DNA of 63,921 nucleotides, counting the filler, from Hyphochytrium catenoides (taxonomy: Eukaryota > Protista > Hyphochytriomycota): NCBI GenBank assembly GCA_900088475.1. It is 5 parts of 5 records of this genome, joined end to end, with 100 filler letters (N's around TTAATTAATTAA, not from the genome) between each part and the next. Parts side by side here need not be neighbours in the genome. Positions count along the whole stretch, not along the records: positions 39,116 to 58,499 come from FLMG01004496.1; 4 more parts are not named here. One strand, given 5' to 3'. Below the pieces are notes generated by a model. The model worked only from the letters and a program-made list of their open reading frames with translations. It did no database searches and had not been told where the DNA came from. Shown piece by piece: positions 1-63,921 of this stretch; position 1 is the first letter of the stretch; the number at the start of each line of letters is the position of its first letter. Made by a program: the position numbers and the translations under genes.

Positions 1-47
1 GGTAACATGACTCTTAGGTCTCTATGACATTGAAGACGGCACACACC

Positions 48-2700
48 TGGGCTGTTTGAAGCAGCAACTGAATGACCTTCTCCGAATCGGCGTTGTCCCA
101 ATATATCCTATACAGAGCCTAACAGTGCATCTCAAAAAACCCATCCAACACATGTAGACAGAAGAAACAGATAGACACCTTATAAGTAAATACGAAAGAA
201 GAAGATTAGGCAGCGACTTATGGAAGAGCTAGTTGCACATATATGCATCAAGGAAGAGAGATAAAGAGACGTTTATGACAACAAAGTAGAAAAAGTACAG
301 CAGTCCTAGGAAAGTACGGACACTGAGTAAGGCGTACATCAGAATTGTTCAAGAGCCCGATGGACTGAGGCACTCGGCTATGCAACATGAACCATCGGAT
401 GTTATGGTTGGCTTTGCGCAAGCAGTTCAGCAGAGGGTTTAGGTTTTCCAGCACGAACTGAGAAAAATGGCGTGGAGGTCAGCTAGCGACACTCTAACAC
501 CTACAATTAGCAAGGACTAAAGAAAGGTGAAGCAACGCACATTAAAAAACATAGAGCGCAAGCCTAAAGAGTAGCCGATAACACCGTTGATGCCTACAAC
601 AGTCAATGAAGGAGGAATCTGACGAGGACCTGCTCCGTGAGGATCCCCTCTGTTAAGAACTTTTCCACTTCGTCTAAGGAATTCTCAACCTGTAGCCCAC
701 AGACATGTTAGTGCGTCCCTCAGTTGTCCCTCTATAAGGTCAGATTGAGCAGAGTGAAACAGTAATCCCTCCAACGGAAGAAAGTTGGAAAGTGCTAGGA
801 CCCCTATATAAGCAGCAAGAAATACCTGCTGTCTCTTGCGCTCGGCAATGTAAGCTATGTTATCCGGCTCTATGGTGTTCAGTAAGGCAGCCACGGCCGC
901 AGGATATCCCTCCCATTCGGCTGTCAGATCAACTATTGCCCCCATGTACGTGGTGGCAATAAAGTTATCGTTGAAGTGACGGTCCACTATCTCCCGCATC
1001 GCGGATCGAGAGCGATGCAAAAGATCCGGGGCGAAGTAGAGGATAACGTAGAGCATTGAGGCCTGAGGAGCAGATGACATTAGAGCCAAGCGTAAGAAAG
1101 ACTAGGGCATGATATCCGGTGCATAATAGCGAGGAGAGTAATAGCTGTTACACGCAGACATTGACGGAGCAAGCGACGTGAAAGGTTAGCGGTCGGGGAA
1201 ACAACCACGACCCGGCGAAAACTGCTGTCTCTATCTCCTTCTGTTGGCTGCTGGCTGCTTTACCTGGTTGGCAAGTCTAGTACTCCGATGCTCAGGATGA
1301 GGAAAAGCACTCTCCTGCATATAATTTAGGTCCAATAGTCTCAAAGGTCGTACTATCGAAGTACTTGACGTACCATAAGATAGACATCATCCGTCTGGAG
1401 CTTCCCAATAATCATTGAGATAACCTCCGTTGGAGGTGGGAAACGTTTAAAGTAGAGCTCTGGGTAGCCAGAGGGCTTTGGACCACCTGGAAGGTAGCCA
1501 GTGCCACGGCACAGTTTGCAGACCTGATACAGATTAAGCAAAGGCGTAAGCCACCATACAGAAAGTGAAAGTGTAGCAGCAAACACGAATAGTAGAGCTG
1601 TCAGTAGTCAACAAAGTCATCCGTACACTTAGCGTGAGCTCTGGTCAATCAATAAGAGGTAGTCTTTGAGTTAAAGCCTTTTCACCTCGTCAATATTTTG
1701 TAGGGCAGACTCCCCTTTGCTGCGGTAAAATGCAATGACCATCTTCTCCCTCGTAGGACCAGGTATCCGTTGATCCAGCAGCAGTAGCATGACGCCGTAG
1801 AGGTAGAGTGCCTCGCACATAAGCTAGGACCACGGACATGCAGAAAGTGAACGGCAGTCTTGCATACAGAATGCCAAGAGCATCCTACCGAGCATCGGAA
1901 GTCTATTTTGAAGCAGAGCAGAAGACGAAGGATTGTACCTGCGCACCATCCGTGTCCAAGAGGATGTTGTCTATCGTGTGCTGGATAAAGAAGCCTTGCT
2001 CAATGTTGTTGAGGTACTCCAGGTAGTCCGAGATATACTAACATTATCCATCAAGTGTCAGTCTGACACAAGCTTTACCTTCCCCATACCATAGAGAGGA
2101 TAGCGTATCTACATGGCTCTCCTACCTTATATATCCCATCGAAGAGCTGATAGAATCGCTCTAAGATGTCCTCAAAGTTATCCTGGAACTCATCATCGAT
2201 CTCCAAGAGTTCCTATGACAGACGTTGGCAGTCAGACTCCATGAAAGAATGTCTTGGAAAAATAGGGAAGGCAAGCTGGCCGGTGAACATGCTATAAGTT
2301 CCAGTAGCCGAATCCACGCAAGGAGAGCGAGAGAGAGAACGAAACGAGAGTCCTTATCTACAGTTCCAAAGACGCAATGACCCAAGAGGATCCATACCCC
2401 ATCACTATTAACTTTATCTTCAAAAGCTTCGGGTGCCTTGAGATAGTTAAAGTCAAACAGTACGTTGAGGTACTTCAGCTGCTCAGGGTCCTCGACATAC
2501 TCTGGACCTAGGAAGATGCTAGACGATAATAAGATCAGAACACCAAGTTGCTGTATGGCCACCGTGGACGTCGAGCCCTACCCAGGAATGTTGAGTGACA
2601 ACCGTAATAGCTCTGCCACTATTGCACTTCCTCGACTGACAAGTCTCAAAATAGTTTGACCGCAGTCATTATCTTCAGCAAGGAACTCCATGGCGGCCAT
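48..2700 (-). CDS. WASHC5: Strumpellin (WASH complex subunit 5), N-terminal part, about 11 exons, continues off the left end of the window
   Basis: ATG at 2700 gives [35 protein letters not shown]. Later GT-AG-bounded exons give [94 protein letters not shown] and WFMLH, collinear with the strumpellin N-terminus. Confidence 0.95.
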
Positions 2701-4827
2701 GGTGGGGATTGAGCTCTCGCCTCTAAGCAGAAGGGATGCCGGGTTCGATGAGCACTATCCCTTCTGAGCCTTTCGCTAGGCAAATGCTATCCTCAGCTAG
2801 CACGAGACCTCGAGAAGTCCCTCGTCTTATACGTCTCTTCTCCGCTTAGGACGTCTGGAAGTTACACATATTTTGACATTCACCATCGCTTGCGGCCGCA
2901 GAGAGTGAGAATAACATGGCTCATAGTCTCATAGTCGGTCGCTCGACAAGGAGAAGCGACTATTGCATCTGTTCTTAGAGGATCACCTGCCCGACCTTCC
3001 CAGAGGCTTTATAGAAAGCATCCGGATTCTGAAGCTTTTGAGATCACAATGGTTGCTGTAGTTATCCATATGGGTGCCCACACATCAGCAAGGCCCAAGA
3101 CCCTCGTAGCTATTACGATAATTATGCATATTGGGAGCTGGGTTCAGGGTACCCTAGATACCCGCAATCCACTTAGAATCTTCATCTCATCAATGACAGT
3201 GGCGCGACAGCGCGATGGCGCGATAACGTGACAGCGTAGGGAGATCTAGAGGTGGTGTTGAAGACGGTGATGGCGGCTAGGAGTTATATGGAAGAAGAAA
3301 GGAAGCCTCCTCATCCTGGAGTGGAGCAGCACTACTGCTTGGAACTTGGGCATGGAACACCCGTTGATAGTCCTTATGCGGCGGGGTGGTAGCAATTATC
3401 TTGTGCTCGTAAGAAAGAAGAAGACTTGTTCTTACGAGCGGTCCGATAATTGCAAGCGCTGCGTTTTTGAGCATGTGGAGTCAACAAGGTAGTGCTTTCC
3501 TTGTTATGTCTCCTCCTGTTTCGGACGCAGCTGCACGACACACAGATTCATATGACCGACTTTGAGAACGGACGACCAGCAACATCATGCAATAACGAGG
3601 GAAGGCTGCGCGCGATTTCGTTTGTTATCGTCTAATGGGCAACGTCGCCGTCTCTATAGCACTACCTACAAAGGGCACAGCGACGATACTATTCATGCAG
3701 TGGGAGACCTAATAGTGCGGTTCATCAAAGTGCTTATTTATTCTGCCTGTACTCCTCCCAGCAGCCGGGTCATAAAAGATATTCAGCATCATCTCACCGA
3801 GAAGAAGGAGCAACCCAAAGAGGCTTACTACGCTTGCCGTGGTTTTCGAGTGTCGCAACTAATATAACTCTTTGCTTGACCCCTTTCTCTCTCTCCTTCA
3901 TCTTGTTCCTATTAATGTCAGTTAGGCCTACTTACTATCTTCACCAGGGCCCTCAGCCGTAGTGCAGTCCAAGCTCATCCCAGCCCAGAAGTTCTTCATA
4001 AGGCTCTGATCTCAATGAGCTCAAAGCTCATTATCAAAAGTCATACTTTTCTTGGTCCCTGGGGCTCTCAATCTCCGATGCACGCTACTGTCAACCATCT
4101 CCTCATTGTTGCCAGCACAAGATACCAAGAATACGGACGATCAATAAGTCCGATCATCCACCGTTCGTGCTGTTGTTGTCGTCCGTTGTCCATACATAAT
4201 GCAGACACTCACTTGTACTACCAGCAACAACGTGTCCCAGAAGCCAAACAACAAGTCAAGAAGGATTACGGACGCCTTCATGATTGATGGAGAGACCACC
4301 AGCGAAGTACTCTACCGGGCTGCGCTATTGAAGAGGACTAGACATTCCCGCACCCGGCACACGTGATAGTAGGAAAGACTGAAGACTGACAAATCTTTAT
4401 TATCTTCGTCACAAACGGTGTTTACTGAGGCGTTGAATGAGATGGGTTTGCATAGATGACTATGGTTTGTTGGCATGATACAGAAGCTGATACAGACCAG
4501 ACTACGTTGACAATAATTCCTATCATGAGCCTACAGGATTAATGTGCCTCCCGTTGTTTTGCCTGTTGTCCTTTGGCTGAAAGTTCGATCTATCATTATC
4601 TTCAGCATCCGGCTATTGATACTCTTCGATGACAACACTTCGCAGGTGCATGCAGTGCTACGTGATGCTCACTATCTATTGATGACCGTACAAAGTCATT
4701 ACAGCGACAAAAGTACAAGAAAGCACTTACAGGTAGCTCGAGGAGGATTGAGCTATTCGACAACATTACTTGCCACTCGATATGCTGATTGATGGAAGCA
4801 CACATTGAATCTCCTTCTTCAATCTTG

Positions 4828-4927
4828 GAAGCATGCAAGTCAGTTGTTGACGTCCCTGAGGTATCTCTGGAAAGAACCGTAAGCGACCTAAAGAGGAAGA
4901 AGCGTCAACAACCGACTTGCACGCTTC
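4828..4927. repeat. Inverted repeat, 25-bp arms with 50-bp spacer
   Basis: gaagcatgcaagtcagttgttgacg (4828-4852) pairs with cgtcaacaaccgacttgcacgcttc (4903-4927) with 2 mismatches. Both strands encode EACKSVVD. Confidence 0.9.
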
Positions 4928-5349
4928 AAAGACTGAGATGGTCCCAGTCATGCTCAGGTTACTTTTCCACAAACCGAGCTCTTTTGCCCTATCCTCTAAA
5001 AGGCCCATCAAGTACATATATTCGCTCAAGCGTTTCTTAGCGTAAGCGATGGGATTCGACAGCTACCCTCTTGATCGCCTCCCCCAACGCTGCCAGGCTT
5101 GAGAGAAGCTGCCATTAGGCAATTGAAAGCCCTGAGGAACAGAGTAAAGCCTTCCTTACCAGTAGTATACCACTGGGCCGCCTCCTCGTTACCTGGCTCT
5201 CCGCTTCCCTCAGCACTTGTCACATCTAGAATCCTGCCGACAGCTTCTTGGCTAAAAGCACTAGTAACCTTCTTTGCAGACCTCGCCGAATCTCTTTCCA
5301 GACGGGTCTTAACAGAGCCCACAAGGTCACGAAGGCTGTAGAGATGGTG

Positions 5350-5568
5350 CAAGATCCTCGATGATGCGATCGGCCCTTTGATTGATGACATGCTCAGCAT
5401 AATGGCTCTGCAGCTTTACGCAACGCTCCAAGGTTGTAGTTACTCCCCGCAATTCTGCGACGAACCTCGGAGGGTTGTAACTACAACCTTGGAGCGTTGC
5501 GTACCTGCAGAGCCATTATGCTGAGCATATCATCAATCAAAGGGCCGATCGCATCATCGAGGATCTTG
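5350..5568. repeat. Near-perfect fold-back inverted repeat, about 93-bp arms and 33-nt loop
   Basis: 5350-5443 is the reverse complement of 5477-5568 apart from one substitution and one small indel/mismatch patch. Confidence 0.97.
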
Positions 5569-7440
5569 AGGAAAGAGCAACGGGAGCCGCTGTAAGGCTC
5601 CCGCTTTTCAGATGTCCACTGTTCTTCTGTCTTACACCTTGGCCAGCTCCAATCTCATTATGATAGCCACGTGAGGGGAGACGCCAGCTGCCTGATGTTC
5701 ATCTCCGAGAGGGAAAAGCCTGCACTCTACGTGGTCCTCCAGCTCTGTGATGAAGTCAACATCATTCCTGAAGGAAGCGTTCGTAGAAGGGGCGACCAGA
5801 GGGAACAGCCTCTCTGAGAGAATCTTGATGATAGAGGAGTGAAGCCAGAGCGTGCTCCGCAATTGCGTTAAGTCTAGGGACCAGGCCCGGGAAGCAGTGG
5901 GAAAGATTGCTGACCCCGGTAGCTCTCCTACAGTCTTTTCAAAGGTTAGGAGGAGGATGGCAAACTCAGGCTTGCCACCTGCCAGGCCGCATACAGTCCT
6001 TCCGACATACATGTCTCCCACTGCTTCATATCTTATGTGTGCTGGCTCTGAGTTGAACTTACCTCAACCTCCAAAGTCGCTAGTTCTCGCTCCATACTCT
6101 TCTCATTCACCGCCTATACAAAAGCGCAGGGCAAGTAGCTTGAGAAGATATCCTCTAAGAATGACTGACTGACTGACCGACTGACTGACGGCCATTGTCT
6201 CTGCAGAGTCTCTGCTGTACTTACAAGCGCCATTGAGAAACTGTGGAGACCAAGATCTCAAAAAAGGTCGATCCTGTTGTTCTGTCTCGGGCCAGATCCT
6301 GCATCTTTCGTCCCCAGTTATCAACTCGCGATAACTAGACAGGTGTATTTAATCAGCCTTGTGTCTCTGTCCCTTCTCCATCGTATCTCTGTGCTTCTCT
6401 GGCATCAATCTTAAACCTTTTTTGATACGTTTTCCAGCCGCTCTGTCTCGAACAGATTGTCATCTTCCTCACTCTCAGCCTTGGCATGAAGTCGCAATTT
6501 TCGCCGTCTCTTTTTGCGGATTCGTCGTTGAGAGAATCCATTTGCGGATGATTTCCGAGAGCTCAGTTGGAGATCTATCTAAGCTTTATCGTGAAAAGAA
6601 AGGGGCTGAAGGAAGGAGGCTCTTGTAGACCTAAGGCCTCCTGATCCTATGAGCTTATCATGTCTCAGGTACGATGTTAAGTAGGCTTACTGACGGCTTG
6701 GGTCACAAACTACATCCTCCAGCGCTTGCTCTACCATGAGACCAGGAGAGGCTCACGTTGCGATTCCCTTGTACCCTTAGCGCTATGTAAAAAAAGGAGA
6801 GCCTAACTCCGGACCAAGCAAAGGATCGAAGGAGGGAAAAGAACCAGCTCCCAAGCCCACACGTGATAGAGTCAATGCGGCAAAGGGAGACAAGGAAACC
6901 ATAAGAGGAAAGGCGGACAAAGGTACCTCGAGGTCCTTTTTTCCCCCTATCTTCTTTGTCTTCCACGTTTGAGTGTCATTCTGGGGTGACCCTTCTCTCC
7001 TCTTCTATTTTCCTGCCACGTTTCAGCGCCTGCTGCAGCAAGAAAGCCAGCTGAAGGATCGCAGAACCCAGCAGCTCGTGAGAAGGGCAAGCCAGAAGAT
7101 GGATCCGAGAAGCGAAAGAAGAGTAGAAGCAGAAACGCTAAGCAAAGAAAGGCCGCTAAAGAACGTAAGGATCGAGGAGAAGGAGACACCACAAAGTCGA
7201 CTGAAAGAGGGTCCAAGCGTGGAGATGGGCGGAGACAGGTAGGGAGAGTGTCTTCTTTCTCGGTTCGCCCTGTAAGTAGGGCCCCGTCCCTCTCTCTCTT
7301 ATCAAAGGCCCTACGTCTCATCGCGAGCACTTTTTGGCCGTCCTTTTCGATCCCTGTGTTGATGCTCACCATACTGGTTTATGCCAGCCGCCAAAGCCTA
7401 AGCCACAGACAAAGTTGGTGATAAGGGGCCTACCACCTCT

Positions 7441-7540
7441 NNNNNNNNNNNNNNNNNNNNNNNNNNNNNNNNNNNNNNNNNNNNTTAATTAATTAANNNN
7501 NNNNNNNNNNNNNNNNNNNNNNNNNNNNNNNNNNNNNNNN
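7441..7540. other. Artificial scaffold linker
   Basis: 100 nt: N-run + TTAATTAATTAA (stops in all six frames) + N-run. Confidence 0.98.
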
Positions 7541-9077
7541 TGTAGAACTACACGTAGAACTACCCGTACCGGTGCCTAGGGACCATTGGCACGGTGGATG
7601 CTAAGCATCGCACCGCTCATATAAGTAGGGGGCCCAAACTATCCACTAGCTGTCCTTTTTCCTCCTACTACATGTTGTCACCACTTAGTAGACAGCTAGA
7701 GGTCCCAAGGAAGCAGGGAGAAGACGCTGGTGAGACAGAGAGAGGCGATACTCCTCGTGTGTTGCGGCGTTAAGAAGGAGGAAGAGAGAAGAAAAGAAAG
7801 AGAGAGAAGCAGAGGAACAAGAGAGGAAAAGAAGAGGGACGTGTTATGGCCATCTATCCTTTCTCTGTTACTGACTGCTACGAGATTTTTACGCGTCGGC
7901 GATGAGAACGGAGAGCGAAAGAGACTTTGAAATAGAGGCAGAGACAGTGGAGAGAGAGAGAGAGACAAAGAAACCTGGGATCACGCAAAGGAGGGAGCGG
8001 CGGGGGAGAGAGTTGTTTGAACTTGAGGGTTCATACGAGAAGCTTGATGGCGAAGAGGAGAGAAGATCTTTACTTTTTCCTGAAGAGGAACAATACTTGT
8101 GCAGAGGAGTGGAGATGGAAAAGAATGAGAAGAGAAGAGATGACAACATAGAGAAAAGGAAGTGTTAACAAAGAGGAAGCAGGGACAGCAGAGAGAAGGT
8201 AGATAAAGGGCAGAGAGAGAAAGAAGAGAGACAGAAGTAGAGGATAGAGTGAGGTAATGCTTTGCGAAAGAACAGGGAGAGAGAGAGATGAGAGGTAGAG
8301 AAGTAAGGAGAGAAGCACCTTGATATACTTTGTCAGCCATAAATTCATGGCAGGTCTACTAGCGCGCACAAGGAGAAACCAATCGAAGAAGCGTTGGCAA
8401 AGGGAAGAGAACAGAGAAAGCAATTTTTAAAAACGAAGACATGATAATGACAGAGAAGCGGAAGGCACAAAGGACGCTAGATGCAGAGAAAGGAGATAGA
8501 GAGATAGAAAACCAAGGGGGATTAGGAGAAATAAGGAAATAGATAACAAAGGCAAGAACCTGAGAAGAAGAAGAGTGACCAGAGTTCGAGTATAAAAAGG
8601 AGGGAAAGATGGGCGAGGGAGAGTGCGTAAGAAAGAGAGATGTAGAGAAGACGAAGAGGAAGAGAGAGAGGAAGAGAGAGAGAGNNNNNNNNNNNNNNNN
8701 NNNNNNNNNNNNNNNNNNNNNNNNNNNNNNNNNNAGAGAGAGAGAGAGAGAGAAGGAAATAGGTGAAGAATCAAAGCAGTAGAAGCGGTTTCAAAGTCGA
8801 AGCTTTGCAAGCGGGGGAACAGGTTAGCTAAATTGTGTTTGCAAAGGAGAAATGCTCATAAAAGAACAGAACAGTGTACATTGCTTGTGGACGAGCTTGC
8901 TTCAGGACCAGTGAGACTTTGGAAACCATGAAGAAGAAAGGGATCAAATGAATAACTAGGAGATGCATCGACGTCGTTATCACTAGATGGATGCGAGAAG
9001 AATAGCAGCAGAAGGACTAGGCAGCGACTAAGGTTAGTTACGTCCTTACAATTCTGCACTTCACTGAGAATAAGCTA

Positions 9078-10150
9078 TCAATTTGCGGCTGCTATGGACT
9101 GGTCTTCTAGTCTATCTACATGTTGTTCGGCGTCTGGCGCCGGTGGTCCGTACGACTGAAAGAGCTCAACGACACTCTGGGGCGACTCGACACTGAAAAA
9201 GAGCTGCAGATTTGCCGCGAATTCTGCCGCTGCTTCTGTAGCACGCAGGGCCAAGGATTTCCCATACCTATGACCCTCTGTGTACAATGTCTCATGTGCC
9301 GCTTGAGGTGACAAACTCCTCAATAAAGCCCCGGCAAACTCTGCTGCATCCGTTAGGGCCATACTGACGCCTTCACCCGCGAATGGAGACATCAGATGCG
9401 CAGCACCGCCGGTCAAAGGAATTCCTGGCTTGTTGGGCCAGGAATGAGGGACTGGCAGGGCGATAACCGGCCGAATGACCACCGTATCCTCTTTCCTCTC
9501 TTCTCCTACTGAGCCTTATCTCGTGCCAGCAATCAGCTGCTGCAAACCCTGTCCCAATCGCTAAAGTACGTTTCTAGGAGTATTGCCCGCTTCTCATCTG
9601 CCGTCGTTGCCGTGGCGACGCTAAACATACTAGACGGTCCTCTGCTACGCTTAGGGCAATGTAAACGCGCAAAACTCCGTTGCCATTCCGCTGTGTCATC
9701 AAGCCCTTTAGGGAGAGGAAGAAGGCAATGCCGTTCCCCACGACGGACGAAGGGCCCGGATACTGGGTATCAAAGTAAGTCAGAGATTACTTAGCCACTA
9801 TACAGAGGCTTGGCTGCCGACATGCTCGGTCTGACTCTTGACCAAGCGCCATCAGCACCGACTATGAAGTCTGTCGTGATGGACTTGCCATTGCTGAAAT
9901 GCATGCGGTATTGACGGAGTCCGGAACCTTGGATTCCCTCCCGCGCCTGGCTCTCTTCTTCGACTGCTGTTTGTTCCTTTGTCCTCATGGACGATGTCTC
10001 CTTTCCTTCTTCCTTGGCCATCTGCAACGTTTCGTTAACTTCGTCCTGTCATGAAATGCTCACTAGCTTGTGGTCCCATTCTACTGTTCCGGGCAGTAAA
10101 GACTCGAGGAGAATCCTTTGCATAATCGCGCGATCAACTCAGGGTTATAT
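9078..10150 (-). pseudogene. TetX-like FAD-dependent monooxygenase pseudogene, 5'-truncated
   Basis: Motifs NPE/VDRAIMQRILLESLLPGTVEWDHKL, DFIVGADGAWSRVRP, MTQRNGNGVLRVYIAL, YFSDWD and LTGGAAHLMSPFAGEGVSMALTDA occur in order. There are several frameshifts and in-frame stops, the GD motif is mutated to GG, and no N-terminal GxGxxG was found. Confidence 0.8.
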
Positions 10151-10159
10151 GGTTGTTCG

Positions 10160-12480
10160 CAACATCTTTCTTCTCCCTTGCTGTGGTTTCTAGTAAAGGT
10201 GCGGAGGTAAGTTCCCTCTCCTTCTCTTCCTCTCTTCTCTCATTCTTTTCATTAACTTCTCTGTCTCTTCCTCTCTTCTCTAATCTTCTCGTCGTTCACT
10301 TCTCTGTCTGCGGTCTTCTTAGAGAAGTCTGTCTGTCCTCAGTCGATCGCTTGTATAGACTTTCTTCGGGCCTCACTCTTCTTGTTCCCCGACCTTCCCT
10401 CACGTGCCAATCTTTTTATTCCCTCCCTCTCGCTCTCTGATCCGCTCTCTCGTTCTTTCTCTCCTCTGTCCCTCTGACTAACCGTAGGTATTTGGGACGG
10501 TCGTCTCACTATGGTCAACTACGGAGTGCCGTATCTTCTTCTTCCATGTCTTGGCTCCTGCATCGTTTCAGATCTCTATCCTTACCTTCGTTCTCTCAAC
10601 GAAATGGCCATTTCAAGGTGTTAGAGGTCTGCCTAACATTAGTGTGAGACAGTGGAGGAAAGATAAACGATACCTTTGAACCCCATCCTAGAGCAAAGCC
10701 CCCGGAAGAGAAATGAGAGATAGAAGTGAAGAAAAGGAAAGAAAGAAGAGACAGAAAGAAAGCGTGAGAGCAAAGATGGGAGGTGAAAAGAGCGACGGAG
10801 AAAGGGAGAGAGAAGAAGAAGAAAGAAGGACATATTGATGAGCTAAATCTTTCTAGGTCTCTTTTCTCTTCGCCTTCTTTCTCTCTCCCTCTCATCTAAC
10901 TTGGCTTGTTGCTGCTGAGCTGCGCCTACATCTCCTTCACTCTGTGCAAATGCATCTTAGTTGGGAAACAGGCGCTAAGCGAATCCTGAGAAGCTGCTGG
11001 CCTGTTTGGACGTGTTAAAGAGACCCGGAAACCAGCAGTGAAGAACAACACAGGTTGGCGAGGAGAACGAAGCAGGAACCATTAAGTAGGGATAAGGAAG
11101 AACGATAATATTGGAAGGAAGGAGCACAGAGAGAGAGAAGAGAACAGCGTCACAAGTGACAAGCTTCATTTGATGAAAGGGGCGGAGAGATAGGCAGAGA
11201 GTCAGAGCGCAACAGAGACAGAGTAAAGCAGAGAGAGGGACAGAGAGAGAGTTGGGGAGAGACTACTAGACTCCTAGGAGAGGAGAAGAAGGAAATGTCA
11301 GGGGGGAGAGAGGTCGACAAAAGATAGAGAGAAAGAAGCAGAGAGAACTCACCGCCAACTATCTTGGTCGGGCTTCCAAGAGATGGCAAGCTCACTTTCC
11401 AGTCTGCGTCCATGAATTGTACAGCAAGATCGGATCTGGCTCTTCTTCTCCTTGCAAGCCTTTCGTCTCTCAGCTAGCTCTGTCCCTCTCGAGAGGAGAG
11501 AGTCTTCTAAGCTTTTGATGCATTTTTATGCTTCTTGAGCCCCTCTTGCGCCCTTCTCATGGTCTGCCGTTGTCTCTCTTCTAGATGTTCGAGGTAAGAA
11601 GGGTCCAGCTACAGATACAAAGAGACAGGAAAAGCGATGAGGTGAGACCGCGAGAGAAGAAGAGAGAAAGAACAATAGAGAGAGAAGAAAGAAAAGAGAG
11701 AGAGAGTGAGAGAAAGAGAGAGAGAGAAGGAAGAAGAAGGTGAGAGAATGGGGGAAAGAAGCAGGGAGGGAAGAAGGGGAAGAGCGAGCAAAAGAGAGGA
11801 GAGCAAGAGAGGAAGAGCGATGGGGTACAGGGACAGGGACAGGCAGGGAGGGAATACAAGTTAGGGCTTCTGGGCAAGAGGAAGAAAGAGAGAAGAGAAG
11901 AAGGGATATCGCAAGGAGGAGAGAGAGAAAGAGAGAAAGGAAAGTTTCTAGAGGAAGAGAAGAGACAGAAAAGAGAGGGAGGTAAGGGTGGAGGGAGATG
12001 GGTAGACAGTGATAATAGTAAGAAAGAAAGGAAATGAGAGAGAGAAAGCAAGTCAGAGAGAGAGAGAGAAGAGAGAGGGAGACCGAGTTAAAAGTCTACT
12101 TTTAGAGGCATACTAAGTTCCTCCTGAACAATCTTCTCCATCCATTTCTCTCTCTCGCGCTTTACTCTGCGCCTTACTAAGCTCTAAATCCTGCGTCTGA
12201 CTGAGCTCGACCGTCTGCCGGATCTGACTGTGGTTCTGGATGACCTTTCTCCACCTGGGCATTGCAAGCTAGCTGAGCCTCCAGATCTCCCCCTTCTTCT
12301 GCTCTCTCTTTGATTCTCTCTCCTCCCTCCACTCTGCAAGAGTCTCCTCCCGCTTGATCCACCTAGGCAGCAAGGAGAGCTCCCAGCAGACTAGTAATGT
12401 CAAGCGCCAGTTTGATACCCCCAGCCAGAGGCTTGTCATACATTGCATGCTCTGTCACGTCATCCGGGTGAGCAGAAGGA
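10160..12480 (-). pseudogene. Probable decayed multi-exon coiled-coil gene
   Basis: E/K/R/Q-rich exon-like blocks (WIKREETLAEWREERE.., LEHLEERQRQTMRRAQEGLKK.., AAQQQQAKLDERERE..) are separated by CT-rich intron-like tracts and interrupted by TAG stops and frameshifts. No family recognised. Confidence 0.35.
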
Positions 12481-13914
12481 AAGGTGAAATATCCGGTGGA
12501 TATTAGGTTTTAATGGCGCGGTTAGGGGATGGGGCTGACCTCGCTCCCTAGTCTCAGATTTGCTTGGTCAGCCTCAGCCTTTGCAGCCTGCCCAGACCTA
12601 GACACAATGACAACGGAGAGGGGAGGCACCGCTGACTACACCCGTGCAGCGCAGCAGAAACAGTCAACCGCCCGCTCGCCCTTAGCTGGTCCGGACCTAT
12701 GTTGGAGGAGATGATAGTATGTATTTATTAGTGAGGCGGGTCGGTAAGGAGTTCATACTTTCCGCTTAGTTCTGGTTAGTTAGTTAAAGAGTTAGGAGCA
12801 CGGCTATTACTAACGGGCCACCAAGAGCCTCCTCTCGCTTGACCTAGCTAGGCGGCAAGGAGAGCTCCCAGGGTGAGCAGAAGGAATTCCTATCGGCTAC
12901 CTGACGACCGGTAGGAGGCTCTCAGATCGCTAGATCACTACCTATCAAAGGTCTCTCCGCACTAATGGGCAGTCCATGATGATGGTGCTTACCGGCACTG
13001 GTCAGTGAGTTCAGTCACTGGAATGGGAACAGCGCAGAAAAATGAGGACACGATGGAGATGCTCTCATGTAGTATCTCAAAGGGCCGGCGAGCTTGCCTC
13101 GATACCTCCTCCTGGTTGGCTTCATGCAGTGGTTAATCTCAACCTGATTGAGAATCGCCTGCTTGGACCTGATTGAACCCTCCTCTCATTCTCTAGAATA
13201 CATAGGTGTGGCGATAGATCAAAAGTAACAAAAGTAAGCAGCCAGGTGAGGCCGACGATTACATTATTTTCCTGGGGTCAAACTTAGCTAACTATGTTAC
13301 TGAACTTGCTCAATCCGAAAGGGTGTGACCTAGACAACCTCACTGAAACAGGTTCTATGGAACCTTCTGATATGATGATAACTCAGCTGCTGGGGCATCT
13401 ACTACTACTAGTTTCTTCTTGATGAGTAACAGGGCTTCATACTCCTTGAAAGGATGATGGTCTGGGGAGGAGAGAAGAAGAACAAGCCTCAACCCAAGCA
13501 CGACAAGAAAATGGTAGGCAACAAGAAGCAGCAGAGGACGATGAACGTGTGGAACCCACTGAAAGGACAGAAGAATTGAGCGCCAAGTTGTCTCTAAGTA
13601 ACTCAAAGATTCACTACGTACTCCGCGCTCTCTTTCCTTCTCATCCTCTTTCTTTATTCCGGTTGCCCATTGGCTGCTGTCAAGTGCCCTCTTGATTCCT
13701 TAATGCTTGTCTCACGTTGGCAGACGAAGCATGAAGGACGCTAATCACTCTATGAATGATAAGGGTTAAGACCGCGATCTATAAAGCTCACCACGGGGCA
13801 TACAAACAGCAGTAGTACGCCGTTATGAAGGAAGAAGGGCCTGTGAACCACCCTTCTTTGTCCGTAAGATATGTAGGGAAAAGGTGCAGCCATGGCTAGT
13901 CGTATTTATTGTCC

Positions 13915-15030
13915 TTAGATGAGCCTGCCGGCAAGACTTACGACCACAGCCGCTAGGGTAGAAAATAACGGTAGAATAGTAGGATCTCTTGCAGCTGAAG
14001 AAGGGGAAGAAGGTGTCTCCTCTGTCGTCGTCCCTATGGTGGGATCGACTTTCTCTTTTGGGTCATCTTGAGGCAGGCCGTCGCTTGGCTGCTCAGTACT
14101 TTCTAAGTCCTCTGTTGGCACATCAGTGCCCTCGTCAGTGCCATTGTGTCGCAGAGAGGTTGGCGCCTCCGTAACTTTGCGGGGAGGTTCTGAGGTGAAC
14201 TTGCTGGAAGTCGGTACTTTCGAAGAAGAATCTGATGGAGTCGGAGCTGGAATTGGAGAGGGAGTCTGCGGCTTGGGAGATGATTGAGGAGGGGGCTCTG
14301 CAGGCCCGGGTTCTTCAGCTCTATAGCCCCAATATTTGCCCACATCGTACGATACTTCCTCAAACGAGGCCGTTGAGATCTGCTCGTTCCTCGGTGGCGT
14401 GTAGAAGCCCTTCCAAGACGGAGGTATTATCCATCCGGCGCGAGATCCTTGGTAGGGGAAGCTGAGGACTGTCGGTAGCTCCGAGTACTTGTTGGGACAC
14501 TTCTGCCCAGGCTCGAGAAAGTATTGTTTTGCTTTAGTGACGCAGCACCTCAGAACTTCGTCATCCATCATATAGCGTGGATGGAAGAAATCTCGTCCAA
14601 GCCTGACGGCCTCGTCCCAACAGCACGCGATGTCCCCGAAACCTTTTTCCTTTACAATTGGCGTCTCCTGAAGCAACGGGAGCACCTTTTCATATTGAAC
14701 TCTCACTGTTCCAATGTAGACGCCCCGGGTCCTGGTGTACGTCATCAAGTTCTCGCAGGTGTAATAGTCCCACATAGGTCGGTATTGAGAAGGTGCTGAG
14801 GTGGTTGGGGGTGGTGACGGCGTGACAAACTGTCTCGGTGAGGAAGGGGAACCAGTTAGGGTCGTGGGTGGAGCCTCTGGAGACAGGGCTGCTGGAGCTG
14901 TTAGGAAAAGCTCCCTCCTATCATTAGCCTCCTCGTCAACTCCGATAGGAGCACTGCATACACTTTGGGTCGCAAGGAAGATTGAGATAGTGAAGAGTAG
15001 ATTTGTTGGACGGCAATTTACGGGTACCAT
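13915..15030 (-). CDS. Secreted, probably GPI-anchored surface protein (371 aa) with Cys-containing core and P/S/T-rich stalk
   Basis: Single-exon ORF with an N-terminal hydrophobic signal (LLFTISIFLATQSVCSA), a central Cys-containing globular region, a mucin-like PST tract, and C-terminal small residues (SSAA) plus a hydrophobic tail (ILPLFSTLAAVVVSLAG). Confidence 0.8.
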   Translation of the reverse strand: MVPVNCRPTNLLFTISIFLATQSVCSAPIGVDEEANDRRELFLTAPAALSPEAPPTTLTGSPSSPRQFVTPSPPPTTSAPSQYRPMWDYYTCENLMTYTRTRGVYIGTVRVQYEKVLPLLQETPIVKEKGFGDIACCWDEAVRLGRDFFHPRYMMDDEVLRCCVTKAKQYFLEPGQKCPNKYSELPTVLSFPYQGSRAGWIIPPSWKGFYTPPRNEQISTASFEEVSYDVGKYWGYRAEEPGPAEPPPQSSPKPQTPSPIPAPTPSDSSSKVPTSSKFTSEPPRKVTEAPTSLRHNGTDEGTDVPTEDLESTEQPSDGLPQDDPKEKVDPTIGTTTEETPSSPSSAARDPTILPLFSTLAAVVVSLAGRLI

Positions 15031-17425
15031 TTTGTTGGACGGTGGGAGGCTGTGCCTACGTTAACTTTCGCACAATGAAAGCTCAAAGCCCCTTTGACCA
15101 TTGGGGAGAGGAGGTCAACTGAGTTCACCGCGGCTGGGCTGCTGGTAGTAGCCTTGTCCAGCAGATTGATAAGTGGGCATGAATTCTATTATGCGGCGGC
15201 GCTCTCATGGGTGTTTGATGAAGAAGGTCTTTTACTACGTAAAGAACTCACTCTATCCCTTTGTTCTTCGTCAGCGACAGAGAAAGATCGGTGATTCGCG
15301 TCAGAGTGGTGGTGGCGGTCTTTCTAATAGTGCTGTTGCTACGGACGACTGACGACGAAGGAAGAAGAGGAGGACGGAAAGAAGAGCGAGGTACAGAGGT
15401 GAGGGGATTGCGTGTGGACGGGAGGCAAAAAGTGGAGAAAGTTAGGTTTAGAAAGTTTGGACTCCTCTACTACCCTTTTCAGGTATATAAACCACGGCCC
15501 TAGAAGAAGAAGAGCTGCCGCCAAAAGTTTAGAGGAAACGCTGTTTGCGTGGTCGCAACATTTGAAAGCGATGGTGTCGTCATCATCTCATCATCTCACG
15601 CCCTTTCTGTAGAGGAAAAGGTAAAGTCAATGCTGGCGGAGGTAGGACCTACGAGCAGCTCAGGAGGAGGAGGAAGAGCGAGCTGCACGAGCTGCTGGTT
15701 ATCGGAAGAGGAAAAAAGCTTCTCTTGAATCCTTTCTTCTCCTGCTCCTGCTCCTACTCCCTACGAGTACGAGTAGTACTTGTAGAAATACTCCAGCAGC
15801 AGCCCTTCCATCTGTAGCCAGTCAGGCAATTGTTGGACGCGTGAGCCACAATCCTCTCTCATCGAACCGTTCTTCTTGCCCTGATCATGTGACGTGATGG
15901 CAACAAGTCCAACGGTGGACTGAAGAAGGTCAACACGAGTAGACAAGTCCCTACTCCTCCAGAGTATGCGCCTTCGCCATGAAGTGGAGCGAAGGTAACA
16001 AACTGGCATACGAAAAAATGTCAAGAAAACAGTCAATTCTTGGAAACAGTCGGTTATTACGACAAAATGTCAAGAAAACAGTCGGTTATGGGGGTTTTGA
16101 CTAGTACATTTCATGGAAAATACCTCATCAGGGCTAAAGATAAAGCTTAGATTCCTGTTGAAGTATTTCTTTTGATCCAATGCTAATGAAATGTTTCCAT
16201 CAAGTGAAAGGTCATGGAAAGGAGTTGGGCGTGGAGAGAACTACTGTCCATCATCGTGGGCTAGCGTATAGCTTTTTCGTGTATTTGCGGCGGGAGGAGG
16301 AGTCTGCCGATGGCCATTCGCTTTGCCGATGGCGGCTATGTCTTCATGCCGCTGACTTACGGAACTTATGGCGGTTTCCCCATCATCATTATGGTCAACA
16401 TTATTATTACTAAAAAAGATCTTTACTGCCTCTTCAGTGATTACATCATCACGTCGGTCGTGTCTCTGGCTGGTCGCTCTAATAACCAATCTCTGACAAC
16501 TTGTCGAGCGCAAAGCAGCGGGCGGACGAAGGCCTGAAAGTTCTTCCTTTTAGAAAGAACGAGGGATGACGTTTCTTGAGACGATACAGAGTTGGAAAAG
16601 TGGTAGTCCTCAAGAAGCAGCTCTACTTCCTCTGCATCATGCACATGGAAGGTACGTAGTAGTAGTAGTGACGAGCTCGGCGGTCATCGCTTCGGTTTGC
16701 TTCGTCAAGACTCGTGGCTGCAATGTTGCAATGACGAAGGAGAGATTTAACGCTGAATACATGCATCAGTTAGGTTTCCTTTTTTGGGGTTTCGATTAAA
16801 GTATGTGAGTGAGAGACGGGTAGTGCTCTTGAGTTTTGCGTTGAAGAATAATGCACCTCTCAAAAGCATACTACTACAGATGAGCTCTCATACTCTTAAT
16901 AACCATAATAGCGTTAGCTAGGAGTTGACCGTAGACTGCAGCAACAGGAGGTGGGACGTCATAAGTAGTGTTGGTGGTGGAAGCTTCAAGGATCTCATCC
17001 CTTGTTGTCCGTACGCAGCAATAGCCACCAACACCATCAACCTTGTTGTCCCTTTTGCCTAGAGGCGCGGGTATCGGGTACCTCTCCACCTACAGATATG
17101 GCTATCCTAATCCATACCGCTGCCTGCATGCTAGTCCCAGGAAGTTGTTCTTCATGCAGAACATGGTGTGGCATAACAATAATGGAGGTCTTGAAGTGAG
17201 GAGGGAGGAGCTTGATGGTTGCATACAGCGCTCCTCCCACCGCTTCTTGCACTGGGTGTTGGTTGCTTGAATTGTTTCTTCAATCTTAGCGGTTACTCAC
17301 TATGACATTTATGTCTTATACAGTCTCTACTATTTCTCATTCTATCATCAAAGAAAGCGCAGGGGTATAAAGGCGCAGAGGTACAGATTTATGGCGGGAG
17401 TGGGCGCCCAGCCCGCCTTAGTGTA

Positions 17426-19300
17426 CTATTTTGGAGTAGGCTTCACTGGTACTGAAGCGGGAAGTACATTGGTGGCCTTCGCTTCCAAGCTCCCGCTGCC
17501 TCCGTGACCGCTGCCGCCACCTGCATGATGGCTTCTTCCTCCTCCATGCTTGGTATTGATCCTTGGCCAGTTGCACCTTCTCCACTTCCCGTCTTCCGGG
17601 TCATCCTTGCGCTGTGGCTCTTGTATGTACAAGCTGTATAGCTTCGACCCATTACTATGATGGCTGATCCTGTCGCAGCTATCATGAGGGTCATGGTCTG
17701 GAGAACCACATAGCTTGGAGCAGTAAGAGCCGAGTATTGCATGGCAAAGGTGATAGCTCCCGGTAGGATGGAGTTACACAGAGCGATCGCCATGTGCTTA
17801 GCCTCAAAACAGTAGTTGGCACCGATGTCCCAGGACTTCTTCGCAAAGTAGCATCCTGACCCTACAAGGATGGCTTTCCAAGCAGCCATCAAGATGGTAA
17901 AGGCTCCATGGTGTTTGGAGCCGCATGTCTTCAATCGTGACCAGGAAGGTGGCGACAATCACCGCCGTATGGCGACCAGAGCACGAGTAGCAAGATGTCA
18001 ACGAAGATGACAGAGATGATTGGGACAGCGATAGTCCTATTGGTGATCGCCTTCCTCTTCAGCTGTAGGTCGTTGAAGAGCTGCTGAACCCTCAAGAAGA
18101 GCTTCATGAAGAGTGTGCCGTACATCAGCGTGGAGCTGAGGTGGAAGGCCCATGGTCCGTCAAAGCATGCAGCTAGAGTCCGTGTTTTTACCAATAAAGG
18201 TGAGAGAGGAGGCATTAAGGAGTATGGCCGCAAGTAGGAAGGAGTAGCAGAATGGCCGCTGAGCCATTACGATGATCGCCGTGTGCCTGTAGTCTAGATC
18301 ACAGAGAAAGAACCCTTGATCCTGCCATCATGTGCCCTTTTTCCCTCAGCTCTGGCAGTACAGCTGACAGATGCAGCAGCGTGCTGAGCCGTGAATGGCT
18401 GGAGACCCTAATCCTACTCTCTTCAGACACAAATTGGCTGCCATAGGCTGCCTGGCATCGGCGGTTTCTATGCTACGACGTGCTCTGTATGGGCCAGCAG
18501 GATCCGCCGCAGATTGGCCTCGCATCACCGACCCGCGAGCTCCGAGAGAGAACAGCCAATGCGGCGAACGAAGATTGGCACCTGCGGCTTAAGTTCCATA
18601 TCGCGTAGTATCCATTATTGCCACCGGAGGATAGGGGTGCCGGAACATCGTCTACGACTGCCGCCATTCAGATTATTCGGAATGCTGCTTGGTTTGCCTG
18701 TTGCCGAACGAGCCCAGGTGAGGGCTAGGAAACGAGATGAACGAAGGCCAGATAATGGGACTTCACGCCTTCAGTCAGCGACTGCATGTCGTCCGTCGGA
18801 TCGACCGACGATACCAAGCGCGGGCTTCACAGTGTGCTCTCATCTGCTCCTAAAGTTAGGAGCAACGTGCTAGAACGAACAGTAGGAAGCTAGAACAGTA
18901 GGAAAACGCTCGCTAAAGAAGGCCGCTCCGGGCATTGCTGGGCGCCTGTAACAAAGGTGGAGACTGACAAGACTCTAGCTGCGGTGGAAGACTTTGGGAA
19001 TTGTCAGCAGCCTGTGGGCCACTCTACGGACGGCGCGTGATAATTCTCGCATCGCACAGCAGACTGAGGCCGCCCAAGCAAACAAGCGTAGACAGGACGT
19101 CACTGTTGAAGCTTGGGCTAGAGCCCTGGTACAAGTCTTGACCTAAGAAGAAGCTGGGACTAGGTTTACGTTGGGCCATTTCTGGTCGAAAGCGTCGTTT
19201 CCGCCACTGCTTATCGACTCCCCTTACCGGCTTTATATGACAGGTTATAACCACCAGTCTTCCACGTCTCCAAGCTTAAGAAATCTCTCGAGCCCATGGA
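17426..19300 (-). pseudogene. Class C (GABA-B/7tm_3-like) GPCR pseudogene
   Basis: YRHTAIIVMAQRPFC..SSCML/PWAFHLSSTLMYGTLFMKLFLRVQQLFN, VDILLLVLW, CGSKH..WKAILVGSGCYFAKKSWDIG..EAKHMAIALCN follow the 7tm_3 pattern. There is an in-frame TGA and frameshifts. The upstream extracellular region is badly decayed, so the 5' boundary is approximate. Confidence 0.75.
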
Positions 19301-20222
19301 AATGCAGGCCCAAGATTGCCCGCTACCTCCACCGGCCCTGGTTGATGAACGTGACGAGTAGGTACGGGAAAGCTATTTTAGACACATGTCTATCTAGGGA
19401 CGGCGACAATATCTAAGCAAGTATAAAGCAGGTTATGCTATTCATGATGCGTCGTGGGGACCGGAGGCTATGATCACGCATGCTGACGTTCTTCTCCGAT
19501 AGTATTGGCAATGGCAAGGCCAGAGATCTAGTGGTATTCATCCTCCTCGCAGAACGAAGAGGAGGTCAGACTAAAAGGGGAGAGAATACGGTTTCTCCTC
19601 ATATTCTATCTTCCGTACGTAGCGATATCTCAATCTCACTTATCAATGGATTTCCATGAACCCAGTAGGGACGTTGTTCCTTACAGCGACGGTTCAGAGC
19701 GCAACCCTAATTTTTGACCCGTCAACTAATGAATCCTAGCCTCTATAGATTAAGAAGAGAAAGAAGAAGCAGCCAGGCGAATGGAGGAGAAGAAAGCGAA
19801 GAAGAGGAGAAAGATCCAAGAATAGTAGGAAAGAACGAGACCCGAGCCAGCAACTTGGTCCTAACATGGCGACGTGAAAAAGATGAAGCTCCGTGAGCGT
19901 GAAGTGGAAAAGGGCAGGGTCATGGAAATCCTTGCAGCTCGCTGCAATAATAAAAATATAAAGCATTATGTGTCACATCTCGTTAAAAAAGCTGCACCTC
20001 CAGTAGTTAGCTCTGCTGAGAACACATAGCAGAGGGAGAGGAAGAAGAAGAAGATGAAGAGAAGGAGAAGAACAGATATAGAAAGGTAAAGTAGCACATG
20101 GAGGACAGACGGCGATCAAAGACACATGAGACGGAGAGAAATGAAGGATGAAAGGAGGACAAGAAACGGAAAAGACCATAGATAAAGAGAGACTATCCGC
20201 AGCTATTCTCTCCTCGTTCTTA

Positions 20223-23200
20223 TCAAAGAGACCCGCGGTATTGCGAGATGGCCTTAGGCGTGGGCTTGAGACCCTGGGTAGTAGAGCTCTTGAGCCAGCA
20301 GGTTCCTCCATTGTAGTCCGTCCAAGTGTAAGCTACACAGCCCTCCGCTGCTCTACACTTCCCACAGCAGTCTGGCCAGTCCAGTCCTTTTTCGTTTCTT
20401 AGATCTCCTCCTACAAAGTCCTGATCGAAGAGCACTTCAGTGGCGCACTTGGAGACAATCGCAGAGATGGCCCCAGCAAGCTGCCGTCTGCCCCCCGCAT
20501 GCGTGCTCTTCAAGAAGCAGGTTCCTCCGTTCATATTCGTCCAAGTGAAGGCATTGCAAGCTCTTGCAGACTCACAGGCAGCGCAACAGCCGCTGGCACT
20601 TGCAGAAGGCGCTTGTCCCACATCATTGGCAATGAAATCCACATTATCCTCTAACGTACTGCATCGGCCAGTCCCCTCTGTCTGTTTCACACCTGATGTC
20701 GCCCCAACCTTCGTGATTCTATTTCCTGTCCCTGTCTTAAGGTAACAGCGACCTTGCGAGAAGGTGAAGGCCTTGCATTCGGGTTCACTTCTGCACTGGA
20801 AGCAGCAAGCGCCTTCATCTACGGCGGGTCCATTCCTCAAGTCATTTCCATAGTAATCAACGTCCTTCTCTGTGGTGCAGAAGGGCAGAGGCGAAGGTGT
20901 TGGGGGCGGAGGGGAGGGCGTAGGAGCAGGGAAAGGAGAGGGAGATGGGGTAGGATTGCCACTAAGTACCACAGCAGAGATGGTACCAGAAACAGCTTGA
21001 GGCACGCCCTTGCCCTTCTTGAACCAGCAGGTGCCGCCATTGTAGCCAGACCAAGTGAAAGCGCCACATCCTGGAAATTGGCGACACTTATCGCAGCAGG
21101 CTGAGGGTTGCGCTGGGAAGAAGTTGCCAATGTCATTGCCTGGACCTGTGTAGTCAATGCCTTGCTCCAAAACACCACAGGGGCCACTTGGAGGAGTAGG
21201 CGGAGGAGGAGACGGAGTGGGCGGAGTAGGAGTAGGAGTAGGAGCAGGAGTAGGAGGAGGAGGAGCCGTGGTGGGTCCGGTACGGATGACTGTGGCGGAG
21301 AACGCGCCCGTGGCCGTAGTGACTGTGCCCTTGCCCTTTTTCAAGAAGCAAGTTCCACCATTGTAACTTGACCACGTAAACGCATTGCAAGCAGCGTTTT
21401 GTTGGCAGATCTCACAGCAACCCTCAGCCCTAGCGCTGCGCACTTGCCCTTGAGGGCCGGAAAGATCTTCGCCGAAGAAGTCCGTGTCGGCTTGCAATGC
21501 AGAGCAAGTGCCAGAGGGAGGGGAAGTGGCAAGCGCTTGCTTGATGAGTTTCCCGGCTTGGTGGCCAATGTACATGATGAAGCCCATAGGATTGACCGTT
21601 CCTTCCTTCATGAGACTTGCATCCACAACATAAATGTTAGAAGTTCCCAGCACCTTGAACGATTGGTCAGCGCATCTTTGAGCGTCAGAAGCATCGCTAG
21701 AGGTGTAACAGCTGCCACCAAAGTGGTTGGTGGCCAAGGAGTTGCTTCTGATCCAGTCTTGAACATTCTCCCCAGCTGCGGGTGCGAGTGGGGTGGAGCC
21801 ATCGCGAGACAGCATGTCAATGAGCTTGCTGACGTAGGAGACCATAGCACTGAAGTCATTGCCATCAGAGAGATAGAGAGAGCCACGTGCGGATGCATAC
21901 CATTTGCCATCATCCCGGAAGGAACCAAAGTCCCTAGAGCGAGGGTTGTTGACATAGATGGGAGTAGAGAACGCTTGGTCGTTGCCATTGTGCGCCGCAA
22001 AGCCGTGAGGTAAGACAGTTAGCTGGAACTCAAAGTCCAAGTTGTTCACTTTGTAGTTCTCATAACCAATCAGAACTGGGCCGGTGTAGGCCCAAGGTCC
22101 ACGCTGGCCCTGATTGACATACTGATTGATCGCTGCTTGCGCCGCGGGTGATGTCTTCGGATTGTGCCGAAAGGCCTGCATCGCACTGTTGCGAAAGGAC
22201 GGAATGACGAGTGCAGTGTCAAAAATATTCTTGCCAACATTGTTATTGATCACCCAGCCTCCTCCTGCGGAAGCTTTTACGCCTGGGAAAGTATTTAACC
22301 GGTCTAAGAGCTGCAGTTGGTCGGCTGGTCCAACGCCGCTTTGAATGAGAACTTTGGGGGTGGACAGGGCGCCGGCTGCCATCACGACAACTCCGCGAGG
22401 GGTTAGCGGTACACGGACGGTCGCACCAGTCTCACTCTTATACACCACCGCCACGGCTTTCCCCTGAAATTGTTCAATGTACGTGACCTCTGCCAGGTTG
22501 ATCAGCTTATAATTGGGTCGAGAGCGGAAAGCGCCATAGAACGTCTTGGCTGGGGTGTCGCGAAGGCCATCTTTCTCGGCGAAAGGAGGATAGCCAAAGG
22601 TCTTGCTCTTGGAGTTCCTGGCAGCATTGTCATTGAGAGTCTTCTGGGAGTAGCCACCCGTAGATAATGCGCGAGAGACTATCTGGAATGCCTCTTGAAT
22701 GTACCTCTGACCGTCAGGAGAGGGATTGTCGGTGCTCCCGAAGAGCTTTTCAATCTCATCAAAGCCCGAAGTCACCTCGGCCGCAGAGAACGGCCACTTG
22801 GTCTTGGTGACATAGTCATCAGGAGTGCGAAAGTAGAGTGCACCATTGAGAGATGAACAACCCCCAGTCAGCTTTCCAAGCCAAGTGTAAGGAGACGCGA
22901 TCCAGTTCACTCTGTAGCCCTTCTGATCAAAGATCTCTTGGAATGGAGTGTTCTCATACTCGCCAGGCACGTCAAAGACCGTCCAGCCCTTGCCAGCGCC
23001 ATAGGAGGTGAACTCTGTTCCTCCAGAAGCGGCCAGAGAAGGCTTGCCAGCCTCCAAGACTAGTACCTTCACCGTTGGATCACGGGTGAGATGCTCCGCC
23101 GCAACTAATCCCCCAGGTCCACTGCCAACAATGATCACATCGTACGAATCTTGGCCGCTCACGGCCGATGGATGGAGACACAGAGCAGCGATCGCCCCAT

Positions 23201-23237
23201 AGAGTGCGCACAAGTGCAGCTTATGCCGCTGCAGCAT
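20223..23237 (-). CDS. Secreted GMC oxidoreductase (cellobiose dehydrogenase-like flavin domain, AA3) fused to five PAN/apple modules
   Basis: Intact intronless 1004-aa ORF: signal peptide; YDVIIVGSGPGG FAD motif; GGCSSLNGALY; AAGALSTPKVLIQSGVGP; TNHF and VNPM (His/Asn catalytic pair); VVDAS; five C..D(F/Y).G.D..CC..C....C.A(F/Y)T.....C..K repeats with P/T linkers. Confidence 0.93.
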   Translation of the reverse strand: MLQRHKLHLCALYGAIAALCLHPSAVSGQDSYDVIIVGSGPGGLVAAEHLTRDPTVKVLVLEAGKPSLAASGGTEFTSYGAGKGWTVFDVPGEYENTPFQEIFDQKGYRVNWIASPYTWLGKLTGGCSSLNGALYFRTPDDYVTKTKWPFSAAEVTSGFDEIEKLFGSTDNPSPDGQRYIQEAFQIVSRALSTGGYSQKTLNDNAARNSKSKTFGYPPFAEKDGLRDTPAKTFYGAFRSRPNYKLINLAEVTYIEQFQGKAVAVVYKSETGATVRVPLTPRGVVVMAAGALSTPKVLIQSGVGPADQLQLLDRLNTFPGVKASAGGGWVINNNVGKNIFDTALVIPSFRNSAMQAFRHNPKTSPAAQAAINQYVNQGQRGPWAYTGPVLIGYENYKVNNLDFEFQLTVLPHGFAAHNGNDQAFSTPIYVNNPRSRDFGSFRDDGKWYASARGSLYLSDGNDFSAMVSYVSKLIDMLSRDGSTPLAPAAGENVQDWIRSNSLATNHFGGSCYTSSDASDAQRCADQSFKVLGTSNIYVVDASLMKEGTVNPMGFIMYIGHQAGKLIKQALATSPPSGTCSALQADTDFFGEDLSGPQGQVRSARAEGCCEICQQNAACNAFTWSSYNGGTCFLKKGKGTVTTATGAFSATVIRTGPTTAPPPPTPAPTPTPTPPTPSPPPPTPPSGPCGVLEQGIDYTGPGNDIGNFFPAQPSACCDKCRQFPGCGAFTWSGYNGGTCWFKKGKGVPQAVSGTISAVVLSGNPTPSPSPFPAPTPSPPPPTPSPLPFCTTEKDVDYYGNDLRNGPAVDEGACCFQCRSEPECKAFTFSQGRCYLKTGTGNRITKVGATSGVKQTEGTGRCSTLEDNVDFIANDVGQAPSASASGCCAACESARACNAFTWTNMNGGTCFLKSTHAGGRRQLAGAISAIVSKCATEVLFDQDFVGGDLRNEKGLDWPDCCGKCRAAEGCVAYTWTDYNGGTCWLKSSTTQGLKPTPKAISQYRGSL

Positions 23238-25552
23238 CTCTTTTATTTCTTGTGCTGTCGCGTCCGATTTTCTTATATATATCGGCAGACGCTAAGGCAA
23301 TAGCCACGCAGATGGGGTGGAAAGACTGGGCTGCCTTCTGCGTCTTCTCTCTCTTTTAAAAGTGAGCGCGATGGTTCGAGCTGAGGTGGGAGTCATCGCA
23401 TTGAAGAACTTCTTCTTTTAGTAATGATAGCCACCGCCACCACCAGCAGGAAGGGAAGCCAAGAGGGCACTGCAAGCTGATCTTGCCGGATCGACCGGAT
23501 CTTCCCTCATGTTGCCCACCACTCACTAGACGTTCTCCCTTACTTTCCCCCTCGCTGTTCCGCAGTCTTCTTGTTTCTGGCTCTCTCCCTTTCTCTCTCT
23601 CATCTCTCTCTCTTTGTCTGTGTCTGTCTCTCTCTCTTTGCCTGTGTCTGTCTCTTTCTCCTTCTTCTGGTCAATAAAAAAGGGTATTGTGTATCTCCCT
23701 ATTTCCTCCTGCGACAGGGAGGTCTGTCCTCTTCAGTCATTCATAGTTTCTACCTCGTTGCTCTTGAGAGAAGCATCCCTGATCCCGATCTGTCCTTGTG
23801 AATTCCGTGTAAAATGAAGAACATCAAGGCTAAAAAACATATAGAAGGCTTTCCTGTACCTGTAAACTCCTCACGTTCGGTGACTCACAGAACTATTCAC
23901 CCCTCTTGTTTGCCTTCCTCCTCTCCTCTTTTGTTGGCCTGTTCTCACTCTTGAAGGCTCTAGTTCTCCTCTTATTTAGTTCCATTGGTCTATCTCTTTA
24001 ACTTTTCCTTGTCTTCTACTAGTGGTTGCAGGGGTTCCACATCCTTGGCTTGCTGCATTTCATTCCCATCTCTGTGCTCCTGCTACTCGTACAAGTAGAA
24101 CAACCGTTGGGCAGAAGAACAACCAAGGGCCAGCACTAACATCAGGAAGAGGGCAACGTTGATGACGATCGAAGGGTTACAATTGCTGGATGGGGAAGGA
24201 CTGTTCAAGAGATGATGTGCGACAGGACGGCTCCAGGTGAGGGAGAGAGAGAGCCGAACGGGCACAACCAGCAGCTTGGATGTTAGATCAGCACAAGGTG
24301 ATGGCTGAACTCTTCCGCACAATGTCCGTTCAAAATTTTCGCGAGGCTCTCTGACTTTCTCAGGACATTGTTGCTAGGACCGATTTGGGCCCCTTTCTGA
24401 TCAGCGAGAGAGAGAGGAAAGAGGGAGACGGAAAAGAAGACAGCAAGGAAAGATAGAGATACTGAGCTTTGGAAAGAGGGAGAGAGAGAAAGGGAGCCAA
24501 TACAGGTGGGAACGAGAGAGACAGAGAAAGGAGAAATATAGGGTTTGTCTTATTAATTATTATTCCACTTTCCCCAAGTTTTTACTCGTATAACAAGGCG
24601 GAGGAAGCCTTTAATGAGGAAAGGAATCAAGGACGAGCACGAAAATCTGAATTTGATTACTAACTAGCTTGGGAAACCTGCTTCACTGAGTCTACTACTA
24701 CTACTCTGCCTTCCCAATTCAGACTGTTTCAGACCAAACACGGAATAACAGCCACTAAGTGCGTGCTGATCCTTGAGAACTACTGTACAGGTGTGCTGAG
24801 CCCTGTAAAGGTGAATTGAAAACAGGTTCACACTCCCTTTCCAGATCTCGACATCTCCCACAGAGAATGGCAGAAGCCAGCCTTCCCTACATTTGTTGGT
24901 GATTATTCTGGTGGTTTTATGTTTTATATTGTACGCTCTTTGATTCCACCCAATAATATCTTAAAATCTATAGCCTTCATATTAGACCTACCCACCTGCC
25001 CACTTAGGACTATCCGGAAACATCACACAAAACATCTAACCCCAGCCTTCCTGTTGAACCTGCCCTGTCATCAGATCCCTTTATAAAATGACAGTGTGTC
25101 TATTTCATAGGCGTCTGACATGGAGTTGCTCTCCTCGGCCTTACTTCCGTCGTGTGATGATAATCAGGCGGCCTTGTCATCGCGGTAACCCTCGAGATAC
25201 AGCAGCATGCGGTAGAATGTAAAGAAGTCAAAGCCGTGAAGTGTGAAAGTGCTACGGCTGAGGAGTGATGCTGAAGCTTGCCATGAAGCACACAGTTTCT
25301 GCTCATCTTCGTGCTCTTCCGCTCTGTCATGCGTTCCACTCTCTGTTTGTTTACGTCCGAGGCCAGGAGATCCGAATTCTAGGAGGAACAGCTTTGTGCT
25401 TGGCTGATGTGGCTCTAGAAAGGGGAGACCACCACTTGGAAATGAATATCATCATGCTCTGCTACGAAGCATGATCAGAGTGACTGCGAGAAGCAGCCAG
25501 GTCTATCAGCAGCACGCCTATCCCACCTCTGTGTAGCCCAGAATCGGGAATC

Positions 25553-28061
25553 ATGCAACACACCACTTCCAAGAAGCTACCTACAGCGTCATCCTCGCGA
25601 CGCTTGACGATCCTGGTGCTTGTGTGTCTTGTTGTCGTTTGCCAGCTACTGCTTCTCTGGTACTTCTTTAGCGTCAATTATCTCCGCACCGGGCTCCTCC
25701 TCGACTCCACACTTGTGGCCGGCGTTGCTCAATTACGTGGCTTCAGGCCCACTACGTCCAGCTTAGATAGTGTAAAGCTTGACAGCGTTGAAACCACAAC
25801 AGCTGGCAACATTGACAGTCAAATCGATCCCCGGAGGACTGCGTACCTGTCGTCCAGGAGAGGCCAAGCAAGGAAAGGCCGTTTTGATGACGCAGATAGT
25901 CCTATACTACGCTCCAGACGACAGGAGATACAGGAGACAGTAAAGCTCATGTTTAGGAGCTACATGGAGAGGTAGGTTATGCACATCAAGTGGCGACCCA
26001 ACAGGCACTGAATAAAATGGATGTTGGTGGGGCTATGAACTCTTAGGGCATGGGGAGCTGATGAGGTTGGACCGATCAGTGGGCAGAAGAAGCAGCCTTT
26101 CGGGGGCCAAGGAACCACAATTCTTGACTCCCTGTCAACTCTACATATTTTGGGACTTAAGGTAGGAGATTATAAAAGCTTCTCGCTAATTGCTATAGAT
26201 GAATTGACAGGCCAGCTGCTGGCAGGAGGAATTTGAGGCTGGAAGAGACTGGGTCGCAAACGCCTTGGACTTTGATAAGATTAAGAGCGGCTACGTCTCG
26301 ATCTTCGAGACAAATATCCGCAACGTGGGAGGACTTCTCAGCGCCTACGACTTGACCGAAGACCCTGTCTTTCTGAAGCAGGCGCGTCATTTGGCGGAAA
26401 AGATAATGCCAGCCTTTAGACAGTCGAAGACTGGCGTTCCCCCAATGGCTTTTAACCTGCAAGATAACTCCACGGGGGATCTGTACTTTGGCCCCGATAT
26501 GTGAGTTAAACTTTATAAGCCCTAGGATGAAAGGGAAACCTTAGCTCTTCTGTGGCTCCACTTCCTCGCATAGCCCTCACCGTCTCTCCCGCAACTGATA
26601 ATATTTATTCTTCTTGTACCCGGAGGCAAGATTTTTTGTTGACCCATCGCCTTCTTCGCAGCACATCACTAGCAGATATGGGCACCTTTCAACTGGAGAT
26701 GCGGTACCTCTCACAGGTAACCGGTGACCGCGAATTCGCAAACCGTGCAGACCATATATACCAGCGTATACGGGAGGCGAGGCCGCTAGTTGGAGGGCTC
26801 TATGCAACGTTGTATGACGTAGAAACCGGTCAATTCTCTTCTCAGCAAGTCGCACTCGGTGGGACTGCTGACTCATTCTACGAATATCTTCTCAAGGTAG
26901 AGATCGCTAGTGTCACCGTATCTCTTGCGATGCGTATCACTCTTTGATTTATCCCCGTTGTCATACTCCTAGGTCTATCTCCAAGGAGGAAAAAAAGAGA
27001 CTTGGCTGGCGGACGCATGGAAGGCTGCTATGCAGGGGATGCGGAAGTTTCTTCTGAAGGAAGTACCCGCGCTTTCAAGCAGCGGACATTCAAGAAAAGA
27101 CGCTATGCCCATTGTCACAGGTGCCTATGTCTACCACGATGGACAGGTCGTATCGGTACGTTCTAGTTACGTTAGGTATCAACCCCAGAGTACTTCTCGC
27201 TCACGCCCTTTCCTATGTCCGTCGCACAGGACTGGAAAATGGAGGAATTGACCTGCTATTTGCCGGGAAATCTTGCTTTGGGTGCCGCAGCCCTGACGTC
27301 GGACTCCGTTTATGCGCCCATTCATACACGGGAGGAAAAGAAGTTATTATCATTGGCGGAGAGGCTTGGTAGGACCTGCTTTAGGATGTTTAATACCACG
27401 GTAAGAGCTTTTTTACCCTCGCCTGATATACTCTTGCCAGAGCCAAGCTGATTGTCTTTCGCATCGTCTTGAAGGAATCAGGCCTGTCGCCCGAGCATTA
27501 TCAATTCGATACCGGAGGAGCCGCTTTCTCGATGCCCACGCCCGTGTACAAGCTACGTCCAGAGACGTTAGAGTCACTTTTCTACCTGTACGAGCTAACG
27601 GGCAACCCAGAATACCGAGAGATGGGATGGACAATCTTCAAGGTAGGGAGAAAAGGCGACAACCGACAAAGAGTGGTGTCTTCGCTTATTCTTGTTCTAT
27701 ATTTGTCGTTGCACTAGTGCTAATACGACTTCTCTTATTCCTTTGCGCGCCTGCGTCACAGACCATCAAAGACAGGTGCAAGTCCAAGTATGGCTGGGGA
27801 GAGTATCAAAATGTGCGGGTGAAGCGACCGTCTCGCACCCTGGATACCACTGCTTTGGAAACGTACCTCTATGACAGCCAGCCAAGCTATATATTTGCCG
27901 AGCTGTTCAAATATGCCTATCTTCTGATGGACCCCTACCATACCATCTCACTGGATGATTATACTTTCAACACTGAAGCACACCCTCTAAGAGTGTTCTC
28001 CCAGTTGGCGCCCGCTACAGCTCAGCACGTGCATCGGCGAGGGACAAGGCACCAAGAGTAG
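25553..28061 (+). CDS. Class I alpha-1,2-mannosidase (GH47), type II membrane protein, 8 exons
   Basis: Exons 25553-25971, 26047-26161, 26226-26500, 26662-26896, 26973-27155, 27230-27400, 27475-27642 and 27762-28061 splice in frame. N-terminal TM; motifs AWGADE, ILDSLSTL, SIFETNIRNVGGLLSAY, ADSFYEYLLK, GLSPE, LRPETLESLFYLY, AELFKYAYLL and FNTEAHP. Confidence 0.95.
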
Positions 28062-29252
28062 AGCCACTCTAGACCTAATGACGAAGGAGCAGACAACGCA
28101 AGAGCTTGACTGGAGGTCCGAGGATCGTAGCTCCTCCAGCAGACGGTGTCGCTGTGCTCATTATTTCATGAAGGATTTTCATGTCGATGACCTGCATCTT
28201 CCTTTGATCGGGCCGATTAAAAGAGCACTTACCGCCCACTAAGAGCAGCCTCATGGCAACTAGAACTCTAATGCCGCTGGCGCGAGCTCCCTGTGCCAAA
28301 CAGCCAGGATGCGCGATGAGGCCACCGGATGCGGTAAGCCGGCAGGCCGAACGAAGCTGATGATGTTGATGTCCCGCTGGCGCTTGGGGTGGAACTAAAA
28401 GCCTTCAAAGAACCTCAGAACCTCTTCCTCAGGAGAGAATAAAGCGGTCACAGGTTGCAAGACAGAATGCCATAAAGGGTCTGTACAATACAGAACCATG
28501 ACAACAAGATATACCGCCCCTATTCTAAATAGACTCCAAAATTCCTTGATGTCTCGTGTAATAGAGGGGGTTATTTCCAGGATTTATCCAGTAAATGTGT
28601 GTTGCCCAAACCTTTTTTGGGCTGGAATGTGCTCTGGCGCCAGGTGTTATGACAGGACTTGTATGACGGGGTATTATCTATGGGGAAGAGTGCGAGTGAC
28701 AGAAGTCCGGTGACCAAAGCAGGAACAGAGAGGAGAGAGCGAGACAGAACACCTGCCTCTACTCAGAATCAGTTGTTGGAGAGACAGAGCGAGAAGAAGA
28801 GAGAGACAGAGAGGCAACATATAAGGAGAGAGAGAGAGGGAAGAGAGAATGAGAGAAATGAAAGAAAGAGAATAAGAGAGAGAGACGTGCAACAAGGATA
28901 CAGCAACAGGGCCTGGCGCCTGGCGCAGTGCATGTGAGCCAGAGCACCGGGGAGAGTGATGATCGCCATCCCATCTTTCTGTTGAGCTCTCTCTCTTTCT
29001 GTTCCGCGTTGCTGACGCTCTGGAGCTTCATCTCAGTCGACTGATGCCTGCAGCGACAGAGCACTATTGCGGAGCTTGAGAACTCGCCAAGCAGGACGGG
29101 GATACTTTGATCGATAACGCCTGAGTAGCTCTGAGAAGTAGTCTTTCCAGAATAATGGTCTCTTAGGGAAAACATGGACGGGCCAAGGCAGGCGTAGATC
29201 TTGCACCCAATCATCTTAGATGACAGGACATTTTACTGGCTACTGAAGGGAG

Positions 29253-32200
29253 ATGAGGAGTCAAACGTGGGGCCATTGCGGCCTTGTGCTGTACTGCCTG
29301 GTCGTGTTGAAACTCCTGTCCCATGCAACTGGTACGTCATGCTTGAACTGCTTTCGTCTATGTCAGTCTAGCTCAGAGCTGTCGTGCACAGTGGCAGCCC
29401 GGACGCTGTATGTGTCTAAGCTGGGGACGAGTGGCGCCAACTGTGGGGGCATATCAGCCCCATGCAGGAGTCTTTTGGTCGCCTTAAATCAGAGCTTGGA
29501 CGGCGATGAAATCCAGGTGGCAGGGTCAACGGCGGCGTATGAGTGCGAGTCTCCGCTTATTATCAAGCATAAAATCACAATTATCAGCTTCAAATCGGTA
29601 AGTGCTGACCCTTCCTGACTGTACAGATTGTTCCTCCTTCTGACAGGGTCGGTCCTCTGCCTTCCTTCGAGTCCCTCCACACCCGAGTACATATGAACTC
29701 AGTTTTATCTCTAATGGGTTTTCTCTGCATGACCTAGGATGGTAACGGCGTGGTGATGAACCCCTGTACGAGTGGCTCTCTCGCAGTGGTTGAGCCCGCT
29801 GCACACCTAACCTTGGTTGGTGTCACGGTCACAGTTGCTGATCCGGTCCCTGACCCGTCAGCTAATATGTCCAGGTACGCGTGTCTCCCTGATTTAGGCT
29901 TCTTGTGTCACCGCCCCAAGTCATATCTAACTGCGGCTTACCGTCTTTTAGCGTTCTAGAAGCTATAAACGCAAGCCTCAGCATTATCGACTGCAAAATT
30001 GATGTACGGGCGCCTTTATCCAGTCCAGTCATCAAAGCCAGGGACAGCGAAATTCTAGTTTCCGGCTCATCTTTCTCTTCTTCAGTGAGCCCTGAGCGCC
30101 TTCCCGTGACAGGGGCGGCCATGTCTCTTTCATATACCGGGCAAATAGACGGAAAGTGGGACTTTGTCGTTTCGAAGTCCTCGTTCAATAACTTCCGCTC
30201 CTCTTCCATGGGCGGCGCCATCGCTGTCCAGAGCACGGCCTCCCCGTCTCTAGGCCGTTTAGAGATTTCTGATTGCACTTTCGCTAACAATCAAGTGCAG
30301 GGGGATTCTAGTGGAGCTCAATCTTCTTTGCTCGGCGGCGCAGTAAGCATCAAGCTTGAGGGTCCAAGCTTTGAGCACGTCTGGATAGAAAATAATAAGC
30401 TTACCAAGAACTTCCTGCAAGTTAATCAGGGGGGAACAGGTCAGGGTGGTGCTCTCTACGTTGAGGTGAGCGCGTCCAAATCTCCTCCCAAGCTGAATGT
30501 CACGAGGAATGAGTTTGATGGGAACCAGATTGTAAACGATCATGGCTCTTCTCCTATTTGTGAGGGTTGCTATGTAGCGGGAGCGGGGCTCGCGCTGGCT
30601 TTCAAGGATCTCTCTGATTCTGAACTCAGCCTTAACATCATTGGCAACAGTCTCTCGGAAAACTTTGTTATTGAGAGCGGGGTAAGCGGGTCCAGCGGGG
30701 CATTTGGGGGTGGATTCTTCCTATCTATCGCCAACGGCTCTGCCGGAGCCTCACTCCGCGTCAATCAGAACGTTTTCTCAGAAAACCGGGTACAATTTGC
30801 TCACCGACAGGACTTGGAAAGTGCCAAGGGAGCAGCTCAATCGCCTTCAGCTGTCGTTCGCGTCTGTGGCGGTGGTGCAGCCATTCAGTTGCTTTCCTTA
30901 GACTCCTCAACCGTAAGTTTGTCCATGAACGGGAATGAATGGACAAAGAACCATGTAGAGCTTGCCAATAACGTCCGAGGTCAAATCTGTGGTGGAGGAC
31001 TCTCCATTCACGGTACTTCGACCAAACCGGAGCAGATGGCTGTTGGCCTGAGCCAAAACCTCTTCAAAGCAAATAGCATCGCAGCTACGCAGAATTCTGG
31101 CACAATAATGGGGGGAGGAGTATACATTGATAGCGTCATATCGCCAGCCGGCTCGGATAACGCACAAACGCGAGGAATGGCGCTCTCTCTGGTCGGTAAC
31201 ACAATGACGGACAACATCCTCCAGGCTAGTTATGTAGGGGATGATGTCTTTGCTGCGGACATTTCTGAAGCCTATCTGTTACCACGAGTTGCAGGCGCAG
31301 GTATGGGGCTGCAGGCTACGACGCAGGGAACGGTAGAGATGAAAGAGAATGCCATCAGGAATAACCGTGTAGACGCGTCTGGAGCATATGTGGCCGTGAC
31401 TGGAGGCGGGTTGGCTGCCATTCTACTGCCTAGTGGGACGTCGCTGAAAGGCAACACATCCTCATCCACTGTTCCTTCGGCGTCGAACACTGGCCAAAGG
31501 TTCTCCCTCAGCTCTGCAGAGAACTATCTGAAGAACAACTCAGTGTCTTGGCTAATGAGTTACAGCTATGACAGCGCCGCAGTCACTACCAAGCATCCTG
31601 CTGTAGGAAATCTCTTTCCGACCGTGGCCGGCGGAGGCTTCTTCGTGGACTTTTCTGCCCTTTCTTCACTGCAAGATGTGCAGCTTAAGCTGCAGAGTGA
31701 CAGGGTGATAAGTAATCGTGCCTGGGGCGCTGTGGCCAGCTCTTCTAATGTCCGCAGCTTCCTGTCCCAGGGTGGCGGAGGGTGCATTGTGGGCCCTTCC
31801 ACGGTAAGATTAACTCTACCTTCATCTCCGTGACCTCCGTCGCACTGCACTGCACTATATTCTGCTTTGCCCTTTTTCTCTTCCTAACAAATGCTACCTT
31901 TCCTTCCCTTCTCTAACCTAGGGGACAAGCGCTCAAGGTCTAGGTTCGGGATCAATGTATCCTCTCACTCTGAGGAATATGACGTTCTTAGCGAACGCAG
32001 CGACTAACGCTAATGACACCTCTGATATGAGAGGAGTCGGCGGGGGATTGTCAATCTTCGGCACGTCCATCCTCCTTACAGAATCGTCTTTGATAGAGAA
32101 CTATGCGACAGCCGAGGGTGGAGGGCTCTGCCTAAGAGAACACATGGAAAACGATGCTGGCCATGGGATTACGCAAGGACAAAGCGAAGGGTCTGTCGTC

Positions 32201-34792
32201 CGCGACGTGCTTTTCGATCTGAATGTGGCAGGCGCTGAGGGAATGCAGGCCTTTGCTGAGCTCAAGTCGGGCCTCTCGCTTACGGGTGTAACTAGCTCAT
32301 ACTCTCGCCAGCTACGCTTGTCGGAGCTGCAGCTTGCCCCACGGCCACGTCAATTCTCCGTCATCTCGGCAGTGGTCAGAGGAAGACTTGCCCTAGATGG
32401 GAATTCCAAGGCTAGCTGCCCCCCGGGATTCAGCGTAAGTCGAGACCCTTCTCTCTTCTCGCTCCGTCTCTTATCTCTCGCGGTTCACTGTGTGGCTAAT
32501 GTTGGTAACACTTACGTTCTTCCTCTAGGCAAAGACCTATCTTACCAAGACCTTCGAGCTCTCTACCAACTCCTCGGGCTCGGGCCTGCAGGCTCAAGAG
32601 GTTACCCGTCTGCAGACGGAGTGTAACGGTTGCGCAGTCGGGACGTACAGCTTGGAACAGGTAGAGCTGGAGCTGACCAAAGAAAGAGAAGAAAAACTAC
32701 TGAGCTGCGTGACGTGCCCGGACGGCGGCAACTGCAGTTTTGGGGGCGGGACTGTGCTATCAGCCGGCCGGAACATGTGGGGATATGTGAACAAGGAAGA
32801 GCACCGGGTGCGCTTCTATGATTGTCCCAGTAAGTGGAAGAGCTTAGGATGCAGCTTGTTTTTTTCTCACAAGGTCCTTCCCTTTCGCGGCCTAACTCTT
32901 TTTGCATACACCTTAACAGCTTTCTACAGTTCGTGCACCTTCTGATCCTGACTTGCTTTTCTGTGCTTTTGCCTATGCAGTGGGCTACTGCTGCACCTCT
33001 GATCAGGGTGACTGCGAGATGGACAGCTGCTCCTACCATCGAAAGGGTCCACTTTGCTCTGCGTGTGAGGAGGGCTACACTGCTGCACTCTTTTCATCAG
33101 CTTGCATGTCAGACGACACGTGTGCAGCGCAATCCCTTCTGGCCATTTTCTTTCTCTTTCTTAGTCTCGCTGCGCTCTGGATCGTCCTTCTTGTCCTGCA
33201 AGGGAGAGATAAAAATGGGGCGATAGAGATCTTCGTCTTCTTTTTCCAGCTCATGGCGCTGACAGTGCCCCCGTCTCAGTTCCGCTTTTCACCTGTCGTG
33301 GGCCAAATTATCTCTTTCTTTATGTTTGGTGCAACTCCCCTGACGGCACCGCCGGCGGGCCGGCCTCTGTGTATCGCTCGCGATATGTCCTCGTCAGCTG
33401 TTCTATGGGTATACTTGTGCTTTCCTGTGCTGCTGGCTGGCCTTCTCGGCCTGGGCTTCCTCTTGGAGGCAATCGGAAATAGGGTACTTAGGGTCATCGG
33501 ACGTAGTAGAAGTGGAGGGACGAGCCAGCTCCAAGCTTCGCCGGTCCCTGTAGCTGAGCTCTCTCTACGGGACCCGCCGCCACTGATGAGAAAGAAGCTT
33601 GAGTTGCTGAAACCAGTCACAGAAAGCCAGGAGGTAAGTCGGTCCTGCTCTCTCGCGCTCGATATCATCAGCCACGCTCTCTTTTTCTGGCGGGCTCCGT
33701 CATCCAATGTAGAGTAAGGCTTTCCTTACCTTCTATCGCATAGAACCTGTAGTCTCTCAATCTTCTTTCCTTAGGCTCATAAGCCTAAATGACGTTCTAA
33801 TCAACCCTCTCGTCTCCTGCCTCTCTTTTATCGCTGAGTAGGCCCTCGAGACAACTCCGCAGCCGTCACGTTCGACTGCCTTCCAGCGAGCGGTGATGAA
33901 GTTATTGCCCTGCTCGCTCACTGTCATCTTCTACATCTCGCTCACCCTTGTAGACTGCGTGCGAGTGGGAGGCATCGCTTTCCTCTATTGGGACTCTGAA
34001 GTCTCCTGTCTGCAATGGTGGCAGCCTCTATTGCAGATCTTCACTGCGGTCTGTGTACTTATTACCTTGCTGCCTCTGGCTTCCTTCTGCCATGATCGAC
34101 TCCGTTCTCTTTACCTACCGCACGGTGTCTTTCGCGCAGTAAACAGACTGCAAGCTCATCTTAAGCTGCAGCAGATAGCAGAAGTGCTGGCTTCTCCATA
34201 CAAGGCAGGATTCCATTATTGGCAATCTGTCCTGTGCGCCCATCGCCTGCTGAGCTGCTTGGTGCTAGTCTACGTGAAGAATGTCACCCTCGCAAGCGTT
34301 ATGAATGCAAGCTTGGCCCTTCTCTTCCTTCTTCTCCATACCGTGGCTCAGCCTTTCTCTTCTCCCTCGGTCAATCATCTTCAGACCGTGCTGCTTGGTG
34401 CTCTGTTGCTGGTGGCTATGGTATCAGGTCCTGGTGGAGCAGAAGGAGTCATTGACGCTGCTTTTGCACTCTCTGATGGGTTTGCAATCACCACCATCAT
34501 CATAGCTTATGGCGCCTTTACTGTCTTCCTACTGTTGGTAGCGACTCTAGTGCTTGAAATGGTGGGTGTGGACAAACAAGTGCTGAGTCGGCGATGTCAG
34601 CGGTATGACGACAGCTTCGAGAGCGGGTCCTTTATGGCCTCTGGCGCTGAACAGACGCCATACGCTGAGTTGGCCTCCAACACAGCTGTACAATTGTCAG
34701 TACGAGAGTTTGAGGCACTGGCAGGTGCTCACGAAGCAAGACGGGAGACACAGAGCCGTGGCAGGCGGAGTGTGGCTCTGGCATGCTCATAA
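29253..34792 (+). CDS. Large cell-surface receptor-like protein: signal peptide, right-handed beta-helix (Pmp/pectin lyase-like GG repeats), Cys-rich region, about 7 C-terminal TM helices
   Basis: About 8 exons (approx. 29253-29331, 29391-29597, 29738-29874, 29952-31803, 31922-32434, 32529-32829, 32981-33632, 33842-34792). N-terminal LYVSKLG..CG...PCRSL; repeated F.NN...GG(A/G) turns; CVTCPDGGNC, CPMGYCC and RKGPLCSACEEGY; then hydrophobic helices with IFVFFFQLM, PYKAGFHYWQSV and QPFSSPSVNHLQ. Confidence 0.85.
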
Positions 34793-35035
34793 GAAGTGTC
34801 AAGAGGAGTAGATGTTTGCTTGTTCTGCAACGAAGAACCTTGGGTCAGCTGGCCCTCAATCAGAGAGAGGGAAGTTGCCCGTACACTGAGATTGGGAAGT
34901 GCGAGTCACTTCTAGATTCTAGAGCTATAAATAAAGTTGAATGTTCTGTCTAGTTTACTTCTGGGCCTAGTGCCCCTGTGCCTCTCCGTAGAAAGCAGGA
35001 CAGACAGCATACTCTCTCTTTGCCTGGCTCGTCTC

Positions 35036-37057
35036 TCATATTTTTAGGACAAAGCTCTCTTCACTAGTCGCCTTACTGCTTTCTCTGTCATAGCTCCGCA
35101 GACCAGGTCCCCTTTTCTCTGGACTCTTCTCCTCCAAAGACTCCTCGTAAACATCCTCAAGGGCCGAGTCGTCTGAATCCAGCTCCTGATTCCCAAACTC
35201 CATCGATCCCGATTGTAGCTTCATTTCCCGCAGGCGGAGACGTATGTCATACAGAGTCTCAGAGAGAGAGATCGCTGCTCGAGCCATTGCAGCTGATGCC
35301 GCTGGACCTGGAGGAGGAGAGGTATCTCTATTGGATCCCATCGCCTTCTCCTCTATTTCCTGTTCTTTCTCTTCCTGCGTTGGTAAGAATGTCCAGTCAA
35401 AGAGCGTCACAGAGCTGGAATCACGTTCAGCAGTCGATGCGAGACTGGCCTGAGACTCATTAGCACCTACACCTTCTGCACCCGCTAACCACTCTGTGAA
35501 CTCATCTTGAGACGGCGCGGCCGCAGAACGAGGCCTACGTTGTCTCCTCAGCCCTGAGCCAGACAATCGTGGAACAGCCTTGACGGCTTTCAGCGTAGGC
35601 TGACGAGGGGGAGGAGGTGGTGGAGGAGGGGTGGTCGGAGGATGGAGAGGCAGCGCGGCTCCATGGCCGCCCTTTTCCCCTTCATCGTCACTCGTCGGTC
35701 CGACAGAGACTAGGTCTTGCTCAATGCCAATGGTGCGTGGCAAAGAAGCAAGACTTGACCTCCTGCGCGCCGTGGAGCTGTTGAAAAGATGCTGGTGCTT
35801 CGTTATAATAGCGCACTCGCTACAGCACCGCACAGCTTTTGCTGCCACTCCCTTAACGCTCAGTTTCACTATCCGAGAACATCGTCCACATACGGCCTAG
35901 CGGATTCAGCGCATTGCGGAGAGAGAGACGAGGAAAGTTCAGGGGCTATCCTTTTATACCGAAGAAGACTTTTATTAGTTGGTCTCACCTTCTCACACCT
36001 CTTACAGCGGTACTGCGGATGAAAGAGATCGAACGTCCGCCCACAGAGCTCACAGCTGGAAGATTGCAGTGGTACAGAGGTCAGGCAAAGAACAGGAGAG
36101 AATGGCCCAGCGAGTAGCGAGGCATCACCTTGGATAGAGCTCCCTCTCCCTAGGATGAAAGTGAACCTTAATCCTCTCCAAGCAGAACATGCGCTCTTCT
36201 ATCCGCCTCTCCAGCTGCCAATCGTGCTGATGGCTCTTCATGTCACACTGGTGCAGATAAGTAACCAGCGTCCTCTCCTCTCCCTCTTGTCGTTGCATTA
36301 CAAAGCCATGCAGCCCAAAGTGACCGCGAACAAAGTCTGCGTGCGGCAGCGCAGCTGACCGGTACTGAAGGTTCAACGAGTGCTGTCCAAAAATCGCAAT
36401 CTGCCCCTCTGGGGAGAGAAGGACATCGCAGAACTACGTCATCAAGGCAAAACGGAGAGAGCAGCACACAGCGGTGAGAGGCCAGAAGCAGAGTACGTAC
36501 GAAGGACAATAGAGAAGTAGCAGTCCAAGTACCGAAAGTGTATTGAAAGGAGAAGGTGGGAGGCTTTTAAAGGGCTCACTGACCTCTAAGAAGCAGAAGT
36601 CTCTGTCAGCGTAGTTTGTCTCTCCAACCCTGAGTGCCAGCCACTTCAATCCTAGATACCTTCTGCTTGCACTTCTGGACGTGTCCACGTTTCTAATCAC
36701 TTCTGAAGCCAAGAACTCATCCTTGAAATGCAGCCGAGCCCACTGCTTGAACTCTTTGTCTGTCCTGGAGACCATCAGGCCTAGTAAAGCTTCAACTGAG
36801 GTGGAGATTGTCGTGCTCGCCTTGTAGAAGAAAAAGTTTGGGCTCTGCAAACCGCCCGTAGGTGCCTCTCCACGCCAGATTTCCAAGCCCCGCTTCTTCT
36901 TCTTCTTCATCCACTTGACGGGAGCTTGTTCGGTGTCCCTTTCAAGGACAACATTCTGCAGCATCACTGATACTTCGTCCGCGATGGCGCTGAGCAGTGC
37001 AGCTTCTCTCCTTGTAAGATTTACGTAGCAGAGCGGAGAGGGTTGCTGGTCGGGCAT
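35036..37057 (-). CDS. START-like lipid-binding domain + FYVE-like zinc finger protein, 4 exons
   Basis: Exon 1 has KWMKKKKKRGLEIWR, YLGLKWLAL and DRDFCFLE. Exon 2 has DFVRGHFGLHGFVM. Exons 3 and 4 give CELC..F....QYRCKRC/AVCGRCS...VRCCSEC followed by a disordered tail. Splice phases are compatible. Confidence 0.85.
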
Positions 37058-38031
37058 CCTGCTCAGGGTGGGTTTTGCAGCTTATAATAGCGGATGAGGG
37101 CCGCTGGAGAACACAGCTGGCTAAGTGACAACCGGCCTGGAAGGACTACTGGGCCACTGGGAATGGCCATTGCGCTGGCATTCTTCGGGAAGGAAGACAC
37201 CTTCTTCACCAGTCAACTACCAAAAGGCGCCCCGCCCCGGCTTCGCTTGACACATCTCCGCGCACTTATTGCCAACTCTTCCACGCTCCTAGTAGAGAGG
37301 GACGGGCTAAAGACAGAATATAGTAGAGCAACACATCACCCTTGCACGGCTTTATCGCGCTGTTCTCAGAACCCGAAGCCTTCTGATCCAAATCCCAGGA
37401 ACACATTGGCTGCTTCCTGCTAGATCGTGGCTGAGCCTCATGGAGCCAAAACGGGACCGCGGATTCCGAAATCTTAACGGCCTCTACCAGAGCTTGGAGA
37501 GCTACCGTCGCTCCTTATAGTCTACCGCATGTGTGATGCATAGCTGACTTGGACGCCTCTTTCAACAGACATCACGTGCTCGTGCGTCGGTCTAAGCAAG
37601 AGTTACAAGCTGAGCTGTCCAGAGACGGTCGAGCCTCCCTGACGCTGGGCTGTTCAGAGCAATAGAACTTTGAAAGGACGCCGACGGAAAGGAATGACAG
37701 AGAAACAGAAAGATAGGAGGAGAGTGGAGGAGGTGGGCAGGCCCTGGCTGGTGGCTTCTTGGGGGATTGGAGAGAGGAACAGAGCGAAAGGAAGGATCAA
37801 GCGCAACAGCAGGGCGGGCGATGGCGTTATGGGAAGAACAGAACGGGGAACGAGGACGGGAACGAGGAACGAGAGAGAAGAGAAGTGCAGAGGGAGCAGA
37901 GGAAAGGCAGCTGCGTTGGGAGTGAGGACGAAGAGAGGGGAAAGAGATACACACAGGCCATACGAAGGAAGAGGAACGAGAGAGAGAGGGAGGGAGAGAG
38001 AGAGCGAGGGAGAGAGAGAGAAGAGAACGAA

Positions 38032-38033
<2 letters not shown>

Positions 38034-38083
<50 letters not shown>
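38034..38083. repeat. (GA)n microsatellite, representative of many (also ~50445-50489, 57073-57133, 59221-59288, 61422-61456)
   Basis: Uninterrupted dinucleotide run visible in the sequence. Confidence 0.97.
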
Positions 38084-38088
<5 letters not shown>

Positions 38089-39015
38089 AGACAGAGAGAG
38101 AGGAGAGAGAGAGAAGAGAGAGAGAGAAGAGAGAGAAAAAGAGAGGAATCAGATCGTACGATTATTTGAGTAGCAGTATCTTTGCGGTATTCTGGGCTTG
38201 ACCATACAAATTATTCACAGTAAGTTGAGCCACCACATGATGTACGATGTTAGATCGCTATCCCATACACTTTACATTAGCTCCGGGTGAACTACTCGAT
38301 GTACAAGTACAAGTTTCGACAAGAAGGTGGCGTTACAAGGAGCAGTGGTGAGCTGATGAAAGATTCGACGATCCACCACTTCTGATAACTAATACATCTG
38401 ATATTGTAGAAGAGTTTCCAAGTACTACAGTCATTTGTAATACTTTTTGAGCCTGATCGATTACTGGCGCGAATTTGGTGATTTTATTGATTCTTCCACA
38501 GCTATTTTTGGCACTGAGTGCCAAGAAGGCCAGTGAAAGGGTAGCGAGCGACCAAGGCGATGCTGATGATAGCAACAGGAGGAGCAGCAGCCAACAAGCG
38601 CAACTGATGATGGGCTGGATGTGAGAGCGGCCGCCTTTAAAATAGTACGGAGTAGGAAATAGTAGGGATTGTTAGTGCGAAGAAGAAGCGCTGTCCGGCT
38701 CTTGTCGTCCCACGATCCAACATGGGTTTGACTGATAAGTGACTCTTTTAACATCCTGCTTCCTGCTACATCGCCCCACAGGCATGCGTACAGCTCACAA
38801 AGCAGCTTTCGTAAAACCATCAAGCGGACCAGCACTACTCGCCCTATTCTGCTAACTGCCCCAACCTTAGTACGCTCGACAAAGACATCTCCCTACTAGC
38901 ATCGACATCTCGACCTGCCATTCTACATTACCTCTTCCTGAGAGAACCAACGTCTTAAGCTCAAGTACTTTACTGCTGCCTCTAGCGTGCACTGCGATGG
39001 CCTTCTTTGGTTTGA

Positions 39016-39115
39016 NNNNNNNNNNNNNNNNNNNNNNNNNNNNNNNNNNNNNNNNNNNNTTAATTAATTAANNNNNNNNNNNNNNNNNNNNNNNNNNNNN
39101 NNNNNNNNNNNNNNN
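39016..39115. other. Artificial scaffold linker
   Basis: N-run + TTAATTAATTAA + N-run, 100 nt. Confidence 0.98.
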
Positions 39116-42080
39116 CTTTGATGTCTCTCTTTTTCTCTCTTTCTTTTTTCTTCTATGCTTGTGCATGCTTGCATTTCTTTTCTCGCCGGGATGGAAATAG
39201 TTAGCGCTGTAAATAAACCTACCTGCTGATATTTCAGGGCTAGCCCACGCGATGGCGTCATGATTCACCGACGTCCAACACCCCTGTCAACGGCTAGAAA
39301 TAAGTTCATCAGTGCGAGCGAAGAAGCACTTTCCGGAGGTTGAAGCGCAGAGATGGATTAAAGGGTCGTACCTCTAAAAGATGTATCTTTCGTAAGCTCG
39401 TAAACAAAATGCATATTGAATTTCTTTTATATCTAATGCCCAAAGAAAGTCCCCCAGACTAAAACTGAGAATGTCAATCTATGACTCTATAGAACTATGA
39501 CTGCTCTTCTTTGAGACCCACGATCGCGCATTAGCACCAGAGAAGAGTTGACCTCACAATTCAGCTGCTGACATTACAGCGGAGCCGCACGGCAGAACTT
39601 GGCACGGGGCTGGCTTGTAAATTGTTTGGGAATTATTAGACTGGCCCATGATCATGGGATACCTCAAAGTGCTAAGTTTGGAGCTCAAGAAATGTACTGA
39701 TAGGCCTCTCTTTATTAACCAGTATCCCTTCCTTCGGCCTCTCAGTACTAAAATTGGATTTTGAGCAGCTTCGGATTCAGTTCCGCCGCCTCTTCTACTT
39801 TCGGAATTGCCCTTCCTCGCCCCAACGTGATTGAGCAGCTCAAAACTTCGGAATTCATCATAATTCCTGTCGCTAGAACTCTACTTTTTACTTTTTCTAA
39901 TGTTCTCTATCTAAATGCTAGAAAGAAGAAAGAAGAGGAAGAAAGGAGGAGACGAGAAGAGGTCAAGAGCTATGAGGTCTTGGTCTCTTCATCAACACGC
40001 TCCCGTCCACCACCACAATCATTATTGTCTCAGAAGGAAGAAGCATAAATAGTAGATTTGGAAGAGATGAAACGTGCATCTTCATCACTCTTAACCAGAC
40101 AACTTAGCGAAGGGTCCAGCCGCTGAAGTGGAATACGCTTCACAATCTGAAGCGCAGTTTCTTCACGGAATATAGCCAAGGAGACTCTGGTATGAAGGCG
40201 TAAAGCCATTGCCAGGCAGGACCAATGACCATGATGCCGAGAAGCACCAGGAGCAGAGCAATCAAATTGAAGCTTCACAAGTAGTTCCACATCAACAGTC
40301 AGTCAAGGACACGAGGCATAGCTCCTCCCATGGACTTGCTAACTAGCGGGACAAACTGCCGCCCTACAACCTGACAAGGAACCTCGTACTTCTTCAACTT
40401 CGTTTTTTCACCAGCGACCTTGATAGCCGGCATGGACTGCTGCATAATAAAAAGAAGGGTTCTGATTGCAGATGGATTTCTTAGCCAGTCCATAGTGCTT
40501 ACAGGTACAGAGTACAGTGCGGTGAGCTGAAAGGACATCCCCGTTGTTGTGCCTGTGTCCGTCTCGGCCATCCGCTCCGTCTTTTTGCAATCAGTTGCAG
40601 GTATCTTCCATTCTAACACGGTCTGTTTATCTGCTTTCAGCAGAAGTGTCATTGAGTCCTCCTTATAGACGTATATCTCTTGACTTCTCTGTCTTTGACC
40701 AAGCAATCAACATTTTTCCTCTTTCTCTATCTTCAGAACAAACTCGTCCCAGAGGAGTGGGTAGTCCCATGATCCTTTCGTTGGGTGGGGGACAAGAGGC
40801 TTGAGATCAAGTCTTGTGTAAAAAACTGGACCTTTGATCCTCCCTCACCCATTCGTATTTACCCTTGCCCAGGAATGTCATTCTTCTTTCAGAAGGAAAC
40901 CCTGAACGTAATCCGCGACATCTGAACAGAGGTTGTGATTCGTTCCACTTTCTCTCAATGCCAACGTCAGATTCCGAATAGGACAACGCCTGGCCGCAGA
41001 CTCCGAATATAGTGCGCTTCTATGTAGCAGGTTACAGAAAATACTAGTTTGTGCTTTGAAGTGAAAGGCCCTTTACAAGAATCTTCAATACCGCAACCGA
41101 TTATAAGAAAACTGTCGAAGTCAAGGATACTCAGAGACCTGGTGCCAATTTGGGGTTGGCTTGCGAACTGTCTCGAAGAAAAACCGATAAGAGTTAGGTT
41201 TTCTGTCGTTATCAACAACATCGGGGCGGCAACTACCTAAAGAAGCGCCTCCTACTGTCCTAGCCTTCCATCTTCAAACACTTGACAGAGAAGAGGACGA
41301 GGAAAAGGAGGGAACAAGAGATACAGCATACGCGCGATACAGAGTGAAGAAAACTCGCAGACAGAGACCGCTAGTATGGGGTATGGAGTAGGGATTCTGG
41401 ATCCCTCGAGGTGTACTTTTCAGGGTGAGAGAGACATACAAAGAGACAGGACATTGAGAGACAGAGAGAGAGACAGCCGAGAGTCAGAAGGTTTGAAGGC
41501 AACAGAGAGACAGCCAAAATAGAATAGAGACAGGGATTGAGGGAGAGAGAAAGACAGAGAGAGAGTGAGAGAGAAAGAAAGAGGGAGGGGATGATAGTGA
41601 GAGAAGGGGGAAGAGAGGGCGAGAGAAAGAGAGAGAGAGCACAAAGAGAGAGCGAGCAAAGAGATTGAACAGAGAGAGAGGAGGTGAGAGGAAAGGTTCC
41701 ATGACAAAGGAGGGTAGTCATTAGCCAGAGCGATCAAGCAACCATAGCCGCCGCGTCTGTCTACCCTCTCAAAGTCAAAAATTCTCATCCGCAGCCAGCG
41801 CCTAAGAGTGCACACAACAAGTTCAAGCCTTAGACTCTCTCTTTTGCTCTTTCTTTCTCTGTTTTCTCTGTCGCTAGCGCGCATGAGACAGCGAGGAAGA
41901 GCGCATAACCGTCTCTCCAGAACTTTCAGCCGGACCCGCATCGCCATTGAGGGCAAATAGCTTTACGTCTCTCTAAAAGAAAGGGAAAGAAATAGAAGCT
42001 CACGCGTCTCTTCCTCGCCTCTTTCGACGATTTATCGCCTTTTTTCCAATTCATTTCTTTGAATCCACCCAGTAAGCGCA

Positions 42081-43700
42081 ATGGCTTCTCCAATGAACGG
42101 ATCTGCTAACAAGGAAGTTGAGACGGACAATGTCCGCAGCGAGATGGTNNNNNNNNNNNNNNNNNNNNNNNNNNNNNNNNNNNNNNNNNNNNNNGGCATT
42201 GGTCGCTTTACTGGCCTTCTGGCTCAGAAAACTCAGTCTCTTCTGGCTGTTGAGTTCATGGAGAGCTTCTGCGAGAAGAACAGAGAGCTTCACGGGCATT
42301 TGCCCAATGTGACCGTCCAGCAGGGCGATGTGACGGCGCTGGAGCTGCCTGAGGGGTCTTTTGACTTGGTCTTCTCAAACTGGCTGATGATGTATCTCTC
42401 GGATGAGGAAACCTGCCGCCTTGCGCAGAACTCGCTCAAGTGGCTGGCTCCAGGCGGCCATGTCTTCTTCCGTGAGTCTTGCTTCAAGCGCTCTGGCGAC
42501 GTGCCAAGAACGTCCAATCCCACGAACTATCGTCATCCTAGCTTCTATCACGATGCTTTCTCTAAGGCCTTCATTGAGGAAGCAGACGGGACGATCTCTA
42601 AGTTCGAGCTGGTCTCTTCACGCTCAGTTTCTGCCTACAGGCAACTTAAGGGCAACCAGGGCCAGATCACCTGGTTGTGGAAGAAAGTGAACGTGAAGGA
42701 GTCCGTTCAGGACTTCCAGGACTTCTTAGACTCTCAGCAGTACACGAGAGTGGGCATTCTGCGCTATGGTACGTGGAGAACAACATCCTTCTTTTCCTTA
42801 AATCTTAAGAGCTTTCTTTTGTCCTTTCTTCCTTCTCTTCTACTTCCTATAGCTCGGTAGCAGTCCATCCCAGCGGGATCGCTGTTCTCCTTTTACATTG
42901 TCTTCCGTCGGTCTCTGGTGTCTTGATACCTTTCCAAAGCACTGACCGCAATCCTTCTTGTTCCCTTTCTCATCTTTATAGAGAAAATCTTTGGCGCCGG
43001 GTATGTGAGCACTGGAGGCCCTGAGACGACGGAGGAGTTCGTTGCTTCCCTTCAGCTTGAACCTGGACAGCGTGTTCTAGACGTAGGATGTGGCATTGGA
43101 GGCGGAGACTTCTATATGTCAGAGCGCTATGGAGCAGAGGTTTATGGTATCGATCTTAGCACGAACATGGTAAACATCGCTCTGGAGAGAACCGTGCAGC
43201 AAGGAAGGACCGATGTTCAGTTTGAAGTCTGCGATGCCACCAAGAAAGTCTTCCCTGAGAACCACTTCGATGTCGTCTACTCCCGTGACACGATCCTGCA
43301 CATTGAAGATAAGGCTTCTCTCTTTGCCAAGTTCTTTAAATGGCTCAAGCCAGGCGGACGTCTACTTATCTCTGACTACTGCTGCGGAGAAAGAGAGCAC
43401 TCAGACAGATTTAAGGCGTATGTTGCGCAGAGAGGCTACCATCTTCTATCTGTCCCTGCGTACGGCAGAGTGATTGAGAGTGTCGGCTTCACCGATGTGG
43501 TTGCCGAGGATAGAAGCCAACAGATGATAGAGATTCTGCAGAAAGAGATGAGCCGCACAGAGAAAGACAAAGAGGCCTTCATCCAAGAGTTCAGTGAGGA
43601 GGATTTCAACTATCTGATCGAGGGATGGAAGGCTAAGGTTGTGCGCGTAGGTGAGGGGGACCAAGCATGGGGCCTGTTCAAGGCCAGAAAGCCTCTTTAA
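42081..43700 (+). CDS. PEAMT: Phosphoethanolamine N-methyltransferase, two SAM-methyltransferase domains (plant-type), with an assembly gap at 42149-42194
   Basis: Domain 1: [36 protein letters not shown]. Linker [16 protein letters not shown]. Intron at ~42769-42981. Domain 2: [53 protein letters not shown]. Confidence 0.95.
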
Positions 43701-44040
43701 CTGGACGGGGAAGGAGATGGATGAAGAGCCGCAAAATGGGAACAGGAGACACGCAGAATTTGATAGCGGAGTGTGACAGAGTATAATAAAAGATCTGCAT
43801 TTGCACTTGAAAACTGTGTGAAGAGATAATTGGAGAGCCCGTAGATGGCCTTAGGGCCTTCCTGCCCAGCTGATGACGCGGTTGGTTCATCGCCTTATAG
43901 GCCACAGCCTTTCTTAGTGTGCTCACTATAGACTTAGCTGCTTTAAATAGTGTGCTGGCTGAGGCTAGCCTTCGAGTCTTTTCTACCCTGTATGTCCACA
44001 ACCCGATCAGCAAACAGAAATATGGATCAGATCGAAGAGG

Positions 44041-44858
44041 TTACTGGGCCTTGCTAGGTTGATCATAAGCAAGACCGCGAAGCAGATTCTTCATTCGCGC
44101 GCGATCGGGACTTTCTCTACAGAGTAGGTAGCATTGGAGTAAGGCAATTGGACAAGGAAAGAGAGAGCGCAGAGACGAGACATTAAGGCCGACACTGGAA
44201 GAGAGCACGAAGAAAATCTTCGATCAACATTAGGCAATCGACGAGAGCACGGCGATGATGGTTGGCGAGAGGTTATCAGTTAGGAAAGAGTCCGAGACTT
44301 AGCCATGTGGGAAAGGAAGAAACTCACTGCTTGGAGTCAATCGTCTTCCAGACTTTCTCCCAAGGATTGTTTACCGAGTTCTGCTGTTCTGCTTCAGTCG
44401 TCTGGCACTCCCTGCCGCAATGGAGAGGGAGAGGATAGGGATTAGACGCAACACTGAAAGGGTTTGGAAGGCGAGACAGAAAGAAATAGAAAGGGACATA
44501 GAGACAGAGAGAAGAGAGTAAAAGAAATCGGGCACCGGAACGAGCTCAGACCCTCACTGATCATCAAACACGGTAGGGAGCGGTTACCTGTTTGCTGCTT
44601 GGCGTGCTGCTAGAGCGTCAGTTCGAGCATTGTAGAAGTGATCGAGGTCCTAAGGATGGAAGGACGCGGCAGGGTAGTAAGTGCACCCACTCACTGAACT
44701 CTGAAGATAAGCTGTCTACCTCCTCAGCCTTCAACTTCTTCTCCTCTACCAGGCTCTTCTCACTCTTGGCCTTCTCCTCAACCTTCTGCTGCCACACGCG
44801 ATCGAGCTTCTGTAGTGCATCCTCTTCCTCTGGAGTCGGCGTCGCATTCAGGAGATGT
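44041..44858 (-). CDS. Clathrin light chain core and C-terminus (4 exons), lacking its own start; predicted 3' part of a fusion with the upstream peptidase
   Basis: Exons 44858-44720, 44649-44588, 44411-44328 and 44116-44041 give EEEDALQKLDRVWQQKVEEKAKSEKSLVEEKKLKAEEDLDHFYNARTDALAARQAANRE..NPWEKVWKTID..DRARMKNLLRGL. This matches the light chain helix, the FY..R....NR motif, the WE.V motif and the D.SRM..L motif. Confidence 0.8.
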
Positions 44859-45030
44859 CTGCAGAGACAACAACATTGCTAATGAGACGAAGTCATTCTG
44901 CTTCCCTCTCTCGCCTTGATTCTTTCCATGACCGGGCCTCCTCTCAGAACCATAATAGAATAACCAAGCTCTCGTGTCTCTCCTCCACGTCCCATCTATC
45001 ATGCTCTTTCGTCGGGGTTTCCCCAGCCAC

Positions 45031-46612
45031 TCACTGTGAACTTCCATTTGAGTTGTGCTCTTCTGACGTGAGGGAGGAAAGAACCTGGAATAAAGCCTCA
45101 AAGAACGAGCGCTGATCCTCCTCAGGAAGGACGTCAAACGGCGGTACGTGGACAAAAAGGGAGACCTTGGAAGATGAGGGCGAGCGGAAGAATGTGAGAG
45201 GATATCCCTACCAGCTCTATTTCCCCCGAGCGTCTCAGACGCCCGTGGAGGTACCGCCCCAGTCATCTCCTCATTAGCTCAGGTCTCCGCCCTCACCAGT
45301 GCCCTTTCTCTCCTTATTGCTTGCGCATCCCCCTACAGGACTTTACGACGTACTATTCTTTGCCATTCCTCTCGACCTCTCTCTCCCTCCTTCTTTCTTT
45401 CTTTCTTTCTCTCCTTCTTCCTCTCACTCTCTCTCCCCTTTTTCTTTTTCTTTTTCTACCTCTCTGTCTCTCTGTCTCTCTCTGTCTCTCTGTCTCTCTC
45501 TCGATTTTGTGATCTTTCGCCTCAGGCGGAATATTCCTCACCGAGTTATTGTCTGGCTTCGAACACCAACATAGAGAGGAGAAGTAGGTATAGTTGCAAA
45601 TATATCGGCCCGGATCTGTCGACACGGCCACGGGCCAGGGTCCTCTCTCTCTCATCAGAGTCGCTAACTGCTCACAGTCCAAGGCCGTGGTCCTCTGAGC
45701 CGGCTGTCCCTCTTCCACTGGCACTCTGTTGGGCATGTTGCCCCGCTCATCGGGGATCTCAAATTTTGCTTCGTTGTAGGCACAAGACTCTAAGTTTATT
45801 GTCTGAGCATAGCCGTTCAGCCCCATATGGATGAGCACCTTTCGCTTGTTGGGAGACTAAGAACAGCGGAAACTCCCGGTTAGAGCAGAAACAGACAGGA
45901 GAAGGAAGGTAAACGAAGAGAAGAAGAAGAGGCATAGAGCCCCAAGAGAGAGAGCTTAGATGAGACCGAAAGACACCGAGATTTCTGAGATAGAGAAAGA
46001 GAGCGAGAGGGAAGCGGGGAAGACAATGCATACAGAGACAGAGAGAGAGAGAGGTGCGAGAAAGAGACCAAAGGCAGAGCTCCAAATGGCCTTATGTTTA
46101 CCTTTGAGCAGTGATTGAGCACCCGAGGCAGCGCTGTCTGGACGCCTAAAGGGAAGGACCACAGGATAGTAAGATAATACGAAGGAGCAAATAGTTAGAA
46201 AAAGTCGGGGCCAGAGAGCGAAGGGGGGAGAAGAGGGAGTATGACCTGAGGCAGACGACAGATTCACAGAGAGAGAGAGTGTGTCTCATGAAAGAGAGAA
46301 GAAAGATTAGCAAGCGAGTAAGAGATGGAAACGTGAGAGAATGTGCCATGGAGAGAGGAAGCGAGGAAGCATGCAGCAGAGTAAAATAGACAGAGGCAGA
46401 ATGTGTAAGAGCGCGAGAGAGTGTAAGCAGGACCAAGGATGTAGCTATTGGCTCCTCTGACCTTCTATGGAGACCTCAATGACTGTTGAGGATGCGATAA
46501 GCGGATGGACCTGGAAGTACTTGGCCAGATACTCCGTAGGGTTCGTGTTATTCTGACCGAACCTGCCGAAGCCCGTGAGATGGATCTCTACCGCGGGATC
46601 AGCTGACGACAT
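45031..46612 (-). CDS. PGPEP1: Pyroglutamyl peptidase I (MEROPS C15), 4 exons
   Basis: Exons 46612-46462, 46145-46102, 45856-45542 and 45165-45035 give IHLTGFGRF....NPT, LIHMG, INLESCAYN (Glu), PDERG, STDPGRYICNYTYF (Cys) and SLFVHVP (His). The catalytic triad is intact. Confidence 0.93.
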
Positions 46613-47731
46613 GGCTGTGACACAAGCCAGACTCCTTTATTAGGATGTGGATGAGCTGAAACCTGAAGGCGCAAGGAGCTCGCTTGAAGGATGAGAAGCC
46701 TTCTACTCGTTGATAAGATAAGGGATGAATAGAAGTCAAAGATCTATCTCTCTTTGCCAGTCTCACTAACACGAGGGATCCCTTGCTCTCTGCTAGCTAG
46801 TGTAGGTTGATGAACTATTGAGAGTGGACTAGGTCCAGCATCCAGCAGAAGCCGACGNNNNNNNNNNNNNNNNNNNNNNNNNNNNNNNNNAGAGAGAGAG
46901 AGAGAGAGAGAGAGATGAGAGAGAAAATAGAAATCTTTCTTATTATCGCCGAAACAGCATCTTTCTGTCCTTTCCTCTCATTTTTTTGCTGCTTCTGAGT
47001 GATGTGGTCGGACCACTCCAGCTCCTGGGGAGCATCTCAACTACCTCATAATTAACCAAAATTGCCTAGTACTAGTTTCTGGATAATTGGTACTAGTTTC
47101 GGGGACCAAATTTGGGATTGTATATTTATACTGTACAGTAGTACTCGTGCAACCTTTTTCGAGGTGAGGCCTTATCCAGTTTATTTAACTCTAGAGGGAG
47201 GATCACTCATAGATCTATTAATCGATTATTTGAAGGGTCTTCTTTTCAGTTATCGATGGAGCGCATCACCGTTCTCATTCTTACAGACCAAACGAAGCGG
47301 CGCCGCGCGCATCACCAGCAGCAGCCGCCACACCGCCAGTCGAAGACCGAGCACCAGCAGCAGCTGCACTCATCAGCCTAGTACATTGTCTCTCTCTATC
47401 CATCTCTCTATCTATTATCTATCTCTCATGTCAAGTCTTTAGCAAGTCTGATGTTGAGACAGTCTTCTTCAGCCCGATTATTGAAAGAACCCGCGAGGTA
47501 GGATTAACGGTATGTTCAGGAAGCCCGACCACCTGAGGTCGCAATGTCCGTGATCTTGTGGCTAAAATCCGATCAAGCGGAAGATTCTTATCTCTAACAA
47601 GAGTGCAGACAAATGTCGCCGCTTCCGTGTCCCGGATGACGTCAAAGGAGACCAAGGATGCAAGAGAAATGCAAGCGTAGGGGGCAATAACGGCTGCTTA
47701 GGCCGAAGCTCTAAAGGCGCTTGAAGCAAGC

Positions 47732-50436
47732 ATGAAAGAGGTGCAACATTCCCGCGCCGAGCTGCCATCTACTTCTAAAGATGTCACCGGGAGCAGGGGA
47801 GGCTCGCAGAACAACAAACCAGAGAGATTGCGAAGACTCATCAAGGCGACGCGAAATCAGAATCATCAGCACCTTCCAGAGATTGTCAGCTCCGTACAGC
47901 ACTCTGCCCGCCGCCTCTTCTCCCGCTATACTATCACGAATGACAAGGAGACGGCGAAGTATTTGCCATACAGCGAGGTCTCTTACCCTCGTCTGCAGCT
48001 TCGAGCCACAGGAAGTGGCGCTCTAGAGCTGAATAGCGAACAGAAGATGGGAGGCGCCAGTGCCTTGCAGAATATGTGGATGGTGGGTCTGGTAGACCAT
48101 GAGACGCACAAGGCAGCAGCAACTCTGAAAGACTCCTTGGAACTGGGTCCGAAATCGGTAAGTGAGAGGGACGTACCGAAAGAGAGAGACAGAGATCGAC
48201 AGAGACAGCGAGAGGGAGAGAGAAACAGCGAGAGAGAGACCAACAGAGAGGGAGAGAGACAGAAAGGGAGAGAGAGAAAGAGGGAGAGACTTGTCCCAAA
48301 AGAAGACAATACAGTGACACTCAGGCAGAGAAACTATTGTGGACGACAGAGCCAAGAGGAGCCAATGGAGGAAAAGAAAGCAGCAGACCATAAGCACTTG
48401 TAAGGGATAAGGGAGAGGGAATAAGGATGTGGACAGCCACAAAGCCATGACCATTAACAAATATGAAGCAGCAGGGAAGGCATCAGGCTATGTGCTGCTT
48501 ACTGTCCCCAGAAGAAGAAGGAGAGAAAGACAAGAAAAAGAAAACAGAGAGAGAGAGAGAGAGAGAGTTCGTTTAGGAGGGAACTCCGAAAAAATATGAC
48601 CACTATCTAGCTAACTTACCATGCGCCGCACGTCAGAAGGTTGGACCGGCTGAGGGCTGCGAGACAAAGGAGGTAGAAGGGTATACAAAGGGCCTTTCGG
48701 TGCAAGATAGAATGCGACTGAAGGAGCTGCAGGAAGCTTTAGACAGAAGGAAGAAGAAGGTAACAAACCGCTCGTTGGCTGCTAGGTCGTAACGCCGCCC
48801 ACCAATGACTCTCTCTCTCTCTTTCTCTCCTTCTGTCTCTGCCCTCTTAAAGGTTGCACTCTCTCTTCCTGTCGCCCTGCATCCTCTCCACTCTTTTTTC
48901 CGTGCCCTCTCTTCATCTCACCCTCTCGCCGCCTCTCTTTTTCTATCATACTTCTTCCCTTGTCACAGTCTGTTCGCCATGACCCTTTTCAAGTATATCG
49001 TGCTGAGAATCAGAAGCTGCATAAGATGAGGAGAGACCTGAAGAAGAAGCCGAAAGCGTAAGAACACGTTGGGAGAAGGACCGTCGAGGGGAAAAGAAAA
49101 GGAGACAGTCCACATCTTTTGACCTCTCTTCCCTCGGGCAGAACCACGTCTTCCTAGGGCCCAATCGCTCCACATTCCTTCCTGTCTCTAGCTGTCTAAT
49201 AACCCCCTCGTCGCTCTTTTTCTCCTTCGACCTTCTTTGACTCGTTGTGTTCGCTCTTTGTATTAGGCAAGTTCACTCCTCAGCAATGGAAGAGCTGGTC
49301 TTCCTGGATAGAAAGTATACGCGGGTAGGGAGTCGCCCAAAGTTAGGCAGCTAACTTCTTCCTCTGTCTCTCTTTCTCTCTCGTTCTCTCCTCCCGCTTC
49401 CCCTGTCCTTCATTCGACGTCTTTTGTGCTGTTCCACCTCTCTCCTCTTATAACAACTATGACCTTCTTCTCTTCGTAAGCTCTGACATCTTTTTCTTCT
49501 TTGTCTCTTCCACACTTCTCTTTCTCATTCAGGCGGCGACCATCATTCAACGTTTCTTCAAAATCTACAAGCATCGCTGCGAGCTGATCAAGAAGAAAGA
49601 TCTCTCCCTTTACGCAATCTCGATACAGGTGACGTGGGCTTAAGCTTTCCTCTTCCCACCTGCTGGGCTGGCCCTTGTAGCTGTTTCTCCACAGTCCTAA
49701 GCCCCCTACCTAGCTAACATTTCTCTCTTGTTTCTCTCTTGGTTTGTCTCTTCACCTCTTGCTCTCCTGGAGTCTCGCTGTTTCTGTCCATATCGCTAGT
49801 TCCATCAAGGACCTTCATTTACTATCCCTTTGGACATCCTCCCCTTGATGTCTCATTCTTTGTGTGAAGGCTTGTAGGGTTCCGATCCCTTAATAGTCTG
49901 TCTTATCCCATTGAGTTTTGGTTTGGATATTCTTCTTCTTTTCGCTTTCTTCTGTTGACTCACGCTTTGTCTCCTTTTGCTTCTCTCTATACCACTCTCT
50001 CTCTCTCTCTATCTATCTATCTCTGGCTTCCTCTCCGGGCGTTGTTTTCTGTGGCCATCAGCGGATATGCCGCGGTTACTTGGTGCGGAAGCTCGTAAAG
50101 CTGTGGCACTATCACAGAACGATCTTGGTCACCCGGATCCAGGTAGGGCTACAGAGTGAGCCGAGCAAAATAGAGACGGGAAGTCGAGGGAAAGAGCAAT
50201 AGGGACGGGCAGAGGGAGAGAGAGGAAAGTAGAGAGAGAAATTGGTGCTTCAGAATCTTTCCGCCTTGACTCTCTCGCCCACGATATATTTCCTTATCCT
50301 ATCTTCTTTGATTATCCATGTTCTGGAGCTGAGCTTTCGTCTCTCTCACCCACTCTCTCTTCTGTCACCTCCGTTTCCCTACTCTTCTGTCTTCTCTCTC
50401 TTTGCATGGTTTCGAATCTCCGTGTCTCTGTCTCTG

Positions 50437-50492
<56 letters not shown>

Positions 50493-52730
50493 GCTCTGTC
50501 AACGTCTAGGCCGTGCTAAGAGGCCATCAATCGAGAAAAAGGTCCAAGAAATATATCAGGGACAACGATAGACGTGCCATCATTCTTCAGACGCTGTGGA
50601 GAGGGAGAAGGGCGAGACGCGTTGTTTGTCTTCTACGTCAAAACATTGCCTGTCTCCTAATTCAAACTACGTGGAGAGGATATAGAGGAAGGAAAGAGGG
50701 AAAGAGAAGAAAGAGAGACGCTCTCGTGGTCAGGATACAGAAGATTTTCAGAGGTGCACTTGTACGGATGCACTTCCCCTCCTGGAAGGAGGAGAGAGTC
50801 GGAGCAGCGATTGCCATACAGAGGATCGTACGAGGATATAGGGTAAGGGTACTCTCTCAGGATTTTCAGCTCTCTCTCTCTTGCTTTTTTCTCTCTCTCT
50901 CTCTCTCTCACTCTCTCTCTCTCCTCTCCTCTCCTTTCCACTTTATCTTGTCGGTGCTCTTGTCTCTCTTTTCACTTACTCTCTCAGTGACCGATCATCT
51001 TATGCTTGTCGAACTTCTGTCGTGTGTTGCTTGTAGGTCAAGCTACTGCGCGACCGCCTTCTCTATGAGAGAGAGACGCGGATGCGTGAGGAATGGATCG
51101 CTGTGCTCAAGGCTGAGATTTTATGGGCGACGGACAAGAGAGACTGGGTGATCAAACGGTTTCATAAGACTAACCTACGAGAAAAGTAGGTCCTGGTTAC
51201 TCATCGTTTTATCTAGCAGTGGTCTTCCTCTCTCTCTGTCTCTTTTCTCCACGAGCCTCTTCCCTATCTCCTTTCTGTCTTGGCCTCTTCATCTCTCTCT
51301 TTGCTCCTGAATAGCCCATTACATTGCCTCGAAGCCCTTCTACGACACGTTGAGTCTGGCTCTCAACCTCCTAAGTATGAAATTCTTGGCACAGGGTAGA
51401 ATCTCTAGAAGCTGAGGAGTACGAGAAGAGAGAGGAGATCTATTCCTTGGAGTACGACTATCTTGAACTCATCAAAGAGAGAGCGAGAGTATCCCCGCGG
51501 GCTATACAGCAGGGCTGGGTTCAGGAGCTGGACGCTAGCATATCCTTCCCAGCGTTTGCCCATAAGCAGCGACCTCCCTGGTCTACACTCTCCCACTTTC
51601 TCTCTCTGTGTCCTTTCCTTTCTCTCTCTTTCTCTCTCTCTCTCTCTTTTTCTCTCTTTCTCGCTCTCTCTCTCTCTCTGTCTCTCTCTCTCTCTGTCCC
51701 TCGTTCCCTCCCTCTCTCTGTCAGATCGCCCATTGAGAAACTTCTTAACTTCTTCTGCACATCAAAGATTATAGAGACAAGATTACTGCTGCCAAGGCCG
51801 AGTGTCTTTTCAAGCTTTGCTTCCGCCTCCGAAAGGCCGAGGAAGCACTGGAGAGATGGGAGAGAAGAATAGAGAAAGCTTCCTTAAGGATAGAAGAGCT
51901 AAAAAGATGGAGAGAGGAAGAGCTTGAAGAACTTTGGGCGGTAAGGAAGAGACGGCCGCGCGGAGAAAAGAAGAGGAGAGGAAAGAGAGAGTCTCTTCTC
52001 TCTGCCAGAAGTCTCTTTATCGCAAGCACGCCCTACCTTTAGATACTCACGCTACTTTTCTGTTGTCTCTCTCCCTCCCTCTTCTTCCCGGTCTTGTCTT
52101 CCACCGACGCCATTTGCGCTTCGAACCATAAAGAGGGAGGCTTACAGGCAAGGAAAGGCAGCCGTCGTTGAGCGGAAGAGGAGGATCGCTGATCAGAAGA
52201 GGAGATGGAAAGCGCAGCTTCTTACTTCGTCAGGTAGCACCCACATACATACTTCTCATAACGCATAATTTTCTTTCATGCTTCTCCTCCTCCCCTCTCC
52301 CACGTTCTTCCATCCAGTACTATGCCTCTCTTCTTTTTTTCTCTTTCTCTGTCCTCCCTTCGTTAGTTATTCTTTTGCCTTTCTCTCTCTGTTCTCCCTC
52401 TCCCTCTCTCTCCCGCCCGCTTTTCGGCTCTCTGACTCTCTCTTTATCTCCATTCCTCCTCTCTCTCTCAGTTCGTCCTCTTTATCTCTCCTCTCTCTCT
52501 CTCTTCTTTCCTCTGTCTCTCTCTCTGCACTCGTACTCTTTCTCTATCTTTTCTCTCTCTCTCGCTCGCTCTCTGTTACGCTCTTGCCGTGCGTTCTCTT
52601 CTTCTTTCTTCTCTGTGTCCGGGTTTCTACCTATGATATCGCCTTAAAATCTGTGATTTACCTCACCTGTGGGAGGTCTACTTCCGCTGACCCTCGAACC
52701 GTCTCGCGTTCTCTCTCTCTCCCCTCCCTT

Positions 52731-52769
<39 letters not shown>

Positions 52770-53688
52770 TCCATGTCGCCAACTCTCTCTTCCAGGCAAG
52801 CCACGCAAGAAGCTCGCCCGGTCTTTCCTCTCTTCGGAAGACGACGCCTCCGCACTCTCTCTCTCTTCTTGCGCTAACTTAGCTCGGGTTAACCTTCTCG
52901 CCAAGCTTCACTTTCAGCCGAAACGAGGGAGAATCACAGGTCTTCCCATTGTTTCTGAGGAGGTTCTCTCCTCTCTTGAGGCAGCAGTGGAGAGTGTCGA
53001 GCTGCAGCAAGCGGTGAACCAGGTGGCGCAGTATGAAGCAGCACTGCAGCCTGTAATAGAGAAAGTGACAGGCACGATGCAGAGTGTGTTCAGTGGCAAA
53101 GACAAGGAAGCAATAGCTGCAAAAGAGACAGAAGGAAGCGATAGCAGAGAGCCTACTCCCCCGGTAGACGGAGGGCCCTCAGCTGGAAGAGTGGAGAGAG
53201 AACAAGAAAGAGAAGTTCCGGTCTATCGCTCTCAGGATGCCCTCAAACGTAGTGCCGCTATATTAGCGGACGAAGGGAAGCGAGGGCTACGGATTTCGAT
53301 ACCTAGAAGCTTACCCGCTGTCACTGAAGCAGAAGAAAGAGAAGAACTTGAAGACAAGATAGTGACAGAGTTAGCGGGCACCAGAGAGACAGAGAAGGAC
53401 TCAGTTGTCATGCCAACAGCCACACAGTCCGCGGCAAGGCGTCCAACTCATGAAGAAGCTCTTAAATTTATAGAAAAGGGTCAGAGACAGGTTGCCGACG
53501 GCTTCAGTGAAGAAGAGAGAGGTGCTCCTTCGCTCTCAAAGCGGGAGCTGAAAGCTCTCACTGACGTTGCACAGACGCAAAAAGTTCGGCGGGCCATGCG
53601 GGCAACCTCTGTCCCTTGGGATCTTCTCTCTGAGCTCGAGGGAGAGAAAGAAAAGTTTCTAGCAGAAAAGGCTATGGGAAGATGGTAG
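47732..53688 (+). CDS. Multi-IQ calmodulin-binding motif / coiled-coil protein, about 11 exons
   Basis: Six or more IQ motifs (AATIIQRFFK, IQRICRGY, IQAVLRGH, LQTLWRGR, IQTTWRGY, IQKIFRG, IQRIVRGY), a coiled-coil segment SPRAIQQGWVQELD, and a last exon ending VPWDLLSELEGEKEKF..W*. The start codon and first exons are less certain. Confidence 0.8.
51540..51760 (+). other. U12-type (minor spliceosome) AT-AC intron
   Basis: 5' end ATATCCTT (51540-51547), branch site TTCTTAAC (51742-51749), 3' end AC (51759-51760). Removal joins ..ELDAS to IKDYRDKIT.. in frame. Confidence 0.88.
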
Positions 53689-53854
53689 TAGACCTCTGAC
53701 TCTTTCTCTGATTATGACGAAGGATGGAGGCGAGGAAGGAGATGCTATAAGTCTAACGCTACGTTATTCCGTATATGGGAGGAGAGAGGGTGAAAGAGGA
53801 GCAGGAGAGAGCGAGAGAGGTAGATGGGGAGACAAACCAGAAAGATATACCCCT

Positions 53855-53890
<36 letters not shown>

Positions 53891-54040
53891 CGTTGGGGGA
53901 GCAGAGAGAGCGAGAGACACACACACAGAGAGAGAGAGAGAGAGACACACTGAAAGAGAGAGAGAGAGAGAGACGAAATAGAGGAAGGCTCGCAACGAGC
54001 CCAAATTATTTATTATATATCCACACAGACTGGTGTGCAT

Positions 54041-55210
54041 CTATTCCATATCGTCCTCTCCCTCATCCTCCTCGTCCTCAGCGAGCTGCAACTCCTCCAG
54101 GGCCGCGATCTGCCTGGCCAGCGCCGAGGTCATGAAGGTCAAAAAGGCATAAGAAAACATCGCTAGAGAGGCCAGGACGACGGATATCTTCGTTCTGCGC
54201 CTCATTCTCTCCTCTGCTGCTGTCCTGGGCTCTTTTTGTTTCTCTTCCTGGGGAGAGTGAGTGGTAGAAGAAGATGTAGGAACTTTAGAGACAGCGCTTC
54301 GAGCAGGTGGGCGGTAGATCTTCCACTCTCCTACGTCTACGGCTGCAGACGACGCCATCACAGCGGCAGGAAGAAGGTTAAATTTGTTCTCTTCGTTCAT
54401 CGTGTACGATGGCCTATCCGTCGCTCCTGTGTCTCTCCAAGCAGCCTCTTTCTCTCCGACTATTGCGGGAGAAGGGAAGAACTCTTTCTGCACCCGGAGA
54501 GTAAACTCTAAGAGGTTGGACGCATGAGAGCGCACGAGGGGCGCTAGATTGATATCGCTCAGCGCGTCCACTAAGTGGCCGAAGAGTGAAGCATCTAATG
54601 AGGTTGGCCTGTAGACAATGACACATAGAACAAGAGAGAGAGAGCGAGAGAGAACGAGGGAAGGAGAAGATACGAGGGAAAAAAAAGAGAGAGAAGGAGA
54701 GAGAGGATAAGAACTAATTAGAGCATGGAAAGAAAGATTCAAACTATTCGGGGGGAGAAAGAGGGCGAGAAGTGGCATCCTGGTATGATATGGAGAACAT
54801 CTCCCTTCATAGTCAATGGTCAGGGGGACAAAGAAAGATGTACATTCCCTCCTGGAGAAATAAGAAGGAAGCTGGAGAGAGAGAGAGAGAAAGTGTGAAG
54901 TATGCTATTTTTTCTACCTGTCGCCGAAGCAAAACTTCTTCTCTCCTAACTTCTGACTCAGTGCCCGATAGGCGTCTTCTGCCTGCTGTCGGACCTGTTA
55001 TAGGGCAAAAGATTGAAGAATGGGACAGTCAAGAAGAGAGAGAGAGAGAGAGAGAATGAGGAGGAGATGAAAAGGGAGCGGAACGGCTGGCAAAATCCGA
55101 CTAAGTCAAAGACTGACAAGAAGGACGTCAATGAAAGAAGGCCAAGGAAGGACACTTCTCCGTCTTTTGGTCCCCTCTTCTGGGTCATTTTTGAGACACA
55201 TTCTTCTCTC

Positions 55211-55241
<31 letters not shown>

Positions 55242-57068
55242 CCCAACCTCTCGACAAAACTGATTCCTACCTCTTCTCCTGACTGCAAGTTCTTCTTGGT
55301 GAGCAGGCCCTTGAGTTCCTTCTGTCGGTAGCCAGGGAGGAAAGTGTTGAGGGGAAAAGGCAGCACCTGTGCCTCCGACGGCCGAGTCGTCTGCTCAAAG
55401 TTTTTCATGTCTACCCACCGGCTATAGAGCTACAGAGGGAAGAGAGACGACAGGAGAGACTAAGTAAGAGAGAACTGAAACAGGAGAAAGTGCGAGAGAG
55501 ACATAGAGAAAGAGGAGAGAAAGGAGAAGGTGGGAACGCAAACTAAGGACATAGTGAAGGCGAGAAGACAAGAGAGAGAGGGCCAAAGAGAGAGAAAGCT
55601 AGATAGTGTCGTAAGGAGCGGATTTTTTCACTCCTTTCCTTCTTCCCGGTTCTGTGACTCCATCAGCTCTCTTCTCTCTCCTCGCCTAACTTTCTTCGCG
55701 TTCCCATCCTTGTCAACCATCTTCTCTTATCCTCCTTGAGGGCCACGGCTCTCAACAGCCTGTGAGTCGTGGTTCTAAACCTATTCCGCTTTCCCTTCCC
55801 CTTCCCTCTCTCCTCTCTCTCTTCCTCTCTCTCTCTCTGTCTCTCTTCCCTCCATTCTCGCATTCTGTCTTTATGTCTCTCTCTCCTTTATACTCGTTAG
55901 TTCTCGCTGCCTCCCTCTCTCTTGCTCTCTCTCTCTCTCTCTTGCTTCCTTTCTCACACTCTGCTTGTCGGTTTCTTTGTTATCCTCTCCGTACCAGTGC
56001 ATCGGTCAGTGAAGTCTCTATCAGGGAGCGGAAGGCTGCCACATCGGCTCTTTCCGTGGCAGAAAGTTCCGAGTCTAGATCGTGATGGAACTGAAGGGGA
56101 GACATGGGGTGTCAGGAGAGAGGGCGAAAAGAGAGAGAGAGAGAGAGAGAAAGAGAAGAAAGAGAAACAGAGAGAGAGAGGAAGGGAGGGAAGGCAATGG
56201 CGAAGAAAAATCTGAGAGAAAGAAACCCTGAGAGAGAATAGTAGCAGAGAGAGAGAGAGAGAGTGACAGAGATCAAGAGAGAAAGGCAGAGAGAAGAGAA
56301 AAGTCGGAAGAGAGAGAAACAAAGGCAGACGAGGACAAGAGAGAGAAAGGAGAGAGAGAGAGAGACAAGAGAGGTAGGTTGTGCCTAGGTGCAGACGAAG
56401 AGCAAAAGAGCTTAATGTAGCTCGTGATCAGACTGACTGAGAACTTTTCGAAGCAGCGCAGGATGGAGACAGAGGAGAAAAGAATAATATTAGCAAAGGA
56501 GAAAACAAAGCCAGAGAGAGAGAGTTGGAAAGATGTTGAGGAGAGAGAAGAGACGTCAGTGAGGGAGCAGCCAATGACCAAGAAAAGGGAGACATAACGC
56601 CTTGAGGTGACGAAGAGAAACATAAGAGAAGAAGAGAGAGAAAGATCCAAAAGCGCAAAAGGATGGATTCGAGGATGGGAAGAGAGAAAGAGAGAGTTCA
56701 CCTTCTGCATATGAGTGAGAATACTACCGGAAGGGACGAGAAAGAATCCATCGCGCAGCTGAGGAAGTGACCCTAGAAAGAGAGAAGAGAGAAAGGAAGA
56801 AAGATTAGTAAGGTATGAAGAGAACGAGGGTGAAAGAGGAAAGAAAGAGGAAAGAAGCATGGAGGAGAAGAATGATCTCAGAGATAAGCATCTTCTTTTG
56901 CACGACTTCTTTGGCAAAAAGACGAGAGGCGCTCATGTTTGGAAGAGAGAGAGAGAGAGGGAGAGGGAGAGAGCGCAGAGATAAACGCCGGCTGAATGTC
57001 CTCAGTCTGTTTAACGATCGCCTCTCCTTCCTGTCTTCTCATCTCTTGAAAATATCCCTCTCGACCTT

Positions 57069-57134
<66 letters not shown>

Positions 57135-57332
57135 CGCCCCTGTCTCTTGCCCACTCTATTGCCTCTTTTGGCTTCTTCCTTCACTCGTTTCTAATGTCTC
57201 TCTTGGCCGGACCTGAGGCGATGGACTCTGGGTACCTCCAGTTCTGTATGTGCAGCCTCAAACCCGAGAAGCGGGCATAAGCCTAACAGGGAAATATGAG
57301 TGAAGAGAGAAAGCATAAGAGAAAGAGGCCAA

Positions 57333-57382
<50 letters not shown>

Positions 57383-58135
57383 GAGAGNNNNNNNNNNNNN
57401 GGGGGGGGGAGGAGGAGAGAGAGAAAGAGGGAGAGAGAGAGAGAGAGAAAGAAAGAAAGAAGAGTCAATGGTAGCGACAACTGCGTTTCGCAGTGGAATC
57501 GATATGACAATAAGAGAGAGTAGGCAAATTATGACAAGGAGTAAGAGTAGCCAGAGAGAGGAAGAGATGGATAGAGCAAGAGAGAGAGAGTGAGAGAGAG
57601 ATGTCCAGGGAAATGTAAACATGCAGAGAGGAACAAAGATTTAGAAGGGAGAGGCCGAAGATGAGAGTCTGAGAGGAGAGAGCAGATCAGAGGTGACCTG
57701 CACGGCCCAGGCTGGTCGGTACTGCACTAAGACTAAAGGCTCCTCCATTGGCTTGCATAATGACCTAGAGAAAGAGAGAGAGAGAGAGAGAGAGAGTGAG
57801 AGGGAGGGAGAGAGAGAGAGAGAAAGAAGAGGAAGGAGAGGGCGAAGGAGAGAGAAAGACAGGGAGAAGAGCATTTACAGAGAAAGAGGAAGAGATAAGA
57901 GGAGAGCGTGTGAGAAGGTGAGAGAGTGAGTAAGGAAGCGAACGAGAGGGAGAAAGAGGGAGAGGGAGAAAGGGAGAGAGAGAGGTATCGAGCCTGTGAA
58001 GCGACAACAGCTTCTCTCCACCGCTTACTTGGCTTTCTCGAAGAGCGCTCTGTCGTCCAAAGGAATCTCCTCCTGTTCTTCCGGCCTCCCGATCGTCGAC
58101 CGGAGCTTCTCCTTCAAATGCTTGAAGCTCTCCAT
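54041..58135 (-). CDS. Metaxin (MTX1/Sam37-like) mitochondrial outer membrane protein, about 8 exons
   Basis: Spliced peptide: AVQAYARFSGL, SGSLPQLRDG..SILTHMQK, DLDSELSATERADVAAFRSLIE, WVDMKNF..LPFPLNTFLP, YRALSQKLGEKKFCFGDRPTSLDASLFGHL, NLLEF, then a C-terminal TM helix and acidic tail. Exon 1 (58135-58029) is phase-compatible with exon 2. Confidence 0.9.
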
Positions 58136-58438
58136 CTCTCTTTCTCTTTCTCTCTCTCTTGTTCTCTGACTTCGTTCTCTCTCCTGTCTCTATCTACGCT
58201 GTCTCTTCTCTCTCGCCGTCCGTCTTTTGAGCTCTGGAGGCTGTTCCAGATTCAAGAGATTTTGGCGAAGAGGAAAGAGAGCTGTTGATAGCCCTGTCAA
58301 CAAGAGAAGCCGAGAGAGAGAAAGAGAATGACCCAAGCAGCAGAAGAGGAATGACATCGTTGGCAGAGAGCCAGAATTGGGCTAAACAGAGCTTTAATGA
58401 GAGGTATGATGGAGGAAGAGAGAACGAGAGACTGACAA

Positions 58439-58492
<54 letters not shown>

Positions 58493-58499
58493 CACAGAC

Positions 58500-58599
58500 N
58501 NNNNNNNNNNNNNNNNNNNNNNNNNNNNNNNNNNNNNNNNNNNTTAATTAATTAANNNNNNNNNNNNNNNNNNNNNNNNNNNNNNNNNNNNNNNNNNNN
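58500..58599. other. Artificial scaffold linker
   Basis: N-run + TTAATTAATTAA + N-run, 100 nt. Confidence 0.98.
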
Positions 58600-58762
58600 T
58601 TGACGCCGATAATGGGTAAAGTAAATGTGTAAATGACACAAAGCCGGGATGAGAGGAGGGTAGGAGAGCGAGAAATGAGAGAGAGAGAGAGAGAGAAAGA
58701 CAGGGAAAAAGAGAGAGAGAGAGACTGCGCCTGCGATAGGGGAGGATGCAGAGAAGACAGAC

Positions 58763-58945
58763 CTTCTCTTCCCTGTGCTCGTACGAGCCAAAGAGAAGAC
58801 CTGAGAATGCTTGCTGCTGCTTCTCTGAGTGCACTGGCACATCTCTGAGCAGCGCAGCGACCGTGGGCCCATGGACGAGAACCTCAGCCACTGTCTCCAC
58901 CTCCCTCTCCACCTTCTCCATCCCCTCCGTTAGATCCACATCCAT
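58763..58945 (-). CDS. First exon of a probable Abraxas/FAM175-like (inactive MPN) protein, truncated by the scaffold end
   Basis: ATG at 58945; VLVHGPTVAALL......FSGLLFG resembles the Abraxas N-terminus (I/VSGxxLxxL...DGxLxG). The exon ends at a GT donor. Only about 61 aa are visible. Confidence 0.5.
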
Positions 58946-59033
58946 CTCTCTCTCTCTCTCTCTCCCTCTCTTCTCTCTCTCTCCTCTTTTGTGACACGGT
59001 AGAGCCTCCAAGAGCCGGTCTCCCATAGGACGG

Positions 59034-59069
<36 letters not shown>

Positions 59070-59220
59070 GGTCAAAACAGAGCAAGAGGTCGAGCACTGA
59101 AGACGAGAGAAAGCTCCCAACGGCGCCTTTCCTTTTTCCTCTTTCTTCTCCAGTTCTGCCCCTGTGCTCTCTACGATTAATCTCTCTGGGTCCCTCTCTT
59201 ATCTCCCTCTCCTCCTCAGT

Positions 59221-59276
<56 letters not shown>

Positions 59277-59811
59277 TCTCTCTCTCTCACAAAGATCTGT
59301 GTAGAGAAAGGAAACAATCCTAGCCGTTACCGGTCCTCTGTCTCGCCAGACCAAAGCTGCAAAAACTCTGAATCTGCGGATCTGAAGGCATCAATTCTGC
59401 AGACTGAAGAAGCTCAACGGAGCTTTGAAAGGCTTATTATTAGGAGACAGCGTGGGCTGTACGCAGGGCCAGGCCCGGAGACCTTGCTTCTTTGAAGCTC
59501 TACTTCTAACGATAGCGAGTGGCCCGAGAACCAAGAAACAGAACAGACCCCTAGCCACCATCTCCCTTTCTCCATCTCGCCTGAAGTCTGTTCCTCACTT
59601 CTCAGCTAGGAGTCTTCCTGATCACTGCTCGATCTCCTTCTCTGAGTGTACCTCTCACTCTTCTCGGCCTGCTTTTCTGTCTGGGTCTCTCTCTTCTCTC
59701 TGCTCTCGGCCTGCTTCCTGCCTCTGTAGCTCTCTCTTCTCTCTCCTCTCGGCCTGCTCTCTGCCTTTGTGTGGGTCTCTGATCTCCTTGACGAAAGAGA
59801 GAGAGAGAGAG

Positions 59812-61263
59812 ATGGCGACAGACTTTGACTGGTTCTTCAAAGAACAACAGGGAGGGAAGCCTGAGACTGAGACCACACAGCTCTCTACCGCTCTTTCTCT
59901 CGCCAGCAGCCAAGGCGACCTGGCGAAGGTGGAAGAATTGCTGGGCCTCGGAGCTTGTCCCGCTGACTTGATAAACGGATTCAACGCCGTCCACAGTGCG
60001 GTTAATAGGGGCCATCTCTCCGTTGTTAAGACTCTTCTCAAGGCTCATCCCGCACTAGCCAACAGTCCAACCTCCGACAACCGGAAGCCGATCCACATCG
60101 CGGCAGAGAAGGGCTTCTCCCAGATCTTAGACTTCCTGCTGCTTCACCGCAGCGGAAGACAAGAAGCCGCAGCCGCAGGCCAAGAGGGAGAAGGTTCAGC
60201 GCACGATGGACATGGAGACGAGAGAGACGGAGCAGACAGCTCTGGAGCACATCCTCTAAGCAGAAGAGAAGACGCAAAGAGCGCGAGCTCTCTCTCCGCC
60301 TTTCAAACAGAGAATCAGACGGCAGAGAGGGCCGTTCAGGACTCTTCCTCCGCGCTCTCCATCCTCTCTGTTGACGTGCTGGCGCAGACTCCGCAGGGCC
60401 ACAATGCCTTACATTACGCCGCTAGAAATGGCTCTGAAGACTGCCTTCGTCTTCTCCTTTCCTCCCAGCTCTTCGACCTTACCGCCAGGACCACTGAAGG
60501 ACTTACTGCCTTCCACATCGCCGTCAGCGCCAACCATCTCCCAGCCGTCCGCCTTCTGGCCTCTGCTCTAAGAGCTCTGGACAGCGCCGTAGATGAAGGA
60601 GCCGCCAAGGGCAGCAGCCCATCTGGCGCCATGGTTATCTTCTCTGAAAGCTCGTCCGCGGGCTTGGACGCCCTGCACCGCGCCTCGTACGCTGGCAATC
60701 TTGGGCTGGTTCGCTTCCTGGTGCAGGAGTGTGGCCTAGATCCCAAGGTAACAACACCAACAGGGATGAGTGCTTTGCACTTTGCTAGCTCAGGAGGGAG
60801 AGAGGACGTCGTGCAGTTTCTCTTGGAAGAGTTGCAAGTGCCTCTCGACCAAAGGACTCTCTCAGGACAGAGTGCCCTGCATAAGGCGGCCTTCGGAGGG
60901 CACTTGGAGGTGGTTAGACTGCTTCTTAATCATGGAGAGAAGAGAGCCGTGAAGAGTGAAGGAGCAACGTCTGACTGCAGGAGCTTAGAGCAAGAGAGAA
61001 AGGAGGCGAGAGAGAGGCTCTTCAGCAAGGATCGGACGGGCTTAACTCCTCTGCACTGCGCGGCCACGGCTGGCAAGCACCTGATAGCTGAGGCGCTCTG
61101 GGGAGAGAAAGAGGTGGATGTGAGAGAAGAAGATGAGGAAGGAGATGATGCTGCGGTGAAAGCGGCGAAGAATGGCTTCATGAAGCTCGCTTCGAAGCTC
61201 TCTCGCCGCGCTTACATTGAGGAAAGGGCCAGGCGGCTGGCAGAGCAGCCTGTCACCAGCTGA
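59812..61263 (+). CDS. Ankyrin-repeat protein (about 483 aa, intronless)
   Basis: About 9-10 repeats such as GFNAVHSAVNRGH, KPIHIAAEKGF, GHNALHYAARNGS, GLTAFHIAVSANH, GMSALHFASSGG, GQSALHKAAFGGH and GLTPLHCAATAGK. First in-frame ATG is at 59812. Confidence 0.9.
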   Translation: MATDFDWFFKEQQGGKPETETTQLSTALSLASSQGDLAKVEELLGLGACPADLINGFNAVHSAVNRGHLSVVKTLLKAHPALANSPTSDNRKPIHIAAEKGFSQILDFLLLHRSGRQEAAAAGQEGEGSAHDGHGDERDGADSSGAHPLSRREDAKSASSLSAFQTENQTAERAVQDSSSALSILSVDVLAQTPQGHNALHYAARNGSEDCLRLLLSSQLFDLTARTTEGLTAFHIAVSANHLPAVRLLASALRALDSAVDEGAAKGSSPSGAMVIFSESSSAGLDALHRASYAGNLGLVRFLVQECGLDPKVTTPTGMSALHFASSGGREDVVQFLLEELQVPLDQRTLSGQSALHKAAFGGHLEVVRLLLNHGEKRAVKSEGATSDCRSLEQERKEARERLFSKDRTGLTPLHCAATAGKHLIAEALWGEKEVDVREEDEEGDDAAVKAAKNGFMKLASKLSRRAYIEERARRLAEQPVTS

Positions 61264-61419
61264 AAGGAGGCCCTGGCATGGGGCCTTGGACTGCAAAAAG
61301 AGCTGACAGGAGAGCAAGGAGAACATATCGAGCTCAGGTGGAGAGGGCCGAGTGTTAGCAGAGGAAGACAGAAATAGAAGGGCAGCAAGGGGTAGACCTT
61401 CCACAGGTCGCTGCTATTG

Positions 61420-61459
<40 letters not shown>

Positions 61460-62200
61460 TACTCTCTCTCTCTTAGTCTGTTCTCCTGCATCTCGTCTCT
61501 CTCTTCCTCTTTCTCTCGGCTCTGACCTTGGATATACCCACACAAAGAGTCGAAAGCAGTGCATCTTTGGTCTCTCTCTCTCTCTCTCTTTGTCTCTAGA
61601 CAATGGCTGCCCGGTCAACGGCCTCAGTACTATGGATGGCAAAGAAGAGAGGGACAAGCTTCACTCCTTGACCGCGAGTCCCGGGCAAAGGAGGGCCAAG
61701 CAGAAGAGAGAGAAAGACAAGTGAGGAGAAGGAGGTTGCATTCCTCTTCTCTTCTCATCGGGGAGAGGCGAGAGACATAGAATGTAGAGCAGCCTGGCCA
61801 CTGAGAAGTCAAAGGTCTTAGTTAGCTTGACACGGCTTGCGCTTTACTAGCGACTGTCTAACTACTAAGAAGCTTCTTCCTTTCTCAGCATCTGAGAGCC
61901 TGAGGAACCGCTGCTGGGAGTGGGCTCGGAGAGAGTCTGAGAAAGAGAGAGAGAGAGAGAGACAAGGGGAAGAGATAGAGAGCAAGATAGGCGCCAAGAG
62001 TGAGAAAGGAGAGAGAGGGGAGGAGTCAAAGAGGAGAGAGCGGAAAGAGAGAGAGAGAAATGAGGGAAGCACGCTAAACGCCTAAAGAGGGAGAAGCAGC
62101 CACCGCAGTTGAGCTCTCTTTCTCTCTCGCTGCTGCTTATCCAAACGCCGCCTCCTCGTCTTCTCTTTCGTGTCCCTTCTCTCTCTCTCTCTCTCTCTCT

Positions 62201-62300
62201 NNNNNNNNNNNNNNNNNNNNNNNNNNNNNNNNNNNNNNNNNNNNTTAATTAATTAANNNNNNNNNNNNNNNNNNNNNNNNNNNNNNNNNNNNNNNNNNNN
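62201..62300. other. Artificial scaffold linker
   Basis: N-run + TTAATTAATTAA + N-run, 100 nt. Confidence 0.98.
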
Positions 62301-62498
62301 AACTTGGCTAATCTGATGCGCAAAAGGAGGACATATACGGATGTGCTTAGTTGAGTATGGGATGCGACCCGGGCAGAGCATCTTACAGAGACCGTGGCAG
62401 AGGATTTGAGGAGGAACAGTGTAAGGATAGGACATAGCTCCGTTGCAAGCAGCGGAATGAAGAGCGTCAGTCACGGAGAGGACGAGTAGGCGGCGTAC

Positions 62499-63083
62499 TT
62501 GAGTGGATAGTCTATCTCACTGTTGAAGTCTTCTGTCAGTTCCAAGGTCTGCGTTGGAACCAGGTCCTCCGCGTGGCTGATTTTGTCCCCAAGCAGAGGA
62601 GAAGGAGTGAAGGAATGAAGAATAAGCGGACAGGTCGATAAATGAGGGCCTAGCAACATCTGCTCCCCTCTTTCTCCCTCCCTCGTTTTGTGCCTGTGTA
62701 TGATCTCTCCTTATATCACTGACGTCTTACTAAACCGCTACCATCTGTGTTGCCTCTCCCTAGCGACTTTTCTTTGCCTCGGCTTCCGTCTCGCTCTTCC
62801 CTTCATTTTCTTTTACTCCGTCACACATCAAACTCGCTAAAGCTGTACCTGAAGTCAACATCCTCTCTGTTGACAAAGCTTTAGGGAGAACGAGCCACCA
62901 GCCGTTAATTAGCCACATGGTAGGTAGGTGAGAAAAGATAGAGCGAGACGGAAAGCGAGAGTGAATGGGGCAAGGTACGAAGACTTGAACCAAGCGAATG
63001 CCTGGTAAGAGTATTCAAGGCGGAGCGACACACATCGACAGGACAGAATAAGGCTCCAGCCGAGGTGATGAAAGTGGAATGAG

Positions 63084-63114
<31 letters not shown>

Positions 63115-63647
63115 AGAGAGACACCTCAAGATAACAGGGAGAAGAGAAGCACCTACAGTTTGGCTACTTTCGGATGCTTTCCTTCCCCTCCGCCAGAGAT
63201 GCAGATCGATTTTACTTTCACGGCCTCAGTGAACCTATACGGACCGAAGAGAAGTCAGCGATCAGGCGGATGTGACGTATCAGCAGGAGGACTTTAAAGG
63301 CAAAGAGAATCAAGTACTCAGTCACAGAGATAGAGAGCTAGAGAAGGGAAGAGTAAGATGGAGGATACTGATTGACAAAACGGAGAGAGAACCGATGGTA
63401 CAAGGACAATAGCAGGCGTAGAGGCCGCCCATAGGGACCATTTCAAAGAAATAATAGCAGGCGTACGCGAGACAGGGAGAGAGAGAGAGAGGGAAGAAGT
63501 AAAAACAGTGAAGACGGAGAGAGCTTGGCTTACGGTACGTATATTATGAGCTCTGGATCATCATCGTTGCTCTCCAAAAAAGGCTCTTCCTCTCTCTTTT
63601 GATGATAAGGCTTGAAGCAGTTCTTTCCGCTACCGACCACGTGCTCA
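62499..63647 (-). CDS. PITHD1: PITH domain protein, internal 4 exons (both ends missing)
   Basis: Exons give EHVVGSGKNCFKPYHQK....FLESNDDDPELIIYVP / FTEAVKVKSICISGGGEGKHPKVAKL / FVNREDVDFS / HAEDLVPTQTLELTEDFNSEIDYPLK, with consistent phase-2 splicing. Confidence 0.88.
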
Positions 63648-63921
63648 CTGCAGCGCGAGTTAGAACTTAGCGTGAGAGGCATTGTATATTGGAGTAACAG
63701 AAATGAAGTGTGAACGAAAAGAGAGAGAGAGAGACAGACAGAGAGAGAGGGAGAGAGAGGGGAGAGAGAGAGAGGAGAAGGGAGAGAGAAGACTATCGGA
63801 ACCTAAGAGAGCTCGTAAGGAAGAGGCCAAACTAAGAGAGAGAGAGAGAAATGCGCGAGGGACGAGCCAGTATGCAGGAGAGGGACCACTCTGACATAGC
63901 CTTGTGGGATAACGAGCAGCT

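Follow-up and report, generated by a model that had tools for sequence, protein, structure and literature searches.

A predicted in-frame fusion of pyroglutamyl peptidase I to a putative, highly divergent clathrin light chain in Hyphochytrium catenoides

Pyroglutamyl peptidases I (family C15, PF01470), such as those of Pyrococcus furiosus (1IOF) and Saprolegnia (SDRG_01610), are known as free proteins of 190–230 amino acids with no light-chain-like tail; in oomycetes their genes often stand in tandem arrays. Clathrin light chains are regulatory subunits. Their N-terminal part governs how the lattice assembles and the connection to actin via Hip1R/Sla2; an EED-containing sequence in this part binds the heavy-chain knee and Hip1/Hip1R/Sla2. 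Mammalian CLCa and CLCb (PF01086; 1XI4, 6WCJ, 6SCT) share an order of features: an acidic EED-type patch, a Trp-bearing, Glu/Lys-rich helix ending in A-N-R and, towards the C-terminus, WEKV..D followed by D..R.[RK]..L..L. Clathrin tolerates an N-terminal domain of about 25 kDa on the light chain, as in the engineered GFP-CLCa, a laboratory construct that keeps the full light chain. C15 itself occurs in recurrent C15-UBA-PTH2 proteins, in which it is the N-terminal module and the unrelated C-terminal partner consists of UBA and peptidyl-tRNA hydrolase 2. Across species light chains keep their domain layout, sequence similarity is low, and in Dictyostelium most light chain function lies in the C-terminal domain; GFP-tagged light chains are also mentioned in this source (PMC8712872).

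The locus described here lies in a window of 63,921 nucleotides of H. catenoides DNA (the whole stretch, filler included), of which positions 43800–46900 were read on the minus strand. It is read as a single minus-strand gene in which exons 1–4 would encode the peptidase and exons 5–8 a 120-residue, largely helical tail, so that, in contrast to the known C15 members, a tail would be present. As in GFP-CLCa, a globular, roughly 25-kDa domain would precede a light chain helix; here the arrangement would have arisen naturally, with an enzyme as the partner. The eight exons were rebuilt mechanically (151 + 44 + 315 + 131 + 139 + 62 + 84 + 76 = 1002 nt) and reproduced the uninterrupted product of 333 amino acids that had been proposed, terminated by TAA and with zero internal stops. 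All seven introns have GT..AG borders, and in every one the AG follows a pyrimidine-rich stretch. The opposite strand and the other frames of 43681–45571 gave no family match. The features are as follows.

46462–46612, minus strand: exon 1, with the ATG at 46612–46610; N-terminus of Peptidase_C15 with the LTGFG motif.
46102–46145, minus strand: exon 2 (44 nt), peptidase; the homologue alignment is unbroken over both junctions.
45542–45856, minus strand: exon 3, Peptidase_C15 core with Glu88 (45790–45788) and Cys152 (45598–45596).
45035–45165, minus strand: exon 4, with His176 (45150–45148) and the last peptidase helix.
44859–45034, minus strand: linking intron of 176 nt, phase 2, with a GTGAGT donor and a ctctgcag acceptor.
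44720–44858, minus strand: exon 5, linker, EEED patch (from 44830), Trp236 (44794–44792) and the start of a Glu/Lys-rich helix.
44588–44649, minus strand: exon 6, FY...AANR block, which aligns with the final part of the CLCa heavy-chain-binding segment.
44328–44411, minus strand: exon 7, WEKVW..ID block, in which WEKV is identical to CLCb residues 192–195.
44041–44116, minus strand: exon 8, D-x-x-R-M-K-x-L-L-x-x-L block, with the TAA stop at 44043–44041.

Judged by sequence, exons 1–4 are a complete pyroglutamyl peptidase I of family C15, and this enzyme is probably active. Exon 3 alone matched Pfam Peptidase_C15 at 39.2 bits (cut-off 22.7; E 1e-9) and retrieved pyrrolidone-carboxyl peptidases (1iof) from the PDB at E 2e-8. 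Exon 1 gave a weak match to the C15 Pfam profile (positions 3–37) and aligns with homologue N-termini. The 213-residue product of exons 1–4 aligns over its full length with stand-alone C15 enzymes, reaching E values down to 1.6e-89 in local phmmer comparisons with homologues, and shares with the Pyrococcus and Saprolegnia enzymes the fold signature, the length of about 213 amino acids and the catalytic triad. Glu88, Cys152 and His176 occupy invariant columns in an alignment with 13 homologues and sit in the conserved C15 motifs LE..A.N, G..CN and F.HVP; the peptidase with intact Glu/Cys/His that had been assigned to this region is thus upheld by the Pfam, PDB and alignment results. Oomycete enzymes come closest, with about 37–43% identity over most of the length. 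With the exception of the Hondaea protein, which has an extension of its own, the 13 aligned homologues stop no more than about 12 residues from the end of exon 4, which puts the whole enzyme ahead of the linking intron. Where BLAST alignments with C15 proteins from Hondaea and MMETSP reached into exon 5, the overlap was inspected and dismissed as alignment tails.

The linking intron (45034–44859) carries GTGAGT, the best donor in the gene; the other six donors are GTCAGA, GTAAAC, GTGAGG, GTAGAC, GTAACC and GTGAGT. Its acceptor (...ttgttgtctctgcag) joins exons 4 and 5 in phase 2, and the predicted protein junction is ...GSSQ/HLLNATPTPEEEDALQK. The length of 176 nt, the GTGAGT donor, the TGCAG acceptor and the phase all agree with the original prediction. 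If the intron is retained, CAG is followed by TGA (45033–45031) and the product is a stand-alone peptidase of 214 amino acids, a normal length for the family; this TGA lies within the GTGAGT donor. Since intron retention yields a normal peptidase, the DNA is compatible either with a fusion or with two neighbouring genes. An alternative GTGAGT donor, 25 nt into intron 5, was rejected because it breaks the frame. The spliced exon 5/6 junction, searched as cDNA, was not found in metagenome contigs.

The coding character of exons 5–8 was scored with a codon-usage model trained solely on the exons of the neighbouring methyltransferase. Pooled, the four exons scored −0.03 bits per codon in the model frame versus −0.65 and −0.58 off frame; the C15 exons, used as a control, scored −0.06 in frame versus −0.71 and −0.36, and the seven introns ranged from −0.15 to −0.77 bits per codon. 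Exon 5 alone reached +0.20 in frame versus −0.86 and −0.59 off frame. The signal comes mostly from exons 5 and 7, and exon 6 alone is not discriminating. By these scores exons 5–8 look like real coding exons. The methyltransferase itself is a phosphoethanolamine N-methyltransferase, and its closest named protein is from Phytophthora (67%), which is consistent with a stramenopile source.

According to one alternative, exons 5–8 are untranslated, being either a decaying light chain relic or the 3′ UTR of the peptidase, and the open frame is an artefact of choosing splice sites. The exons are small (62–139 nt), which leaves GT/AG pairs freely selectable, and the score of exon 6 by itself would also suit such a reading. 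We nevertheless consider it very improbable: the pooled codon score is on a par with the verified C15 exons and well clear of the off-frame and intron values, the four exons stay in frame with good polypyrimidine acceptors, and the light-chain-like blocks are intact right up to the C-terminus.

Exons 5–7 contain no in-frame ATG, the first Met being residue 317, close to the C-terminus, and going upstream from exon 5 the frame meets a TAG after eight codons. Because they lack a start and are preceded by a stop, exons 5–8 would be readable only via the exon 4 donor or via a weak mini-exon of 14 nt. The latter emerged from a first-exon scan of all ATG...GT combinations up to 45600 that join the acceptor at 44859 in phase. 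The only separate starts in the spacer were mini-exons from ATG 45002, either of 14 nt with a GTGGAG donor (44988) or of 38 nt with GTTATT. A further ATG at 45047 was rejected as a separate start, as it lies inside exon 4 and runs into a stop when combined with the strong donor. Upstream to 49500 no acidic first exon of the light chain type was found; there are just microsatellite-derived runs of Glu, Arg and Lys.

The mini-exon forms the basis of a second alternative, that of two separate adjacent genes. The peptidase would end at its TGA, and a light-chain-like gene would start in the spacer with ATG 45002, 14 coding nucleotides, the GTGGAG donor at 44988 and the same acceptor, the in-frame join to the peptidase being coincidental. 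Its product would be a minimal light chain of 124 amino acids with EEED about 15 residues from the N-terminus, as in canonical light chains. Several observations suit this model: the stop in the retained intron gives a normal C15 length, C15 stands alone in almost every relative, a phase-compatible ATG...GT mini-exon is present and the genome, by the two stop-to-stop distances given below, is compact. GTGGAG deviates from the usual donor A at +4 and G at +5 of the gene, yet it might still be usable because the donors of this gene are variable and loose (GTCAGA, GTAAAC, GTAGAC). The position of the start is harder to accommodate: ATG 45002 begins 27 nt past the peptidase stop, which would make the promoter and 5′ UTR overlap the last exon of the peptidase. 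The two convergent gene pairs in the same piece have stop-to-stop distances of 340 nt (43700–44041) and 352 nt (53688–54041), which imply about 170 nt per gene end. The 176 nt spacer is about the share of one gene end, so a 3′ end, a promoter and a 5′ UTR would hardly fit into it, in line with the scant room for an independent light chain promoter that had been pointed out. Finally, both the TGA inside a perfect GTGAGT (about 1/64) and the phase match (1/3) would have to be due to chance. We regard the two-gene model as unlikely.

Of these readings, the spliced fusion explains the DNA most economically. It is favoured because exons 5–8 are coding-like, have no start and follow at 176 nt a strong, phase-matched donor, and because two genes would require the TGA in the donor and the phase match both to be coincidences. 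A fused transcript of peptidase and tail is, in our judgement, somewhat likely.

The identity of the tail was examined by profile, database and pairwise comparisons. Pfam Clathrin_lg_ch (PF01086), which the original prediction had named as a check, found no match in exons 5–8 taken singly, in a 59-residue core or in a 52-residue C-terminal piece; because these Pfam searches were run on pieces, weak scores of the halves could not sum. The same single exons and pieces had no light chain match in the PDB at E ≤ 10. Exon 5 gave no usable match in the ESM Atlas, the 59-residue core had no relative among proteins of 32–103 amino acids and the 52-residue piece had none in metagenome contigs. Searches with the tail halves returned a myc-tag, FcpA and Macoilin, matches of the spurious kind typical of biased composition.

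For pairwise comparison, light chain references were taken from PDB alignments (CLCa 1XI4_J 11–63, CLCb 6WCJ_B 102–154 and CLCb 6SCT_D 187–227). In a Smith–Waterman alignment, CLCa 1XI4_J 11–63 scored 54 against the tail, a value matched by 41 of 5000 composition-preserving shuffles. Nearly the whole heavy-chain-binding segment of CLCa was aligned, with R-x-W at its start and N-R at its end. The critical tryptophans of this helix are W105 and W127 in CLCb (PMC8712872). Trp236 of the tail aligns with the first of these; the second (the W127 equivalent) is not conserved. The C-terminal block of the tail scored 40 against CLCb 6SCT_D 192–222 (matched by 19 of 5000 shuffles), sharing WEKV, then D, then D-x-x-R-x-[RK]-x-x-L-x-x-L. 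Both blocks in the correct order were equalled in 0 of 120,000 and in 16 of 1,500,000 composition-matched shuffles (p of about 1e-5), which is roughly break-even because some 25,000 families could have matched. In the tail the two blocks are about 16 residues apart and the second is close to the C-terminus. The equivalent spacing in non-neuronal light chains is 19 residues, and the similar spacing and C-terminal position therefore add some weight to a light chain assignment.

An EEED patch (residues 224–227) at the start of exon 5 lies directly ahead of the helix. The proposal that the acidic N-terminus had been replaced by the enzyme is accordingly only partly right, as some of the acidic element seems to be retained; the remainder of the 22-residue conserved N-terminal sequence of light chains is not recognizable. 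Compared with CLCa and CLCb, the putative counterparts in the tail stand in the same order. It differs in being only 120 amino acids long, in lacking its own N-terminal region and start codon, in standing behind a 213-residue enzyme, in having no W127 equivalent and in not being recognized in pieces by Pfam or phmmer. The low similarity of light chains across species would account for the weak scores of the tail.

A third alternative accepts the fusion transcript and takes the tail to be a lineage-specific, Glu/Lys-rich helical extension, serving for example the oligomerization or localization of the peptidase, with its light chain likeness due to chance. The absence of Clathrin_lg_ch and PDB light chain matches for exons and halves would be expected under this reading, as would the missing W127 equivalent; the biased composition is prone to spurious matches, and the two-block match is borderline once the number of families is counted. 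Chance would, however, have to supply two independent blocks in the correct order, at comparable spacing and with the second near the C-terminus, a combination that just 16 of 1.5 million shuffles equalled, and the matched positions are the Trp of RKW, the NNR helix end and the C-terminal WEKV / D..R.R..L..L block. We consider this alternative improbable, slightly more so than two separate genes. Homology of the tail to clathrin light chains is likely: the two colinear blocks speak for the assignment that had been made, and the lack of Pfam and PDB matches in pieces qualifies it. The chance that a fused transcript and a light chain tail are both real is, in our estimate, a little short of even.

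If both are real, the following origin is proposed. The peptidase and light chain genes would once have been neighbours, and the TGA of the peptidase would lie inside a GTGAGT that now works as a splice donor. The light chain would have lost its own first exon, and the acceptor of its former second exon would have been reused. The tail would be a very divergent light chain that retains the EEED patch, a helix of the heavy-chain-binding type with one conserved Trp and the C-terminal WEKV...D..RMK..L..L block. Spliced mRNA would yield the 333-residue enzyme–light chain fusion, three of which would sit in a triskelion with the peptidase close to the heavy-chain knee; from unspliced mRNA the free 214-residue peptidase would result. 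More tentatively, and at somewhat less than an even chance, the light chain could be made solely as the C-terminal tail of an active C15 peptidase, its promoter and first exon having been lost, with intron retention switching production to the free peptidase.

Substrates bearing pGlu arise chiefly in the secretory lumen, so how catalysis would connect with a cytosolic coat is not obvious; the idea, originally put forward, that pGlu-removing activity is tethered to clathrin coats is speculation. A genuine fusion would nonetheless be a new, lineage-specific combination of two well known families, and a folded cysteine peptidase in place of the light chain N-terminus would show how dispensable that region is. 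We know of no coat subunit with a built-in enzyme, and the H. catenoides protein would be the first such case known; it would also give a Rosetta-stone hint linking pGlu-peptide turnover with vesicle traffic. Were it the sole light chain, up to three peptidase domains would sit close to the heavy-chain knee in each triskelion. Should splicing not connect the two halves, what remains would be a pair of ordinary housekeeping genes, packed unusually tightly. The locus also clearly illustrates a stop codon within a splice donor, an arrangement by which neighbouring genes may fuse.

The fusion was also sought among relatives, and none of these comparisons lent it support. A full-library search with exon 3 returned 1345 relatives, and in a local phmmer comparison of the tail with the best 150 of these (cluster representatives) nothing was found. 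Among the matches listed for 156 C15 relatives (110–350 amino acids, E ≤ 1e-10) there was no such tail; in the 120 that were listed of these 156, PF01470 is the sole domain, save for one protein with no recorded domain. No light-chain-like gene was found near the C15 loci of Saprolegnia, Aphanomyces, Tribonema, Hondaea and one further eukaryotic contig, and a literature search returned no paper pairing 'pyroglutamyl peptidase' with 'clathrin light chain'. The fusion as first interpreted is therefore backed by its splice signals and by coding-like exons that have no start, and is tempered by the lack of such a fusion among the relatives searched and by a light chain likeness that is no more than suggestive. 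The C15-tail combination has been seen once. That C15 can serve as a fusion partner has a precedent in the natural C15-UBA-PTH2 fusions, with C15 as the N-terminal module, that were found in P0035, P0048, P0078, P0133 and P0115.

Among the eukaryotic relatives of the peptidase, the fusion of Peptidase_C15 to a UBA domain and the peptidyl-tRNA hydrolase PTH2 is a recurrent natural architecture, and was found in the proteins P0035, P0048, P0078, P0133 and P0115. Tandem arrays of two or three C15 genes each are present in Saprolegnia, Aphanomyces and a eukaryotic contig (loci L001, 10001–11755; L002, 8767–10698; L003, 6001–8471). The 512-residue Thraustotheca protein P0001 contains three C15 domains and represents either one protein with a triple domain or a merger of three tandem genes.

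The features noted within and around the peptidase gene on FLMG01004496.1 are as follows.

45395–45520, coding strand of the peptidase gene, intron 3: microsatellites rich in purines, with the units (GAGAGACA)n and (GAAA)n
46858–46890: assembly gap of 33 N flanked by (CT)n
42081–43700, plus strand: two-domain phosphoethanolamine N-methyltransferase gene

Introns 1, 2, 6 and 7 of the peptidase gene are CT-rich instead of purine-rich. Across the whole of FLMG01004496.1, microsatellite repeats give rise to spurious ORFs of considerable length whose products would be rich in Leu/Ser/Pro or in Glu/Arg/Lys. The 33-N gap lies about 245 nt 5′ of the peptidase ATG, so that the gene's promoter region is not complete in the assembly.

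The phosphoethanolamine N-methyltransferase gene is convergent with the peptidase gene, with a stop-to-stop distance of 340 nt, and has a single intron (about 42768–42980, GTACGT...TAG). Its best matches share 65–68% identity and include a Phytophthora protein (67%). The first exon is interrupted by an assembly gap.

Three further features were recorded on FLMG01004496.1.

54041–55408, minus strand: metaxin-like gene, matching Tom37 and GST_C_6 weakly
52669–53688, plus strand: coding-looking ORF without a family
50513–51151, plus strand: ORF encoding several calmodulin-binding motifs of the IQ type (E 2e-13 for Pfam IQ)

The stops of the metaxin-like gene and the family-less ORF are separated by 352 nt. 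The IQ-motif ORF is probably a single exon from a larger gene.
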